A stretch of 64,000 bases of DNA from an uncultured Clostridia bacterium (GCA_944382715.1 CALWNC010000001.1:118872-182871), one strand, 5' to 3'; shown: positions 1 through 64,000, numbered from the stretch's first letter. Numbers and translations: made by a program. Notes: generated by a model not told the origin, from the letters alone.

Positions 1-35
1 GAGTTTCATTTTCCTGTCGAAACCGTAACATCCCC
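1..35 (-). ncRNA. ssrA: tmRNA (SsrA), 5' end only; the gene runs off the left edge
   Basis: Reverse complement of 1-36 reads tGGGGATGTTACGGTTTCGACAGGAAAATGAAACTC. This matches the conserved tmRNA 5' tRNA-like start (B. subtilis GGGGACGTTACGGATTCGACAGG). It lies directly downstream of smpB, as in the rnr-smpB-ssrA arrangement. Confidence 0.8.
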
Positions 36-95
36 ATAATTTTATTATATTGTAGGTTTTCAAAAATATTGAAGAAAAACATACAATTTTGAAAA

Positions 96-542
96 TTATC
101 TTACCTGTTTTATTTGCCTATCTGCATATCTTTTTAAGTCCGAAATCATCTTGTCATCTTTTTTATTGTAAAGTTTCTTTCCCTTTGCAAGAGCAATTTC
201 TACTTTAACCTTATCTCCATTAAAGTACATTTTTGTAGGGACTATAGTATAGCCCTGTTCTTTAGTTTTTCTTTCAAGCTTTAAAATCTCCTGCTTATTT
301 AAAAGTAACTTTCTAGTTCGTTTTGTATCTGGAATGAAAGCCCCCGTTTTATCAAATGTGGAGATAAAACAATTAAGTAAAAAAACCTCACCATTTCTAA
401 CTATAACATAACTATCTTTAAGATTTACCTTATTCTCCCTAAGAGATTTAACCTCACAGCCAACTAAAACGATTCCAGCTTCAAAAGTCGTTTCCAAAAA
501 ATAATTATGCTTTGCTTCTCTATTCTCAGTGATAATTTTCAT
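96..542 (-). CDS. smpB: SsrA-binding protein SmpB
   Basis: 148 aa with an SmpB-typical N-terminus (ENREAKHNYF..EAGIVL.G.EVKSLR). Sits between rnr and ssrA. Confidence 0.93.
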   Translation of the reverse strand: MKIITENREAKHNYFLETTFEAGIVLVGCEVKSLRENKVNLKDSYVIVRNGEVFLLNCFISTFDKTGAFIPDTKRTRKLLLNKQEILKLERKTKEQGYTIVPTKMYFNGDKVKVEIALAKGKKLYNKKDDKMISDLKRYADRQIKQVR

Positions 543-600
543 AAAATTATTATATCACAAAATTAAATAAATGACAATATTTCTTACAAACATTAGTAAT

Positions 601-637
601 AAAAAAACAAAACTAAGATAAAATATCCCAGTTTTGT
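601..637 (-). terminator. Intrinsic terminator after rnr
   Basis: ACAAAACT/AGTTTTGT stem (607-637) followed on the minus strand by a T-run (A-run 601-607). Confidence 0.5.
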
Positions 638-706
638 TAAAATTTTTATATTTTAAACAATATTCTACAATTTTATAAAATTTTCTACAAAAAATTTATA
701 TTTACA

Positions 707-2983
707 TTATATAAATTTTTTATGTTTTCCTTTTCCTCCATGAACTTGAACTTTAAAAGTCTTAGACTTTGTTTTTTTTGTGCTGAATACTTTATTTTTA
801 TTGTTTTCAAGAGCATTATCAGAGATATCTCTGTGAAAATTAGCAAGCTCAAAGTCGATTCTTCTTAAAGCAATGTCCGTGCTAACAACTCTTATTTGAA
901 TTTTATCACCTATTCTATAGGTTTTTCCAACGCCTCTAATCAGGTAATGGTTTTCGTCATAATCATACTTTCCCTTTGGAAGTCTAGAAATATTAATAAA
1001 TCCCTCTATTGTATTATCTAACTCAACATAAATGCCATTTTCAGTAACACCTGATATTGTTCCATCAAAAACTTCACCAATCTTGGTCTGCATGTATTCG
1101 GTTTCCTTTTGAGCATCAACAGTTCTTTCAGCTTCTTCTGCTTGGCGTTCCATTGTGCTAGATCTTTCAGCAGACCTTTGAACAAAATCTTGAAATTCAC
1201 TAATTTTTTTATCAGTTAAACTATTTTCTAAATAAGCTGATATAATTCTATGAATTGAAAGATCAGGATATCTTCTAATTGGAGATGTAAAGTGACAGTA
1301 ATCTTTTAAAGCCAAACCAAAGTGACCTAGATTTTCGGTTTCATATCTGGCCTTTTGCATACTTCTAAGCATAACCTTAGAAAGTGCAGTTGAGTAATCT
1401 TTTCCCTTACTATTTTTAAGCAAAACCTGAAAATCCTTAGGTTTTGGCTCTTTCCCTTGAGCAGTGAATTTAAGACCCAGACTATTTGCAAAAGTTCTAA
1501 ATTTTTGTACTTTTTCACTTGTCGGAATTTCATGAATTCTATATACAAATGGTAAATTCAAACTATCGAAGTGTTTTGCAACAACTTCATTTGTAAGTAC
1601 CATAAATTGTTCTATAATTCTGTCAGCCATTTCGCGTGGCTTTTTATAAACATCAATAACCTCTCCACTATTATCAAGCTTTATAAATGGTTCTGGAATA
1701 TCAAAATCAAGTTCCCCAGCATTTTCTCGTCTAGTGATAAGTATTTTTGCTAACTCCTGCATTTGAAACAGCATTGGAACAATCTTTTCATATTCTTTGC
1801 TCAGTGCCTTATCACCATTTAAAATTTTGGTTACTTTTGTATAAGTCATTCTAAAAGACGATTTAATTATACCTTTATGAATTTCATAATCAACAACTTT
1901 TCCATTGCCATTAATTGTCATTTCTACTGCAAGTGTAAATCTGTCCTCATTTGGATTAAGGGAACAAATTCCATTTGAAAGCACTTCTGGAAGCATTGGC
2001 AATACATGGTCAGGAAAATAAACTGAAGTACCCCTTTTAAACGCTTCTTCGTCAAGTTTTGAGTTTTCTTTAACATAGTGAGAAACATCTGCAATATAAA
2101 CACCTAAATAATAAATGTCATCTTGTTTAGTAAGTGAAATGGCGTCATCAAAATCTTTTGCATCTTCCCCATCAATTGTAATAATTAATCTATCTCTATA
2201 ATCTTTTCTTCCGTCTAAGTTCTCTTTTTCTATTGGAATATTAACCTTTTGAGCTTCTTTCAAAACTTCTTTTGGAAACTCCTCAAACAAATTAAATGAG
2301 CGAATAATTGAAAGTGTAGTAACCTTAGCATCACTAGGGTCTCCTAAAATTTCTCTAACCCTTCCCCTTGCCATCTTTAATTTTGAAGGATAATCTAAAA
2401 TATCAAGCACAACTTTTGTATTATTCGTTGCTCCATTTAAATCATTTGGTGCGACAAAAATGCTATCAGTAAATCTCCTATCATCAGGCAAAACTGTTGC
2501 AATTCCATTTTGATTAATACTCAAAATGCCAACAACAACTTCATATCCCCTTTTTAAAATCTCTAAGACTTTACCTTCTCGTTTGCCACGAAAGGCTTGA
2601 GGCAATTCTTTTCTATATTTTCTTTCCTTGCCAAAAACACCAACTTGAACAATAACTGTATCTCCATGACAAGCATCATTCAAATTTGCCTGAGAAATAA
2701 AAATGTCATCGTCTTTTGAAGCGCCTATTTCTCTTGCAAATGCATAATCTTTACTTGTTCCCAGAATTGTACATTTTACTGTATAAAAATCTCTATTTAC
2801 TAGAAAAGAGTTACCTTTAAGCTCTTTTATTTTTCCAAGTTTAACAAGTTCTTTTATTGCTTTTGATAGAGTTTTATAATCAAACCCATATTTTAAGCCC
2901 GTAAAATTTGCAATATCTTCAAGCTTAAACTTGTCCTTATTCATATCCAATATTTTCTTATAAATGGTATCAATAAAATTCAT
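707..2983 (-). CDS. rnr: Ribonuclease R (RNase II/VacB family) with C-terminal S1 domain and basic tail
   Basis: 758 aa with RNB-domain motifs (IDGEDAKDFDDAIS, HFGLA...YCHFTSPIRRYPDL) and an S1 domain. Conserved rnr-smpB synteny. Confidence 0.93.
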   Translation of the reverse strand: MNFIDTIYKKILDMNKDKFKLEDIANFTGLKYGFDYKTLSKAIKELVKLGKIKELKGNSFLVNRDFYTVKCTILGTSKDYAFAREIGASKDDDIFISQANLNDACHGDTVIVQVGVFGKERKYRKELPQAFRGKREGKVLEILKRGYEVVVGILSINQNGIATVLPDDRRFTDSIFVAPNDLNGATNNTKVVLDILDYPSKLKMARGRVREILGDPSDAKVTTLSIIRSFNLFEEFPKEVLKEAQKVNIPIEKENLDGRKDYRDRLIITIDGEDAKDFDDAISLTKQDDIYYLGVYIADVSHYVKENSKLDEEAFKRGTSVYFPDHVLPMLPEVLSNGICSLNPNEDRFTLAVEMTINGNGKVVDYEIHKGIIKSSFRMTYTKVTKILNGDKALSKEYEKIVPMLFQMQELAKILITRRENAGELDFDIPEPFIKLDNSGEVIDVYKKPREMADRIIEQFMVLTNEVVAKHFDSLNLPFVYRIHEIPTSEKVQKFRTFANSLGLKFTAQGKEPKPKDFQVLLKNSKGKDYSTALSKVMLRSMQKARYETENLGHFGLALKDYCHFTSPIRRYPDLSIHRIISAYLENSLTDKKISEFQDFVQRSAERSSTMERQAEEAERTVDAQKETEYMQTKIGEVFDGTISGVTENGIYVELDNTIEGFINISRLPKGKYDYDENHYLIRGVGKTYRIGDKIQIRVVSTDIALRRIDFELANFHRDISDNALENNKNKVFSTKKTKSKTFKVQVHGGKGKHKKFI

Positions 2984-3068
2984 AACTTCACCTTTAATTA
3001 ATTATATATTATTAAATAAAAAAAATAAACAAAATTAACGCATTATTCACTTTAATTTTACACACATA

Positions 3069-3097
3069 TTGACTTTATTTACAAAAAAAAATATACT
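3069..3097 (+). promoter_or_regulatory. Putative sigma-70 promoter of mgtE
   Basis: TTGACT (3069-3074), 17-nt spacer, TATACT (3092-3097). Confidence 0.5.
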
Positions 3098-3129
3098 ATT
3101 ATTGTGAAAAATTATTTAGGAGGAAAAAA

Positions 3130-4818
3130 ATGCTAAAACAACAAATCGAAGAACTATTAAAAGACAAGAACTTTAATGAAATAGAAAAATTGTTGGAAAA
3201 AAGCGAAATAAGTGAAATCTCAAAAACAATGAATCAACTTGATAAAAATTTACTTTTACAACTTCTTCCTAAAATATCCCCCGAGCAAGCTGCTGAAATT
3301 TTTCTAGTTTTAGGGCAAGAAACTCAATTATTTCTTGTAGAAGAACTTAGCTATGTTGAATTTAAGCAAATTGCAAATGAATTACTTGAAGGCGATGCAG
3401 AAAATGCGTTAAGCGAAAATGTTTTTAATGAAATTATTTTAAAGGCAAAAACAGAAGATAGAAATGATAAACTTGTTGAAATTATTGATAAATTAGAAAA
3501 TAAGCAATTTGCCAGTTTAAAACCATTACTTGCCGAACTTGAACCTATTGACATTGCTAAAATTTTTGAGCAAGTAGATGACACTAAAATTGCACTGCTT
3601 TTTAGGTTACTTCCAAAAGATTTGGCCAGTGAGGTTTTTGTTGAAATGAACAGCGATGACCAGCAAGTTCTCATTAAATCATTTACCGATAAAGAGCTTG
3701 AATATATTGTTAATGACCTCTTTATCGACGATACCGTTGACATTATTGAAGATATGCCATCAAATGTTGTTAGGCGAATTTTATCACTTTCCAGTCCAGA
3801 AACTAGAAATACTATTAATAAACTCTTAGGATTTCCAAAAGATTCAGCTGGGAGCATTATGACAACTGAACTTGTTACACTTAGAGAAAATATGACAGTT
3901 TACGAAGCTCTTAAAAAAATTCGCAAACAGGCACTCGATAAAGAAACTATTTACACATGTTATGTTACTGATGACCAAAAACATTTGCTTGGAATTGTCA
4001 CAGCTAAGGATCTAATTTTACACGAGCCAACTGATATAATATCTTCATTTATGGACGAAAACATAATTTATGCTACAACTAAAACAGATAAAGAAGAAGT
4101 TTCAAATTTACTTTCAAAATATGATATGATTGCAATTCCGATTGTTGACAATGAAAATAGAATAAATGGTATTGTCACAGTCGATGATGCTATTGATGTT
4201 ATTCAGGAAGAAGCAACAGAAGATATCAATAAAATTTCTGCTATTATTCCAACCTCAAAGCCATATCTTCAAACTTCCGTATGGCAATTATTTTTATCTA
4301 GACTACCATGGCTATTAATTTTACTCCTTTCTGCAACATTTACTGCACTTATTATAAATACATATGAAAGTACATTGAATAGTATAAGTACATTACTTTT
4401 TGCTTGTGTACCTATGCTAATGGGTGCTGGTGGTAATGCTGGGAGTCAAGCTGCTGTTACTGTAATTCGTGCACTATCTTTAAATGAACTTGAATTTAAA
4501 GACATTTTTAAGGTTATTTGGAAAGAAATTAGAGTTGCTATAATCTTATCTCTTACATTATCTATTTGTTGTTTTATTAAACTTTTATTAATTGATAATT
4601 TAATATTTGGTTATGATTATAATATTCAACTATCATTTGTTGTTTCACTCGCACTATTTGCCACTATTTTTATTGCAAAACTTATAGGTTGTTGCTTACC
4701 ACTACTAGCAAAAAAAATTAAACTTGATCCAGCAGTAGTAGCCAGTCCATTTATTACTACAACAATTGATGCTATTTCACTTATAATATTCTGCCAAATA
4801 GCAATTGGCTTACTATAA
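3130..4818 (+). CDS. mgtE: Magnesium transporter MgtE (long N-terminal extension)
   Basis: 562 aa with MgtE N-domain, tandem CBS region and a C-terminal 5-TM domain carrying the GAGGNAGSQ motif. Strong SD (AGGAGG). Confidence 0.9.
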   Translation: MLKQQIEELLKDKNFNEIEKLLEKSEISEISKTMNQLDKNLLLQLLPKISPEQAAEIFLVLGQETQLFLVEELSYVEFKQIANELLEGDAENALSENVFNEIILKAKTEDRNDKLVEIIDKLENKQFASLKPLLAELEPIDIAKIFEQVDDTKIALLFRLLPKDLASEVFVEMNSDDQQVLIKSFTDKELEYIVNDLFIDDTVDIIEDMPSNVVRRILSLSSPETRNTINKLLGFPKDSAGSIMTTELVTLRENMTVYEALKKIRKQALDKETIYTCYVTDDQKHLLGIVTAKDLILHEPTDIISSFMDENIIYATTKTDKEEVSNLLSKYDMIAIPIVDNENRINGIVTVDDAIDVIQEEATEDINKISAIIPTSKPYLQTSVWQLFLSRLPWLLILLLSATFTALIINTYESTLNSISTLLFACVPMLMGAGGNAGSQAAVTVIRALSLNELEFKDIFKVIWKEIRVAIILSLTLSICCFIKLLLIDNLIFGYDYNIQLSFVVSLALFATIFIAKLIGCCLPLLAKKIKLDPAVVASPFITTTIDAISLIIFCQIAIGLL

Positions 4819-4821
4819 TTT

Positions 4822-4878
4822 TTAACTATAAATTTACTTATTTTTATCAAATTAAGGTAAATTTATAGTTTTTTTTAT
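4822..4878 (+). terminator. Intrinsic terminator after mgtE
   Basis: Perfect 14-bp stem, AACTATAAATTTAC (4822-4835) with GTAAATTTATAGTT (4857-4870), followed by a T-run. Confidence 0.65.
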
Positions 4879-4880
4879 TA

Positions 4881-5045
4881 TTTTTAATTTATTTTTGCAG
4901 AAAAAAGACTTATTTAATTTATTATAATTTATTTTTATAAATATATAGTTATATTAATTTATTTTAATTTATATTAATTTATTTTAATTTATTTTAATTT
5001 ATTTTAATTTATTTTAATTTATTTTAATTTATTTTAATTTATTTT
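4881..5045. repeat. 10-bp phased A/T-tract tandem array (core ATTTTAATTT, near-perfect 4951-5045; degenerate copies in phase back to ~4881)
   Basis: Direct reading: ATTTTAATTT/ATATTAATTT repeats about 9.5 times without interruption. Earlier decamers end in the same ..AATTT register. Confidence 0.9.
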
Positions 5046-5075
5046 GTCAAATAATAAAATTTTAATAAAAAATTC

Positions 5076-5144
5076 AATTTAATTTAGATTTTTAAAATAG
5101 TTTATGTTTTAATTTTAATAAGTTTAATTTAATTTAGATTTTTA
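5076..5144. repeat. Two perfect 19-nt direct repeats, AATTTAATTTAGATTTTTA, exactly 50 bp apart
   Basis: Copies at 5076-5094 and 5126-5144. Confidence 0.85.
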
Positions 5145-5550
5145 TAATATGTTATTGTTTTACCATAATTAATATAATATTTATTTTAATTTTATTAATT
5201 TTTGTATATAATTGCGTTTTTTTATAGAAAATTTTTAATCATTAAAGTGTTATCATAAATTATATTTTGCAAATAGGCAAAGTAAGTCAAGCTTTAATTT
5301 TTGTTAAACAATTAATAACTTAATTTAACCTTAGTAAAATGAATAATTAACAATGATATATAATTTATTATAAATTGTTAATTTATAAAAGATTAAATTT
5401 TACATTAACTAAAAATAGTATTATTGCATTCAAATTATCATTTTGATTGTTATTTTTATATAATTATCCAACTAGCAATACTAAATTAGAAAAAAAATGT
5501 GCAAATAAAAAAGCCTCAAAAATTTGAGGTCTTTTATTTAATATGATAAA

Positions 5551-6063
5551 TTATCTTACAAGTTCAGCAAGTGCCATCTGAGCATTATCACCACGACGAA
5601 TTGAGGTTTTTAAAACTCTTGTATAACCACCTTTTTGACCAACATCTTTGCTTCTTTCAGCAAATCTAGGAGCAATCTCATCAAAAATCTTTTCAACTAA
5701 AGGCATTTCAATACCTTGTGTTCTAACTTTATAGTCATTGAGTTTTTCACCTTTTGCACGCTTGTATTGCTTGTCATTCAAGATTGCAATTATTTTTCTT
5801 CTAGCATTAAGTTTCTTTACTCCATCTTTTGAAACTACAACTTTCTTTTCCTTTCCGTTATTGTCAAGCGTAACTTTTTCAGCAGATACAACATCTTCAT
5901 AAGAATTTACTGCTAGTGTAATTATTTCATTAGCAAGTCTAGCAGCTGCTTTTGCTCTTTCAAAAGTTGTTTCAATATGGCCGTACCACAAAAGGTCTGT
6001 TACAAGATTTGATAACATTGCAAGTCTTTGGTCTGTTGGTTTACCTAATTTCTTTGTGTCCAT
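5551..6063 (-). CDS. rplQ: 50S ribosomal protein L17 (long form with ~50-aa internal insertion)
   Basis: [13 protein letters not shown]...GGYTRV...[14 protein letters not shown], at the end of the alpha operon. Confidence 0.93.
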
Positions 6064-6074
6064 ATTCCTTCTCC

Positions 6075-7028
6075 TTAATCTTCATTTGTCTTAAGACTAA
6101 GCCCAAGACTTTCAAGTTTTTGAATAACTTCATCAAGTGATTTTCTACCAAGATTTTTTACCTTGAGCATATCATCTTCCGTTTTCTTGATTAAGTCTTC
6201 TACAGTATTAATACCTGCTCTCTTTAAGCAGTTATATGAGCGAACTGATAAATCCATCTCTTCTACGCTCATAACCATAAGTTTGTGTACCTTATCTTCT
6301 TCACGGCTAACAAGGATTGAAGAGTCAGCCATGTTTTGTACTAGCTCAATAAATAAATTATTGTATTCGTTCATAAGTTTTGCAGATAAACTTATAACTT
6401 CCTTTGCAGAAACCGTTCCATCTGTTGTAACTTCAATCGTAACTTTGTCAAAGTCTGTGTTTTGACCTACACGCGTATTCTCAACAGTGTAACTAGCACG
6501 CTTAACTGGAGTATACATACTATCTATAGCAATATAACCTATTGGAAGACTGGCATCTTTATTTTTATCAGCAGGCACATATCCTCTGCCTTGTCCAACA
6601 ATGATATCCATATCAAGACTACCATCATCTTCTAGTGTACAAATGTACATATTCTTATTCATAATATGAACTTCATCATCATCAACTATATCATTAGCCG
6701 TAACGATGCAAGGTCCTTGAGCTTTTAGCTTTAAAGTTTTCTTAAAATTTTTGTCATCTGAATCAATCTTTACTGCTAAGCCTTTCATGTTAAGAACTAT
6801 TTCAGTAACATCTTCTTTGGCTCCCTTTAGTGCCATAAATTCATGATCGACACCAGCTATTCTAATATTAGTAACAGCTGAACCAGGAAGGCTAGAAAGC
6901 AAAATCCTTCTGAGTGCATTGCCTATCGTAACACCGAACCCGCTTTCCAATGGTTCTACAATAAACCTTGCATATGAACCATTGTTCTCTTCTACACATT
7001 CAATCCTTGGTTTTTCAATTTCTAACAT
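6075..7028 (-). CDS. rpoA: DNA-directed RNA polymerase alpha subunit
   Basis: 317 aa; [11 protein letters not shown] motif and C-terminal alpha-CTD ([14 protein letters not shown]). Confidence 0.96.
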
Positions 7029-7049
7029 AAATTTCCTCCAATTTAATTT

Positions 7050-7670
7050 TTATTTAGAGTAAAGTTCGATGATAAGGTGTTCAGCAATTGTAAGGTCAAT
7101 ATCATCTCTTGCTGGTAGGCTAATTACCTTTCCTGTAAGTTTTGATGAGTCGAATTCTAGCCACTTTGGTACTATAACCCTTGCATCTTTTACACCAGCA
7201 AATAATTGACTCTTTGCACTGGATTCTTTTACAGAAATTACATCACCAACTTTTACTTGGTATGATGGAATATTTACGCGTTTACCATTTACCAAAATAT
7301 GTGTATGGTTTACAATTTGTCTTGCCTGTGCACGACTTGCACCTAGTCCAAGTCTATAACATACATTGTCTAATCTTCTTTCAAGTAAACTGAGCATTAC
7401 TTCACCAGTTTTTCCTTTCATTCTTGCTGCTGCTTCATAATATCTTCTGAATTGTTTTTCAAGGAGTCCATATGCTCTTTTTACCTTTTGTTTCTCACGA
7501 AGCTGTACTAAATATTCAGTTGGCTTCTTTCTGCTATTTGGATGTTGACCTGGTGTTGTTGGTCTTCTATCGATAGCACATTTTTTAGAAGTACATCTTT
7601 CACCTTTAAGGAAAAGTTTTGTGCCTTCTCTTCTACATAGTCTGCAATCTGCATTTATATACTTTGCCAT
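7050..7670 (-). CDS. rpsD: 30S ribosomal protein S4
   Basis: 206 aa; N-terminal Cys cluster CRLCRREG...C.SKKC and an S4 RNA-binding domain. Confidence 0.96.
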
Positions 7671-7685
7671 TGTTTTCTCCTAATA

Positions 7686-8087
7686 TTAAACTCTTCTTGG
7701 TTTTGGTGGACGACAACCATTGTGTGGAATTGGTGATACATCTCTAATCATTGTTACTTCAAGATCTGCAGCTGCAAGACTTCTTACAGCAGATTCTCTA
7801 CCATTTCCTGGTCCTTTTACATAAACTTCGACTGATTTTAGTCCATATTCTTTTGCTAATTTAGCAGCTTTTTCAGCAGCTTGTCCAGCTGCGAATGGTG
7901 TGCTTTTTTTACTACCCTTATATCCAAGAGCACCTGCTGAACAAGCAGCAAGTGCATTTCCTGCAACGTCTGTAATTGTTACAATTGTGTTGTTGAATGA
8001 TGATTGAATATATACTCTACCCTTATCAACGCTTGTTGTAATCTTACGCTTTTTTGTTGCAGTTTTCTTCATTTTCTTTTCTGCCAT
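7686..8087 (-). CDS. rpsK: 30S ribosomal protein S11
   Basis: S11 family sequence (IVTITD..GN...[13 protein letters not shown]-like). Start moved to the second ATG (MAEKK), which is correctly spaced from AAGGAAGG. Confidence 0.93.
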
Positions 8088-8108
8088 TTTACTCATCCTT
8101 CCTTAAAA

Positions 8109-8504
8109 CTATTTCTTACCTTTTGTTGCAGGCATTTGTTTTTTTGCTTTACTTGCAAGTTTCTTAGGTCCTTTTCTTGTTCTTGCGTTAGACTTTGTAT
8201 TTTGTCCACGAACAGGAAGATTAGCTTTGTGTCTAAGTCCACGATAGCTCTTTATTTCTTGTAATGCTTTAATATTCATATTAACAACTCTTCTAAGTTC
8301 ACCTTCAGTTGTTAAATTTTTATCCATATATTCACGGATTTTACCGATTTGCTCTTCTGTCAAATCTTTTACTCTAGTATCTGGATTAATTCCAGTAGCT
8401 TGTAATATTTTGTTAGAGGTAACTCTGCCAATACCATAAATATAAGTAAGGCCAATTTCTACTCTCTTTTCATTTGGTAAATCTACACCACCAATACGTG
8501 CCAT
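8109..8504 (-). CDS. rpsM: 30S ribosomal protein S13
   Basis: [10 protein letters not shown]... is the canonical S13 start with GGAGG upstream. The ORF-track N-terminal extension is rejected. Confidence 0.94.
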
Positions 8505-8692
8505 TTTATCCTCCACAGATATATTTTTACTTAATTTTGAGCATATGCCCATTCATTTGAAACATAATTTGCCGCTTTCAAATGATTAATTTCAGTTTTG
8601 TATATGAAAGATGATATTTAGCAAGCGAGTGGATTTCTTTTTGCTTGTAGATACCCAAACACCATCTTCCATAAACAAAACCAAAGAGAAAA

Positions 8693-8809
8693 CTAACCCT
8701 GAACTTGTTTATGCTTAGGATTTTTACTACAAATGACTCTAACTTTACCGTTTCTCTTAATAACTTTACAACCATCACACATTGGTTTTACACTTGGTCT
8801 AACTTTCAT
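8693..8809 (-). CDS. rpmJ: 50S ribosomal protein L36 (below ORF-track cutoff)
   Basis: Hand translation gives [38 protein letters not shown], the canonical Zn-type L36, between infA and rpsM. Confidence 0.93.
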
Positions 8810-8829
8810 TGTTTTTTTTCTCCTCGAAT

Positions 8830-9048
8830 TTATTTACTACGCCAAATTATTCTGCCACGAGTTAAATCGTAAGGGCTAATTTCTAATTTTACTGTGTCGC
8901 CCTCGTATACACGAATAAAATTTTTCCAGAGTTTTCCTGATAAATATGCAGTGACAATATGTCCCCCTGCAATTTTAACTTTAAATGTTGCACCCGGCAT
9001 TGCCTCTACAACAACACCCTCTGTTTCAATAACATCATCTTTACTCAA
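8830..9048 (-). CDS. infA: Translation initiation factor IF-1 (TTG start)
   Basis: [15 protein letters not shown]...F.V... S1-like IF-1 sequence. GGAGG lies 9 nt upstream of TTG at 9048. Overlaps the map stop by 8 nt. Confidence 0.88.
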
Positions 9049-9811
9049 GATTGTTTGCCTCCAAATCTGCAGTTTTTGTGAGTATTTCAACTCCATCTTT
9101 TTTTATTAAAACTGTATTTTCATAGTGAGCACTTGGAAGTCCATCAGCAGTTCTACAATCCCAGCCATTAACCCTAATCTCATATGTTCCCATATTGATC
9201 ATTGGCTCAATTGCCAAGGTCATATTTTCTTGTAATTTTATTCCAGTTCCAGCCACGCCAAAATTGGGAATATATGGGTCTTCATGTAGATTTTTGCCTA
9301 CACCATGACCACCCATTTCATGAACTGGCTCAAAGCCAAATTTATTAGCATAGCTTTCAATTGCAAAGCCGATATCTCCAAGTCTTGAACCTGCTTTTAG
9401 GTTTTTTATTGACCTAAAAAAGCATTCTTTTGTTACATCTATTAGTTTCTGCTTTTCGTCATCAATTTTTCCGACAGCAAAAGTTCTAGCAGCATCTCCC
9501 GTGTAACCCTGATATTTTGCGCCAACATCAATTCCAATAATTTGTCCTTCCTTTAAGATGACATCTTTTTTTGGAATTCCGTGAACAACAACATCATCAA
9601 TTGAAGTGCAAATTGAGTTTGGAAAACCGTCATAATGCAAAAAAGTAGGTTTTGCACCTCTTGATATTATATACTCTTTTGCAATTTTGTCAAGTGATTG
9701 TGTTGAAATTCCCGGTTTAATGTATTTAGAAACCTCATCGAGAGCACCAGCAGTAATTTTGCCAGCAACTCTCATTAATTCGATTTCTTTTTCTGTTTTT
9801 ATAGATATCAT
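9041..9811 (-). CDS. map: Methionine aminopeptidase type I
   Basis: 256 aa with MAP metal-ligand context (GIDVGA..GY.GD.A.TF, HGVG, LAIEP). Conserved adk-map-infA order. Confidence 0.94.
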   Translation of the reverse strand: MISIKTEKEIELMRVAGKITAGALDEVSKYIKPGISTQSLDKIAKEYIISRGAKPTFLHYDGFPNSICTSIDDVVVHGIPKKDVILKEGQIIGIDVGAKYQGYTGDAARTFAVGKIDDEKQKLIDVTKECFFRSIKNLKAGSRLGDIGFAIESYANKFGFEPVHEMGGHGVGKNLHEDPYIPNFGVAGTGIKLQENMTLAIEPMINMGTYEIRVNGWDCRTADGLPSAHYENTVLIKKDGVEILTKTADLEANNLE

Positions 9812-9812
9812 G

Positions 9813-10478
9813 TTATCCTTCTATAAATTCCTTAAGACCTTTTATATTACTATTTTCAAAAGCTTTAAGCATTGTTTCATAACTTTGTTCAGGTTCATCT
9901 TGACCTTGAACTGTTACAACCTTTCCAAGCTTTTCAAAATAACTAAGAATAGGAAGTGTTTCTTGTAAGTAAACTTCATAACGATTTTTGTAGGTCTCTT
10001 CATTATCGTCACTTCTAATTCCCCATTCGCCAGAACATTTTGGGCATTTTTCATAACCTAAGTTCCAGCTAGTATTGTAAATATATCCACAAGATTTGCA
10101 AGTTCTTCTACCGATTACTCTTGTAAGTAGTGTTTCGTAAGGAACTTCAATATTTACAACTACATCAATATCTGTTATTTTTTCATCAACAAAAACTTTA
10201 AGTTGGTCAGGTGTTCTTGGAAATCCATCAAGTATAAATCCATCTTGAACATCTTTTTCTGCAAGTCTTTTCTTTATCATTGCACAAACTACTTCGCTAG
10301 GTACCATTTCTCCCTTATCCATGTAGGATTTAGCGAGAACGCCATTTTCATCACCACTAGCAATACTTGCTCTAAGGATATCTCCCATAGATATTGTTGG
10401 AAGATTGTAATCTTCAGCAAGCATATTTGCAAGAGTACCCTTGCCTGCCATTGGTGCACCAAACATTAAAAATTTCAT
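9813..10478 (-). CDS. adk: Adenylate kinase (Zn-finger lid type)
   Basis: P-loop GAPMAGKGT and lid C.SCG...C.KC. Start placed at the ATG (MKFLMFG) behind GGAG. Confidence 0.94.
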   Translation of the reverse strand: MKFLMFGAPMAGKGTLANMLAEDYNLPTISMGDILRASIASGDENGVLAKSYMDKGEMVPSEVVCAMIKKRLAEKDVQDGFILDGFPRTPDQLKVFVDEKITDIDVVVNIEVPYETLLTRVIGRRTCKSCGYIYNTSWNLGYEKCPKCSGEWGIRSDDNEETYKNRYEVYLQETLPILSYFEKLGKVVTVQGQDEPEQSYETMLKAFENSNIKGLKEFIEG

Positions 10479-10507
10479 ATTTTTCTCCAATAGACTTAAT
10501 TTTACAA

Positions 10508-11812
10508 CTACAATATGTTTTTATGTCTTCTCATCATAAGTTGTGCTTCAAGTTGATCTTTAAACTCAATTGCAACACTAACAACGATAAGCATACCTGT
10601 TGCCGTGAATGAGTTTAAAAGTCCCTGTGAACCCACAGCCACGGCAGAGAATAACACTGATGGTACAAGTGCTATAAATGCTAAGAAAATTGCACCAAAT
10701 AGTGTGATTCTATGTGAAATTTTCTTTAAATAATCAGTTGTTGGCTTACCTTGACGAATACCAGGAATAAATCCACCATGTTGCTGAATATTTAAACTTA
10801 CATCACTTGGATTAAATTGTATGGTTGCATAGAAATATGCAAAGAACAAAATAAGAAGAGCTGTAAGCACACTATACATTATTGAGCCAGTACCAAAATA
10901 TGTGTACCAAAAGTTAGCGAACCACCCACTATCTCTAGTAACACCAAATAGTGCCATAACAAGAGATGGGAAAGTAATAATAGCAGATGCAAAGATAATT
11001 GGAAGTACACCACTAGCATTAACCTTTAATGGAATGTAAGATGATTGACCACCATACATCTTTCTACCTTTCATTTGTTTTGAATACTGAACAGTAATCT
11101 TTCTTTCAGCAAGGTCAACAAATACAATAAGGAAGAAAATAATAACAACTAATGCAAGGAAGCCAATGAGTTCCCAAAGATAAGTCAAACTATTTGAAAT
11201 GTTTCTAATTGCATTGAGAACTGATTGTGCTGCAGATGCGATGATACCGATAAAGATTATAAGTGAAAGTCCATTACCAATACCCTGTTCTGTAATTTTA
11301 TCACCAAGCCACATAGTAAAGCATGTACCAGCCATTAAAACTATAATTACAACTACACTTGTGAGCCAAGTTATATTTTCACCAAAGATTGGATCAATGT
11401 AATCAGACCCTAAACCTAAGACAATACCAAGACCCTGAGCAAGTGCAAGAACCAATGCTACAATTTTTGTAATTAAATTAATTTTATCTCTTCCTGTATC
11501 TCCTTCTTTTGAAAGTCTTTCAAGAGAAGGGATTGCAACAGCAAGAAGTTGCACAATAATTGAAGCATTAATATATGGCGTTACACCTAATGCAAATATA
11601 GCTGCATTAGAAAGAGCACTACCCGTTACGGTATTAAGCAGAGACAAAATACCAGTGGTATCGTTTGCCGCAATGTCAGCGTAAAGGTCACTATTTAGTC
11701 CCGGTGTTGGCAAAAAGCAACCCAAACGATAAACAAGAAGCAGAGCAAGCGTTATTAAAATACTCTTTCTTATTTCGCGATTTTTAAATGCGTTTCCAAG
11801 GGTTTTGAACAT
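10508..11812 (-). CDS. secY: Preprotein translocase subunit SecY
   Basis: 434 aa polytopic protein with SecY signature regions; spc operon position. Confidence 0.96.
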   Translation of the reverse strand: MFKTLGNAFKNREIRKSILITLALLLVYRLGCFLPTPGLNSDLYADIAANDTTGILSLLNTVTGSALSNAAIFALGVTPYINASIIVQLLAVAIPSLERLSKEGDTGRDKINLITKIVALVLALAQGLGIVLGLGSDYIDPIFGENITWLTSVVVIIVLMAGTCFTMWLGDKITEQGIGNGLSLIIFIGIIASAAQSVLNAIRNISNSLTYLWELIGFLALVVIIFFLIVFVDLAERKITVQYSKQMKGRKMYGGQSSYIPLKVNASGVLPIIFASAIITFPSLVMALFGVTRDSGWFANFWYTYFGTGSIMYSVLTALLILFFAYFYATIQFNPSDVSLNIQQHGGFIPGIRQGKPTTDYLKKISHRITLFGAIFLAFIALVPSVLFSAVAVGSQGLLNSFTATGMLIVVSVAIEFKDQLEAQLMMRRHKNIL

Positions 11813-11814
11813 TA

Positions 11815-12258
11815 TTATCTTACCTCAATAGTTCCGCCAGCAGCGGTAATTTTCTTTGCTGCACCATCTGTAAATTTTGCAGCCTGAACATTTAATGGTT
11901 TTGTTAGCGAACCGTTTCCAAGCACTTTTAAACCATATGGTTCAATTTTAGCGATAATTCCCTTTGATTTTAGAAGCTCAGCTGTTACAGTTGAATTTGC
12001 TTCAAAAACTTCAAGTTCACCAACATTAATTGTAGTATAAACCTTTCTGAAGTTATTTGTAAAGCCAATTTTTGGAAGTTGTCTAATAAGTGGCATTTGA
12101 CCACCTTCAAATCCTGGTCTAACTCCTCCACCACTTCTAGCATTTTGACCTTTGTGACCTTTACCAGAAGTCTTACCAAGACCTGAACCAATTCCACGGC
12201 CTAACCTTTTTGATTTTGAAGTTGAACCTTCAGCAGGTGTTAATTCGTGAATCTTCAT
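11815..12258 (-). CDS. rplO: 50S ribosomal protein L15
   Basis: [22 protein letters not shown] motif. Confidence 0.95.
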
Positions 12259-12272
12259 CACTCTATTCTCCT

Positions 12273-12545
12273 TTATACATTTTCAACTTTTACAAGATGC
12301 TTAACAACAAAAATCATACCTCTTGTAGCAGCATTATCTGGAACAATATTAGATGAATTCAATTTGTTAAGTCCAAGAGCAACAAGTGTTCTTTTTTGTT
12401 TTTCAAGACGACCTGAGTTACTTTTTACAAGAGTAACTTTTAGCATCTGTTTTTTCTCAACTTTTTTAGTTGTCTTTCTTGTTGAAGTCTTTTTCTTAGA
12501 AGAAGACTCAACAGTTTCTGTTTCTTTTACTTCTACTTCTGTCAT
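12273..12545 (-). CDS. rpmD: 50S ribosomal protein L30 with ~31-aa K/T/E-rich N-terminal extension
   Basis: Core [20 protein letters not shown] is L30. The ATG at 12545 has a GGAG SD and lies just after the rpsE stop. An internal ATG at 12446 is possible but lacks an SD. Confidence 0.85.
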
Positions 12546-12558
12546 TTTTGCCTTTCTC

Positions 12559-13191
12559 CTATATAATTTCTTCAACTGTTTTGCCACGAATTGCAGCAAT
12601 CTGCTCAGCAGTTCTAAGTGCTTTAAGACCTTCAAATGTAGCCTTTACTGCATTTACAGGATTATTTGAACCATAAAGTTTAGTTGTAATATCTCTGATT
12701 CCTGCAAGTTCAACAACATCACGAACTGCACCACCAGCAATAATACCTTTACCTTCTTGAGATGGTAACATTAATACCTTTGTAGTTCCGAACTTTCCTA
12801 TAATGTCATGTGGAATTGTTGTACCATCTATGCAAACACTAATCATATTCTTTTTAGCAACCAATGTTGCCTTTTCAATAGCCTGTGTTACATCAAGGGC
12901 TTTAGCAAGACCAATACCAACCTTACCATTTTTATCACCAACAACCATCAATGCATCATAACGAAGTGTCTTTCCACCTTTTGTAACTTTTGAAATGGCA
13001 TTTAAGTTTATCATTCTCTTTTCAAGACCATCAGACACTCTTTCTGGACGACGATTTTCTCTTCTTGGCTTTCTTGAACTTCTACCAGACTCTTTTTTGT
13101 TCTCAGTTACAGCTTCAGTAGATTGAGTTTCTTCTGCAACTGGTTCTTCTGTTGCTGCATTAACAGCTTTTTCTTCAATTTCTTCTGCCAT
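12559..13191 (-). CDS. rpsE: 30S ribosomal protein S5 with ~50-aa acidic/basic N-terminal extension
   Basis: Core VTKGGK..R..ALMVVGDKNGKVGIG.AKA is S5. Confidence 0.94.
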   Translation of the reverse strand: MAEEIEEKAVNAATEEPVAEETQSTEAVTENKKESGRSSRKPRRENRRPERVSDGLEKRMINLNAISKVTKGGKTLRYDALMVVGDKNGKVGIGLAKALDVTQAIEKATLVAKKNMISVCIDGTTIPHDIIGKFGTTKVLMLPSQEGKGIIAGGAVRDVVELAGIRDITTKLYGSNNPVNAVKATFEGLKALRTAEQIAAIRGKTVEEII

Positions 13192-13199
13192 AATTTCTC

Positions 13200-13568
13200 C
13201 TAGAACTCAAGTCCAGCAGCTCTTGCACCTTCTGCCAAACTCTTAATACGACCCGTGTAAACATATCCACTACGGTCAAATACGACTTTTTTAAGACCAA
13301 GTTTTAAAGCTTTTTCTGCGATAGCTTTGCCCACTTCGCTAGCCTGTTCAACTTTTGTTTTGTTTTTAAGAACTTTTTCAAGATCTTTATCTTTACTGCT
13401 CGCACTGCAAAGAGTGTGACCAGCCTTATCGTCAATAAGTTGAGCATAAATCTCATTTGTTGAACGATAAACATTTAGTCTAGGCATCTCAGCTGTACCA
13501 CTAAGGGTAAATCTAATACGAGTATGCTTAGCTTTTCTAACTTCGTTTTTATTAACTTTCTTAAACAT
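13200..13568 (-). CDS. rplR: 50S ribosomal protein L18
   Basis: RLNVYRS...IYAQLIDD and C-terminal DR.GY.Y.GR...LA..AR..GLEF. Confidence 0.95.
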
Positions 13569-13579
13569 ACTATAACTCC

Positions 13580-14143
13580 TTATTTCTTACCTGAAGATGT
13601 CTTTTTGATTTCTTTTCTACGAACATGCTCATTGGTATAGTAAATACCATAACCATGATATGGTTCGACTTTCTTAATAGCTTTAATATCTGCTGCAAAC
13701 TGACCAACCTTTTCCTTGCTGATACCTGCAATAACCATCTCAGTTGCAGATGGACATGTTACTGTTAATCCCTCAGGGATTTCAACATTAACTGGGTGTG
13801 AAAATCCAATATTTAAGGTGATTTTATTGCCTTGAACTTGAACTTTATAACCAACGCCATTTACAGAAACGGATTTTGTAAAACCTTCTGAAACACCCTT
13901 AATCATATTTGCAAGCAATGCACGATATAAACCATGTTTTGCATTTGTATCAGCTAATTCGTCATTAGCAACAAGTAAAATTGAATCTTTTCCTTCATGT
14001 TCTCCCCTAGTCACAGAAACATTTCCAGTAATTTGTTGAGTTAAAGTTCCTTTTGATCCAGTAACTGTAACAAAATTAGTGTCAGAAACATCGACTGTAA
14101 CATTTGCAGGAAGAACGATTGGAGCTTTACCTATACGACTCAT
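13580..14143 (-). CDS. rplF: 50S ribosomal protein L6
   Basis: [12 protein letters not shown] start with two L6 repeats. Confidence 0.95.
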
Positions 14144-14155
14144 ACTCTTTCCTCC

Positions 14156-14551
14156 TTACCATACATAGGCGAGAACTTCGCCACCGATTCCAAGCTTTCT
14201 AGCTTCTCTATCTGTCATAACACCCTTTGATGTTGAAACGATAACAATTCCAAGACCACCAAGAACTTTTGGAAGTTCTGCACTTCCAGCGTAAATTCTA
14301 CGACCAGGTTTTGAAATTCTTTTCAAGCCAGTAATAACTTTTTGATTTTTATTAACATATTTTAAGTTAATTACAAGATTTTTAAATTTGCCATTTTCTA
14401 CTTCTTCAAATGAAGAAATGTAACCTTCATCAAGCAAGATTTGTGCAATTGACTTCTTCATAATAGAAGATTCAAGAGAAACACTTTCATGCTTAGCTGT
14501 TTGAGCATTTCTTATTCTTGTAAGCATATCTGCGATAGAATCATTAACCAT
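14156..14551 (-). CDS. rpsH: 30S ribosomal protein S8
   Basis: [13 protein letters not shown] start and GGEVLAYVW end. Confidence 0.96.
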
Positions 14552-14574
14552 TTTATCTCTCTTCCTCCTTAATA

Positions 14575-14760
14575 TTACCAGCTAGATTTCTTAATTCCAG
14601 GGATTTGACCTTTATAAGCAAGTTCTCTAAAACAAATACGGCAAATACCATATTTTCTAAGAACTGAATGAGGTCTACCACAAATTGAACATCTTGTGTA
14701 CTCACGAGTTTTATATTTTTGTGGTCTCTGTTGTTTATTAATCATTGATTTTTTTGCCAT
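14575..14760 (-). CDS. rpsN: 30S ribosomal protein S14 type Z (zinc-binding, 61 aa)
   Basis: CSICGRP....[11 protein letters not shown] Cys4 motif. Confidence 0.95.
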
Positions 14761-14785
14761 TTTATTCTCCTTCTCCTTGATTACC

Positions 14786-15352
14786 CTACTGAGCCTTAAA
14801 AGGCATTCCCATCAATTTAAGGAGTACCCTAGCTTCATCATCTGTTTTTGCTGTTGTAACAAAACTAATATCAAAACCTCTAATTTTTTCAATCTTATCA
14901 TAGATAATTTCTGGGAAAATTAGTTGTTCTTTAATGCCATAAGAATAGTTTCCTCTGCCATCAAAGCCAGTATTTGAATCAATTCCTCTAAAATCACGAA
15001 CCTTTGGAAGAGCAATAGAAATAAGTCTATCTAAAAACTCATACATTCTCTTACCACGAAGCGTTACTTTTGCACCAATCTTTTGATTTTGACGAAGTTT
15101 AAAGTTTGCAATAGATTTTTTTGCAGTTGTTACTGCTGGTCTTTGACCAGAAATAGCTGCAAGCTCGTCAACTGCGATATTAAAACTTTTTGAGTTGTCT
15201 TTTTCTGCACCAAGTCCCATATTCAAAACAATTTTTTCAATTTTTGGAACTTCATTTACATTCTTGTAGCCAAATTCTTTTACAAGTGCAGGAACAACTT
15301 CGTTTACATATTTGTCTTTTAATCTAATACCACTTTCGTATTTCTTTGCCAT
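14786..15352 (-). CDS. rplE: 50S ribosomal protein L5
   Basis: 188 aa L5 family sequence ([12 protein letters not shown]). Confidence 0.95.
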
Positions 15353-15357
15353 AAAAT

Positions 15358-15852
15358 TTAAACTCCTCTTTGTGATGATCTAGTAGTTGTTGGCTTTTTA
15401 GCTACAGCAGTTTTGGTTGCTTTTTCCTCATGAGCCACCTTTGCTCTCGACTTTTTTTCTGTTTTTGCAGGTTTTACTGCCTTTTTATCTTCTGATTTTG
15501 TATCAGCCTTTTTTGCCTTTACAAATTTTGAATCAAGTACACCAGCACATTTTGGGCATACTCTTACTTTTTTGCCCTCAACAACTGCGTGTCTTACTCG
15601 AATTGCTTTATTACAAGAAGGACAAATAACATTTACATTTGAAACATCTATTGGAGCTTCTTGTTTAATAAGTTCACTTTTTTCTTGTGCTGTTCTTGCT
15701 TTTTTAGCCTTTGTCATAATATTTACATCTTCAACAAGAACTCTTACGTGACCTTTTACTTTTTTAACTGCGAGTACCTTTCCCTTTTTACCAGAGTCTT
15801 TTCCGGAATTTACTAAAACGGTATCGCCAGTTTTTACACTAACCTTTGTCAT
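15358..15852 (-). CDS. rplX: 50S ribosomal protein L24 with Cys4 knuckle and ~55-aa K/A/T-rich C-terminal tail
   Basis: KOW motif ([19 protein letters not shown]), then CPSC...CPKC, then a lysine-rich tail. 164 aa versus about 103 typical. Confidence 0.93.
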
Positions 15853-15863
15853 TTTTTATCCTC

Positions 15864-16235
15864 CTATAAAACTTCTGGTGCAAGTGAAATAATTTTCATA
15901 AATCTTGAATCAGCACGAAGTTCACGAGCAACAGGTCCAAAGATACGAGTACCTCTTGGATTTCCATCATTATTTATAATAACTGCAGCATTGTCGTCAA
16001 ATTTGATGTAACTGCCATCTTCTCTACGAACACCTTTTGTTGTTCTTACAACGACAGCTGTTACTACATCACCCTTTTTTATAGCTGCACCTGGAGTAGC
16101 AGATTTTACAGAAGCTTTGATAATATCTCCTATTTCGGCAGTCTTTACAACGGAACCACCTACGATGTGGAAACACATAATCTCTTTTGCACCTGAATTA
16201 TCGGCAACTCTGAGTCTAGTTTGTGGTTGTATCAT
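15864..16235 (-). CDS. rplN: 50S ribosomal protein L14
   Basis: [16 protein letters not shown] start. Confidence 0.97.
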
Positions 16236-16254
16236 AACTAATCTCTCCTATCCA

Positions 16255-16521
16255 TTATTTAACTTTTTCAACAATTCTTACTAAGCGCCATCTTTTATCT
16301 TTGCTAAGTGGACGAGTTTCAGCAATTTCTACTACATCTCCAACATCGCATTGATTTTCAGAGTCATGTGCTTTTACCTTTGTTGATTGATTAAGTGTTT
16401 TTCCATATACTGGGTGCATAGCTTTAGTTTTTAAAAGAACAACTATTGTTTTGTCCATTTTATTGCTAACAACTTCACCAATTCTGGTTTTTCTATCATT
16501 TCTTACAATTTCATTTGCCAT
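16255..16521 (-). CDS. rpsQ: 30S ribosomal protein S17
   Basis: [13 protein letters not shown]....K.HP.YGK pattern. Confidence 0.95.
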
Positions 16522-16532
16522 AATAATTCACC

Positions 16533-16799
16533 TTAACCTTTAACTTCTGCATCGACTTTTGCAGTTTTTCTTGTAGATTTTTTTGTAGTTTCCTTTGTTG
16601 GAGCTTTTGCTAAGCCCAATTCTCTTTGACGCATAACAGTTTTAACTCTTGCAATATTTCTCTTGCATACGCTAATAGAACTATTATTTGTTAAACTTCC
16701 TGTTGCATTTGTAAATCTCAAATTGAATAATTCAGATTTTAAACTTGCAAGTTTGTCAGCAAGTTCTTTATCTGTGAGTGAACTAAATTCATTTTTCAT
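16533..16799 (-). CDS. rpmC: 50S ribosomal protein L29 with basic C-terminal extension
   Basis: L..KL..LK.ELFNLRF core. 88 aa versus about 65 typical. Confidence 0.92.
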   Translation of the reverse strand: MKNEFSSLTDKELADKLASLKSELFNLRFTNATGSLTNNSSISVCKRNIARVKTVMRQRELGLAKAPTKETTKKSTRKTAKVDAEVKG

Positions 16800-17257
16800 T
16801 ACTTAGCCTCCTTTGTGGTTGGAGTTACATTATTAACCATTGCATCAAGTTCTTCTTTTGAATATATCTTTGTTGCAATTGGAAGTTTGTATTGAGCAAG
16901 TTTAAGTGCCTTTACCATTAAATCTTTATTAGGGCAAGAAACTTCAAATATAACTCTACCTGGTTTTACGACAGCAACCCAGTACTCTGGTGAACCTTTA
17001 CCAGAACCCATACGAGTATCTGCAGGTTTTTTTGTTACTGGCTTATCTGGAAATACATCAATCCAAACTTTTCCACCTCTTTGGAAGCATCTATTTATAG
17101 CGACACGACCTGCTTCAAGTTGATTTGAAGTCATCCAGCAAGGTTCAAGGGCAACCAAACCATATTCACCGTAAGTAATTTTATTACCTCTTAAGGCTTT
17201 TCCAGTCATTCTGCCTCTTTGAACTTTTCTTCTTTTTACTCTTTTTGGCATCAACAT
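16799..17257 (-). CDS. rplP: 50S ribosomal protein L16
   Basis: [16 protein letters not shown] start. Confidence 0.96.
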
Positions 17258-17928
17258 TAGTCTTTACCTCCTTGCGATTGTTTAGCGAGGTTAACTTTAC
17301 CTAAAATTTCGCCTTTATAAATCCAAACTTTAACGCCAAGTCTACCATAGATTGTAGCTTCTGCAAAACCATAATCAATGTCAGCTCTGAGTGTTTGAAG
17401 AGGTATTGAACCATAGTGTAATGTTTCGCTTCTTGCAATTTCTGCGTTATTAATACGACCAGAACACATTATTTTAACACCCTTAACACCTGCTTTTTGG
17501 CATCTTGCGATTGCTTGTTTCATAGCTCTTCTACAAACAACTCTTTGATCAAGTTGTGTAGCAATGCTTTCAGCAACAAGTTGTGCATCAAGGTCTGGGG
17601 TTTTTACTTCTATAACATTAATGTTTACTTCTTTGCCACCAGCTACTTTTGAAACAGCAGCTTTCATTGCTTCAACTCCTGCACCCTTTTGACCAATAAC
17701 CATACCTGGACGAGAGGTGTAGAGCGAAATTAATAATTTTGTATCATTGTTTCTTTCAATTAAAATTTTTGAAATTCCACAATTTTTGTAATTGTTTTTA
17801 ATGAACTCACGAACTTTGTGATCTTCAAGAATATATAAAGCCATGTGCTTTTTATCAGCAATCCAATTGCTATCCCAATTCTTGTTAATACCAACTCTAA
17901 ATCCGTGTGGATTAACTTTTTGTCCCAT
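17257..17928 (-). CDS. rpsC: 30S ribosomal protein S3
   Basis: [13 protein letters not shown] start with a KH domain. Confidence 0.96.
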
Positions 17929-17946
17929 TTTTCCTCCTCGACCTTT

Positions 17947-18336
17947 CTAAGCCTTTTTCTCATCAAGAATGATTGTAATATGACTTGTTCTTTTCTTGAT
18001 GGAATGTGCTCTACCTTTGCTTACTGGTTGGAATCTTTTTAAAGTTGCAGCACCATCAGCATAAGCTTCAGCAACAAATAAATTAGCTTTATTCATACCT
18101 AAATTGTTTTCTGCGTTTGCGCCAGCACTTTGTAAAACTTTGATAGCTTCTTCTGCACCAACGTTTGGCATATTTTTCAAAATGGCATCAGCCATCATGT
18201 AGTCCTTTCCACGAATAAGGTTAAGAACTATTCTAACTTTTGAAGGAGAAACTCCAACATTTTTAGCTATGGCTCTTGGTCTTTTATCTGCGACCTGAGC
18301 TCTTCTTTCAGTTTTTTCTTTCATTCTAGTAGCCAT
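17947..18336 (-). CDS. rplV: 50S ribosomal protein L22
   Basis: SPSKVR.VLNLIRGK motif. Confidence 0.95.
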   Translation of the reverse strand: MATRMKEKTERRAQVADKRPRAIAKNVGVSPSKVRIVLNLIRGKDYMMADAILKNMPNVGAEEAIKVLQSAGANAENNLGMNKANLFVAEAYADGAATLKRFQPVSKGRAHSIKKRTSHITIILDEKKA

Positions 18337-18339
18337 AGA

Positions 18340-18621
18340 TTACTTACCCCCCTTCAAAGACTTCACACCAGCATGACCTCTAAAAGTTCTTGTTGGCGCA
18401 AATTCACCGAGTTTGTATGAAACCATTTCAGCAGTTATATAAACAGGAATATGTTTTCTACCATCATAAACACCAATTGTGTGTCCTACCATTTCTGGAA
18501 CAATTGTAGAAGACCTAGCCCAAGTTTTTACAACATGCTTTTCATTAGATGCGTTCATGGCTTCAATTTTTTTCATAAGGCTCTTATCAACATATGGGCC
18601 TTTTTTTACTGATCTACTCAT
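18340..18621 (-). CDS. rpsS: 30S ribosomal protein S19
   Basis: [12 protein letters not shown] start and GHT..VY.GR.H.PV. Confidence 0.96.
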
Positions 18622-18632
18622 CTCTTTGTCTC

Positions 18633-19460
18633 CTAATTAATTCGTTTAACTATAAGTTTATTTGTACGATTCTTTTTCTTTCTTGTTTTAAGACCCATAG
18701 CAGGTTTACCCCAAGGAGTCATAGGACCAGCGTGTCCAACTGGAGCTTTACCCTCACCACCACCATGTGGGTGATCAACAGGGTTCATAGCAGCACCACG
18801 AACATGTGGACGAACACCTTTGTGTCTTGTTATACCTGCTTTACCAGCTGAGGTAATCTCGTGTTCAATATTTCCTACTTGACCAATTGTAGCTCTACAA
18901 TTTTCAGGAACTTTTCTCATTTCTCCTGATGGCATTCTAAGTGTAGCATAACCACCCTCTAAAGCCATAAACTGTGCTGAAATACCAGCACTTCTTGCAA
19001 TCTTTCCACCTTTGCCTGGATTAAATTCGATGTTGTGTACAACTGCACCAATAGGAATTTGTCTAAGTGGAAGAGAATTGCCAACTTTAATCTCAGCATT
19101 TTCGCCACTTTCTACAGTATCACCAACAGCAAGTCCAACAGGTGCTAAGATATATCTCTTTTCACCATCTGCATAATTTAAAAGAGCAATATATGCTGAT
19201 CTGTTTGGGTCATATTCAATAGTAGCAACTTTTGCCGGAATATTATCTTTATTTCTCTTAAAGTCAATTACACGATATTTTTGACGATTTCCGCCGCCGA
19301 TATGTCTAACTGTTATTTTTCCATAAGAGTTACGACCACCAGTTTTTTTCTTTGTTTCAAGGAGAGATTTTTCAGGAGTCGTACAAGTAATTTCATCAAA
19401 TGAAGCTACGGCTCTAAATCTTTGTCCTGCACTGGTAGGATTTAATTTTCTAATTGCCAT
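18633..19460 (-). CDS. rplB: 50S ribosomal protein L2
   Basis: 275 aa; GGGNRQKYR and [13 protein letters not shown] motifs. Confidence 0.97.
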
Positions 19461-19485
19461 ATATATTTTTTCTCCTTACCTTGTA

Positions 19486-19776
19486 TTATGACAAGCTGTC
19501 GAAGAATTCAATTGACTTACTGTCACTAGAAAGCTGTACAATTGCTTTTTTGTAACTACCTGTAAGACCTTGGGTTCTTCCTTGTCTTTTTATTTTACCA
19601 TATACATTCATTGTATTAACACTAGCAACTTTAACTTTAAAAATTTCTTCAACAGCGTGCTTAATCTGAGATTTTGTAGCACTCTTTGCGACTTTAAAGT
19701 AGTACTTTTTGTTAGCAATGTCTGCATAACTCTTTTCAGAAAGGATAGGTTTTATAATAATATCATGTGCGACCAT
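19486..19776 (-). CDS. rplW: 50S ribosomal protein L23
   Basis: 96 aa L23 family sequence at the expected operon position. Confidence 0.93.
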   Translation of the reverse strand: MVAHDIIIKPILSEKSYADIANKKYYFKVAKSATKSQIKHAVEEIFKVKVASVNTMNVYGKIKRQGRTQGLTGSYKKAIVQLSSDSKSIEFFDSLS

Positions 19777-20393
19777 TATCTATTTCCCTCCTCTAATTTT
19801 TTAACTGCATCTTTGGTAATTACGATGTAGTCTGAATTTACTAAATCATAAGTATTTAAGATGTTTGCCGTTGTAACAGATACTTCAGGAAGATTAGAAA
19901 AAGCACGAATTGCGTTTGAATTAACTTCATCAGTTACAACAGTAACTTTTCTACTAGCCTTTAAAGCATCTAATACTTTAACTGCAACTTTTGTCTTTGG
20001 CTCAATATTCATATTATCAACAACAATTAAAGCATTTTCTTTAAGCATTGTTGAAAGAGCACTAACAAAAGCTCCATGTCTCATTTGAGCGTTTAATTTT
20101 TTCTCAAAGTCACGAGGCTTTGGGGCGAATACAACACCACCATGAACCCATTGTGGAGAGCGAATAGAACCTTGTCTTGCTCTACCTGTGCCCTTTTGTT
20201 TCCAAGGCTTTCTACCACCACCTGCAACTTCTGCTCTTGTTAGTGTAGACTTGGTGCCTTGTCTTTGATTTGCAAGATATGTAACAACTGCTTGATGAAT
20301 TAATGCTTCGTTATAACTTACGCCAAAAACCTCATCTGCGAGTGTTATTTCTTCAACTTCTTGTCCCTCTAAATTATAAACTTTTGTCTGCAT
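19776..20393 (-). CDS. rplD: 50S ribosomal protein L4
   Basis: GGGRKPWKQKGTGRAR.GS.RSPQW motif. Confidence 0.96.
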   Translation of the reverse strand: MQTKVYNLEGQEVEEITLADEVFGVSYNEALIHQAVVTYLANQRQGTKSTLTRAEVAGGGRKPWKQKGTGRARQGSIRSPQWVHGGVVFAPKPRDFEKKLNAQMRHGAFVSALSTMLKENALIVVDNMNIEPKTKVAVKVLDALKASRKVTVVTDEVNSNAIRAFSNLPEVSVTTANILNTYDLVNSDYIVITKDAVKKLEEGNR

Positions 20394-20407
20394 ATTGTTT
20401 TTATCTC

Positions 20408-21040
20408 CTATTTAGCTTTTACAGCACTGCATATTGTAACAACAGCACCCTTAGCTCCTGGAATAGCACCCTTAATTAAGATAAGGTTTCTATCAGCGTC
20501 GACTTTTGCAATTTCGAGATTTTGGATAGTAACTTTTTCATCACCCCAGTCACCTGGCATCTTGTGATTTTTAAATACTCTTGATGGATCAGTGTGAGCT
20601 GAAAGTGAACCAGGTTCTCTGTGACAAGGACCAGTACCGTGTGTCATAGGAAGTCTATGAGCATTCCATTTTTGAATTGTACCAGAGAAACCATGACCTT
20701 TGCTGTAACCAGAAACATCTACCTTTTCTCCAGCTGTGAAAATGTTACATTTGATTTCTGAACCAAGAGATAATCCCTCAGAAGAAATCTTAAACTCTTT
20801 TAAGTATCTTTTTGCTGATAAATTAGCTTTTTTCAAGTGTCCAATTTCAGCTTTTGTGAGTCTGCTATCTTTGGTATCCATAAAGCTAAGTTGAACTGCA
20901 TTATAGCCATCTACAGCTTCTGTCTTTATTTGTGATACATAGCAAGGACCTGCTTCAACGACAGTCACAGGGATAACAACACCAGTTTCAGTGAAGATTT
21001 GTGACATACCAATTTTTTTGCCAAGTATTGCGTTTTTCAT
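20408..21040 (-). CDS. rplC: 50S ribosomal protein L3
   Basis: ILGKKIGMSQIF start and SKGHGF.G..K. Confidence 0.96.
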   Translation of the reverse strand: MKNAILGKKIGMSQIFTETGVVIPVTVVEAGPCYVSQIKTEAVDGYNAVQLSFMDTKDSRLTKAEIGHLKKANLSAKRYLKEFKISSEGLSLGSEIKCNIFTAGEKVDVSGYSKGHGFSGTIQKWNAHRLPMTHGTGPCHREPGSLSAHTDPSRVFKNHKMPGDWGDEKVTIQNLEIAKVDADRNLILIKGAIPGAKGAVVTICSAVKAK

Positions 21041-21065
21041 AAAAATTTATCTCCTCCTGCGACCT

Positions 21066-21374
21066 TTATAACTTTATTTTGATATCAACGCCTGCTGGAA
21101 GTTCGATTTTCATTAATGAATCAACTGTTTTAGCAGATGGATTGTAGATATCAATCAACCTTTTATATGTTCTCATTTCAAATTGTTCACGACTATCTTT
21201 GTATTTGTGAACAGCACGAAGTATTGTAATTACTTCTTTTTCAGTTGGCATAGGAATAGGACCAGAATATTTTGCCCCAGACTTTTTAACGGTCTCAACA
21301 ATTCTTGCAGCACTTTGGTCAACAAGATTGTGGTCATATGCCTTTAACTTAATTCTCATTTTTTGAATTGCCAT
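21066..21374 (-). CDS. rpsJ: 30S ribosomal protein S10
   Basis: [11 protein letters not shown] start; first gene of the S10 operon. Confidence 0.96.
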
Positions 21375-21638
21375 TATTTTCCTCCAAGTTATGATTTACC
21401 AAAACAAATTACCACTCGTTACAAAGCTATATAATGTAAGATGTTTTGTCGCCTTAATCTAGTTAAGACTATTGTCAGTTAAAGTTATCTTTCTTGGGCT
21501 ATACAAAAGTAACCTTTAACATCAACCCATTTGTTGTGGATAAACAAACTTTTTGAGTTACAAAACTAAGATTTTGCACTTTCATAGGGTTTGTTTGGGA
21601 AGCAAATCAGCATAAAATCCCACTCCACAAAGTGTAAC
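21375..21638 (-). promoter_or_regulatory. ~260-nt 5' leader of the S10 operon (candidate cis-regulatory RNA)
   Basis: Lies between the consensus promoter (-10 at 21645-21650) and the rpsJ ATG at 21374. Noticeably less AT-rich than other spacers, with no ORF. Confidence 0.55.
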
Positions 21639-21644
21639 AAAGGT

Positions 21645-21673
21645 ATTATACTAAACACCCGGCTTCGTGTCAA
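21645..21673 (-). promoter_or_regulatory. Consensus sigma-70 promoter of the S10-spc-alpha cluster
   Basis: Minus strand reads TTGACA (21668-21673), 17 nt, TATAAT (21645-21650). Both hexamers are perfect. Confidence 0.75.
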
Positions 21674-21743
21674 GAGATTTTTGCAAAATTATTAAAGAAA
21701 TTTTTAAATGTAAAAAAATCTAAATTTTAGCCTAAAATTCGGC

Positions 21744-21782
21744 AAAAAAAATCAAGAGTAAAAAAATTAATTTTACTCTTGA
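21744..21782 (-). terminator. Intrinsic terminator after the 527-aa ORF
   Basis: TCAAGAGTAAAA/TTTTACTCTTGA stem followed by T8 on the minus strand. Confidence 0.75.
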
Positions 21783-21800
21783 CTATATTTTTAATAAATT

Positions 21801-23384
21801 CTATTCATACTGAAGTTCTTCGTTATCCTTTTTGTTTTCTCCATTACTTTTAAGTTTTGAGTAAGGTTTATAAACCTTTTGAGTTGTTGAAATTCTAATT
21901 GTCGTAACATTTGATACACCATTTATCCCATGTCTTTGTCCAGATACAGACTTCACAGTGTTACCCAACGAATTCTTGCTAATATTAATTTTTATAAGAC
22001 CTTGATTTTCAAGTCTATATTCATTCAATTCTTTTAAAAACTCATATAGATTATATCTTTCTTCTGAGCCCAGCTTAATGTTTTCTTGTTCATTTTGGTA
22101 TTCCCCACTAGATAAAACTTCAACTAGTTGAGAAATAGTAAGGGGTGAAGAAGATAAGCTTTTCTTGTCACTCTCTGAATAATTTTCTAGTTGCTCATAA
22201 TCGATATTGAAAGAACTTGTATTTTCTTGAGTTTCTGCTTCTTTTTCTAGTTTGGATTGCAATTTTGTCTTTACTCTTTGTGATTTAAGAGAGTATTCTC
22301 TTCTAAGAAAATCACTCCAATTATATTTAATTAATACTTCACTCATTATTAAAAATCTTTCAAAAAGATGAGGGATATCGTCAATTGGTTTTTCATTTGG
22401 TTTTGTGTGAAGAAGTGCATCAATATCTAAATTATTAAGTTTACGCTCAGCTTCTGCTCTTAAAACAAGTCCATAATCTCTCTTATGTAGTCTAAACTGT
22501 CTATCAAAATCCTTTACGAATTTATTGTTTTTGCTTAAAGCTTCTGAAAGTTGAGTTCTTAAGTTAGTAAATATTTCAATTACTTTATTATCAGACTCAG
22601 TCAAAGATTGAACATTTTGGTAAATCTTTAAAATTTCTTCACACTCTTCCAGTCCCGTTAATATATCTTCATTACGAGAAAGTGCCCTCTCTTTGAGTCT
22701 GTTAATTATGTGAGCCATTCTGTTATCGTCAAATAAAACATCTTGATCTGATTTTATGTCTTTTAAGATTATATTTAGATTTTCTTGAATATTCAAAAAT
22801 TTCTCATCAATAGTTATTCTTTTTCTAGAATTTGTATTTGAATTTGATTCAAAAAAATGAACATAAGATTGTTCGGAATCTTTGATATTGTCCATAGTAT
22901 TGATTTTTTGAGCACCGTTTTTTAATTCATCTTGTTTGAGATTTAATATTGATTTGTAAGCTGAGCTAAATTGAATCTTTCTGTTTAAAGAATTATTATT
23001 TGGCGAACTATACTGCAATGCCTGCTTGAAGTCCTTTAATTTATTCAAATTATTAGTTGCAAGCTGAACCTTTACTAAATTAAAGACTATATTAGCTCTT
23101 GAAGATTCAGTAAGTCTTGAATTTGACTGTAACATTTCAATAAATTTTGATTCAATTAAATTTAATTGATTTAAATCACTTGAAAGATTCTCATCAAAAC
23201 TTGGCGAATTAAAAAGGTCCAAAATCTGTTGTTCCTGCTCTTGAGTTAAAACAATATCATCAAAATCAAATTCTTTAAGCCTATCATTCAAATTATCAAA
23301 TGTCTGCTTAACATTTTTATCCAAAGTTTCTTTTTCATTCAACGCTGCAATACTATGCGTCGTATTATTTATAATCTTACTCAT
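21801..23384 (-). CDS. Hypothetical 527-aa protein (N/K/E/L-rich, probably alpha-helical, no TM), translationally coupled to rplI
   Basis: Long uninterrupted ORF. Its ATG overlaps the rplI TGA (ATGA) and its own terminator follows. I recognise no family motif. Confidence 0.75.
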   Translation of the reverse strand: MSKIINNTTHSIAALNEKETLDKNVKQTFDNLNDRLKEFDFDDIVLTQEQEQQILDLFNSPSFDENLSSDLNQLNLIESKFIEMLQSNSRLTESSRANIVFNLVKVQLATNNLNKLKDFKQALQYSSPNNNSLNRKIQFSSAYKSILNLKQDELKNGAQKINTMDNIKDSEQSYVHFFESNSNTNSRKRITIDEKFLNIQENLNIILKDIKSDQDVLFDDNRMAHIINRLKERALSRNEDILTGLEECEEILKIYQNVQSLTESDNKVIEIFTNLRTQLSEALSKNNKFVKDFDRQFRLHKRDYGLVLRAEAERKLNNLDIDALLHTKPNEKPIDDIPHLFERFLIMSEVLIKYNWSDFLRREYSLKSQRVKTKLQSKLEKEAETQENTSSFNIDYEQLENYSESDKKSLSSSPLTISQLVEVLSSGEYQNEQENIKLGSEERYNLYEFLKELNEYRLENQGLIKINISKNSLGNTVKSVSGQRHGINGVSNVTTIRISTTQKVYKPYSKLKSNGENKKDNEELQYE

Positions 23385-23824
23385 TTTGCCCTCACATTAA
23401 GTTTCACACTGCAAGAAACCCCCTTATAAAGCTTAATTTCAACTGAGTACGAGCCAGCTGTCTTTATAGGTTTTTCAAGATTAATATTTTTCTTATCAAT
23501 GTTGTAGCCGAGAGATAAAAGTTTTTCGGAAATTTCTTTTGAAGAAATAGAGCCAAATGCCTTGCCTCTTTCCCCTACCTCAATTTCAAAGTCCAATCCA
23601 ACATCTTTAAGTTTTTCGGCATCTGCTTTAGCTTTAGCAGTTTCCTCTGCAATTTTTCTAGCCTCCTCTGCCTTTTGCCTGTTATTGATGACCATATTAC
23701 TAGAACTTGCAGGGACAGCTAAACCATTTTTAAGCAAATAATTATTTGCATAACCGTCAGAAACATTTATAACATCACCTTTCTTACCTTGGGACTTAAC
23801 ATCTTTTACTAAAATAACTTTCAT
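23381..23824 (-). CDS. rplI: 50S ribosomal protein L9
   Basis: MKVILVKDVKSQGKKGDVINVSDGYANNYL is a canonical L9 start. The ORF-track 222-aa version is a spurious upstream extension. Confidence 0.93.
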   Translation of the reverse strand: MKVILVKDVKSQGKKGDVINVSDGYANNYLLKNGLAVPASSSNMVINNRQKAEEARKIAEETAKAKADAEKLKDVGLDFEIEVGERGKAFGSISSKEISEKLLSLGYNIDKKNINLEKPIKTAGSYSVEIKLYKGVSCSVKLNVRAK

Positions 23825-23934
23825 AAAATTCTCCTTAATAGTATTATATAACTCAATTGGCGACTTGTCAATTAGGCAATATTTTTTGATTAAAAAAAAT
23901 AAATATGAGCATAATAAGAGCAAGGAGAAAAAGT

Positions 23935-24231
23935 ATGTTTGATTTAAAGTGTAAAAAAACTGATTGCCAGTACAATAAATATTGCAACTGCCGAGCAAAT
24001 CTTGTAGAAATTGAAAAAAGTACAGAGTGCGAAACTTACAAACCTTCAAATGAAGCAGAAGTTGGGGAAATTGAAAAAATAGACCAGCCAGCAGTTAGAA
24101 AAAATGTCAAAGTAGAATGCAATGCAGACTGTATATTTAATAGAGAATTTGAATGCTGTGCAAATGGAATTACAGTCCAACCATGCACTGGGAACAACTG
24201 TCCAAACTGCTGTACATTTATGCCAAGATAA
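23935..24231 (+). CDS. Cys-rich small protein, two DUF1540-like repeats
   Basis: Two copies of C..(T/A)DC.YN/FN....C.A..I.V pattern. SD AAGGAGA lies before the ATG at 23935. Confidence 0.6.
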   Translation: MFDLKCKKTDCQYNKYCNCRANLVEIEKSTECETYKPSNEAEVGEIEKIDQPAVRKNVKVECNADCIFNREFECCANGITVQPCTGNNCPNCCTFMPR

Positions 24232-24289
24232 AAAGTTTTAATCTTTTCATTTAAATTTAACTTGTCAAAAGTTTTTACAAAATTAGTAG

Positions 24290-24318
24290 CACATAATCAA
24301 TTGATTATGTGTTTTTTT
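24290..24318 (+). terminator. Intrinsic terminator
   Basis: Perfect palindrome CACATAATCAATTGATTATGTG followed by T7. Confidence 0.75.
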
Positions 24319-24621
24319 GTTACAAACTAAATACAACAAAATCTATTGATAAAAATAACTTAATTTCATTTAAATAAATAGAACAAATTAAGCGATTATT
24401 TTATATTAAAGCTGTAAAAATTCTTAAAAATTAAAATTTTAATCACTTTTTAATAATGATGCACCCCGCAATTTAAAAGGTTTTTACAAATATAATAAAA
24501 ATATAAAAATTTAAAATCTAAACGAATAAAATAATATTGACATTTATTTAATTTTTGGTATCATTAAAATAAGAAGTAATTTTAAATAAAATGTAGAATT
24601 GTGCATTTAAAGGAGGAGAAA

Positions 24622-25008
24622 ATGAAGAGATTTTTTATAAAGTTGGCACTCATAATTGTGGTTCTTGCAATTGGAGTGTGGAACTATAAACTAGTTAGTT
24701 TTAATGGTGGAATAAAGTTCCCATCAGAAGCACCTGCAACTTTTACAGACACAATAAAAGAGCTTACAAATATTCAAAAAATCTATTACTATAACAACCC
24801 ATTTGGCGAAGATTTTGTAACAATAATTGAAACTGATGACCACCTGTATCTAAGTACTGCAACCCAAGAGGAATTAAATTTAATAGATATTGCTGGGATT
24901 TTTGCATCAGATTTAAAACCACAATCTGTCACAATTATACCTTGGTATGTGTATTTAATTGTTGTGCTTGTAATTGCTTTCTTCCCAAGACTAAAGCGAA
25001 GAAAATAG
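24622..25008 (+). CDS. Hypothetical protein with N- and C-terminal TM helices
   Basis: AGGAGGAG SD before the ATG at 24622. Hydrophobic segments occur at both ends. Confidence 0.65.
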   Translation: MKRFFIKLALIIVVLAIGVWNYKLVSFNGGIKFPSEAPATFTDTIKELTNIQKIYYYNNPFGEDFVTIIETDDHLYLSTATQEELNLIDIAGIFASDLKPQSVTIIPWYVYLIVVLVIAFFPRLKRRK

Positions 25009-25026
25009 CTACAATCTATTAATAAA

Positions 25027-25067
25027 AACCTATTGAGATAATAAAAACAATTTCAATAGGTTTTTTA
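25027..25067 (+). terminator. Intrinsic terminator
   Basis: AACCTATTGA/TCAATAGGTT stem followed by a T-run. Confidence 0.7.
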
Positions 25068-25733
25068 TTTTACTTTTTTAACTTTAAATTAGATAAAATT
25101 AAGCGTTAAGTTTTTAAAATAACTCTAATAAATAATTCTACAAATTATTTAAAAAAAATCAAAATTTTTACATCAAAAATTAGCTAAAAATAATTTATTT
25201 AAATTTAGTTTGTCAAAAACAGATTGAAACCCGAAAATTGTGTAAAAGTATGTTATAAAAATTATATTTCTTGGTTATTACAGTTTAATATAATTTATAC
25301 TAATTAATTTTAATTTTCTTAGTCGAATTAAATCAATAAATGCAATTATTACAATTAATTTAATCAATTAAAAATTAATTTAATTAATTTTAATTAATTA
25401 TGTAGTTTAAATTATAAAAAAGAATAATTTTGATGAATTTAATAAAATAATATATAAAAATGTAAAAATAAGTTCAATTTTAAGTAATAACTCACAATTT
25501 TGTTAAATTTATAGAAAGATTGTCGAATTGACCTTAAAATTTTGGCTAATAATTTAAAATTTTTTTAAATTAAATTAGATTTTTAAAAATAAATTTAACT
25601 TATAAGTTATTTTAATTTTTAAATTGCTATTAGTTTTAGAATTTTTAAATTGGCTAAAAAAAAATTTGAACTAGCCGTCCAAATTTTTCACTACACATCA
25701 TTGCTATTTTATTTCAATTACTTCCAAATCAAT

Positions 25734-26068
25734 TTAGCATATATATTGCCTAAAAAAATATTTTTTTGCTTCTTTGGTATATTCTATTTTACGAATTTCT
25801 AACGACATATCTTCAGTATGCCAAAGAACAAGATTTTTTATGTTAACTTTTTCTGCAAACTGAGCAATCTCTTTTACCATGCCATGTCCCTTTTCGTGTG
25901 TAAATAAATTTTGTTTCATCTCTATCTAAACAAAAAACTTCGTGTAAAGAAAACTATGATTTTTACCTTTTCATAAAGCTTTGTCTTTAATGCCCCATCT
26001 CCAACAAAACAATTGTTGTAATAATTTGCATTTCCACCGTTTTAAGTGCTAAGAACATATAATTTCAT
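25734..26068 (-). pseudogene. Decayed metallo-beta-lactamase-fold hydrolase remnant
   Basis: Starts MKLYVLST*NGGNANYYNNCFV (stop at codon 9) and then changes frame. The C-terminal piece GHGMVKEIAQFAEKVNIKNLVLWH resembles an MBL C-terminus. The central HxHxDH region is missing. Confidence 0.6.
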
Positions 26069-26237
26069 ATTACAAAATTCCTCAAATTTTTTAAAAAAAT
26101 TTGGGTATAACAACCTTATAAATAATTATTTTTTGCAAGGCAAAAATTTTATTCTAATTATTTAAATTGAGTATTTTTTTTCGACAAAAATTTTAAAAAA
26201 ATTTAGGCTCACCTTAACAAATTTAATTTTTACTTAC

Positions 26238-27023
26238 CTAAGCTTCAATCATCGCTTTTAATTTTTCAGCCCTTTTGAATGAATCAACATAAAATTCTTG
26301 CAAACTTTGTTTAATATAAAAATTAGAATAACAACTTTCTAGTGTAATTGGACCAGTATAATTTGCCGTTTTTAATTTAAACATAAAGTCCTGCCAATCA
26401 ATTGTACCATCAAAAGGAAGTCTATGTTGGTCGTCAGTCCCATCGTTATCGTGAAGATGAACTGCAAAAATTTTATCTGAAAATTTTTCCCAAGAAAAAT
26501 CATCTTTAAAGAAACAATGACAATGACCAATATCAAAGCAAATTCCAATATTATCATTTTTAATATTATCAAATATATATTCCAGATAACCTTGAAGCTT
26601 TGTATTTTCAAACGCAATTTTAATATTTAGTTTCTTGGCATAGTCTGCTATTTTTTGAAATCTTGCAAGTCCAATCTCATTTGGCTCAGGTGCAGTTGAT
26701 TTTGATTGTAAGTGCATTACCACCAAATTTATATTGTTTTTAGAACATTCGTCCAAATTCCTTAAATATTTTTTGACTAATTGTTCCCCCTCTTCTCCAT
26801 CTAACCAAATACTATTAATTCCGTCATAGCCAAGATGAGCAAATTCTATTTCAAGACCAAGTTCTTTGCAGTAATCTAATTGAACCTGCTGAGAAACTTC
26901 CCATTCCCTATCATACCATTGAACAAAAACCTTTTTGTATCCTGCATTTTTGATTGATTTTATGGTATCTATTATACTTACACCCTTATTTTGATTATTG
27001 ATACATTGACAAATCTCTCTCAT
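26238..27023 (-). CDS. Sugar phosphate isomerase/epimerase (xylose isomerase-like TIM barrel)
   Basis: Metal-ligand pattern ...AFEN...FDIGHCH...HLHDNDG.DDQH. ATG placed behind AGGAG. Confidence 0.7.
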   Translation of the reverse strand: MREICQCINNQNKGVSIIDTIKSIKNAGYKKVFVQWYDREWEVSQQVQLDYCKELGLEIEFAHLGYDGINSIWLDGEEGEQLVKKYLRNLDECSKNNINLVVMHLQSKSTAPEPNEIGLARFQKIADYAKKLNIKIAFENTKLQGYLEYIFDNIKNDNIGICFDIGHCHCFFKDDFSWEKFSDKIFAVHLHDNDGTDDQHRLPFDGTIDWQDFMFKLKTANYTGPITLESCYSNFYIKQSLQEFYVDSFKRAEKLKAMIEA

Positions 27024-27284
27024 AACTCTCCTTAACCGTTTAAACAAACTTAAAAATTATATTTTAATTAATTATAATTTTTATCAAATTTATAAGATTA
27101 TTAATAATGGCAAACAAATATTCACCTATGTTCCAATGCTGATAAAACTCACACAAAATCAGACACTAAAACCTACACAAAATCAAATATATTGCCTAAT
27201 TATACATTATAAATACTTTACAAATTTTAACAATCTTTTAAATAAAATAAAAAATTTTTAGACTTTTTGTATAATTTTGCAAAA

Positions 27285-27318
27285 TAAAAAAACTTCTATT
27301 TAAAATAGAAGTTTTTTA
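27285..27318. terminator. Bidirectional hairpin terminator (serves the pilin gene)
   Basis: AACTTCTATT/AATAGAAGTT stem flanked by an A-run and a T-run. Confidence 0.7.
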
Positions 27319-27352
27319 TAATTTTCTATAATAGAGTTTTACTACAATTTAG

Positions 27353-27781
27353 CTACTCAGCTACTCTTGTAAAAGCAGTATAGCCATTAAACTCTGTAAC
27401 TACTCTAGTTGTTGAATCTTCTGTAACACTTACCTTAACTTGTGTATAGGTATAACCGTTCTGAGTAACAGTAACAGCATCAGCATCTTCTGAAACAGTC
27501 GCACCATCAACTTTGCCATATTCTCCACTTGTACTATTGTACTCGTAAACAACTTTATTAACAACAAAGTATACTTCATCTTGACCTTTATAATCACCAG
27601 TGGCAGCAACTGAAGTGTATTCAACATAAGCATTTCTTAAATTTTCTTGAAGTGCAGCATCTTGTGCTTTTTGAACAAGTCCTGAGAATGTAGGGATTAA
27701 AATTGCTGATAAAATACCAATAACTGCAATGACAATTACAAGTTCAACAATTGTAAAACCTTTCTTCTTTGTATTTTTCAT
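27353..27781 (-). CDS. Prepilin-type N-terminal cleavage/methylation domain protein (type IV pilin/pseudopilin-like), orphan
   Basis: MKNTKKKGFTIVELVIVIAVIGILSAILIP is a class III signal peptide (G|FT.VE). Confidence 0.85.
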   Translation of the reverse strand: MKNTKKKGFTIVELVIVIAVIGILSAILIPTFSGLVQKAQDAALQENLRNAYVEYTSVAATGDYKGQDEVYFVVNKVVYEYNSTSGEYGKVDGATVSEDADAVTVTQNGYTYTQVKVSVTEDSTTRVVTEFNGYTAFTRVAE

Positions 27782-27987
27782 TAAAATTTCCCTCCTATCA
27801 TATTTAGAATGTGCTTTGCATAATCAAATTGACAATCAAAAACAAAAAATAAAAATTTTCTTTTATTTATCAATGATTACTTATCGCAAACTAAATTCTA
27901 TGATAATAGATTACTTCATTTAACTTTAAATTGTCAAGTAAAATTCTTTTCAAAATAAATAAAAATATCTTCAAATTTTGAAGATAT

Positions 27988-29307
27988 TTATTTATCAAGT
28001 GTTGATAACTCATTACCATTTGAATTTTCTCTAATTCTTGAAAAAATTGCTGATACTTTTTCTTTTTCTCCCTCTTCCATTGGCTTTCTATCTTTAATTC
28101 TTGTAAGGTTAAGGCTATAACTATGATTTTCACTAAAATCATAAACCAAAGGTTCTTCTTCCAAACCTTCTTCTGGAATAATTTTAAAGCCAACTTTTTT
28201 ATGAAGTTTTTGTGAGCCTATATTGTGCGACCTAATATCTGCCATAAGATTATCATATCCAGCTGAGTGCTTTTTTACAAATTCATATAAAATCTCGCCA
28301 AGTCCATAGCCCTGATATTCTTTTTTTATTGCCATTACATTTGTATAAATCTCACCTTTTTCTTTTTCTGCAAGTCCAACAAATCCAATAACCTTGCCAT
28401 CATTTTCAATTGTAATATTGTATTTGTTTAAACTACAAGGAATAGAATGGCTTAAAGTTCCACCATTTACTATAGTATTCTCTACTAGCAAATTATGTAT
28501 TTGTTTTGCCTTTTCCTCTCCAACTTTTAAAGCCGTTACAACAACGGCATCTTTTAGTTGCTTATTATACAAATTTTGTTTCTGTTCTAGTTTTTGTGAT
28601 TGTCCTTGAACTTGACCATGAACACTTTCTTTCTTCTCTGACTCCTGACTAAGACTGAAAAGTTTTTTAAGGCATTTATCCTCATAATTAGAAATTAAAA
28701 TATTAAAAATTTCTCTTTCTTGTGCAGATAAAATTTCATCTGCCTGTTTCTTATAATCGTAGGTTAATTTATATAATCTCTTTGCAAGAATTTCACAAGT
28801 TTTTTTGTCATAATATTTATCTTTAACACAAGATGAGATTGTAGAATCATTATTCGTAAATTCTAAGATTAGTTCGTTTTTTGCTTTTAGAAGTTCCTCA
28901 TCAGTTTTAATTCTGCCATACTTAACATCTGATTTTAAATCTTTTATAATTAAATTAGAGTCTGTTAAAATAGACCTAATATCGGCATCGGCATTGTATA
29001 AAAGAACCGACATAAGAATTGATTGAATTTCATTATCAAGTAAAGTTTGTTCACTATCAATAGGTGAAATATATCCAGTTTTTCCGTCAGTTGTTAAAAC
29101 TTTAACAGCATAGTAATCATCATTTCCAATTAATTTACTATTTGAAATAGGCTCTATTGATCTATATGATTGTCCAAATTCGTTGCCGTAGTAAGAAAGT
29201 TTATTATTACCATTTTTATCTTTTAAGATTGTCAAATGACCACCAAGCCTTCCACATCGCAAAAATGTATAATAATTATTTGGATTTTTATCAACATTAA
29301 ATTCCAT
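27988..29307 (-). CDS. Fusion of an unknown ~230-aa N-terminal domain with a C-terminal GNAT acetyltransferase
   Basis: C-terminus has the GNAT motif A (MAIKKEYQGYGLGEILY...). The N-terminal domain is paralogous to 29680-30435. Confidence 0.75.
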   Translation of the reverse strand: MEFNVDKNPNNYYTFLRCGRLGGHLTILKDKNGNNKLSYYGNEFGQSYRSIEPISNSKLIGNDDYYAVKVLTTDGKTGYISPIDSEQTLLDNEIQSILMSVLLYNADADIRSILTDSNLIIKDLKSDVKYGRIKTDEELLKAKNELILEFTNNDSTISSCVKDKYYDKKTCEILAKRLYKLTYDYKKQADEILSAQEREIFNILISNYEDKCLKKLFSLSQESEKKESVHGQVQGQSQKLEQKQNLYNKQLKDAVVVTALKVGEEKAKQIHNLLVENTIVNGGTLSHSIPCSLNKYNITIENDGKVIGFVGLAEKEKGEIYTNVMAIKKEYQGYGLGEILYEFVKKHSAGYDNLMADIRSHNIGSQKLHKKVGFKIIPEEGLEEEPLVYDFSENHSYSLNLTRIKDRKPMEEGEKEKVSAIFSRIRENSNGNELSTLDK

Positions 29308-29679
29308 TGACCTACTCCAAATTAAATTTTATTGTACATTATTTATTATACATTAAATGGTGATAAAAATCAATACTAAATTATTTTATACAATATTTCT
29401 AATAAATAAATTCCCTATAGAAACCATAAATAACAAATCAATCAAAATTTATGAGTTTACCTAAAAGCAAATTATGAAATGACTTAAATTTATTAAATTT
29501 TCATTAAAAATTATAACACTAAACAAATACAAATTTTGTAAAAATATCAAAAATATTAAACAAAAAAAATAAGATTGTGTAAAATTTAAATCAAACTTCA
29601 AACTTATTAAATTTCATTTTTTTTCAATAAATAAGACAACAATCTTATTATATCTATAAATATTTAAAATGTAATTTTT

Positions 29680-30435
29680 CTACCTAGTATTGCTCAAATC
29701 CTCATTATACATATTTTTTATCACTTTTAAATAGTTTTCATTAATTAAAGTCAAATCACCTATGGTAATATACTCCCAACTTGGCAAAATCTGAGTTAGC
29801 ATAACCTTCTTTAAATCATCACTCATAGTTCCAGAATCTCTAATCATCCACTCATAACCAGATAATAGTTCATAAAAATTATTTGCCAAAACATTACAAA
29901 TTTCACTATCAAACTCTGTTAATTTCACACTCAAATCTATTGGACTACAAAGATTTCCATTTTCATAAGTTGATCCCATTTTTAATTCGTTTATTCTTGA
30001 AGAATAATTATATTTCAAATCAATATTTTTATTCTCAAGTTTAAAACCATTAACAAGAGTATCAATATACTTTTGAATTTGTCGGCCAGCGATATTTAAA
30101 AATGACCCCACAATATATGCATCCTTAGGATTTGATAACAAAGTCTGCTCGGCATCAACAGGACAAATATAACCCTCTTCGCCACCGTCTGAAATAACTT
30201 TCAATGCACTACACATAACGGCAGAATGATTGCTATCTTTATCAATCACTTCCCGCATTTCGATATATTTATTACCTATAAAATTTCCATTGTGAAATAA
30301 CTGATAGTTTTCTTTTTTTGTTTCACTATCTTGAAGCTTTACAATATACTACGCCTTTTCTAAATTGTCCTTTTTATATTCGGTAAAAAATGGATAAATT
30401 TGCTTAGCATTAATGACTCTACTTTTCTGTTTCAT
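29680..30435 (-). pseudogene. Paralog of the N-terminal domain of 27988-29307, interrupted by an in-frame TAG (30349-30351)
   Basis: ATG at 30435 has a TAGGAG SD. Codon 29 is TAG. Downstream the frame continues as YIVKLQDSETKKENYQLFHNGNFIGNKYIEMREVIDKD.... The ORF-track start (30258) has no SD. Confidence 0.6.
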
Positions 30436-30761
30436 TAAATTGACTCCTAAGAATCTTAAAAATTACTTTTATATTTTAACATTAATGAAAATTTAAGTCA
30501 ATAAGCATAATCTTGTTTAATAAATCCATTTATTTATAATTTTTTATGAATTCAAAATTTAATCAATCTTAATGCCATATTTATAAATAGAACCTTCTTT
30601 ATAAAATAGCTTATATTTTATTTATATCTTTTAATTATAATTAAATTTCACATAGATAATATTTCTATTTTATGCTTTGAACAAACCATTATAAAAGAAT
30701 GAAATAAAAATAATAATTAAAAAATCATATAATTGTAGATTAAACTTAATCTTTTAAACAC

Positions 30762-30788
30762 AAAAAAAGACATCATTTCTGATGTCTT
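30762..30788 (-). terminator. Intrinsic terminator after 5S rRNA
   Basis: AAGACATCA/TGATGTCTT stem with a 4-nt loop, then T7 on the minus strand. Confidence 0.8.
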
Positions 30789-30796
30789 AATTGAAA

Positions 30797-30911
<115 letters not shown>

Positions 30912-30997
30912 AATGGTATAACAACACTTTTTCAAGTGATATTATCAAATTAACAAGTCCATAATAACACAAAAATATTATTATGTCAAGTGTTTTT

Positions 30998-31020
30998 CGC
31001 ACACTGGCAACTGCATATTA
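30998..31020 (-). other. 3' half of the 23S processing stem
   Basis: Complementary to 34211-34233 (21 Watson-Crick pairs, 1 G-U, 1 mismatch over 23 nt). Lies between 23S and 5S. Confidence 0.7.
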
Positions 31021-31079
31021 TTGAATCAGTAGCACATACATATCATCGTATAAATCTCTACTATTTTCACAATAATTGT

Positions 31080-34001
<2,922 letters not shown>

Positions 34002-34210
34002 AAATTGATTTACTCTACTTGATACATACGTGCTTGTAACTTGCATTATGCAAGTTGCCTTTGCATTCTTTGTTAATTAACTCAGCGTAATTATAATAAT
34101 AATTATTTCAAAACGGTTGTTTTCAAATTTGTACTATCATTGCGTATTACACTATTATATTTGATTAACTCTGATTCTCGTTATATACTATATAATATAT
34201 AATCTTTAAA

Positions 34211-34233
34211 TAATATGCAGTTGTCAATGTGCG
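34211..34233 (-). other. 5' half of the 23S processing stem
   Basis: Reverse complement CGCACATTGACAACTGCATATTA pairs with the transcript of 30998-31020. Confidence 0.7.
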
Positions 34234-34380
34234 AAATTGAATTAAACAAAAAAATTCTGGTATACTTAGTTTATTACTATGATTAAATAAATAGTCATAA
34301 AATTAACTTCATATCCAGAGGTATAATTGTTATACATGGTTTAATTCAATTGTTGTTCACTTTTTGTTGCGAACATTTAC

Positions 34381-34409
34381 ATAGTAGCACTTTAAAAATA
34401 CTTTGTCAA
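34381..34409 (-). promoter_or_regulatory. 23S-5S proximal promoter (P2)
   Basis: Minus strand: A/T UP-like tract, TTGACA (34404-34409), 17 nt, TACTAT (34381-34386). Confidence 0.65.
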
Positions 34410-34514
34410 CAATTTTTTAAAAATTTTTTAATTTTTTTTAATAAATTTTTAAAATTAATTTTTTGCAAATAATATTTTCAAAATACCAGTTGTTTTAAGT
34501 CTATACTAAACTTG

Positions 34515-34556
34515 CGACAACTCTTATAAGTTATCACAAACAAAATATAATGTCAA
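34515..34556 (-). promoter_or_regulatory. 23S-5S distal promoter (P1) plus conserved downstream box
   Basis: TTGACA (34551-34556), 17 nt, TAACTT (34528-34533). The box CTTATAAGAGTTGTCG (34515-34530) is identical to the one upstream of 16S. Confidence 0.6.
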
Positions 34557-34663
34557 TAGATTTTTTAAAATTTTTTAAAAAAATTTATTTTTTTTATTTA
34601 GGATAATTTTTTTAGTTGAAATTATTTATAAATATCTTTATAATAGTAAATAAGGAGAAAATA

Positions 34664-35527
34664 ATGAGTACTAATCAGCATTTATATAATATAGACCTAC
34701 CATCAGATGAAGCATTGCTCTCTTCCAGTGAAAACATTATGATAGTCGAGGCAATTTTTAGTCAAGCAATAAAAAAGTACCTTGAAATCTTTAATAAAAG
34801 AGAAGTGCCACTGTCATTTTTTAAATTTTATTTTGAAGAGATCAGAAATTACAGTTATATGTTTAGAAAACAAACTAAAGAGTTTTTTGATGCATACATC
34901 AAGGCAAGCCCAGATTTTGAATCTATTGCAGAAATTTATAATAGCTCATATTTTTCTCAGTCAGAAAGTATAATTACAAAGGGAGATGAAAAATTTCTAC
35001 TGCTAAAGTCATTAAATGTAATAGACTATCTTGACGATATGTCAAACAACTCAAATAAAAGTACAGAGTCGGCAATTCAAAATATAAAAAAGATAACCGA
35101 GCACATTAATGATTCCGATGAACTTATTTCCTTTGGGAAAAAGTATGAAAATTTTATGATTTCTGAGATTGTACGACAAAATGAATTTAATGGCTCATAT
35201 AATGGAAAATCAATATTAGTTTTAAATGTTTACGACAACTCTGAGTCACCACACATTGTTTCTGCTACAAAGCGAGCTGAAAGACTTACAAGTGAAAGAA
35301 TAAACATTTCAACCAAAGCGGGAAAAGTTACAAAAATTGTTATACCTAAGCTTAAATTGCCATCAAGTTATCCAAAGGCAGTTTCAAGCAGATACGATTC
35401 AAGATATAAAGCAAGAAACCTTGTTAGTGCTTCAAGACAAATCTTGATACTTAGTGACTTAAAAATAAACGGAGTCGCTTACTCAACAAACTTTATTGAG
35501 AAAAGAAAAGCGGCAAATGAATATTAA
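34664..35527 (+). CDS. Hypothetical 287-aa protein
   Basis: AAGGAGA SD before the ATG at 34664 (MSTNQHLY...). No recognisable motif. Confidence 0.7.
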   Translation: MSTNQHLYNIDLPSDEALLSSSENIMIVEAIFSQAIKKYLEIFNKREVPLSFFKFYFEEIRNYSYMFRKQTKEFFDAYIKASPDFESIAEIYNSSYFSQSESIITKGDEKFLLLKSLNVIDYLDDMSNNSNKSTESAIQNIKKITEHINDSDELISFGKKYENFMISEIVRQNEFNGSYNGKSILVLNVYDNSESPHIVSATKRAERLTSERINISTKAGKVTKIVIPKLKLPSSYPKAVSSRYDSRYKARNLVSASRQILILSDLKINGVAYSTNFIEKRKAANEY

Positions 35528-35550
35528 AATATTAAAAGGAGGGAAAGATA

Positions 35551-35754
35551 ATGAAAGCATCAAAGATTATTGGTATTGTACTTCTTGTTATTGTATGTAT
35601 ATTCATGTTACTTTGCACAATCTACTTCCTATTTGCAAATGCTGGATATGGCATTGAAGTATTTACTGAACTTTTCAGCGATGGATTCTTTGCCGGCATT
35701 AAAAACTTTTTTGTCGACATTTGGAATGGTTTTAAATATGTTTTTAAGGCGTAA
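35551..35754 (+). CDS. Small membrane protein (67 aa, one clear TM helix)
   Basis: Strong SD AAAGGAGGGA. Hydrophobic IIGIVLLVIVCIFMLLCTIYFLF. Confidence 0.65.
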   Translation: MKASKIIGIVLLVIVCIFMLLCTIYFLFANAGYGIEVFTELFSDGFFAGIKNFFVDIWNGFKYVFKA

Positions 35755-35788
35755 AAAAATGAGAACTTTAAGGTTCTCATTTTTTTAT
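35753..35788 (+). terminator. Intrinsic terminator
   Basis: TGAGAAC/GTTCTCA stem followed by T7. Confidence 0.7.
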
Positions 35789-35889
35789 TTCATTTAATTA
35801 TTAGAATCAATTATCAATAAATTGCTAAAATTGCAAATGCTAAGCACGATTTATTTTTAATAAATATTCATATAAGTTTAATATTTTAA

Positions 35890-36384
35890 TCAATCAATAC
35901 TTATTGTCTTAAATTTTTCTCTCAATTTACTTACAAGTATAGAAATTTCTTTTAAATTGTCATTTGTTTTTAAACGTGTCTTTGCAAATTCAAAAATTTC
36001 TGCAAAATGCTTAACAGGGCTAATGTACTTTTCAATCTCCCACAAATGTTTTGGGCTAATCCAAATATGGAAGTGAGAGGACTGTTTTTCAGATACAACA
36101 ACATCAAACTCCTTGCAAACTCCAAGCTCTTTTAAAAATGTTGTAGTAAGTTTTACAAATTTAAATAGCTCAGCTATTTCATACTGTGAAAGTTCACTAA
36201 AATAATTTACATGTCGTTTAGGACAAATTATCATAAAGCCCACAATTGGCAATTCCCAATCTTGAGAAACTGTTAGTAAATCATTTTCATAAACCATTCC
36301 ACAGGGCAAAGTAAATTTATGTTCACCATACGCACAACTATAGCAACCTTCAACTATTATTTCCCTTCCAGAGTAATCTATCAT
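35890..36384 (-). CDS. HIT-like (histidine triad superfamily) protein
   Basis: C.SC N-terminus, ..ICPKRH.. and an HFHIWISP triad-like motif in which the third His is replaced. Confidence 0.5.
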   Translation of the reverse strand: MIDYSGREIIVEGCYSCAYGEHKFTLPCGMVYENDLLTVSQDWELPIVGFMIICPKRHVNYFSELSQYEIAELFKFVKLTTTFLKELGVCKEFDVVVSEKQSSHFHIWISPKHLWEIEKYISPVKHFAEIFEFAKTRLKTNDNLKEISILVSKLREKFKTISID

Positions 36385-36445
36385 ACGCTCTCCTATATTA
36401 TATATTAATATATTATATAAACAATATAATCATTATATATAAGTC

Positions 36446-37093
36446 CTATAAAAGACTGAAGGTATCAATTGGTTTTAAATAGTTAAACCAAAGCTTTTCA
36501 GTAAAACCCAAATCTTCAAATTGCTTCATATGAAAAAGATAAAACACATCGTCAAGTTCATAAACTTTTAAATCATAAAATTTTTTAAGCTTTTCATTTT
36601 GTAACATTTCTTCAGTTGCATTACTTAAAGAAGTTTGACCTGCGTCAACATATTTTTTAAATTCAAGTACACTCTCAAGTTTGTCACAAGCCTTGGCAAA
36701 GTGAGCCTCTAAAGTTTTTCCATCATTAAATTCAGAAATTAAGCTCAAGTACTTTTCTTTCTCACTTAAAATGTCCAAAACCTTAATCACTGCATCTTCT
36801 CCAAGTTCTCGTCTTTTTCTAGGAGTTATACTATCAAGTGGTGTAAAATCTCCAATTAGTATCTCTTCAAACTCGTGAACTGCAAGCATCATAAAGGTTT
36901 TTTCAAAATCCAACTTTGGCTTAAGCTCTGAGTATAAACCAATTAAAAGCATTAAACAACCAAAAGTATGTGATGCGTCCGTTTCCTTTATTTCCCTTTT
37001 TACTTTCCATACCAAAGGTCCTGAACGCGTTAAATCTTTTAACTTAGAAGTGATATAATAAAACTTAATTGCATTGACAAAATCTTTTTCCAT
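36446..37093 (-). CDS. HD-domain phosphohydrolase (YfbR-like 5'-nucleotidase type)
   Basis: DASHTFG...AVHEFEEILIGDFTP shows the H...HD/E...D pattern. Confidence 0.55.
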   Translation of the reverse strand: MEKDFVNAIKFYYITSKLKDLTRSGPLVWKVKREIKETDASHTFGCLMLLIGLYSELKPKLDFEKTFMMLAVHEFEEILIGDFTPLDSITPRKRRELGEDAVIKVLDILSEKEKYLSLISEFNDGKTLEAHFAKACDKLESVLEFKKYVDAGQTSLSNATEEMLQNEKLKKFYDLKVYELDDVFYLFHMKQFEDLGFTEKLWFNYLKPIDTFSLL

Positions 37094-37233
37094 AAAATAA
37101 TTTCACTTTTTTATTTTTATTTCAAAATATTAATAATTTCTTCTTAAAGAATATCATAAATTATTGAATTATAAAACTAAATAAAATGAATTTTTATTTA
37201 CTTGTACATTTTTATGCCAAGCTAAAAGAAAGC

Positions 37234-37902
37234 TTATATGAAGTTAATATTTATATCTCCATTATTGCAATTGGCGATGAGTGATTTTGTTCCACCCTCT
37301 TTGTTTGTCGGCAAATTACACTCTCCCTTTTTTATGGTGCAAGAAATAGAATAGTCGTCCCAGCTACCAACTACACTTCCTGTTATATTTCCGTTTTTTG
37401 CAGTAAGATTAATTTGCTTGCCGACGCTGACGCTTCCAAATTCTACATTACCACCATTTGAATTTAAAATAATACTTTCTACAACTGAAATGTTATTTAG
37501 TTTTATTGTTTCATTTGTCGTTGTAATCTCAATACTATTTAATAGATTACTTGGAACTAAAATAACTATCTTTCGATAGTTCTCGCTTGGTTTTGCACGA
37601 AAATAATCTATCCAATCTTTATTATAAATAAGTTTAAAAATAAGCTCATTATTTTCATTGACCATTAAATTACATTGTTCTTTCTCACTCTCGTAGTAAT
37701 CTATGTGGATTTGGTCATCCGCAGACTCACTAACCACAACTTCTCTATCTTCTACATCTACTTTAATGGAACTTATTTCTTTTCCACTTGAAGAATAACT
37801 TTTTTGAACAAAATTATCATTTGATGAACTTCTAGCGACTATTAATATAATACCTAAACTCACTATTACTACTACAAATAATGCAATAAAAAATTTTTTC
37901 AT
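37234..37902 (-). CDS. Membrane-anchored beta-strand repeat protein (DUF4097-like putative adhesin)
   Basis: N-terminal TM helix followed by repetitive ..I.L....G.I.. beta-repeat pattern. Assignment made by eye only. Confidence 0.45.
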   Translation of the reverse strand: MKKFFIALFVVVIVSLGIILIVARSSSNDNFVQKSYSSSGKEISSIKVDVEDREVVVSESADDQIHIDYYESEKEQCNLMVNENNELIFKLIYNKDWIDYFRAKPSENYRKIVILVPSNLLNSIEITTTNETIKLNNISVVESIILNSNGGNVEFGSVSVGKQINLTAKNGNITGSVVGSWDDYSISCTIKKGECNLPTNKEGGTKSLIANCNNGDININFI

Positions 37903-37968
37903 ACCTTTATTTCTCCTTTAATTTCTACAATTGACAAGATTACTTTATCAATGCTAAAATAAATATAA

Positions 37969-37989
37969 ACCTTTGTGTAACACAAAGGT
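37969..37989. promoter_or_regulatory. Perfect 21-bp palindrome ACCTTTGTGT-A-ACACAAAGGT (candidate operator)
   Basis: 10-bp arms in the divergent spacer between the DUF4097-like gene and the MerR gene. Sits just downstream of a TTGACA(37931)-18-TAAAAT promoter. Confidence 0.55.
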
Positions 37990-38008
37990 CAAGAGGTTAA
38001 ACAAAATT

Positions 38009-38788
38009 ATGGAAAAATTATTTTCAATAAGCAAAACTGCGAAAATGGTAAATATGACAACAGAAACTCTTCGACACTATGACAGAATTGGTTTGTGCCA
38101 CCCACACAAAGTAGATGAATGGACAGGCTATCGCTATTATTCAGAGCAAGAAATTGTGCGATTAAGTACAATATCTGCACTAAAAAATATGGACTTATCG
38201 TTAGAAGAAATACAGAAGATATTGGATTTTAACGATTTTAATAAAATAATTGATTTTTTAAATAAGGCAGAAATAAGTGCAAATGAAAAAATTTCAAATC
38301 TAGAAGAAATAAAAAAACGAATACATCGAGCTAAGTTATTTTATGAAACAAAATCTGCAAACAAGGAAGATACAAATGACACTATTATACAAGAATTTCC
38401 TAAGCGTGTTATTATGCTTGCCCCACAGCTAACAACCCCGACCATTAGTAATTTGTGGAATTATCATCGACATTTTTACACTCAAATAGATGAAGCAAAT
38501 AAGAATGAATTTGCCTTTGAAGATTTGGCAGGAATAATAGAAAAAAAAGACAAAATTAGTATGTTTACAATTTGTACAAAATATAAAAAACACTCAAATT
38601 TACTTACCTTGCCGGCTGGAAAATATTTATGTTCTAATTGCACACAAGAAAGTCGCAAACAAACTTTGGATAAATTACTCTACATTGCTAAAAACCAATA
38701 CAATAAATCTCCAGATTTTACAATTTCAATTGTTGTTTTAACTGGGATTTTACAGTGGGACTATCAAGTACAAGTATTAATATCATAG
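38009..38788 (+). CDS. MerR family transcriptional regulator with effector-binding (GyrI-like) C-terminal domain
   Basis: FSISKTAKMVNMTTETLRHYDRIGL is the MerR HTH. Start taken at the ATG at 38009. Confidence 0.8.
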   Translation: MEKLFSISKTAKMVNMTTETLRHYDRIGLCHPHKVDEWTGYRYYSEQEIVRLSTISALKNMDLSLEEIQKILDFNDFNKIIDFLNKAEISANEKISNLEEIKKRIHRAKLFYETKSANKEDTNDTIIQEFPKRVIMLAPQLTTPTISNLWNYHRHFYTQIDEANKNEFAFEDLAGIIEKKDKISMFTICTKYKKHSNLLTLPAGKYLCSNCTQESRKQTLDKLLYIAKNQYNKSPDFTISIVVLTGILQWDYQVQVLIS

Positions 38789-38946
38789 CAATGTAAAAAT
38801 AAGCCATAAAAGATAAAAAATAATTTCTTATATAAACATTTTCTTAAAGTTTAAGCTGTTAAAAAATAGATAAACTTATAATTAGAAAGATGGTAAATTT
38901 TATCAAAATTATTTTTAAGCCTTTGTAATCTATTATTTTTTTGAAT

Positions 38947-38979
38947 AAAAAAAAACTTATTGACACATATCAATAAGTT
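38947..38979 (-). terminator. Intrinsic terminator after tRNA-Ala
   Basis: AACTTATTGA/TCAATAAGTT stem followed by T9 on the minus strand. Confidence 0.8.
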
Positions 38980-38991
38980 CATAAACAATTC

Positions 38992-39068
38992 TGGTGGAGA
39001 TAATCGGATTCGAACCGATGACCCCTTGCTTGCAAGGCAAGTGCTCTAGCCAACTGAGCTATACCCCC
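38992..39068 (-). tRNA. tRNA-Ala (anticodon UGC), CCA encoded
   Basis: GGGGGTATAGCTCAGTTGGCTAGAGCACTTGCCTTGCAAGCAAGGGGTCATCGGTTCGAATCCGATTATCTCCACCA folds as a cloverleaf with the G3:U70 Ala identity pair. Confidence 0.93.
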
Positions 39069-39073
39069 AAAAT

Positions 39074-39150
39074 TGGTAGGACTGAGTGGACTCGGACCAC
39101 CGACCCCCACCTTATCAGGGTGGTGCTCTAACCAACTGAGCTACAGTCCT
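39074..39150 (-). tRNA. tRNA-Ile (anticodon GAU), CCA encoded; T-loop reads TCCGAGT
   Basis: AGGACTGTAGCTCAGTTGGTTAGAGCACCACCCTGATAAGGTGGGGGTCGGTGGTCCGAGTCCACTCAGTCCTACCA is near-identical in architecture to Firmicutes tRNA-Ile(GAU). Confidence 0.9.
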
Positions 39151-39243
39151 ATATGATATATAGATTAGATTTTTTCAAATCCTAACTTGCATTGTACTAA
39201 AAACACAATATTTAAGTTGTCACTTACAACACAATGCTCCTAT

Positions 39244-39272
39244 ATAATAACAAAACAGTCAATAATTGTCAA
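39244..39272 (-). promoter_or_regulatory. Promoter of the tRNA-Ile/tRNA-Ala unit
   Basis: Minus strand: AAAAAAATTG-TTGACA (39267-39272), 17 nt, TATTAT (39244-39249). Confidence 0.65.
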
Positions 39273-39427
39273 CAATTTTTTTAAAAAAATAATAAAAAAA
39301 TTACAAACAAAAAAATAAGCCCTATTAAAAAAAGTAAAATGCATTATAATAACAAAAAATAGATATTTATAATCAAGTTAAAAAATTATTAGTATAAAAA
39401 AAGGAGACAATTGCTCCTTTTTTTAAA

Positions 39428-39943
39428 TTAGTTTTTTGATGAGAATGTGTTTAAAAGCATTAATGCTCCACCTACAATTGAGGTAATACCTGCAACAATT
39501 GCACCAGTTGTAATATTAACATTGATTTCAGCACCAGTAAGTGAACCAACAATGCTTGTTCCTGTATTGTTAAATAAATCGCCTAAAACAGTGAATGAAC
39601 CTTCACAGAAGAATAAAATTCCACTAACAACGAAAAGTCCACAAGCAATAAACTTAACAAGTCTGCTTCTAGATACACCAACTAATGAAAGAACTGCAAT
39701 AACTACAGCCACAATCACTAAGATGTAAGGAAGCAAATTCATAAAGGAAAAAGCAAGTTCAGAAATACTTGAATTTTCTGCTGTGTAACCAAATGTTGCT
39801 TGCAATCCAGTGTATGGATAATTTGTGCTTGTATAGCCAACTACATTTACAGATGTAACAAAGCACATACAAATAGCAACAACACCACAAACAACTGCAA
39901 GAAGTGCAAGTATTGGAGCTACGCTTGATTTTTTCTTTGCCAT
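39428..39943 (-). CDS. Hypothetical polytopic membrane protein (171 aa)
   Basis: GGAGG SD before the ATG at 39943 (MAKKKSSVAPILALLAVV...). Four or five hydrophobic segments. Confidence 0.65.
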   Translation of the reverse strand: MAKKKSSVAPILALLAVVCGVVAICMCFVTSVNVVGYTSTNYPYTGLQATFGYTAENSSISELAFSFMNLLPYILVIVAVVIAVLSLVGVSRSRLVKFIACGLFVVSGILFFCEGSFTVLGDLFNNTGTSIVGSLTGAEINVNITTGAIVAGITSIVGGALMLLNTFSSKN

Positions 39944-40068
39944 AATAGTTTCCTCCACAACTAATATATCATAATTAAAGCTAAAATGTAAATATGATTT
40001 TTTAAATATAAAAATTCTAGATATTTTTAACAAAAATTTTGTATTTCTGTCAAATAATTTTACAATCG

Positions 40069-40731
40069 TTAAACTTCAAAATCCAAAATTCCAGTCTTTT
40101 TTTGTTTTAGCATTTTTTTTACTGCAAGTTCCACGCCACACACAAATGAATTTCTTGAAAAACTACTGTGAGAAATAGAGAGATATTCATCACCGAAATA
40201 GATATCAATTTGATGCACGCCTATTTCTTTTCCACCACGCACACTTAAAACATTTACCTTTGCACCTATGCATCTTTCTATTTCGTGTTTGAGAGCAATT
40301 GCAGTTCCACTTGGGGCATCTTTTTTTTCTCTGTGATGTTTTTCAATTATTGTAATGTCAAGCACTTCGTCAGATAAAAATGTACTTAAAGATTTTATAA
40401 ATTGCTTCACTACAAATATGCCTACCGAAAAATTACTTGCAAGCATTATTGGAATTTTTTGACTTGACTTTACAATTTCCGCATATTCGCTGGCACTTTG
40501 CCCCGTTGCGCCAATAATAAGTGGAATTTTTTTACTTGCACAGTAATTAGCAGATATTACACTTTGGGATGCACAAGAAAAGTCTATTACGAGATTAATC
40601 TTATCAAAGTCTTCAAGTGAATTTTCTTCTGTTATTTTAATTATTTCATATTCAGGTTCTAGGCGTTCACAAATTAGACTACCCATTCTTCCATTTGCAC
40701 CAACAACTGCTATTTTTTTTAATTCACCCAT
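40069..40731 (-). CDS. dapB: 4-hydroxy-tetrahydrodipicolinate reductase
   Basis: N-terminal GANGRMG Rossmann motif and the EKHHREKKDAPSGTA signature. Start taken at MGELKK. Confidence 0.85.
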   Translation of the reverse strand: MGELKKIAVVGANGRMGSLICERLEPEYEIIKITEENSLEDFDKINLVIDFSCASQSVISANYCASKKIPLIIGATGQSASEYAEIVKSSQKIPIMLASNFSVGIFVVKQFIKSLSTFLSDEVLDITIIEKHHREKKDAPSGTAIALKHEIERCIGAKVNVLSVRGGKEIGVHQIDIYFGDEYLSISHSSFSRNSFVCGVELAVKKMLKQKKTGILDFEV

Positions 40732-40906
40732 AGTAAATAGTATTCTAATGAAATCGCAAATATTACAAATTTTAATTAAATTAATAAACGGATAAATAAT
40801 TTCACATCTTGACATTAATTTTAATTAAGATTATAATAAGTACAATTTAAAATCAGCACTTATAATTAATGATAAAATTTTGTGTAATAATGGAGAAAGG
40901 CTATTT

Positions 40907-42178
40907 ATGTTCGAATTTTTATACTCAAGTATAGTTAATCAAAGCGCCCAAGCAATTCATGATAATATGATTTTTTTATCAGCAAAGATAAATAAAGAAA
41001 TTGAGCAATGCAAAAAAAATAACGAAAACGATTTAACAGAAACATTTCAAAAGATTTATAATTATATTTCGTCTTCAGTAAATGTAGCAATAAATATGTA
41101 TGATTTTAATAGTGAAGAATTTGATGAACAACAATTGCTAAATTTAATCAATAACTGTAAGCAATTAAATTTACCACTAAATCTTTATGCAGTTGGTGGA
41201 ACAAATTTTAATAATAATAGCGAAAGTTCGGAAATGCTTTTTTCAAAAGAAACTTTAGATAAACTCTCTACAATAAATGAAATTTTAATAAAAAATAATC
41301 TCAGTCCCCTAAAATTTATGGAGGATAACCATTCACCAGAATCGGCATGGACAATTGAGCAGGTAAAGAAAGCAAATAATGATATTGACTCAGTGGTTAA
41401 ATTTATAAAGGAATCTAATTTTTCACCATTTGAGGCAATGGCATTTATTCATAAAGTTGTTACGAGTACATTTAAATTTCAAGATGACCCAGACAGATCA
41501 ATAATGGCAAGGAGTATTGTTGGATTAACAAATAGCGACAAGATTGTTTGCGTGGGATACTCAAAATTTGTAAAGGCAGTTATAAATAAACTCAATTCTA
41601 GCGACTTGGTTTGTGAAACTCTTGTCTCAACATTACGCACAAATAAAGTTAATGATGAAGTTTTTAATGAACTAGGCCTAGTTACATATAGCACAGGGCA
41701 CATGCAAAACCTAATAAAAATTAAAGATAAAAAATATAAAATCAAGGGTGTATACATCTCAGATGCTTGCTATGATGCAAAAACAGATAATTTTCCATCT
41801 GGCAAAGGCTACGGCAATTTTATGTTTCCAGTTAGTGATCTGCTTAATTATAATGACATTAGTTTTTATCAGCCTAAAGACACATTAGATACACTTCTTA
41901 GTCTGTGCAGTATTGATTCCACACAAATTGATGAGAAGCAAATACCAGTTATAAAAGAAAATATAAGAAATTCTAAACCTATTCCATTATCTAAACTTCA
42001 AAGTTGTATTAAAGCAGTTTACTCAGTGCTATTCCCTACTTCAAGCGAACAAGAAATTGATAGATTAGTAAACAAAACCTTAAACGTTTCTAAAATGGTT
42101 TCAAAACAAATATTTAATCACAACGCCAAAAATGCAATCGCTATTGAAGCTCATAGCGACACTCTTCAATTAGACTAA
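40907..42178 (+). CDS. Hypothetical protein, paralog of 58263-59876; putative transglutaminase-like Cys-His-Asp core
   Basis: Shared blocks SPFE..., KIVCVGYSKF, GHMQNLIKIKDKKYKIKGVYISDACYD. GGAGAAAGG SD present. Confidence 0.6.
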   Translation: MFEFLYSSIVNQSAQAIHDNMIFLSAKINKEIEQCKKNNENDLTETFQKIYNYISSSVNVAINMYDFNSEEFDEQQLLNLINNCKQLNLPLNLYAVGGTNFNNNSESSEMLFSKETLDKLSTINEILIKNNLSPLKFMEDNHSPESAWTIEQVKKANNDIDSVVKFIKESNFSPFEAMAFIHKVVTSTFKFQDDPDRSIMARSIVGLTNSDKIVCVGYSKFVKAVINKLNSSDLVCETLVSTLRTNKVNDEVFNELGLVTYSTGHMQNLIKIKDKKYKIKGVYISDACYDAKTDNFPSGKGYGNFMFPVSDLLNYNDISFYQPKDTLDTLLSLCSIDSTQIDEKQIPVIKENIRNSKPIPLSKLQSCIKAVYSVLFPTSSEQEIDRLVNKTLNVSKMVSKQIFNHNAKNAIAIEAHSDTLQLD

Positions 42179-42210
42179 AAAAAACCAGTTATTAATAACT
42201 GGTTTTTTTT
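42177..42210. terminator. Bidirectional terminator between convergent genes
   Basis: Perfect palindrome AACCAGTTATTAATAACTGGTT flanked by A8 and T8. Confidence 0.8.
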
Positions 42211-44285
42211 TAGTCAATTTTTGTTGATTGTTCTTGTAAAGTATTATCTAATTCAATTTTTTTATTCTTTTCAAATTTATTCTTTAATTTGTCAAAATTA
42301 ATGTAAATTACATAAAAAATTACAAAACTAATAATTCCAAAAATAGAAATTACATTTGACAGTGTTACATAACCGGCACGAAATTCAATATGGAGTGTGC
42401 CACTTTCTGTAATATTTGCTTCCAAAAATCCGTTTTCTGAGCTTGTGAGTTCAATTTCTTGAATCTGTCCATCTTGAGTTATAAGTGTTGCCACATATCC
42501 TTTATAATAAAGTGTAGGCAATTCAACTGTGACACTATTATCTACAACAATATCAACATCGTAGCAGTGAGAATTTGTCTTTACAAAATTGGTAAATGTT
42601 GCCTCCCCATTAATTATAATAAATTCAAAAGGATTTTCTTTTAAATAATTTTCTAAACTTTCACAATTTTCATAATCTAAAATTATTTTAGATGGCACTT
42701 CCGTTTCTTTAAAATTGATTTTTAAATAAGTAGTCGTTTCTTTATTAGCAAAAGAACATTCAAGTTCATATATATTATTAGTAAATCTTGCGTCACACTG
42801 ATATACTTTTAAACCATTGCATACATCATATGGTATTTTTAAAATAACATAACCACTTTTTATGTTTTTCTCAATGACAAAATTAATTTGTTTTAATCCC
42901 TGATAATTTGCAAATTCAGTTATATCTACATCAGATTCTAATATCATATAATCATTTGCTCTATTAAAAACATATTCATTTGTTGCCCCGTTTGGATAGT
43001 AGTTACCCACTTTCTCCGTACCTATACCATGATTAAATGAAAGACCATTAACCCTACTATCAAAATCTCTTGGAGCAAAATTTGCTCCATATGAAAAAGT
43101 CAAAATTAACACTAAACTAAATATAAAAGCCAACGACGAAGTTGTATAGATAATCAGTTGCTTACTTTTAATATTTTTGAATATGTAATAAAGCCAAATA
43201 CTATCAAAAAGAGGTATAAACAAGTACAATCTCCAACCAAATTGAATCATATTAAAGATTGTTGAGTTAAAAAATATCCAAATAATCGCAAGTGGTGAAA
43301 CTAAAAAGAATACAATACTAGAAACTATAAAGAGAGATTTTTGTAATTGTGTATTATTTTTTCTATTTTTTATATATTTAATCAAGTAAGCTATGTATAT
43401 GATAAGTGTAATAGAAAAAGAAGAAAATAAATACATTTGTGAAGCTTCGAATTTTTGAATACTTTCTATTATTGAATAATAAATATAAAAACCTGAATAT
43501 CCCATTTCAGATAAATTTACAATACTTCTATTTATCAGCATTGGCAAATAATATGCACAAGATATTAAAAGCACAAAAACACAAGAAATTGCAAAAATAC
43601 AAATATTTTTTCTCTTAAAGAATTTTTTTGCATTTAATAACAAATAGATTGCTGAAAACAATGTTATGTATACAGTCAGTGACAAATGAAAAATTATACT
43701 TAGTGAAAAACCAACAACAAACAATGGTATAAATGATTTATAATTCTCATTTTCTACTAATTCAAATAACGAATGTGCTATCATTGGAACTGTCATAAAT
43801 AAAAATATTTCTGATAGTGAAAAACGAATGTAAATATCTCCTATAATATAAGGAAAGGAGATATAGAAAAGTGACAAAATAAAACTATACTTATTTTGTT
43901 TGGTCGTTGCTTTTAAAAATTTATACACAAAAATTTGTGATAAAAATAGTACAATTATTAATTCAATACAAATCGCAGAAAATGCAGTGATATTAAAAAA
44001 ATTCTTAATGATTACACAAATTACCGCTGGTAACATAGAATAAAATAATCCCGTACCATAACCATAATCTTGACAAGTCAAATCATAAATTCTAGAGAAA
44101 AAAGAACCATTATTATAAGCATAATCCAGAGCATCAATAGCTACAAAATGGTAACAAATATCATGCCCATAAACCACACTTCTAACCATAAAAGGGACAA
44201 TAAGCAAAATTGAAAAAAGTAAAAAAATAAAATACGGTATTATTTTTAAAAAAAATTCTTTCGATTTATCCATTTTTAATTGCAT
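42210..44285 (-). CDS. Large polytopic membrane protein (691 aa), possibly a GT-C-type glycosyltransferase
   Basis: About 12 or more TM segments, an early loop motif VYGHDICYHF, a ~280-aa extracytoplasmic C-domain and a terminal TM helix. Function is inferred only from architecture. Confidence 0.4.
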   Translation of the reverse strand: MQLKMDKSKEFFLKIIPYFIFLLFSILLIVPFMVRSVVYGHDICYHFVAIDALDYAYNNGSFFSRIYDLTCQDYGYGTGLFYSMLPAVICVIIKNFFNITAFSAICIELIIVLFLSQIFVYKFLKATTKQNKYSFILSLFYISFPYIIGDIYIRFSLSEIFLFMTVPMIAHSLFELVENENYKSFIPLFVVGFSLSIIFHLSLTVYITLFSAIYLLLNAKKFFKRKNICIFAISCVFVLLISCAYYLPMLINRSIVNLSEMGYSGFYIYYSIIESIQKFEASQMYLFSSFSITLIIYIAYLIKYIKNRKNNTQLQKSLFIVSSIVFFLVSPLAIIWIFFNSTIFNMIQFGWRLYLFIPLFDSIWLYYIFKNIKSKQLIIYTTSSLAFIFSLVLILTFSYGANFAPRDFDSRVNGLSFNHGIGTEKVGNYYPNGATNEYVFNRANDYMILESDVDITEFANYQGLKQINFVIEKNIKSGYVILKIPYDVCNGLKVYQCDARFTNNIYELECSFANKETTTYLKINFKETEVPSKIILDYENCESLENYLKENPFEFIIINGEATFTNFVKTNSHCYDVDIVVDNSVTVELPTLYYKGYVATLITQDGQIQEIELTSSENGFLEANITESGTLHIEFRAGYVTLSNVISIFGIISFVIFYVIYINFDKLKNKFEKNKKIELDNTLQEQSTKID

Positions 44286-44439
44286 AAATATTTCTCCAAA
44301 ATAGATCCACTAGTATTTAGTTTAGTAATTTATCAACAATATGTCAAATAATATACTTTCATAATAATTTATTTATGTTTAATTTCAACTATAACATCTT
44401 ATCTTTTATTTCAACATATAAAATTAATTTTATTTGACT

Positions 44440-44473
44440 TTGTAAAACATCAAATTTTGTAAAACATCAAATT
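44440..44473. repeat. Perfect tandem duplication of a 17-mer, TTGTAAAACATCAAATT x2
   Basis: Direct reading: 44440-44456 and 44457-44473. Confidence 0.9.
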
Positions 44474-44526
44474 ACGCATAACATTTTAGTTTTCTTCTAA
44501 AAGATTACAAGTAGACTTAATAACAA

Positions 44527-44550
44527 ATTACCCATATTTATATGGGTAAT
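44527..44550. promoter_or_regulatory. 24-bp palindrome ATTACCCATAT-TT-ATATGGGTAAT (candidate operator or hairpin)
   Basis: Perfect 11-bp arms, about 240 bp upstream of the membrane-protein gene start. Confidence 0.45.
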
Positions 44551-44907
44551 CATTAATATTAATATAGCAAAAAAAATTATTTTTTAAGGTATAATAAGTA
44601 TTTTCTATGTAATATAATAAATTAAATTTATAAAAAAAATTAAAACTTATTGCATTAACAAAAATAAATAATTTTAACAATATATAATCAACTTTGTTTT
44701 TAATTAATCTAAAATTATTAAGAGGTTATAATAATTATAACATTAACATAAACCAGAAATATTTTTAATAAAATATCACTTAAATTATAATCTTAGTTGC
44801 TTTATTACTGATTATAGTTAATGTAACAAGATTAAAATTTTGTCATCACTAGAATGATTATACTTTGAAGTATACCTAATTAAAGTAGTATTTTCATTTA
44901 TTTATAC

Positions 44908-44933
44908 AAAAAAAACCAAGCCGTTAGCTTGGG
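44908..44933 (-). terminator. Intrinsic terminator after the initiator tRNA
   Basis: CCAAGC/GCTTGG stem followed by T8 on the minus strand. Confidence 0.7.
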
Positions 44934-44939
44934 TTTTAT

Positions 44940-45015
44940 TGGTTGCGGGGGGAGGACTCGAACCTCCGACCTTTGGGTTATGAGCCCAACGAGCTGCCAA
45001 CTGCTCTACCCCGCG
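44940..45015 (-). tRNA. Initiator tRNA-fMet (anticodon CAU)
   Basis: CGCGGGGTAGAGCAGTTGGCAGCTCGTTGGGCTCATAACCCAAAGGTCGGAGGTTCGAGTCCTCCCCCCGCAACCA has the C1:A72 mismatch and three G-C pairs closing the anticodon stem. Confidence 0.92.
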
Positions 45016-45058
45016 ATATATATTATAAGTAATAGAGTTTATCACTTACAACATTATT

Positions 45059-45087
45059 ATACTACACCTTTTACTACTTTATGTCAA
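45059..45087 (-). promoter_or_regulatory. Promoter of the initiator tRNA
   Basis: TTGACA (45082-45087), 17 nt, TAGTAT (45059-45064) on the minus strand. Confidence 0.6.
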
Positions 45088-45157
45088 TAGCTTTGGGAAA
45101 TTTTTTTGATTTTAATAAAGAAAAATAGCAAAAAATAAATTTTTGCTATCATTTAGC

Positions 45158-45439
45158 CTATTCATATACATAAAGAGTTTCATCTTCTTTTATCATATCT
45201 AGTTCTTCTCTTGCCTTATCTTCTATGTAATCATCTTGTTGCATTTTTTCAATATCAGATTGAAGTACCTGCTCTTTGCTAGAGAGAGCAAGATATTGTT
45301 CATCAAACTGTGCGTTTTGTCTTCTAAGTGAACCTAGTTTAAAAAAAGAAAAAATTGCCACAGAAAAAACAACAATAAAAGCAAAGGCGCAAATTGTAAT
45401 GATGCGTTCAATTTTCTTCATTTGTCTGTAGTTTTCCAT
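45158..45439 (-). CDS. divIC: Septum formation initiator family protein (DivIC/FtsB)
   Basis: Single TM helix, a coiled coil and a C-terminal YIEDKAREELDMIKEDE motif. Synteny with yabP-yabQ. Confidence 0.8.
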   Translation of the reverse strand: MENYRQMKKIERIITICAFAFIVVFSVAIFSFFKLGSLRRQNAQFDEQYLALSSKEQVLQSDIEKMQQDDYIEDKAREELDMIKEDETLYVYE

Positions 45440-45776
45440 CTTGTTTTTTCCTCAATTTAATTTTCGTTATTCTATTATACAACAACACAAACAATTTTGT
45501 AAAGAGAAAATCTAAACTAAATTTAACAAGAAAAAGTCCGAGAAACATTCCAAGCAAGCCAAACCAACAAAATGAATAGTTATAGTAACTATTGCACAGC
45601 CAAATAAAATGAATACCAAACGCACTCCAGAAAACAAAAGATATTAAATTAACAATGAAAACATTTTTCTTTGATAAATGAATGACAAGTCTGCAAGGTA
45701 ACTTAACTAACTCCCAAGTTATGCCAGCCCATAAAAATTTTATGAATATATAAATAAGATAATTTTTAAAAAACAT
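45408..45776 (-). CDS. yabQ: YabQ-like spore cortex biosynthesis membrane protein
   Basis: Small polytopic protein located between yabP and divIC, as in Bacillus and Clostridium. Called mainly from synteny. Confidence 0.5.
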   Translation of the reverse strand: MFFKNYLIYIFIKFLWAGITWELVKLPCRLVIHLSKKNVFIVNLISFVFWSAFGIHFIWLCNSYYNYSFCWFGLLGMFLGLFLVKFSLDFLFTKLFVLLYNRITKIKLRKKQDGKLQTNEEN

Positions 45777-46057
45777 TATTTAAAGACCTTACTCATAAAA
45801 GATTTTTTATTAATTTTAGTATCATATCTAAGTGCATCTATTTTGCCTGTAACAGATAAAAGTTCTTCTTCAGGAATAAGTTTTACAACTCGTAAATCGC
45901 TACCTTGAATTGTCATAACGACATTTTGAAGTCTTGCGAAAATTTCTTTTTCTGTACTACTAATAACTTCAGTAACCCCAGTAATGTCCATTTTTTCTCT
46001 ATTATATATGTTAACAAGGTGCGATTTTGCCAATGATTTTTCACTTATATTTTCCAT
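45776..46057 (-). CDS. yabP: Sporulation protein YabP
   Basis: SHLVNIYNREKMDITGVTEVISSTEKEI...IQGSDLRVVKL....L.V.GKIDALRY matches the YabP family pattern. Confidence 0.8.
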   Translation of the reverse strand: MENISEKSLAKSHLVNIYNREKMDITGVTEVISSTEKEIFARLQNVVMTIQGSDLRVVKLIPEEELLSVTGKIDALRYDTKINKKSFMSKVFK

Positions 46058-46300
46058 TTTTATCTCCTATTAAAATATATTTTACTTTAAAAAAAATATT
46101 ACTAAACCACTGTTATATTTTAAATGTTTAAAGAAATTGAGATTTATTAACAATTAATCATTAACACAATCAAATATTATTCACTTTTAATGTTTTAAAA
46201 ATTTTTATTTGTAAAAATAATTAATGATTAAATATTCAGCCCAAAAAAAAGTGCAAATTTACATTAATTTAGCTAAAAATTAATATAAAATTTGCACTTT

Positions 46301-48520
46301 TTATAAATTAATCACTCCGTGCATTAACATTGATTTTAACATTGTATTTCTAATGGCACTGCTTTTATTTTTAACCATATAATAAATATTTGAAGATTTG
46401 CCTATTAAAACGACAATTTTTTTTGCACGCGTAACGGCAGTATAGAGTAAATTTTTATTCATAAGAAGTGGACTTCCACCCATTATTGGAATAATAACAA
46501 CCGGGAATTCACTACCTTGACTTTTATGAATTGTAATTGCGTAACTAAGTACTATTTCGTCAAGTTCGGCATACGAATATGAAGTTCTTCTGCCATCGTC
46601 AAAAATAACAGTAATTTCATTAATCTCGGTATTTATTTCATCAATTTTACCCATATCACCATTAAAGACCCCATCACCATAAGTTGCATAGCCCATTTCG
46701 CTGTATTTTTCCCAAGTTCTGTCATAATTATTGACAATCTGCATTACTCTATCACCTTCTCTGAATATTCGCTTTCTTAGTTCAAATTCGTTTTTTGTGG
46801 GTGATGAGGGATTTAACTTATCTTGAATTAAAATATTTAAGTTGTCCACTCCAGCAAAACCTGCTTTCATGGGAGCAATTACTTGAATGTCATCGCTAGT
46901 TATATCTTTAAAAAACTTTGGCATTCTTTCACTAACAAGAGAAACTATTTCCTTTGCAACTAATTCTGGGTCACTGACAGAGCTATAAAAAAAGTCACTT
47001 GATTTTGCCTTTAAATCTGGCATCTCGCTATGATTAATTTTATGCGCATTTTGAGCTATCATACTGTCCTCGCTCTGTCTATAAATTTGTGTAAGCTCAA
47101 CCACCTTAAACATATCTGAATTTATTATATCTGCAAGAACATTTCCTGCACCAACACTTGGCAACTGATCTTTATCTCCCACTAAAATAAGTCTTGTGCC
47201 AAAGTTAAGTGCCTTTAATAACGAACTCATCAAAAATACATCAAGCATTGAAACTTCATCTACAATTACAACATCTGTATCAAGTGGATTTGTTTCATTT
47301 CTTACAAAACCTCTTCCATTTGATTTAAAATTTGCTTCTAGTGCCCTATGAATAGTACTTGCAGGTTCTCCTGTCTGTTCTTCTAATCTTTTAGCGGCTC
47401 TACCAGTTGGAGCCATTAACATACACTCTAATTTTGCACTCTTAAATATCTTTAGGATTGCCCTTATTATAGTTGTCTTTCCAGTTCCCGGACCTCCAGT
47501 AATGACAACAACTCCCTCGCTCGTACCTGCAAGTATAGCTTCCTTTTGTTTTTCATGCAGAATTATTCCATTTAAAATTTCATACTGCTGTATTTCCTGA
47601 ATACTACCAAGTTTTTTTACTCCACTGCCCGAACACAAGTTTGTAAGTTTTCTAGAAATATACTTTTCCATATTATAGTATTTAGAAATTGCAAGTGCTG
47701 GTCTATCTTCATAAGTAACCTTTTTAACTAGACCATTTATTTCTAAATCCACAATTGCACTCTCTAATTTATCACTAAATTCATCGTCAAGTTCAAGTAC
47801 TAATTTTGCTTGACTAATAAGGTCATCATAGTAAGCAACTGTAGAACCTTGCTTTTCTGCTATTTCATTTAATGAAAAAATTATACCTGCTCTCAGTCTA
47901 ATATCGCTATGAATATCAATGCCAAGTTTCATTGCTATTTTGTCGGCAGTTTTAAAGCCAATTCCTTCAATATCATCAATCAATGCATAAGGGTTTGTCT
48001 TTAAAACATTTTCAGTTTCATACTTGTACTTGTCAAAAATTTTAACTGCCATACTTATAGAAATATCATATTTTTGCAAAAACATAACTGCTTCTTGCAT
48101 TTTTTTTATATCTTTATATGTACTGTGAATATCGTTTGCTTTTTTTAGACTTATGCCTCTGACTTCTGCCAGAAGATTTGGTGAAGTATCAATTATATTT
48201 AAAGTTTCCTCACCAAATTTTTTAACAATATTCCTTGCAGTAACCTCACCTACTCCACTAATCAATCCACATGAAAGGTATTTAACAATAGATTCCAAAT
48301 CTGTAGGTTTCTCAATTTTTACACTTTCAGCCACAAACTGCTCACCATACATCTTATTAATCTTAAACTCACCTTCAAGCTCTAACTTTTCTCCAACTCC
48401 AACAATTGGAAATTTGCCAGTGGCAGTAAACTTTTGATTTTTACTACTTATCTCTACAACTGTATATCCATTTTCGCTATTTCTATATATGATATTCTCA
48501 ATTTTTCCCTTTACAATCAT
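46301..48520 (-). CDS. recD2: ATP-dependent RecD2-like DNA helicase (SF1B)
   Basis: 739 aa with Walker A GGPGTGKTT, DEVSMLD, GD.DQLPSVG.G and a C-terminal ITIHKSQGSEFP. Confidence 0.88.
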   Translation of the reverse strand: MIVKGKIENIIYRNSENGYTVVEISSKNQKFTATGKFPIVGVGEKLELEGEFKINKMYGEQFVAESVKIEKPTDLESIVKYLSCGLISGVGEVTARNIVKKFGEETLNIIDTSPNLLAEVRGISLKKANDIHSTYKDIKKMQEAVMFLQKYDISISMAVKIFDKYKYETENVLKTNPYALIDDIEGIGFKTADKIAMKLGIDIHSDIRLRAGIIFSLNEIAEKQGSTVAYYDDLISQAKLVLELDDEFSDKLESAIVDLEINGLVKKVTYEDRPALAISKYYNMEKYISRKLTNLCSGSGVKKLGSIQEIQQYEILNGIILHEKQKEAILAGTSEGVVVITGGPGTGKTTIIRAILKIFKSAKLECMLMAPTGRAAKRLEEQTGEPASTIHRALEANFKSNGRGFVRNETNPLDTDVVIVDEVSMLDVFLMSSLLKALNFGTRLILVGDKDQLPSVGAGNVLADIINSDMFKVVELTQIYRQSEDSMIAQNAHKINHSEMPDLKAKSSDFFYSSVSDPELVAKEIVSLVSERMPKFFKDITSDDIQVIAPMKAGFAGVDNLNILIQDKLNPSSPTKNEFELRKRIFREGDRVMQIVNNYDRTWEKYSEMGYATYGDGVFNGDMGKIDEINTEINEITVIFDDGRRTSYSYAELDEIVLSYAITIHKSQGSEFPVVIIPIMGGSPLLMNKNLLYTAVTRAKKIVVLIGKSSNIYYMVKNKSSAIRNTMLKSMLMHGVINL

Positions 48521-48604
48521 AACAATAGTCTATAACAAATACAAAATAATGTCAATTTACATAAAAACATAAATAATTAAAAATTATCTGCAAATACTAG
48601 AAAT

Positions 48605-49438
48605 ATGAAAACACTTAAATTATTATTTATAACTATTTTATTCTGCCTTATAGCCCCTTTCTGTATAGGTGGTGCAAAATCTACTACAAGTGCAGAAAAT
48701 CTGTCAGTTTCTACTCCAAAAATGAGCATTGTTATAGACGATTTCGGAAGCTACGAACAATCCGGAGTTGAAAAACTGCTAAGTGTCAATGTACCATTGA
48801 CATGTGCCATTATTCCACATGTAGACAACTCAGAATCTAACTTTAAGGAAATATCTGAACACGGGCATGAAGTTATTTTACATATGCCTATGGAATCTCA
48901 TGTAAAGTTACCTGAAAATTGGTACGGGCCAGTATATATCAAAAACTCTGACAGCCCTGAGATGGCGAAACAAAAACTTGAAGAATGCTTAAAAGAAATG
49001 CCGAGCGTAAAGGGATTTAACTTTCATATAGGTTCAGGGGTTAGTCAAAATAAAACTTTAATGAAGGCAATTTACGAATTTGCAACAGAACACGAACTTT
49101 ATTTTCTAGATAGTAAAACTATTGAAACCACAGCAACTGTGGACGCATGTAAAGAAACGGGCTCAATCTATCTTGGTCGAGATATTTTTCTTGAAGCAAA
49201 CAAAAATAGATCATATGGAGGAGTTTGTAAACGACTTTTAGAGGGGGCAAAAATTGCAAAAGAAAAGGGATATTCTATAGTAATTGGACATGTTGGAGCC
49301 GAAGGTGGTGAAAATACTGCAAAGGCAATTTGTGACACCATTGAAGAAATTCAAAAAATGGGTATTGAAATTGTTCCACTTTCAGAAATTTACGAGCAAC
49401 TTAAGGTTTGTAGTAGTAACAATAACAATATAAAATAA
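48605..49438 (+). CDS. Divergent polysaccharide deacetylase family protein (YibQ-like), secreted or lipoprotein
   Basis: Signal peptide, then IVIDDFG...LTCAIIPH...HMPME pattern. Confidence 0.7.
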   Translation: MKTLKLLFITILFCLIAPFCIGGAKSTTSAENLSVSTPKMSIVIDDFGSYEQSGVEKLLSVNVPLTCAIIPHVDNSESNFKEISEHGHEVILHMPMESHVKLPENWYGPVYIKNSDSPEMAKQKLEECLKEMPSVKGFNFHIGSGVSQNKTLMKAIYEFATEHELYFLDSKTIETTATVDACKETGSIYLGRDIFLEANKNRSYGGVCKRLLEGAKIAKEKGYSIVIGHVGAEGGENTAKAICDTIEEIQKMGIEIVPLSEIYEQLKVCSSNNNNIK

Positions 49439-49616
49439 ATAAAGATAGCTAAATAGAAAACAATTCTTTAATAAGTATATAAAACCTATTTTTAAAATGC
49501 ATTATTTGCTTTCAATAAAAAAATTCATTTAACAAATTAAATGAATTTTTTATTTATGCAAAAATATATTAACAAATGAGAAAATTTTTGATAAAATAAC
49601 AAAAGGAGATTTACAT

Positions 49617-50303
49617 ATGAAGGGAATAATAATTTCAATTGAGGGAACTGATGGGTCAGGAAAACATACCCAGCAAAATCTTTTAAAACAAGACTTAGAA
49701 CAAATGGGATATAAAATATTCGCTCAGTCCTTTCCAAATTATGAAAGTGAATCATCATGTCCCGTTAAGATGTATTTATCGGGAGAATTTGGAGAGAGTG
49801 CCGATTGTCTTGATGCTTATGAGGCATCGACTCTTTATGCTACGGATAGACTTTGCACCTACAAAAAAACGATTAAATCTCACTATGAAAATGGTGAAAT
49901 AATTTTATGTGATAGATATGTCCAATCAAATTTTATTCATCAATGTTCTAAGCTGAGCAATGAAACTGAAAAAGAAAAATATTTAGAATGGGTACAAAAT
50001 TTTGAGTTTGAAATTTTACATTTGCCAAGACCTGATTTAGTTTTTTTTATTGAAATGCCAGTAGAAAAAAGTATGGAACTTGCAAAATCAAGAAGTTCGT
50101 ACAAAACTGGAGAAACCAAAGATATTCATGAAGAAGATTATGAATACATGAAAAAGTCATATGAAAATGGCATTAATCTTGCAAAAAAATATAATTGGAC
50201 AATAATTCACTGTTTAAATGAGAATAATGAAATTAAAAGTGCAAATGAAATACATAGTGAAATAATGAACGATACATTAAAACTATTAAATTTAAAAAAA
50301 TAA
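49617..50303 (+). CDS. tmk: Thymidylate kinase family protein
   Basis: IISIEGTDGSGKHTQ P-loop and a DRY..S motif. Confidence 0.75.
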   Translation: MKGIIISIEGTDGSGKHTQQNLLKQDLEQMGYKIFAQSFPNYESESSCPVKMYLSGEFGESADCLDAYEASTLYATDRLCTYKKTIKSHYENGEIILCDRYVQSNFIHQCSKLSNETEKEKYLEWVQNFEFEILHLPRPDLVFFIEMPVEKSMELAKSRSSYKTGETKDIHEEDYEYMKKSYENGINLAKKYNWTIIHCLNENNEIKSANEIHSEIMNDTLKLLNLKK

Positions 50304-50353
50304 AAGCTTAAAATTTTTAAATCACAAAGCTTATTGTGGTTTTATATAAGCAA

Positions 50354-50382
50354 TAAAAAAATAGGCATTAGCCTATTTTTTT
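50354..50382. terminator. Bidirectional terminator between tmk and rplA
   Basis: AATAGGC-ATTA-GCCTATT hairpin flanked by A- and T-runs. Confidence 0.75.
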
Positions 50383-50386
50383 ATTT

Positions 50387-51073
50387 TTATACTCTATATT
50401 GTACTTTAATTCCAGGTCCCATTGTGCTTGCAATACTAATAGATTTAATATATTGACCCTTTGCTGCTTGTGGTTTTGCCTTAACAATTGCATCAACAAA
50501 TGTATCATAGTTTTCTGCAAGTTTTTCAACACCAAAACTCTTTTTACCAATAGCAGAGTGAACAATACCAAATCTATCAACTCTGTATTCTACTTTACCA
50601 GCTTTTACATCAGAAATAGCTTTTGCTATATCCATTGTAACGGTACCACTTTTTGGGTTTGGCATAAGACCACGAGGTCCAAGTACTCTTGCACATCTAC
50701 CTACCAAGCCCATCATGTCTGGTGAAGTAATACAAACATCAAAGTCTAACCAGTTTTCTTTCATAATCTTATCAATTATTTCTTCAGCACCAACTATATC
50801 AGCACCAGCTGATTTAGCTTCTTCTGCTTTATCACCCTTTGCAATAACCAAAACTTTAACTGATTTACCTGTTCCGTTTGGAAGAACTACTGAACCACGA
50901 ACTTGTTGGTCAGCATTTCTTGGGTCTACACCTAGACGAATATGAACTTCAATAGTTTCATCAAATTTTGCAGTTGCTGTTTCAATGGCAAGTGCTAATG
51001 CATCATTAACTTCATAGAGTTTTCCGGCTTCAACTTTTTTAGAAGCATTTACATAATTCTTTCCGTGTTTCAT
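50387..51073 (-). CDS. rplA: 50S ribosomal protein L1
   Basis: 228 aa L1 family sequence ([20 protein letters not shown]). Confidence 0.96.
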
Positions 51074-51087
51074 AATCTCAGCCTCCT

Positions 51088-51519
51088 CTATTCCTCAACA
51101 GTAACGCCCATTGAGCGTGCTGTTCCTCTAACCATACTCATTGCTGCTTCAAGTGATGTTGTGTTTAAATCAGGCATTTTTATTTGAGCAATCTTTTCTA
51201 CTTGAGCTTTAGTTAGTTTTCCGACCTTTGTTTTGTTTGGTACACCTGAACCCTTTTCAACGCCAAGTTCTTTAAGTACTAGAACGGCTACAGGTGGTGT
51301 CTTTAAAATAAAATCAAAACTCCTATCTTCATAGATAGTCATTACTACAGGAATGATAAGTCCTGTTTGGTTTGCAGTCTGTGCATTAAAATCTTTTACA
51401 AATTGACCAATATTAATTCCATGAGGTCCAAGACTTGATCCAATTGGAGGACCTGCTGTTGCTTTACCAGCTGGAATTTGAATCTTTACGACTGCTTTAA
51501 TTTTCTTTTTTGCTGCCAT
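51088..51519 (-). CDS. rplK: 50S ribosomal protein L11
   Basis: [43 protein letters not shown] precedes the ATG at 51519. Confidence 0.96.
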
Positions 51520-51620
51520 ATAATTCTCCTTTATTCCTTTAAGAATAATGTGGTTTCTTTGAAGCATGTTAATTTACTTCTCCCACTTTTATATAAACGG
51601 ACGGCTATCCGATTATAAAC

Positions 51621-52160
51621 TTATTGTTCTAAAACTTCTATTTGTGCAAAATCAACATCAATTGGTGTTGGTCTGCCAAACATTTCAACTTCAACCTTAC
51701 ATTTCTGATTTTCTGCATCTACCTCTGTTACTGTTCCGACAAAATTATCAAATGCACCACCAGAAAGTTTAACTTTGTCACCAACATTTACCTTTATGTC
51801 AACAACAACTGGTTCAAGCTTCATTTTTTTAACTTCTTCATCTGTTAGTGGCAAAGGTCTACCTTGTGGACCTACAAAACCAGTAACTCCACGAGAGTTA
51901 ACAATTGTGTGCCACAAACTGTCTGTATATCTCATTTTTATTAAAATATAGCAAGGAAAAAGTTTTCTTTCAACTGCTTTTTTCTTGCCGTTCTTTTCTT
52001 CAATAACTGTCTCCATTGGAATTTTTACTTCCAAAATGTAGTTTTGAAGATTATTTTTTTCAATACATTTATTGAGATTTTCAACTGCCATCGCCTCATA
52101 GCCAGTAAAAGTATGAAGAACATACCATTTAGGTTCATCTAACTTTGATATATCTATCAT
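51621..52160 (-). CDS. nusG: Transcription termination/antitermination factor NusG
   Basis: KWYVLHTFTGYE start with a C-terminal KOW domain. Confidence 0.95.
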   Translation of the reverse strand: MIDISKLDEPKWYVLHTFTGYEAMAVENLNKCIEKNNLQNYILEVKIPMETVIEEKNGKKKAVERKLFPCYILIKMRYTDSLWHTIVNSRGVTGFVGPQGRPLPLTDEEVKKMKLEPVVVDIKVNVGDKVKLSGGAFDNFVGTVTEVDAENQKCKVEVEMFGRPTPIDVDFAQIEVLEQ

Positions 52161-52193
52161 AATAATCCCCTCGCGAAAAATCGCCTAAAATTT

Positions 52194-52544
52194 TTAGCCA
52201 ACAACCAAAGACATAAGCCAAGAAAGAAACACATCAATGCCTAAAATTACGATCATAAAGACACCAACTACAACTAAGACTGTGCCCGTTTGTTTGCAAG
52301 TCTTTTTAAATGATGGCCAGCTTACTTTTTTTAGCTCAGAAAAAACACCTTTGATGCCACCACCCCTAGGCTTGTTCTTTTTTGCCTTGCCTTTTGCAAG
52401 TTTAGTTTGTTTTTTAGCTTCTTTAAGTTTAGCCTTATCTTCCTTAGTAGCCTTAGTTTTAACTACAGTTAAAACCTCGTCAGACTCTTGAGTTGGAGCA
52501 GTTTCAACATTTTCCTTTGCTTGTTTACTTTTCTTTTTTGCCAT
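52194..52544 (-). CDS. secE: Preprotein translocase subunit SecE with long lysine-rich N-terminal extension
   Basis: C-terminal ELKKVSWPS...single TM helix is SecE; sits between rpmG and nusG. Confidence 0.9.
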   Translation of the reverse strand: MAKKKSKQAKENVETAPTQESDEVLTVVKTKATKEDKAKLKEAKKQTKLAKGKAKKNKPRGGGIKGVFSELKKVSWPSFKKTCKQTGTVLVVVGVFMIVILGIDVFLSWLMSLVVG

Positions 52545-52555
52545 AAACACTCCTA

Positions 52556-52705
52556 TTACTTTGATTCTTTATGAACTGTATGTTTTCTGCAAGTTGGGCA
52601 ATATTTACTGAAAGATAATCTATCTGGATCATTCTTTTTATTTTTAAATGAATCATAGTTACGACTCTTGCATTCTGTACATTCAAATGTGATTCTGTTT
52701 CTCAT
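52556..52705 (-). CDS. rpmG: 50S ribosomal protein L33 (Cys4 type, 49 aa)
   Basis: [17 protein letters not shown]...[13 protein letters not shown]. The ORF-track extension is spurious. Confidence 0.93.
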
Positions 52706-52757
52706 AATTTTTCTCCTCAAAAAATTAACACCTAGCCTAAGTGGTTGGTGCTTTATA

Positions 52758-52786
52758 ATAATAGCACACGAAAAAACCACTGTCAA
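52758..52786 (-). promoter_or_regulatory. Promoter of rpmG-secE-nusG-rplK-rplA
   Basis: TTGACA (52781-52786), 17 nt, TATTAT (52758-52763) on the minus strand. Confidence 0.65.
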
Positions 52787-53070
52787 TAAAAAAATTAACA
52801 TTTCCTAAGAAATATTAAATATTTTTTGGCATAATATCATAATTATTTTAATGATATTTCTTAAATTTGTCAATAGTTTTTGAATAATAATAATTAAAAA
52901 AACAACTTTTGTGCAACTATTGTTATTTTAATTCAACTTGAAAAATAATTAATGAAAATAGACTAATTAATTAATTTTGGTTGTTATGTATCTTTAATAA
53001 TCTTTAAACTCAAAATTCTAAATTTATAAACAATCATTTGTATAATAAAAAAAAATTAAAATATAAATAA

Positions 53071-53099
53071 TTGACACTATTTTTGTCAATAATTATAAT
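53071..53099 (+). promoter_or_regulatory. Consensus promoter placed for a leaderless transcript
   Basis: TTGACA (53071-53076), 17 nt, TATAAT (53094-53099). The ATG at 53106 begins 7 nt after the -10 element. Confidence 0.6.
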
Positions 53100-53105
53100 G
53101 TGCGT

Positions 53106-53582
53106 ATGAAAGATATAAGTATAACTGATGAGCAAATAAATCAGTTTTGGGAAATAGCTCGTCCAATAATTGAGAGCGAAAATTTTCAGAAATTAAAAAA
53201 TTTTTATGCTCATAAAAAAACAACGATTTATGAGCACTGTATTAGCGTTGCTAAACTCAGCTTTTTAAAATCTCTTACCAAAAAAAATATTGACTATGTC
53301 TCTTTAATAAGAGGGGCATTACTTCACGATTATTATTTTTATGACTGGCACAAAAACAAGCCCTTTACCTTTCACGGCTATAAGCACCCTAAAATTGCCG
53401 AACAAAATGCTTGCAGGGATTTTGAGTTGAATGAAAAAGAAAAAAATATCATTAGAAGTCATATGTTCCCACTAACACTCTTTCATTTTCCCAAATGTTC
53501 TGAGGCGTGGATAGTAACCATTTGTGATAAAAAAATCGCAAAAATGGAAATCAGAGGAGAAAAAAATGCAATTTATTTTTAA
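53106..53582 (+). CDS. HD-domain phosphohydrolase
   Basis: EHCISVAKL...GALLHDY shows the H...HD pattern. No SD, with the ATG at the predicted transcription start. Confidence 0.65.
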   Translation: MKDISITDEQINQFWEIARPIIESENFQKLKNFYAHKKTTIYEHCISVAKLSFLKSLTKKNIDYVSLIRGALLHDYYFYDWHKNKPFTFHGYKHPKIAEQNACRDFELNEKEKNIIRSHMFPLTLFHFPKCSEAWIVTICDKKIAKMEIRGEKNAIYF

Positions 53583-54390
53583 AATATTATTTATTTTTAT
53601 ACTTGGCTCAACTTTTGGATATCTACTTGAAGTTGTTTTTAGAAGCATAAAACTCAAGCGATTGGTTAAACCAGGATTTCTAGCAGGGTGTTGTTTACCA
53701 ATATACGGAACAGGTGCCGTAATACTTTATTTGCTATGTCTGATTGATTTAAGCTTTATTGAAAATAAATTTTTGCAAGTCCTTTCATTAGTTATAGTTG
53801 CAACAATTGCAATGACCGTAATTGAATATGTTGCAGGCTTTATATCTATAAAATACTTTAAAAACAGACTTTGGGATTATTCAAATAGATGGGGTAATAT
53901 TCAAGGTATAGTTTGTCCACTTTTCTCTTGTATCTGGGGAGTTTGTTGTCTGCTTTTTTACTTTTTGGTATTCCCATGGATAGGAGATTTTGCAGAGCGA
54001 ATTTCTACAAACATTGTTGCGATTTTCTTTATAGGAATTTACTATGGAGTATTTCTTGTTGACCTAATGTATTCTCTTAATGTAATGGCAAAAATTAGAA
54101 CATACGCAATTAAAGTCAAAGAACTTGTTAATTTTGATAATTTTAAAAAGGCAATTGCAGAAAAATATAAGTCACACTCTGGCAAAAAATCTATCATTAC
54201 ATTCAAGTTATATTCTCGAATCTCAGCATTTTTAGAAGAACATAAATTTTCTAGAAATGCTAAGGTTGAAATTACCACAAATGGGGATAAAGTAATAGAT
54301 ATCGATGTAAAAAAATCCTCACAAGATAATTCAAAAGAACAAAATGCTTTAAACAAAAGTGAAAATGATGAAACTAATGAGAATAAGTAA
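53566..54390 (+). CDS. Polytopic membrane protein (putative ABC-transporter type IV / CmpB-like family)
   Basis: MQFIFKILFIFILGSTFGYLLEVVFRS N-terminus is typical of that family. AGAGGAGA SD present. Overlaps the HD gene by 17 nt. Confidence 0.55.
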   Translation: MQFIFKILFIFILGSTFGYLLEVVFRSIKLKRLVKPGFLAGCCLPIYGTGAVILYLLCLIDLSFIENKFLQVLSLVIVATIAMTVIEYVAGFISIKYFKNRLWDYSNRWGNIQGIVCPLFSCIWGVCCLLFYFLVFPWIGDFAERISTNIVAIFFIGIYYGVFLVDLMYSLNVMAKIRTYAIKVKELVNFDNFKKAIAEKYKSHSGKKSIITFKLYSRISAFLEEHKFSRNAKVEITTNGDKVIDIDVKKSSQDNSKEQNALNKSENDETNENK

Positions 54391-54732
54391 GTTCAATTTG
54401 TGCATTCAATATTTATATTATAAATCTTAATTAATCATAAAATATTTTAATTAAACAACTCTTTAAATAAATATAGTAAATCATTAAAACTACAAATATT
54501 GAGTTCCTTTTAAGACTCAAAAATGATTTAAAATAATAATTTAAAGAAAATTGAACTAATTTCTTAGTTTTTTATAATAGTTTTGCAGAAATTTAATAGA
54601 AATAAAGAAAATAACACCACAATTGGTGTTATTTTCTTTGAAAAAACGCAAACTTTTATTAATTAATAAAAAATTACTTTATATTATATCTAAAAGTTTA
54701 TTTTTTAATTTTTATAATCTTAAATAATAAAT

Positions 54733-55143
54733 CTATTTATCCATTAAATTAATTTGAGTTAGATTATATTGTTTTTCTAATTCTATTGCAAAATCACCTA
54801 GCAAATACGAAATCTCTATTGGTCTCCAACCTTTTTGTATGCGTTCTTCCACATCACCAGCAGCATTTACTGCTCGTTTAATGTCTTGCTCGTTTTTTAT
54901 AACTGTCCCCTTAACATCAACAATATATGGCTTTTCAAAATTAAAATCAACAATATAAAATGGAACATCTGATAATTTTATATCTTGACCAAATCTCTTC
55001 ATATAGGCAATTGCCCAATGTGTATTATCAACAAAAATTTTTCTATTACTAGTAATAACAATTCTAATCGGACGAAGATTCAATGATTTGCTCATTTCAC
55101 AGATTTTATTATACTCAAATGGCACTCTTTCTTCTTCTTTCAT
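54733..55143 (-). CDS. Hypothetical protein; the open frame continues upstream without a start codon (possible frameshifted or decaying gene up to ~55243)
   Basis: 136-aa ORF from the ATG at 55143 with no SD. The same frame stays open to 55228. An ATG at 55243 sits in another frame, joined through an A7 run (T-run 55216-55222). Confidence 0.5.
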   Translation of the reverse strand: MKEEERVPFEYNKICEMSKSLNLRPIRIVITSNRKIFVDNTHWAIAYMKRFGQDIKLSDVPFYIVDFNFEKPYIVDVKGTVIKNEQDIKRAVNAAGDVEERIQKGWRPIEISYLLGDFAIELEKQYNLTQINLMDK

Positions 55144-55341
55144 AAATCTATGAGAACCAAAAACAACCCACTTATAGCCAACTTTATCTGCTAAGTCTTC
55201 AAGAGTTTTTGTTTCTTTTTTTACTTTTTACAATATGTTTCATTCTAAGTCTTTAAACTTGTATTAAAAATTTTATCAGCCATTTGACTGACTAAGTTAT
55301 ATTCATTAAAATCAATTAAAGTATAGTCAAAATAGTTACTC

Positions 55342-55833
55342 TCATTTTTCTCCAAATTTTAACTCTAGCTTATACCAACAAATTCCATAGTCAAAATGTT
55401 CACCACGATTTTTAAATGGAAACAAGTTATACATTTTTAACGCATTTTTATTTTCTTTAGCAACAATAATTCTCATTCCATCATAGCCCCTTGACTTTAA
55501 ATCTTCAACAATAAAAGTCAAAAACTTTTTCCCAATTCCCCTGCCCTGCAAACTAGGTTCTACGCAAATTCTAGCTATTCGTGAAGGCTTTTTTAGCTTA
55601 TATCTCCAACCTAAAACATGATCTGGCTGTTCCCTTTCTCCAATATATGATACGGCAATAAGTTTATCATTTTCAAAAAGTCCAACTAAACCCTGTGATA
55701 TTATATCGTCTTTAATCATATCAAAACTAGGATAATTTTCGTCCCAGCCATATGTGTGCGAATTCTTTATAACTCTCTTATACAAGCTATATGCTTCTTC
55801 CAAGTTATAGGTATTTAATTTTCGATATTCCAT
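55342..55833 (-). CDS. GNAT family N-acetyltransferase
   Basis: RICVEPSLQGRGIGKKFL is the acetyl-CoA binding motif A. Confidence 0.8.
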   Translation of the reverse strand: MEYRKLNTYNLEEAYSLYKRVIKNSHTYGWDENYPSFDMIKDDIISQGLVGLFENDKLIAVSYIGEREQPDHVLGWRYKLKKPSRIARICVEPSLQGRGIGKKFLTFIVEDLKSRGYDGMRIIVAKENKNALKMYNLFPFKNRGEHFDYGICWYKLELKFGEK

Positions 55834-56089
55834 AGTGAAATGATATCACTAATATTCTTTAACTGTCAAGATAAAATGTATAGAGGAATATATAATTATA
55901 ATTATTTTATCAATTTGATTTATCTTCTTTACACCTAAATACAAAAAAATGTAAAAATTCTTAACAAAATTATTACTTAACAAAATAATTAAAATACTTC
56001 GCAAGTATTTTTAGTAAAAATTTTCAATAACAAAAATTAAATTTAATCTTTTTATAAAACTAAATTTAACTTAAATAATATTTTTAGCA

Positions 56090-56120
56090 CAAAAAAAACA
56101 ACCACATAAAGTGGTTGTTT
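56090..56120 (-). terminator. Intrinsic terminator of the 16S transcription unit
   Basis: AACAACCAC/GTGGTTGTT stem followed by T8-9 on the minus strand, about 180 nt after the 16S 3' end. Confidence 0.8.
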
Positions 56121-56301
56121 ATAATCACAAATTAATTAATATATTGATATACTTTTTATAGGTAAATTCTTGTGCGTTACATTTTAATAAACTTTGATGT
56201 GTTTACTGATCATCAAAGATGCTTTAAAGCATTTTTTCAAAGTTTTATTGGAACCAAAGGTTCCTCAATCGACAAGATGTAGTGAAAAACACTACTCCTT
56301 T

Positions 56302-57825
<1,524 letters not shown>

Positions 57826-57992
57826 AAATTCATAACTCTAATAGACATTAATACTGACTAATAAAGTTTGTATTTTAAGTATGTAATAATTTCTCAAGAA
57901 ATTAACAAGAATTTTATTTATAAAACCTTGTACATTTCAATATATTAATTTGTCAATTTGCGATTTGCTCCACATTTTTGTGGAACAGACTC

Positions 57993-58021
57993 AATATATC
58001 AAATTTAAAATATGTTGTCAA
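57993..58021 (-). promoter_or_regulatory. 16S proximal promoter (P2)
   Basis: TTGACA (58016-58021), 17 nt, TATATT (57993-57998), with a T/A UP-like tract upstream. Confidence 0.65.
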
Positions 58022-58097
58022 GCATTTTTTAAAAAATATTTAAAAAATTTTGAAATATTTTAAATTAATATATTGTTGCCAACCAAATACATTTGTT

Positions 58098-58139
58098 CGA
58101 CAACTCTTATAAGATACTACAAAATAAAATACTTGTCAA
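58098..58139 (-). promoter_or_regulatory. 16S distal promoter (P1) plus conserved downstream box
   Basis: TTGACA (58134-58139), 17 nt, TATCTT (58111-58116). Box CTTATAAGAGTTGTCG at 58098-58113. Confidence 0.6.
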
Positions 58140-58262
58140 CACTTTTTTTAAAAAAAATTAAAATATTTTTAAGAAAGTTTTTTATTGACATAAAAAGCAT
58201 AGAATTAAATAAAATTCTATGCTTTTTTAGAATTATAAAGGTTTATTTTTTATGTAATTCAA

Positions 58263-59876
58263 TTAATCGCCAAATCCTCCTTCAAGATTTTTCATTGTTT
58301 CGCGTTTAAATGAATTTGTGGCGTTATTTGTATACGACTTATCAGAAATTTTCATTGTATCATTAATTGCAGTATTTACGGCACTATCAATATTTTTTTC
58401 TTCCACATTTTCATAAGGATAGATAACTTTTAGTGCACTTTTAAATTTATCTATTGAGATTGGCTTGCCTGTCATATTTAAATTTTGATTGCGAAGCTCT
58501 GAGTAAACGACACTTGACATAACTGAGCGTGTAAGTTTATTAGCAACGGTTGCCCATCTAGTCTGATAGGCATCTTCAAGGACTTGGAAATCCTCAAGCG
58601 AAGTTTGAGCAAGTTCATCAAGTTCTCTATAAATATCCACAACATAACTTCGTGCAGAATCTTTAAAATCCAACTTTTTGTCGGACAGATAATTCTTTTT
58701 CAACATCTTAATTCTTTCACTTACAAATTTATCATCAATCCCACCAAGCATACAAAGAGATAGCAAAAATTCAAAGGACGACCCATAAGGAACTTCTGGC
58801 TTAACTTGATAAATATCAGCTGGAACATCATAAGATTTAAATATATTTTTAAGTGTATGAGCGGCATAATTACATTTATACTTATCACCTACAAGGTCTT
58901 TAACAACCTCTTCAGAGATATTGTATTTTTCTTCAAGCCCAAGTAATTTAATAATTTTTGAGTAGTTCCCTGAACTGTCCTTACCAAAAGTTTCACCGTA
59001 ATAATCACCATCAATACTCTTTAGTGCATATTCATCATTTGGATAAAAAAACATTGCGTCGTCTGAAACTTTAATTTTTTTGCCTAAGCAGTTTTTATCC
59101 GATAAAGGGACTAAGCAAAATGAATAAGTTCTCTTATCTTCCTTTCCTTCATCAACACGATCCCAACAAGCATCAGATAGGTACAACCCATGAATATCAT
59201 ACTTGTCATCGTCAATATAAACCAAATTATTTTCGTGATTAGCCAAAAATCTATCATTTTTATTATAAGTTTTGCATGCCTGAGTATAGCATTTTATACC
59301 TACGGCGTTGCAAATGTACTCCATAAGTTGAGCATAACCCACACAAACAATATCATCACCATTCATAAGAGCAATAATATCTCTTGATTTTGCCTTATTT
59401 TTTTCATTCTCATGATATATTTTACGCGTTAAAAAGTCATAAATGATAAGATACTTTTCAAATGGTGAGAGTGGTTCTTGTTTAATTGTATCAATTAAAT
59501 CATTGAGTTTTTTTTGAGCTATAATTACTTCATTAATATTATAATTTTTATCAATACCACCATCAAAATTTAAATTTATTTTATCTTTTTTTAAATTATC
59601 TTCAAGTCTTAAAAATTGCCACATATCCGTAGCTGTAAAATGTTTACTAGCAGCCTTAATGCCTATTGAAACATTATAGCCTGCATTTTTGACTTCTCTA
59701 GCAAATGAAACAATTTTTTTTATAGTTTCAGAGTCATAAATGTTAAGATTAAAAACAAGGTTAACATTAGAATTTCCTGAACTATTACCGTTAACCATTT
59801 CTACAGAAGCATCTGCAAGAGAATTAATTTCAATATTTTTAATGTTAAGAGTCTCAAAATCTTTCTCGTCACTCAT
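58263..59876 (-). CDS. Hypothetical 537-aa protein, paralog of 40907-42178; putative transglutaminase-like Cys-His-Asp core
   Basis: DDIVCVGYAQLMEYICNAVGIKCY ... NHENNLVYIDDDKYDIHGLYLSDACWD. GAGG SD present. Confidence 0.6.
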   Translation of the reverse strand: MSDEKDFETLNIKNIEINSLADASVEMVNGNSSGNSNVNLVFNLNIYDSETIKKIVSFAREVKNAGYNVSIGIKAASKHFTATDMWQFLRLEDNLKKDKINLNFDGGIDKNYNINEVIIAQKKLNDLIDTIKQEPLSPFEKYLIIYDFLTRKIYHENEKNKAKSRDIIALMNGDDIVCVGYAQLMEYICNAVGIKCYTQACKTYNKNDRFLANHENNLVYIDDDKYDIHGLYLSDACWDRVDEGKEDKRTYSFCLVPLSDKNCLGKKIKVSDDAMFFYPNDEYALKSIDGDYYGETFGKDSSGNYSKIIKLLGLEEKYNISEEVVKDLVGDKYKCNYAAHTLKNIFKSYDVPADIYQVKPEVPYGSSFEFLLSLCMLGGIDDKFVSERIKMLKKNYLSDKKLDFKDSARSYVVDIYRELDELAQTSLEDFQVLEDAYQTRWATVANKLTRSVMSSVVYSELRNQNLNMTGKPISIDKFKSALKVIYPYENVEEKNIDSAVNTAINDTMKISDKSYTNNATNSFKRETMKNLEGGFGD

Positions 59877-59994
59877 ATTAATAACCTCAAAAAATATATT
59901 CGCAATAATATATTAACAATTTTTTAATAATTTTTCAATAGGGTAATAAAAAAAAGATAAAATTGTTTAAATTTACAACTTTATCTTTAATTAA

Positions 59995-61158
59995 TTAAAC
60001 TTCTATAATTTTTCCGTTTTTAATTACACTATCAATAACTCCACCACCCAAACAGTTGTCATATTTAGAATTTTTATCTTGCTTATATAAAACAACATAC
60101 TGACCTGGAGTTATTGCACGCTGTCTTTCTGCAAAAGTAACAAGAACACTCCCGTCATCATTAATATTAACCTTAACCTTTTGGTCTGGTTGACGATATC
60201 TAAATTTTGCAGTGCATTCAAATTCTTTTTCGTCAGGGACTTTTGGTATCCAATTAAATTTGTTAGAAATAAGTGCATCTGAATAAAGAGCATCATCATC
60301 ACCTTCTGCAACATAGAGTGTGTTAGTTTTGAGATCCTTTTTAACCACAAACCAACATTCCCCATTTTCACCATGACCACCACCAATTTTAAGTCCTTTT
60401 CTTTGGCCAAGAGTGTAATACATAAGTCCATCATGTTCACCAATAACTTCGCCGTTATTGATATTGACAATTTTACCCGGTTTGGCTGGCAAATACTCTT
60501 GCAAGAAATTTTTAAAGTTACGCTCCCCAATAAAACAAATACCAGTACTATCTTTTTTATGCGCAGTAACTAGTCCATTATCTTCAGCAATTTTACGAAT
60601 TTCGCTCTTTGTCATCTTACCAATAGGAAAAATAACCTTAGAGAGCTGGGTTTGTGAAAGCTGATTTAAAAAATAAGTCTGGTCTTTTTCTTTATCTTCT
60701 GACTTTTTAAGATAATAATATCCATTTTCATCACAATCAATATTGCAGTAATGTCCTGTAGCAATTTTATCAGCACCAATGCTTTCGGCAAATCTCAAAA
60801 ATGGGCCAAACTTTATCTCTCTATTACAGAGAACATCTGGGTTTGGAGTTCTTCCATTTTTATACTCCTCTAGAAACTGCTTAAATACATTGTCCATGTA
60901 TTCTTTTGAAAAATCAATTGAATAATATGGAATTCCTATTTTGTTTGCAACCTTCTTAACATCATTATAGTCGTCAACGGCAGTGCAAACACCATTTGGG
61001 TCATTTTCTTCCCAGTTATTCATAAAAAGACCAATAACATTGTAGCCTTGTTGCTTTAAAAGCAAAGCAACAACTGAAGAATCTACACCCCCGCTCATAC
61101 CAACAACAATTGTAGTTTCGCTCTTATTAACCTTTTCATCAATAATATTATCCCGCAT
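59995..61158 (-). CDS. mnmA: tRNA 2-thiouridine(34) synthase MnmA
   Basis: PP-loop [12 protein letters not shown] and the overall MnmA pattern (ATGHY, CFIGE). Confidence 0.93.
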
Positions 61159-61174
61159 AGTAATACCTCTAATA

Positions 61175-62599
61175 TTATTTTTTCTTTTTCTTCTTTTCAG
61201 CCTTTTTGTTTTTTATAGTTTTTTCATATTTTTTTCTATAAGCACTTCTACTTGATGCATTCGGCGTGCTCAAAGAATCTTCTTCGCTCTGCTCTTGATT
61301 TTGCATATCTTCACTTGAGTTACTCTCATCATCGCCATTAGATACAGTCCCGTCATCAAAAGTTTTGAGTTCTTCTATAGTAGACTCATCAACAATCTCT
61401 TTTATTTCTCTCTCTATCTCTGCCTTATCAGCATTTTCCGAATTTTCTAATTTTCCTTTCTTTTTCAAGTCTTGGTTTTCATCTTCTTCAAATTTCGCAA
61501 TGTCATTTTCTATTTTGCTCTTTTCTTCAATTTCAGCCTGTTTACGCTTTTCTTTTTCAATCAATCTCTGTCTTCTTTCACGCTGTCTTTCCTGATGATT
61601 GCGTTTTACTCTTCCAAGCCAAACTTTAAATCTAACCCACCAAGGTTTATGGTATAAATCCATATCTATATATTTTCTGCCAAGTTTTGCACGCGTTTCT
61701 ACATTGAGCCCTGCAATAAACCTATCTCGCTGAAATTTATACTTAAACTGATTAAATATTATGTTAATGATATCAGATAGCCAAATAAATAGAACCACAA
61801 ACCCAGCAAAGCCACCAATTGAAACTTGAATTGAAGCAAAGAAAGAGCTATATGGCGTAAGCATAGTGACTAATGTTGTAACAATGAGGGCAATAACAGA
61901 AACCCAGCCCTTTCTCTTGTTTTTAGCATAAAAGTTATGTGCACCCACCCAGCCAAGAAATATTGCAAGAAGTAGTAGTTTAGATTTTTTTACAAAACTT
62001 GGTCTAATCTTTGCAGCTTTATTAACTTCTTTTTTTATCTTTGACCTAGCAAAATGTCTATCGGCGAATTTATAAATTTCCCACCATTTGAGTTTTGGTG
62101 GAATGTAATCGCCTCTTGACTTCTTTATACTATATGATTGTTCAAATTGTTTGTCGATAATTTTACCAGTTTCTTCACCAACAATTTCTACATCGGAGGT
62201 ATTTATGTCAAACTCACCATTTTCATCAATCATAAAGCGAGGCTTCGCTTGAAGTCTTTTCCTTTTTTTACGCCTTTCTGAGTATGTATCTGTATCAAGA
62301 ATTTCATCAGGATCAGGAACTCCACTATTGACGGCAAATTGAGAAAAATCAATTTCATCTGAATCCAAGTGTTGCTTCTTTGCTTGTTTTTTAGCTTGTT
62401 TTGCCTGCTTCTTTTCTTCCTTGCGTTTTCTCTTTTCTTCTCTTTTTGATGGAATTACAACTTCTTCCGTTTCTTCACTTTCGCTTTGTAAATTAAACTT
62501 TTTTTCAATATCTTGCATTTGGCTAACAGGAAGCCCACAGCGAGGACAAACTTTGTCTGTCTGTGATATTTCCGATGAGCATCTTGGGCATCGTTTCAT
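61175..62599 (-). CDS. Zinc-ribbon / TM2-domain membrane protein with K/E-rich low-complexity arms
   Basis: N-terminal CPRC...CPRCG. Central [25 protein letters not shown] is TM2-like. Only 16 nt upstream of mnmA. Confidence 0.65.
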
Positions 62600-62674
62600 A
62601 AAATCACCAATTCCTTATAGTTATACAATTTTAATATAGCACATAAATTACTAAATGTAAAATTATTTAAAAAT

Positions 62675-62699
62675 AAAAACTGACAAATGTCAGTTTTTA
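62675..62699. terminator. Bidirectional hairpin terminator after gap
   Basis: ACTGAC-AAAT-GTCAGT hairpin flanked by A5 and T5. Confidence 0.65.
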
Positions 62700-62727
62700 T
62701 ATAGCATAGAAGTTTTATAAGCAAAAA

Positions 62728-63771
<1,044 letters not shown>

Positions 63772-63970
63772 TTATTATTATTTTTGACAATTTGATTGTA
63801 CTCTAAACAAAAAAATAAATCAAATAAATAAATTTATGTTTACAAAATTTTTCTATTTTTTTATAATATTAATGTAGAATTATATTTTATTAAATTTGGC
63901 AAAAATTTATTTGAAATGTAACAATAATATAGTTTTACTGAAATAAATAAAAAGGAAGGATGTTTAATTA

Positions 63971-64000
63971 TGGCATTAGTAAATACGGATAAGATGCTAA
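63971..64000 (+). CDS. 5' end of an ORF, possibly class II fructose-bisphosphate aldolase (partial)
   Basis: MALVNTDKML resembles class II FBA N-termini (M.LV...EML) and is divergent from gap. Only 10 codons are visible. Confidence 0.35.

Follow-up and report, generated by a model that had tools for sequence, protein, structure and literature searches.

Tandem P1-P2 promoters and predicted 5′-terminal hairpins at the unlinked 16S and 23S rRNA units of an uncultured Clostridia bacterium

The window, by which we mean the whole 64,000-nt stretch of DNA that was analysed (GCA_944382715.1, CALWNC010000001.1:118872-182871), comes from an uncultured Clostridia bacterium and has a G+C content of about 30%. 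Annotation with Rfam and ARAGORN placed every stable-RNA gene of the window on the minus strand, and the features that define the layout are as follows.

30911..30796, minus strand, 5S rRNA (Rfam/ARAGORN)
31078..34001, minus strand, 23S rRNA gene (Rfam/ARAGORN), driven by 23S P1 and P2
34664-35527, plus strand, gene for a 287-aa protein, divergent from the 23S promoters
39068..38992, minus strand, tRNA-Ala (Rfam/ARAGORN)
39150..39074, minus strand, tRNA-Ile (Rfam/ARAGORN)
45015..44940, minus strand, tRNA-Met (Rfam/ARAGORN)
56302..57825, minus strand, 16S rRNA gene (Rfam/ARAGORN), driven by 16S P1 and P2

Since the 16S gene lies 24 kb away from the 23S-5S genes, and the spacer tRNAs (Ile and Ala) form a separate unit of their own, the rRNA operon is fragmented. 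The upstream neighbour of 16S is a gene for a 537-aa protein; neither this protein nor the 287-aa protein flanking 23S had a significant match in Pfam, NCBIfam or PDB. Five promoters were read upstream of the 23S, 16S and tRNA-Ile/Ala units, together with A/T-rich tracts ahead of their -35 hexamers.

34528..34556, minus strand, 23S P1 core promoter: TTGACA at 34556-34551, 17-nt spacer ending in TGa, weak -10 TAACTT at 34533-34528 (read directly and re-extracted)
34557..34586, minus strand, UP-element-like phased T/A tracts of 23S P1, AAATTTTTTTAAAAAATTTTAAAAAATCTA, a layout kept in relatives
34381..34409, minus strand, 23S P2 core promoter: TTGACA at 34409-34404, 17 nt, TACTAT at 34386-34381, preceded by TGc (extended -10)
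58111..58139, minus strand, 16S P1 core promoter: TTGACA at 58139-58134, 17 nt, TATCTT at 58116-58111
58140..58169, minus strand, UP-element-like T/A tracts of 16S P1, …TTTTTTTTAAAAAAAGTG
57993..58021, minus strand, 16S P2 core promoter: TTGACA at 58021-58016, 17 nt, TATATT at 57998-57993, preceded by TGa
39237..39272, minus strand, tRNA-Ile/tRNA-Ala promoter: TTGACA at 39272-39267, 17 nt, TG-extended TATTAT at 39249-39244, discriminator ATAGGA, predicted +1 G at 39237

All five, of the form TTGACA-17-TAnnnT, have the hexamers, the spacing of 16-18 bp and the A-11 and T-7 of sigma-70/sigma-A promoters. The original prediction had placed TTGACA-17-nt tandem promoters ahead of 23S and 16S and a further promoter ahead of tRNA-Ile/Ala; all were found where it had put them, and far above chance. 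The module of A/T tract, 3 nt and TTGACA-17-TAnnnT occurs 7 times in the window versus 0.11 expected; the stable-RNA promoters listed above account for 5 of the 7. The unusual TA(A/T)CTT -10 attributed to both P1s was also read directly, as TAACTT at 23S and TATCTT at 16S. TAACTT still has T-12, A-11 and T-7, with TGa ahead of it; because it matches the -10 consensus TATAAT at only 3 of 6 positions, a generic consensus scan missed 23S P1. The distance between P1 and P2 is 147 bp at 23S and 118 bp at 16S, within the range of about 100-150 bp for tandem rrn promoters. UP elements of rRNA promoters are rich in A/T and lie around -40 to -60. The T/A tracts of P1 and P2 resemble the UP-element consensus AAAWWTWTTTTNNNAAA (PMC2412878), and the order of T-tract, A-tract, 3 nt and -35 is kept at all of these promoters. 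The claim of T(n)A(n) tracts thus stood, except that the tracts do not abut the -35 hexamer, from which they are separated by a gap of 3-4 nt (GTG, TTG, TGC, TCTA).

Related loci were collected through the two flanking proteins. The 537-aa gene was identical on seven metagenome contigs (L001-L007) of the same species, in all of which 16S P1 and the 16-nt box described below are invariant, and 51% and 43% homologues of the 537-aa protein, on contigs ending in 16S, gave the 16S leaders L108 and L109. Homologues of the 287-aa gene (54-80% identity) gave the 23S leaders of L116, L117, L114, L111, L118, L119, L120 and L121; a scan of JGI metagenomes with the 287-aa alignment returned 3 short loci, among which L111 alone was useful. 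The relatives are 91-95% identical to the window in 16S and 91-96% in the 5′ part of 23S. The closest SecY proteins, 80-89% identical, came from metagenome-assembled genomes filed at NCBI under 'Clostridia bacterium' or 'bacterium'. In four of them (L114, L118, L119, L120), 16S lies just 3-4 kb upstream of 23S, with the 287-aa gene and small opposite-strand ORFs in between, which indicates that the split is old in the clade and that the window acquired its 24-kb distance later, by rearrangement.

The promoters, including those of L120 and L121, which were added, were aligned on the TTGACA hexamer. An orthologous P1 was located 537-660 nt upstream of 23S in L111, L114 and L116-L121, with a spacer that is not conserved; every relative also has a P2 ahead of 23S, at 379-431 nt. 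Ahead of 16S, an orthologous P1 was found at 304-329 nt in L108, L109, L114, L118 and L119, and P2 at 194-207 nt in all seven species read. The exceptions to this layout are L120, whose 16S has P2 only, and L114, which has three promoters. Across the relatives the -35 does not vary, TAnnnT is retained at the -10, and the layout of T-tract, A-tract and (G)TG is kept, while the 17-nt spacers are variable. The P1 -10 hexamers are uniformly weak (TAACTT, TATCTT, TATTTT, TATTGT, TAAAGT, TATTCT, TAAATT, TAAGTT), and those of P2 are near consensus with TG ahead. Since positions and hexamers are kept in nine related species and the spacers are free to vary, the tandem promoters with UP-like tracts of the original prediction can be regarded as real sigma-A-type rRNA promoters.

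The two P1s of the window share a 16-nt sequence, which we refer to as the box.

34515..34530, minus strand, 16-mer box CTTATAAGAGTTGTCG at 23S P1, exact match: CTT of the -10, discriminator ATAAGA, predicted +1 G at 34521, TTGTCG
58098..58113, minus strand, 16-mer box CTTATAAGAGTTGTCG at 16S P1, exact match: predicted +1 G at 58104

As originally predicted, the 16-mer is exact at both P1s (34530..34515 and 58113..58098, minus strand), and the span claimed for it, from the end of the -10 over the discriminator to the first transcribed bases, is borne out by the register, with +1 as a predicted position. These are its only exact copies in the window, where up to 3 mismatches yielded 5 matches versus 0.62 expected, and it is the sole complex word of at least 12 nt common to the 16S and 23S upstream regions. 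The discriminator ATAAGA is 6 bp long and purine-rich, with A/T at 5 of 6 positions, and the discriminator of the tRNA-Ile/Ala promoter, ATAGGA(G), has the clade-consensus form of the P1 discriminator. The predicted +1 was placed from spacing and hairpin register. The seventh nucleotide after the -10 is G in 14 of 15 P1 and 14 of 16 P2 leaders of the window and its relatives, and this G is probably where transcription starts, with GTP. Judged by this anatomy, the 16-mer is not an element in its own right; it combines the 3′ part of the P1 core with the first 7 nucleotides of the predicted transcript (GTTGTCG).

A common dispersed repeat, which was named with the original prediction as a finding that would undo it, is not what the searches returned. 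Besides the two P1 copies of the window, exact matching in 185,579 species genomes, in which the organism's own genome was not recovered, gave 98 single matches versus a chance expectation of about 277 for a random 16-mer, and viral contigs gave 2 matches. All of the 98 that were read were single-copy and stood in unrelated contexts other than promoters, mostly in runs common to several unrelated taxa. By the evidence of the window and the genome collection, the 16-mer is not an rRNA element of wide distribution, and not a dispersed repeat either. Many of the matches read belong to one conserved, apparently coding run that recurs in unrelated Gammaproteobacteria.

Folding of the predicted transcripts placed a hairpin at the 5′ end of each of the four rRNA leaders, as listed below; in the tRNA-Ile/Ala leader, a long stem was folded from the predicted +1.

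34489..34521, minus strand, predicted 5′-terminal hairpin of the 23S P1 transcript: outer stem GUUGU...ACAAC, inner stem AAGUUUA/UAGACUU; MFE -7.7 kcal/mol
34355..34374, minus strand, predicted +1 G (34374) and 5′-terminal hairpin of the 23S P2 transcript: GUUCGC...GUGAAC, boxB-like; -7.1 kcal/mol, z -2.8
58075..58104, minus strand, predicted 5′-terminal hairpin of the 16S P1 transcript: GUUGUCGA...UUGGCAAC; -10.8 kcal/mol, z -3.4
57967..57986, minus strand, predicted +1 G (57986) and 5′-terminal hairpin of the 16S P2 transcript: GUUCCACA...UGUGGAGC, boxB-like; -11.6 kcal/mol, z -4.0

For each sequence, 40 nt were folded from the predicted +1 G, with shuffled sequences and other promoter-like sites as controls. 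The MFE hairpin began at the predicted +1 in 14 of 15 P1 leaders versus 15% of shuffles (binomial p ~4e-11), and P2 leaders had a hairpin at nucleotide 1 in 15 of 16 cases versus 15% of shuffles (binomial p ~6e-12), with the GTTC start kept; as the leaders are phylogenetically related, these p-values overstate their independence. Among 18 other strong promoter-like sites of the window, nucleotide 1 was paired in 3, with folding energies near zero. The P1 stems comprise at least 9 different sequences and include compensatory changes, GUUGU/ACAAC in the window 23S and L109 versus GCUGU/ACAGC in L118, L111 and L114b, and the P2 stems likewise carry compensatory changes across leaders. The z-scores from single-sequence folding are modest (-1.1 to -4.0 overall, and -1.6 to -4.0 for the four rRNA hairpins of the window). 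Run on nine box-type P1 leaders aligned with MAFFT, RNAalifold predicted zero pairs, as the loops differ in length and the 3′ arms thereby lose their register. No known Rfam family was found over either leader at E values up to 1; the weak matches to S774, RT-6 and Atu_C9 are far below gathering scores.

The last 7 nt of the 16-mer are thus the 5′ arm of a conserved, predicted 5′-terminal hairpin, a feature that the original prediction did not contain. The description of the box can be refined accordingly: on the sequence evidence, it joins the 3′ part of the P1 core to the 5′ arm of a conserved, predicted hairpin at +1. It follows from the hairpin-arm evidence that the 3′ 7 nt of the box would be constrained as an RNA stem arm, and the 5′ 9 nt as a part of the promoter that belongs to the transcription bubble. 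As for the function of the hairpins, we can only speculate, by analogy, that they protect the leader or play a boxB-like role.

In E. coli, a second boxA lies ahead of 23S. Both leaders of the window contain a boxA-like block, and the order within them is the P2 hairpin (boxB-like) followed by this block.

34221..34232, minus strand, boxA-like element GCACATTGACAA of the 23S leader, invariant in all nine 23S leaders
57950..57961, minus strand, boxA-like element GCAAATTGACAA of the 16S leader; none of the seven 16S leaders read departs from its ATTGACAA core

In the 16S leaders, the four bases ahead of the ATTGACAA core vary slightly (GCAA, GCAC or GTAA). The boxA-like GCA(C/A)ATTGACAA (in RNA form GCA(C/A)AUUGACAA) and the overall architecture are common to both leaders of every species, unlike the 16-mer. 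In an rrn antitermination leader, the boxB hairpin precedes a boxA of the form GYTCTTTAANA or GCUCUUUAACAA. We infer from the sequences that the blocks found here may correspond to boxA; the match to the gamma-proteobacterial consensus GYTCTTTAANA (PMC5725501) is only 8/11 at 23S and 7/11 at 16S. The TTGACA at 34227 and 57956 was considered as a third promoter and rejected, as it lies inside the invariant boxA-like block and is without a usable -10 (GATTAT, GTACAA).

The distribution of the box among the relatives was followed by comparing P1 cores, defined as the -10 hexamer and the next 13 nt (19 nt compared).

16S P1 core, window: TATCTTATAAGAGTTGTCG
16S P1 core, L108: TATCTTATAGGGGTTGTCG, with box orthologue CTTATAGGGGTTGTCG
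16S P1 core, L109: TATCTTATAGGAGTTGTCG, with box orthologue CTTATAGGAGTTGTCG
16S P1 core, L114: TATTGTATATGAGTTGCCA, with box orthologue TGTATATGAGTTGCCA
16S P1 core, L118: TATTCTCTAATGGTCGTGT (TATTCTCTAATGG...), without box
16S P1 core, L119: TATTCTCTAGTGGACGCGC (TATTCTCTAGTGG...), without box
23S P1 core, window: TAACTTATAAGAGTTGTCG
23S P1 core, L118: TAACTTATAGGAGCTGTCA, box-like
23S P1 core, L120: TAAATTATAAAAGCTGTCG, box-like
23S P1 core, L111: TAAAGTATAGGAGCTGTTG, box-like
23S P1 core, L121: TAAGTTATAGGAGCGTTGT, box-like
23S P1 core, L114: TATTGTATACGAGTTGCCA, box-like, with a second copy

Box-like cores were therefore seen at 16S in four species (window, L108, L109, L114) and at 23S in six (window, L118, L111, L114, L120, L121). 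The 23S P1s of L116, L117 and L119 have different sequences and no box, and no P1 was found in the 16S leader of L120. Identity between box-like cores of different species is 14-18/19, as high as within a genome; the window core matches those of L108 and L109 at 17-18/19 and those of L118 and L120 at 16/19. Judging from these sequences, the motif ATArGAG-YTGTC is ancient and is present at both kinds of unit, which fits copying from one ancestral P1, and common ancestry of 16S P1 and 23S P1 is plausible. The original prediction that the rrn control region was duplicated when the operon split holds in so far as the box-like cores at both units fit one ancestral P1, copied when or after the split; the identity of P1 cores between the units is uneven, and both units carry a box-like core in 2 of the 5 genomes where both are readable (window and L114).

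Taking these observations together, we consider it likely that each of the unlinked units (16S; 23S-5S) is driven by its own sigma-A/sigma-70 promoter pair in the classical rrn layout, that the 16-mer is the 3′ part of the P1 core plus a hairpin arm, and that the P1s come from one ancestor. The 16S and 23S-5S units would each be transcribed from their own P1 and P2, as in classical rrn operons, with every promoter made up of UP-like phased T/A tracts, a perfect TTGACA and a 17-bp spacer, followed by a weak TAnnnT at P1 or a near-consensus, TG-extended -10 at P2. The two P1s would probably derive from one ancestral P1, and in this species their copies would stay near-identical under selection on three features, namely the properties of the open complex and the start site, the +1 G, and the arm of the hairpin. 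If Bacillus subtilis is a guide, the segment from the -10 to +1 may set sensitivity to GTP concentration. A hairpin that leaves no unpaired 5′ nucleotide would block conversion of the RppH type, and with it 5′-exonucleolytic attack on the leader, and in this way may protect the leader from 5′-end-dependent decay (RppH, RNase J type); alternatively, the hairpin could have a boxB-like role ahead of the boxA-like element.

The original prediction had instead proposed that the 16-mer may be a dedicated control box which matches 16S and 23S synthesis, through growth-rate, iNTP or stringent control, and which was kept at both loci since the split. The complete identity in the window (16/16) amid diverged flanks (spacer 8/17) speaks for such a box, and the -10-to-+1 region is the known [iNTP] determinant in B. 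subtilis rrn P1. In L114, moreover, the 16S and 23S cores agree at 18/19 in another, lineage-specific sequence (TATTGTATAYGAGTTGCCA), which looks like co-evolution of the pair. However, matching P1 cores were found in just 2 of 5 genomes, the window and L114 (18/19 each), while the 16S P1 cores of L118 and L119 are unrelated to their own 23S P1 cores (8/19 each), and L120, although its 23S P1 is box-like, is without a 16S P1. The chief argument that the box is not a required device for coupling 16S and 23S comes from these five genomes. The box is also missing at 23S P1 of L116 and L117, the closest 23S relatives, its discriminator is not GC-rich, and its 3′ half is accounted for by the hairpin arm, so that we regard a dedicated control box as unlikely.

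A wider proposal is that, in this clade, every stable-RNA unit of a wholly fragmented rrn operon (16S, 23S, 5S, tRNA-Ile/Ala and tRNA-Met) has acquired the same cassette of UP tract, TTGACA, 17 bp, TAnnnT, 6 bp and G with hairpin, in which the 16-mer would be a co-evolving module of kinetic matching, kept the same at 16S and 23S by concerted evolution in some lineages, and the +1 hairpin a previously undescribed, obligatory feature of stable RNAs. If so, 16S and 23S rRNAs would respond identically to GTP or growth signals. We hold this proposal to be rather improbable.

The identity could also be neutral, left behind by recent gene conversion or by duplication of a promoter module between the loci, the box itself being free of selection. 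Such events clearly happen in the clade, as shown by the repeats of L114, where the copying of promoter modules is active: four promoters contain AAAAAACTTTTAAAAAAGTGTTGACAAA, the two 23S P1 copies are identical from well upstream of the -35 to shortly past the -10, and 16S P1 and 23S P1 are alike over about 60 nt. The patch shared in the window, on the other hand, is just 16 nt long with both flanks diverged, which is too short for a normal conversion tract, and the box is kept across species at orthologous positions where adjacent spacers and loops are not. The two window copies (18/19) are also no more alike than the 16S cores of the window and L109 (18/19), so recent conversion need not be invoked in the window, and neutral copying is a very unlikely explanation of the box. 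An operator for a DNA-binding regulator overlapping the start site, which the perfect 8-bp palindrome CTTATAAG in both window copies might suggest, is extremely improbable and was rejected, since the palindrome is not conserved (in the relatives that retain the box it is always disrupted: CTTATAGG, TGTATACG, ATTATAAA), and a candidate regulator was not found.

The reading with separate promoter pairs of the classical rrn layout has close parallels in known systems. Krasny and Gourse are said to have described GTP-sensing rRNA promoters of Firmicutes in 2004, from B. subtilis rrn P1-P2. The rrn operons of B. subtilis have P1 and P2 with a +1 G and an A/T-rich discriminator, their -10-to-+1 region sets [GTP] sensitivity, and similar sequences with a +1 G are found across the Firmicutes, in Bacilli, Clostridia and Mollicutes (Sojka et al. 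2011, PMC3113569). Both B. subtilis and E. coli pair, in their rrn operons, a P1 under stronger regulation with an adjacent P2 (PMC3113569; PMC4696680). The promoters described here share with those of B. subtilis the tandem sigma-A arrangement, 17-bp spacers, TG or -16 motifs, an A/T-rich discriminator, a probable +1 G and conservation from the -10 to +1. They differ in that the operon is split, with P1 and P2 on 16S and 23S each, in the markedly weak P1 -10, and in the predicted hairpin at nucleotide 1 of every transcript. In Bsu-rrnB P1, -5T (the third base pair past the -10) is needed for GTP sensing, in a context-dependent manner (PMC3113569); the third base past the -10 is A in the box (ATA...) and in most P1s of the clade, and the B. 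subtilis-type -5T is not present. By analogy, membership of the GTP-sensing class is plausible.

Compared to E. coli rrn, where P1 and P2 are about 120 bp apart (PMC4696680), the likenesses are the A/T tracts upstream of the -35, the P1-P2 distances of 118 and 147 bp, and a hairpin followed by a boxA-like sequence past P2. On the other hand, the boxA-like match to GYTCTTTAANA is only 7-8/11, a perfect -35 is combined here with a 17-bp spacer, compared to 16 bp in E. coli rrnB P1, and Fis sites do not apply. The discriminators ATAAGA (P1) and GTAAAT and GAGTCT (P2) contain 1-3 G/C of 6 and lack the GC-rich composition of the E. coli type; being AT/purine-rich, they argue against an E. coli-type stringent discriminator.

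Unlinked rRNA genes are widespread, and the arrangement occurs in small-genome, host-associated bacteria (Brewer et al., bioRxiv 10.1101/705046); in Borrelia burgdorferi, unlinked rRNA genes are transcribed independently and yet coordinated (PMC3037291). As in those systems, 16S, tRNA and 23S-5S are in separate units that need coordination. Here, in contrast, the promoters of the separated units could be read and compared across a clade, which showed that they have the same architecture and that their P1 cores are near-identical in some of the species, and the split in the relatives amounts to only 3-4 kb and stems from opposite-strand genes. With regard to the hairpins, BsRppH needs at least 2 unpaired 5′ nucleotides, and 5′-terminal stem-loops act as stabilisers in E. 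coli ompA and papA and in the B. subtilis aprE leader (reviewed in PMC3997798). The predicted hairpins resemble these in having a stem that begins no more than 1 nt from the 5′ end, a geometry that would block RppH and 5′-end-dependent RNases; they differ from those stabilisers of mRNAs in being located, by prediction, on leaders of rRNA and tRNA precursors.

These sequences are best interpreted as an rrn promoter system of the ordinary Firmicute type, located in the fragmented operon of a new lineage, and current models are not overturned by it. As to how 16S and 23S are kept in balance when rRNA genes are unlinked, a question of real but modest weight, one uncultured gut or rumen lineage appears to have a simple answer, in which each fragment has a copy of the standard rrn promoter architecture. 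Identity of the P1 cores between units seems to be optional, and what stays constant is the architecture together with the boxA-like leader element. In addition, all stable-RNA transcripts appear to begin with a G-initiated hairpin, which may have a role in leader stability or antitermination.

Three tandem promoters were found before 23S in L114, a contig of a related uncultured species, and likewise before 16S (L114 2540-3352 and 7106-7753), and these sets consist of repeats of a module some 124 nt long (AAAAAACTTTTAAAAAAGTGTTGACAAA...). We regard this repetition as evidence that duplication or conversion of promoter modules is ongoing. In L120, another related contig, a P2-type (downstream) promoter is the only one before 16S, with no P1 (upstream promoter) found in L120 13813-14145; before 23S, both a box-like P1 (TAAATTATAAAAGCTGTCG) and P2 are kept. 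The features surrounding the promoters in the window are as follows.

Features of the window (coordinates, strand, description)
30948-30989, minus: predicted 5S promoter in the 23S-5S spacer, a conserved promoter-type sequence
34221-34232, minus: boxA-like GCA(C/A)ATTGACAA in the 23S leader, by sequence likeness
34664-35527, plus: gene of a 287-aa protein, conserved, divergent neighbour of the 23S promoters
39220-39231, minus: 12-mer TGTTGTAAGTGA in the tRNA-Ile/Ala leader, exact match
45042-45053, minus: 12-mer TGTTGTAAGTGA in the tRNA-Met leader, exact match
45087-45082 (TTGACA), minus: tRNA-Met promoter, followed by 17 nt and TAGTAT, from sequence
57950-57961, minus: boxA-like GCA(C/A)ATTGACAA in the 16S leader, by sequence likeness
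58263-59876, minus: 537-aa ORF directly preceding 16S

In the window, one 12-mer occurs unchanged in the leaders of tRNA-Ile/Ala and tRNA-Met, and the tRNA-Met promoter resembles the P1 box, the 16-mer at both P1s of the window, in having G at the 7th nucleotide after the -10 hexamer, followed by TTGT. The boxA-like element of both rRNA leaders is conserved in all relatives read, its ATTGACAA core being invariant, and the TTGACA inside this element could give the false impression of a third promoter. Conservation of the 23S leader, in the window and homologous leaders, was far higher in the 23S-proximal part than in the promoter-proximal part; the final ~230 nt (window 34002-34235, minus strand), including …CATTGACAACTGCATATTATT…GAGAATCAGAGTTAATCAAATATAATAGTGTAATACGCA…, is nearly invariant among species and probably represents processing-stem or former-ITS sequence.

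In this clade, 5S is probably transcribed from a separate promoter, as predicted from sequence. In the window, TTGACA (30989-30984) is followed after 17 nt by a TG-extended TATTAT (30966-30961) and then by GTTAATT, 78 nt upstream of 5S. In their 23S-5S spacers, four relatives (L118, L119, L120, L121) carry TTGACA-17-TA(A/T)AAT with GTTAATT 75-80 nt upstream of 5S, and the promoter spacers are not conserved among these five sequences.

The 537-aa ORF beside 16S is lineage-specific, and its product showed no more than a weak hint of a transglutaminase core (E 5e-4, under the Pfam cutoff). This ORF ends in a terminator-like hairpin, located at about 58190-58225, which would insulate the 16S promoters from it.

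The 287-aa gene always adjoins the 23S promoters divergently (window, L114, L118, L119, L120). Its product had no significant match in Pfam, NCBIfam or PDB, and its homologues, more than 160 in number, are 54-80% identical to it. In L121 11129-11702, an IS200-type Y1 transposase ORF lies beside the pair formed by this gene and a 67-aa ORF, and Rfam STnc490 matched there with a score barely at the gathering score. In L114, L118, L119 and L120, this pair is located between 16S and 23S, which are separated by 3-4 kb, and the 287-aa gene may be a marker of the operon-splitting event.
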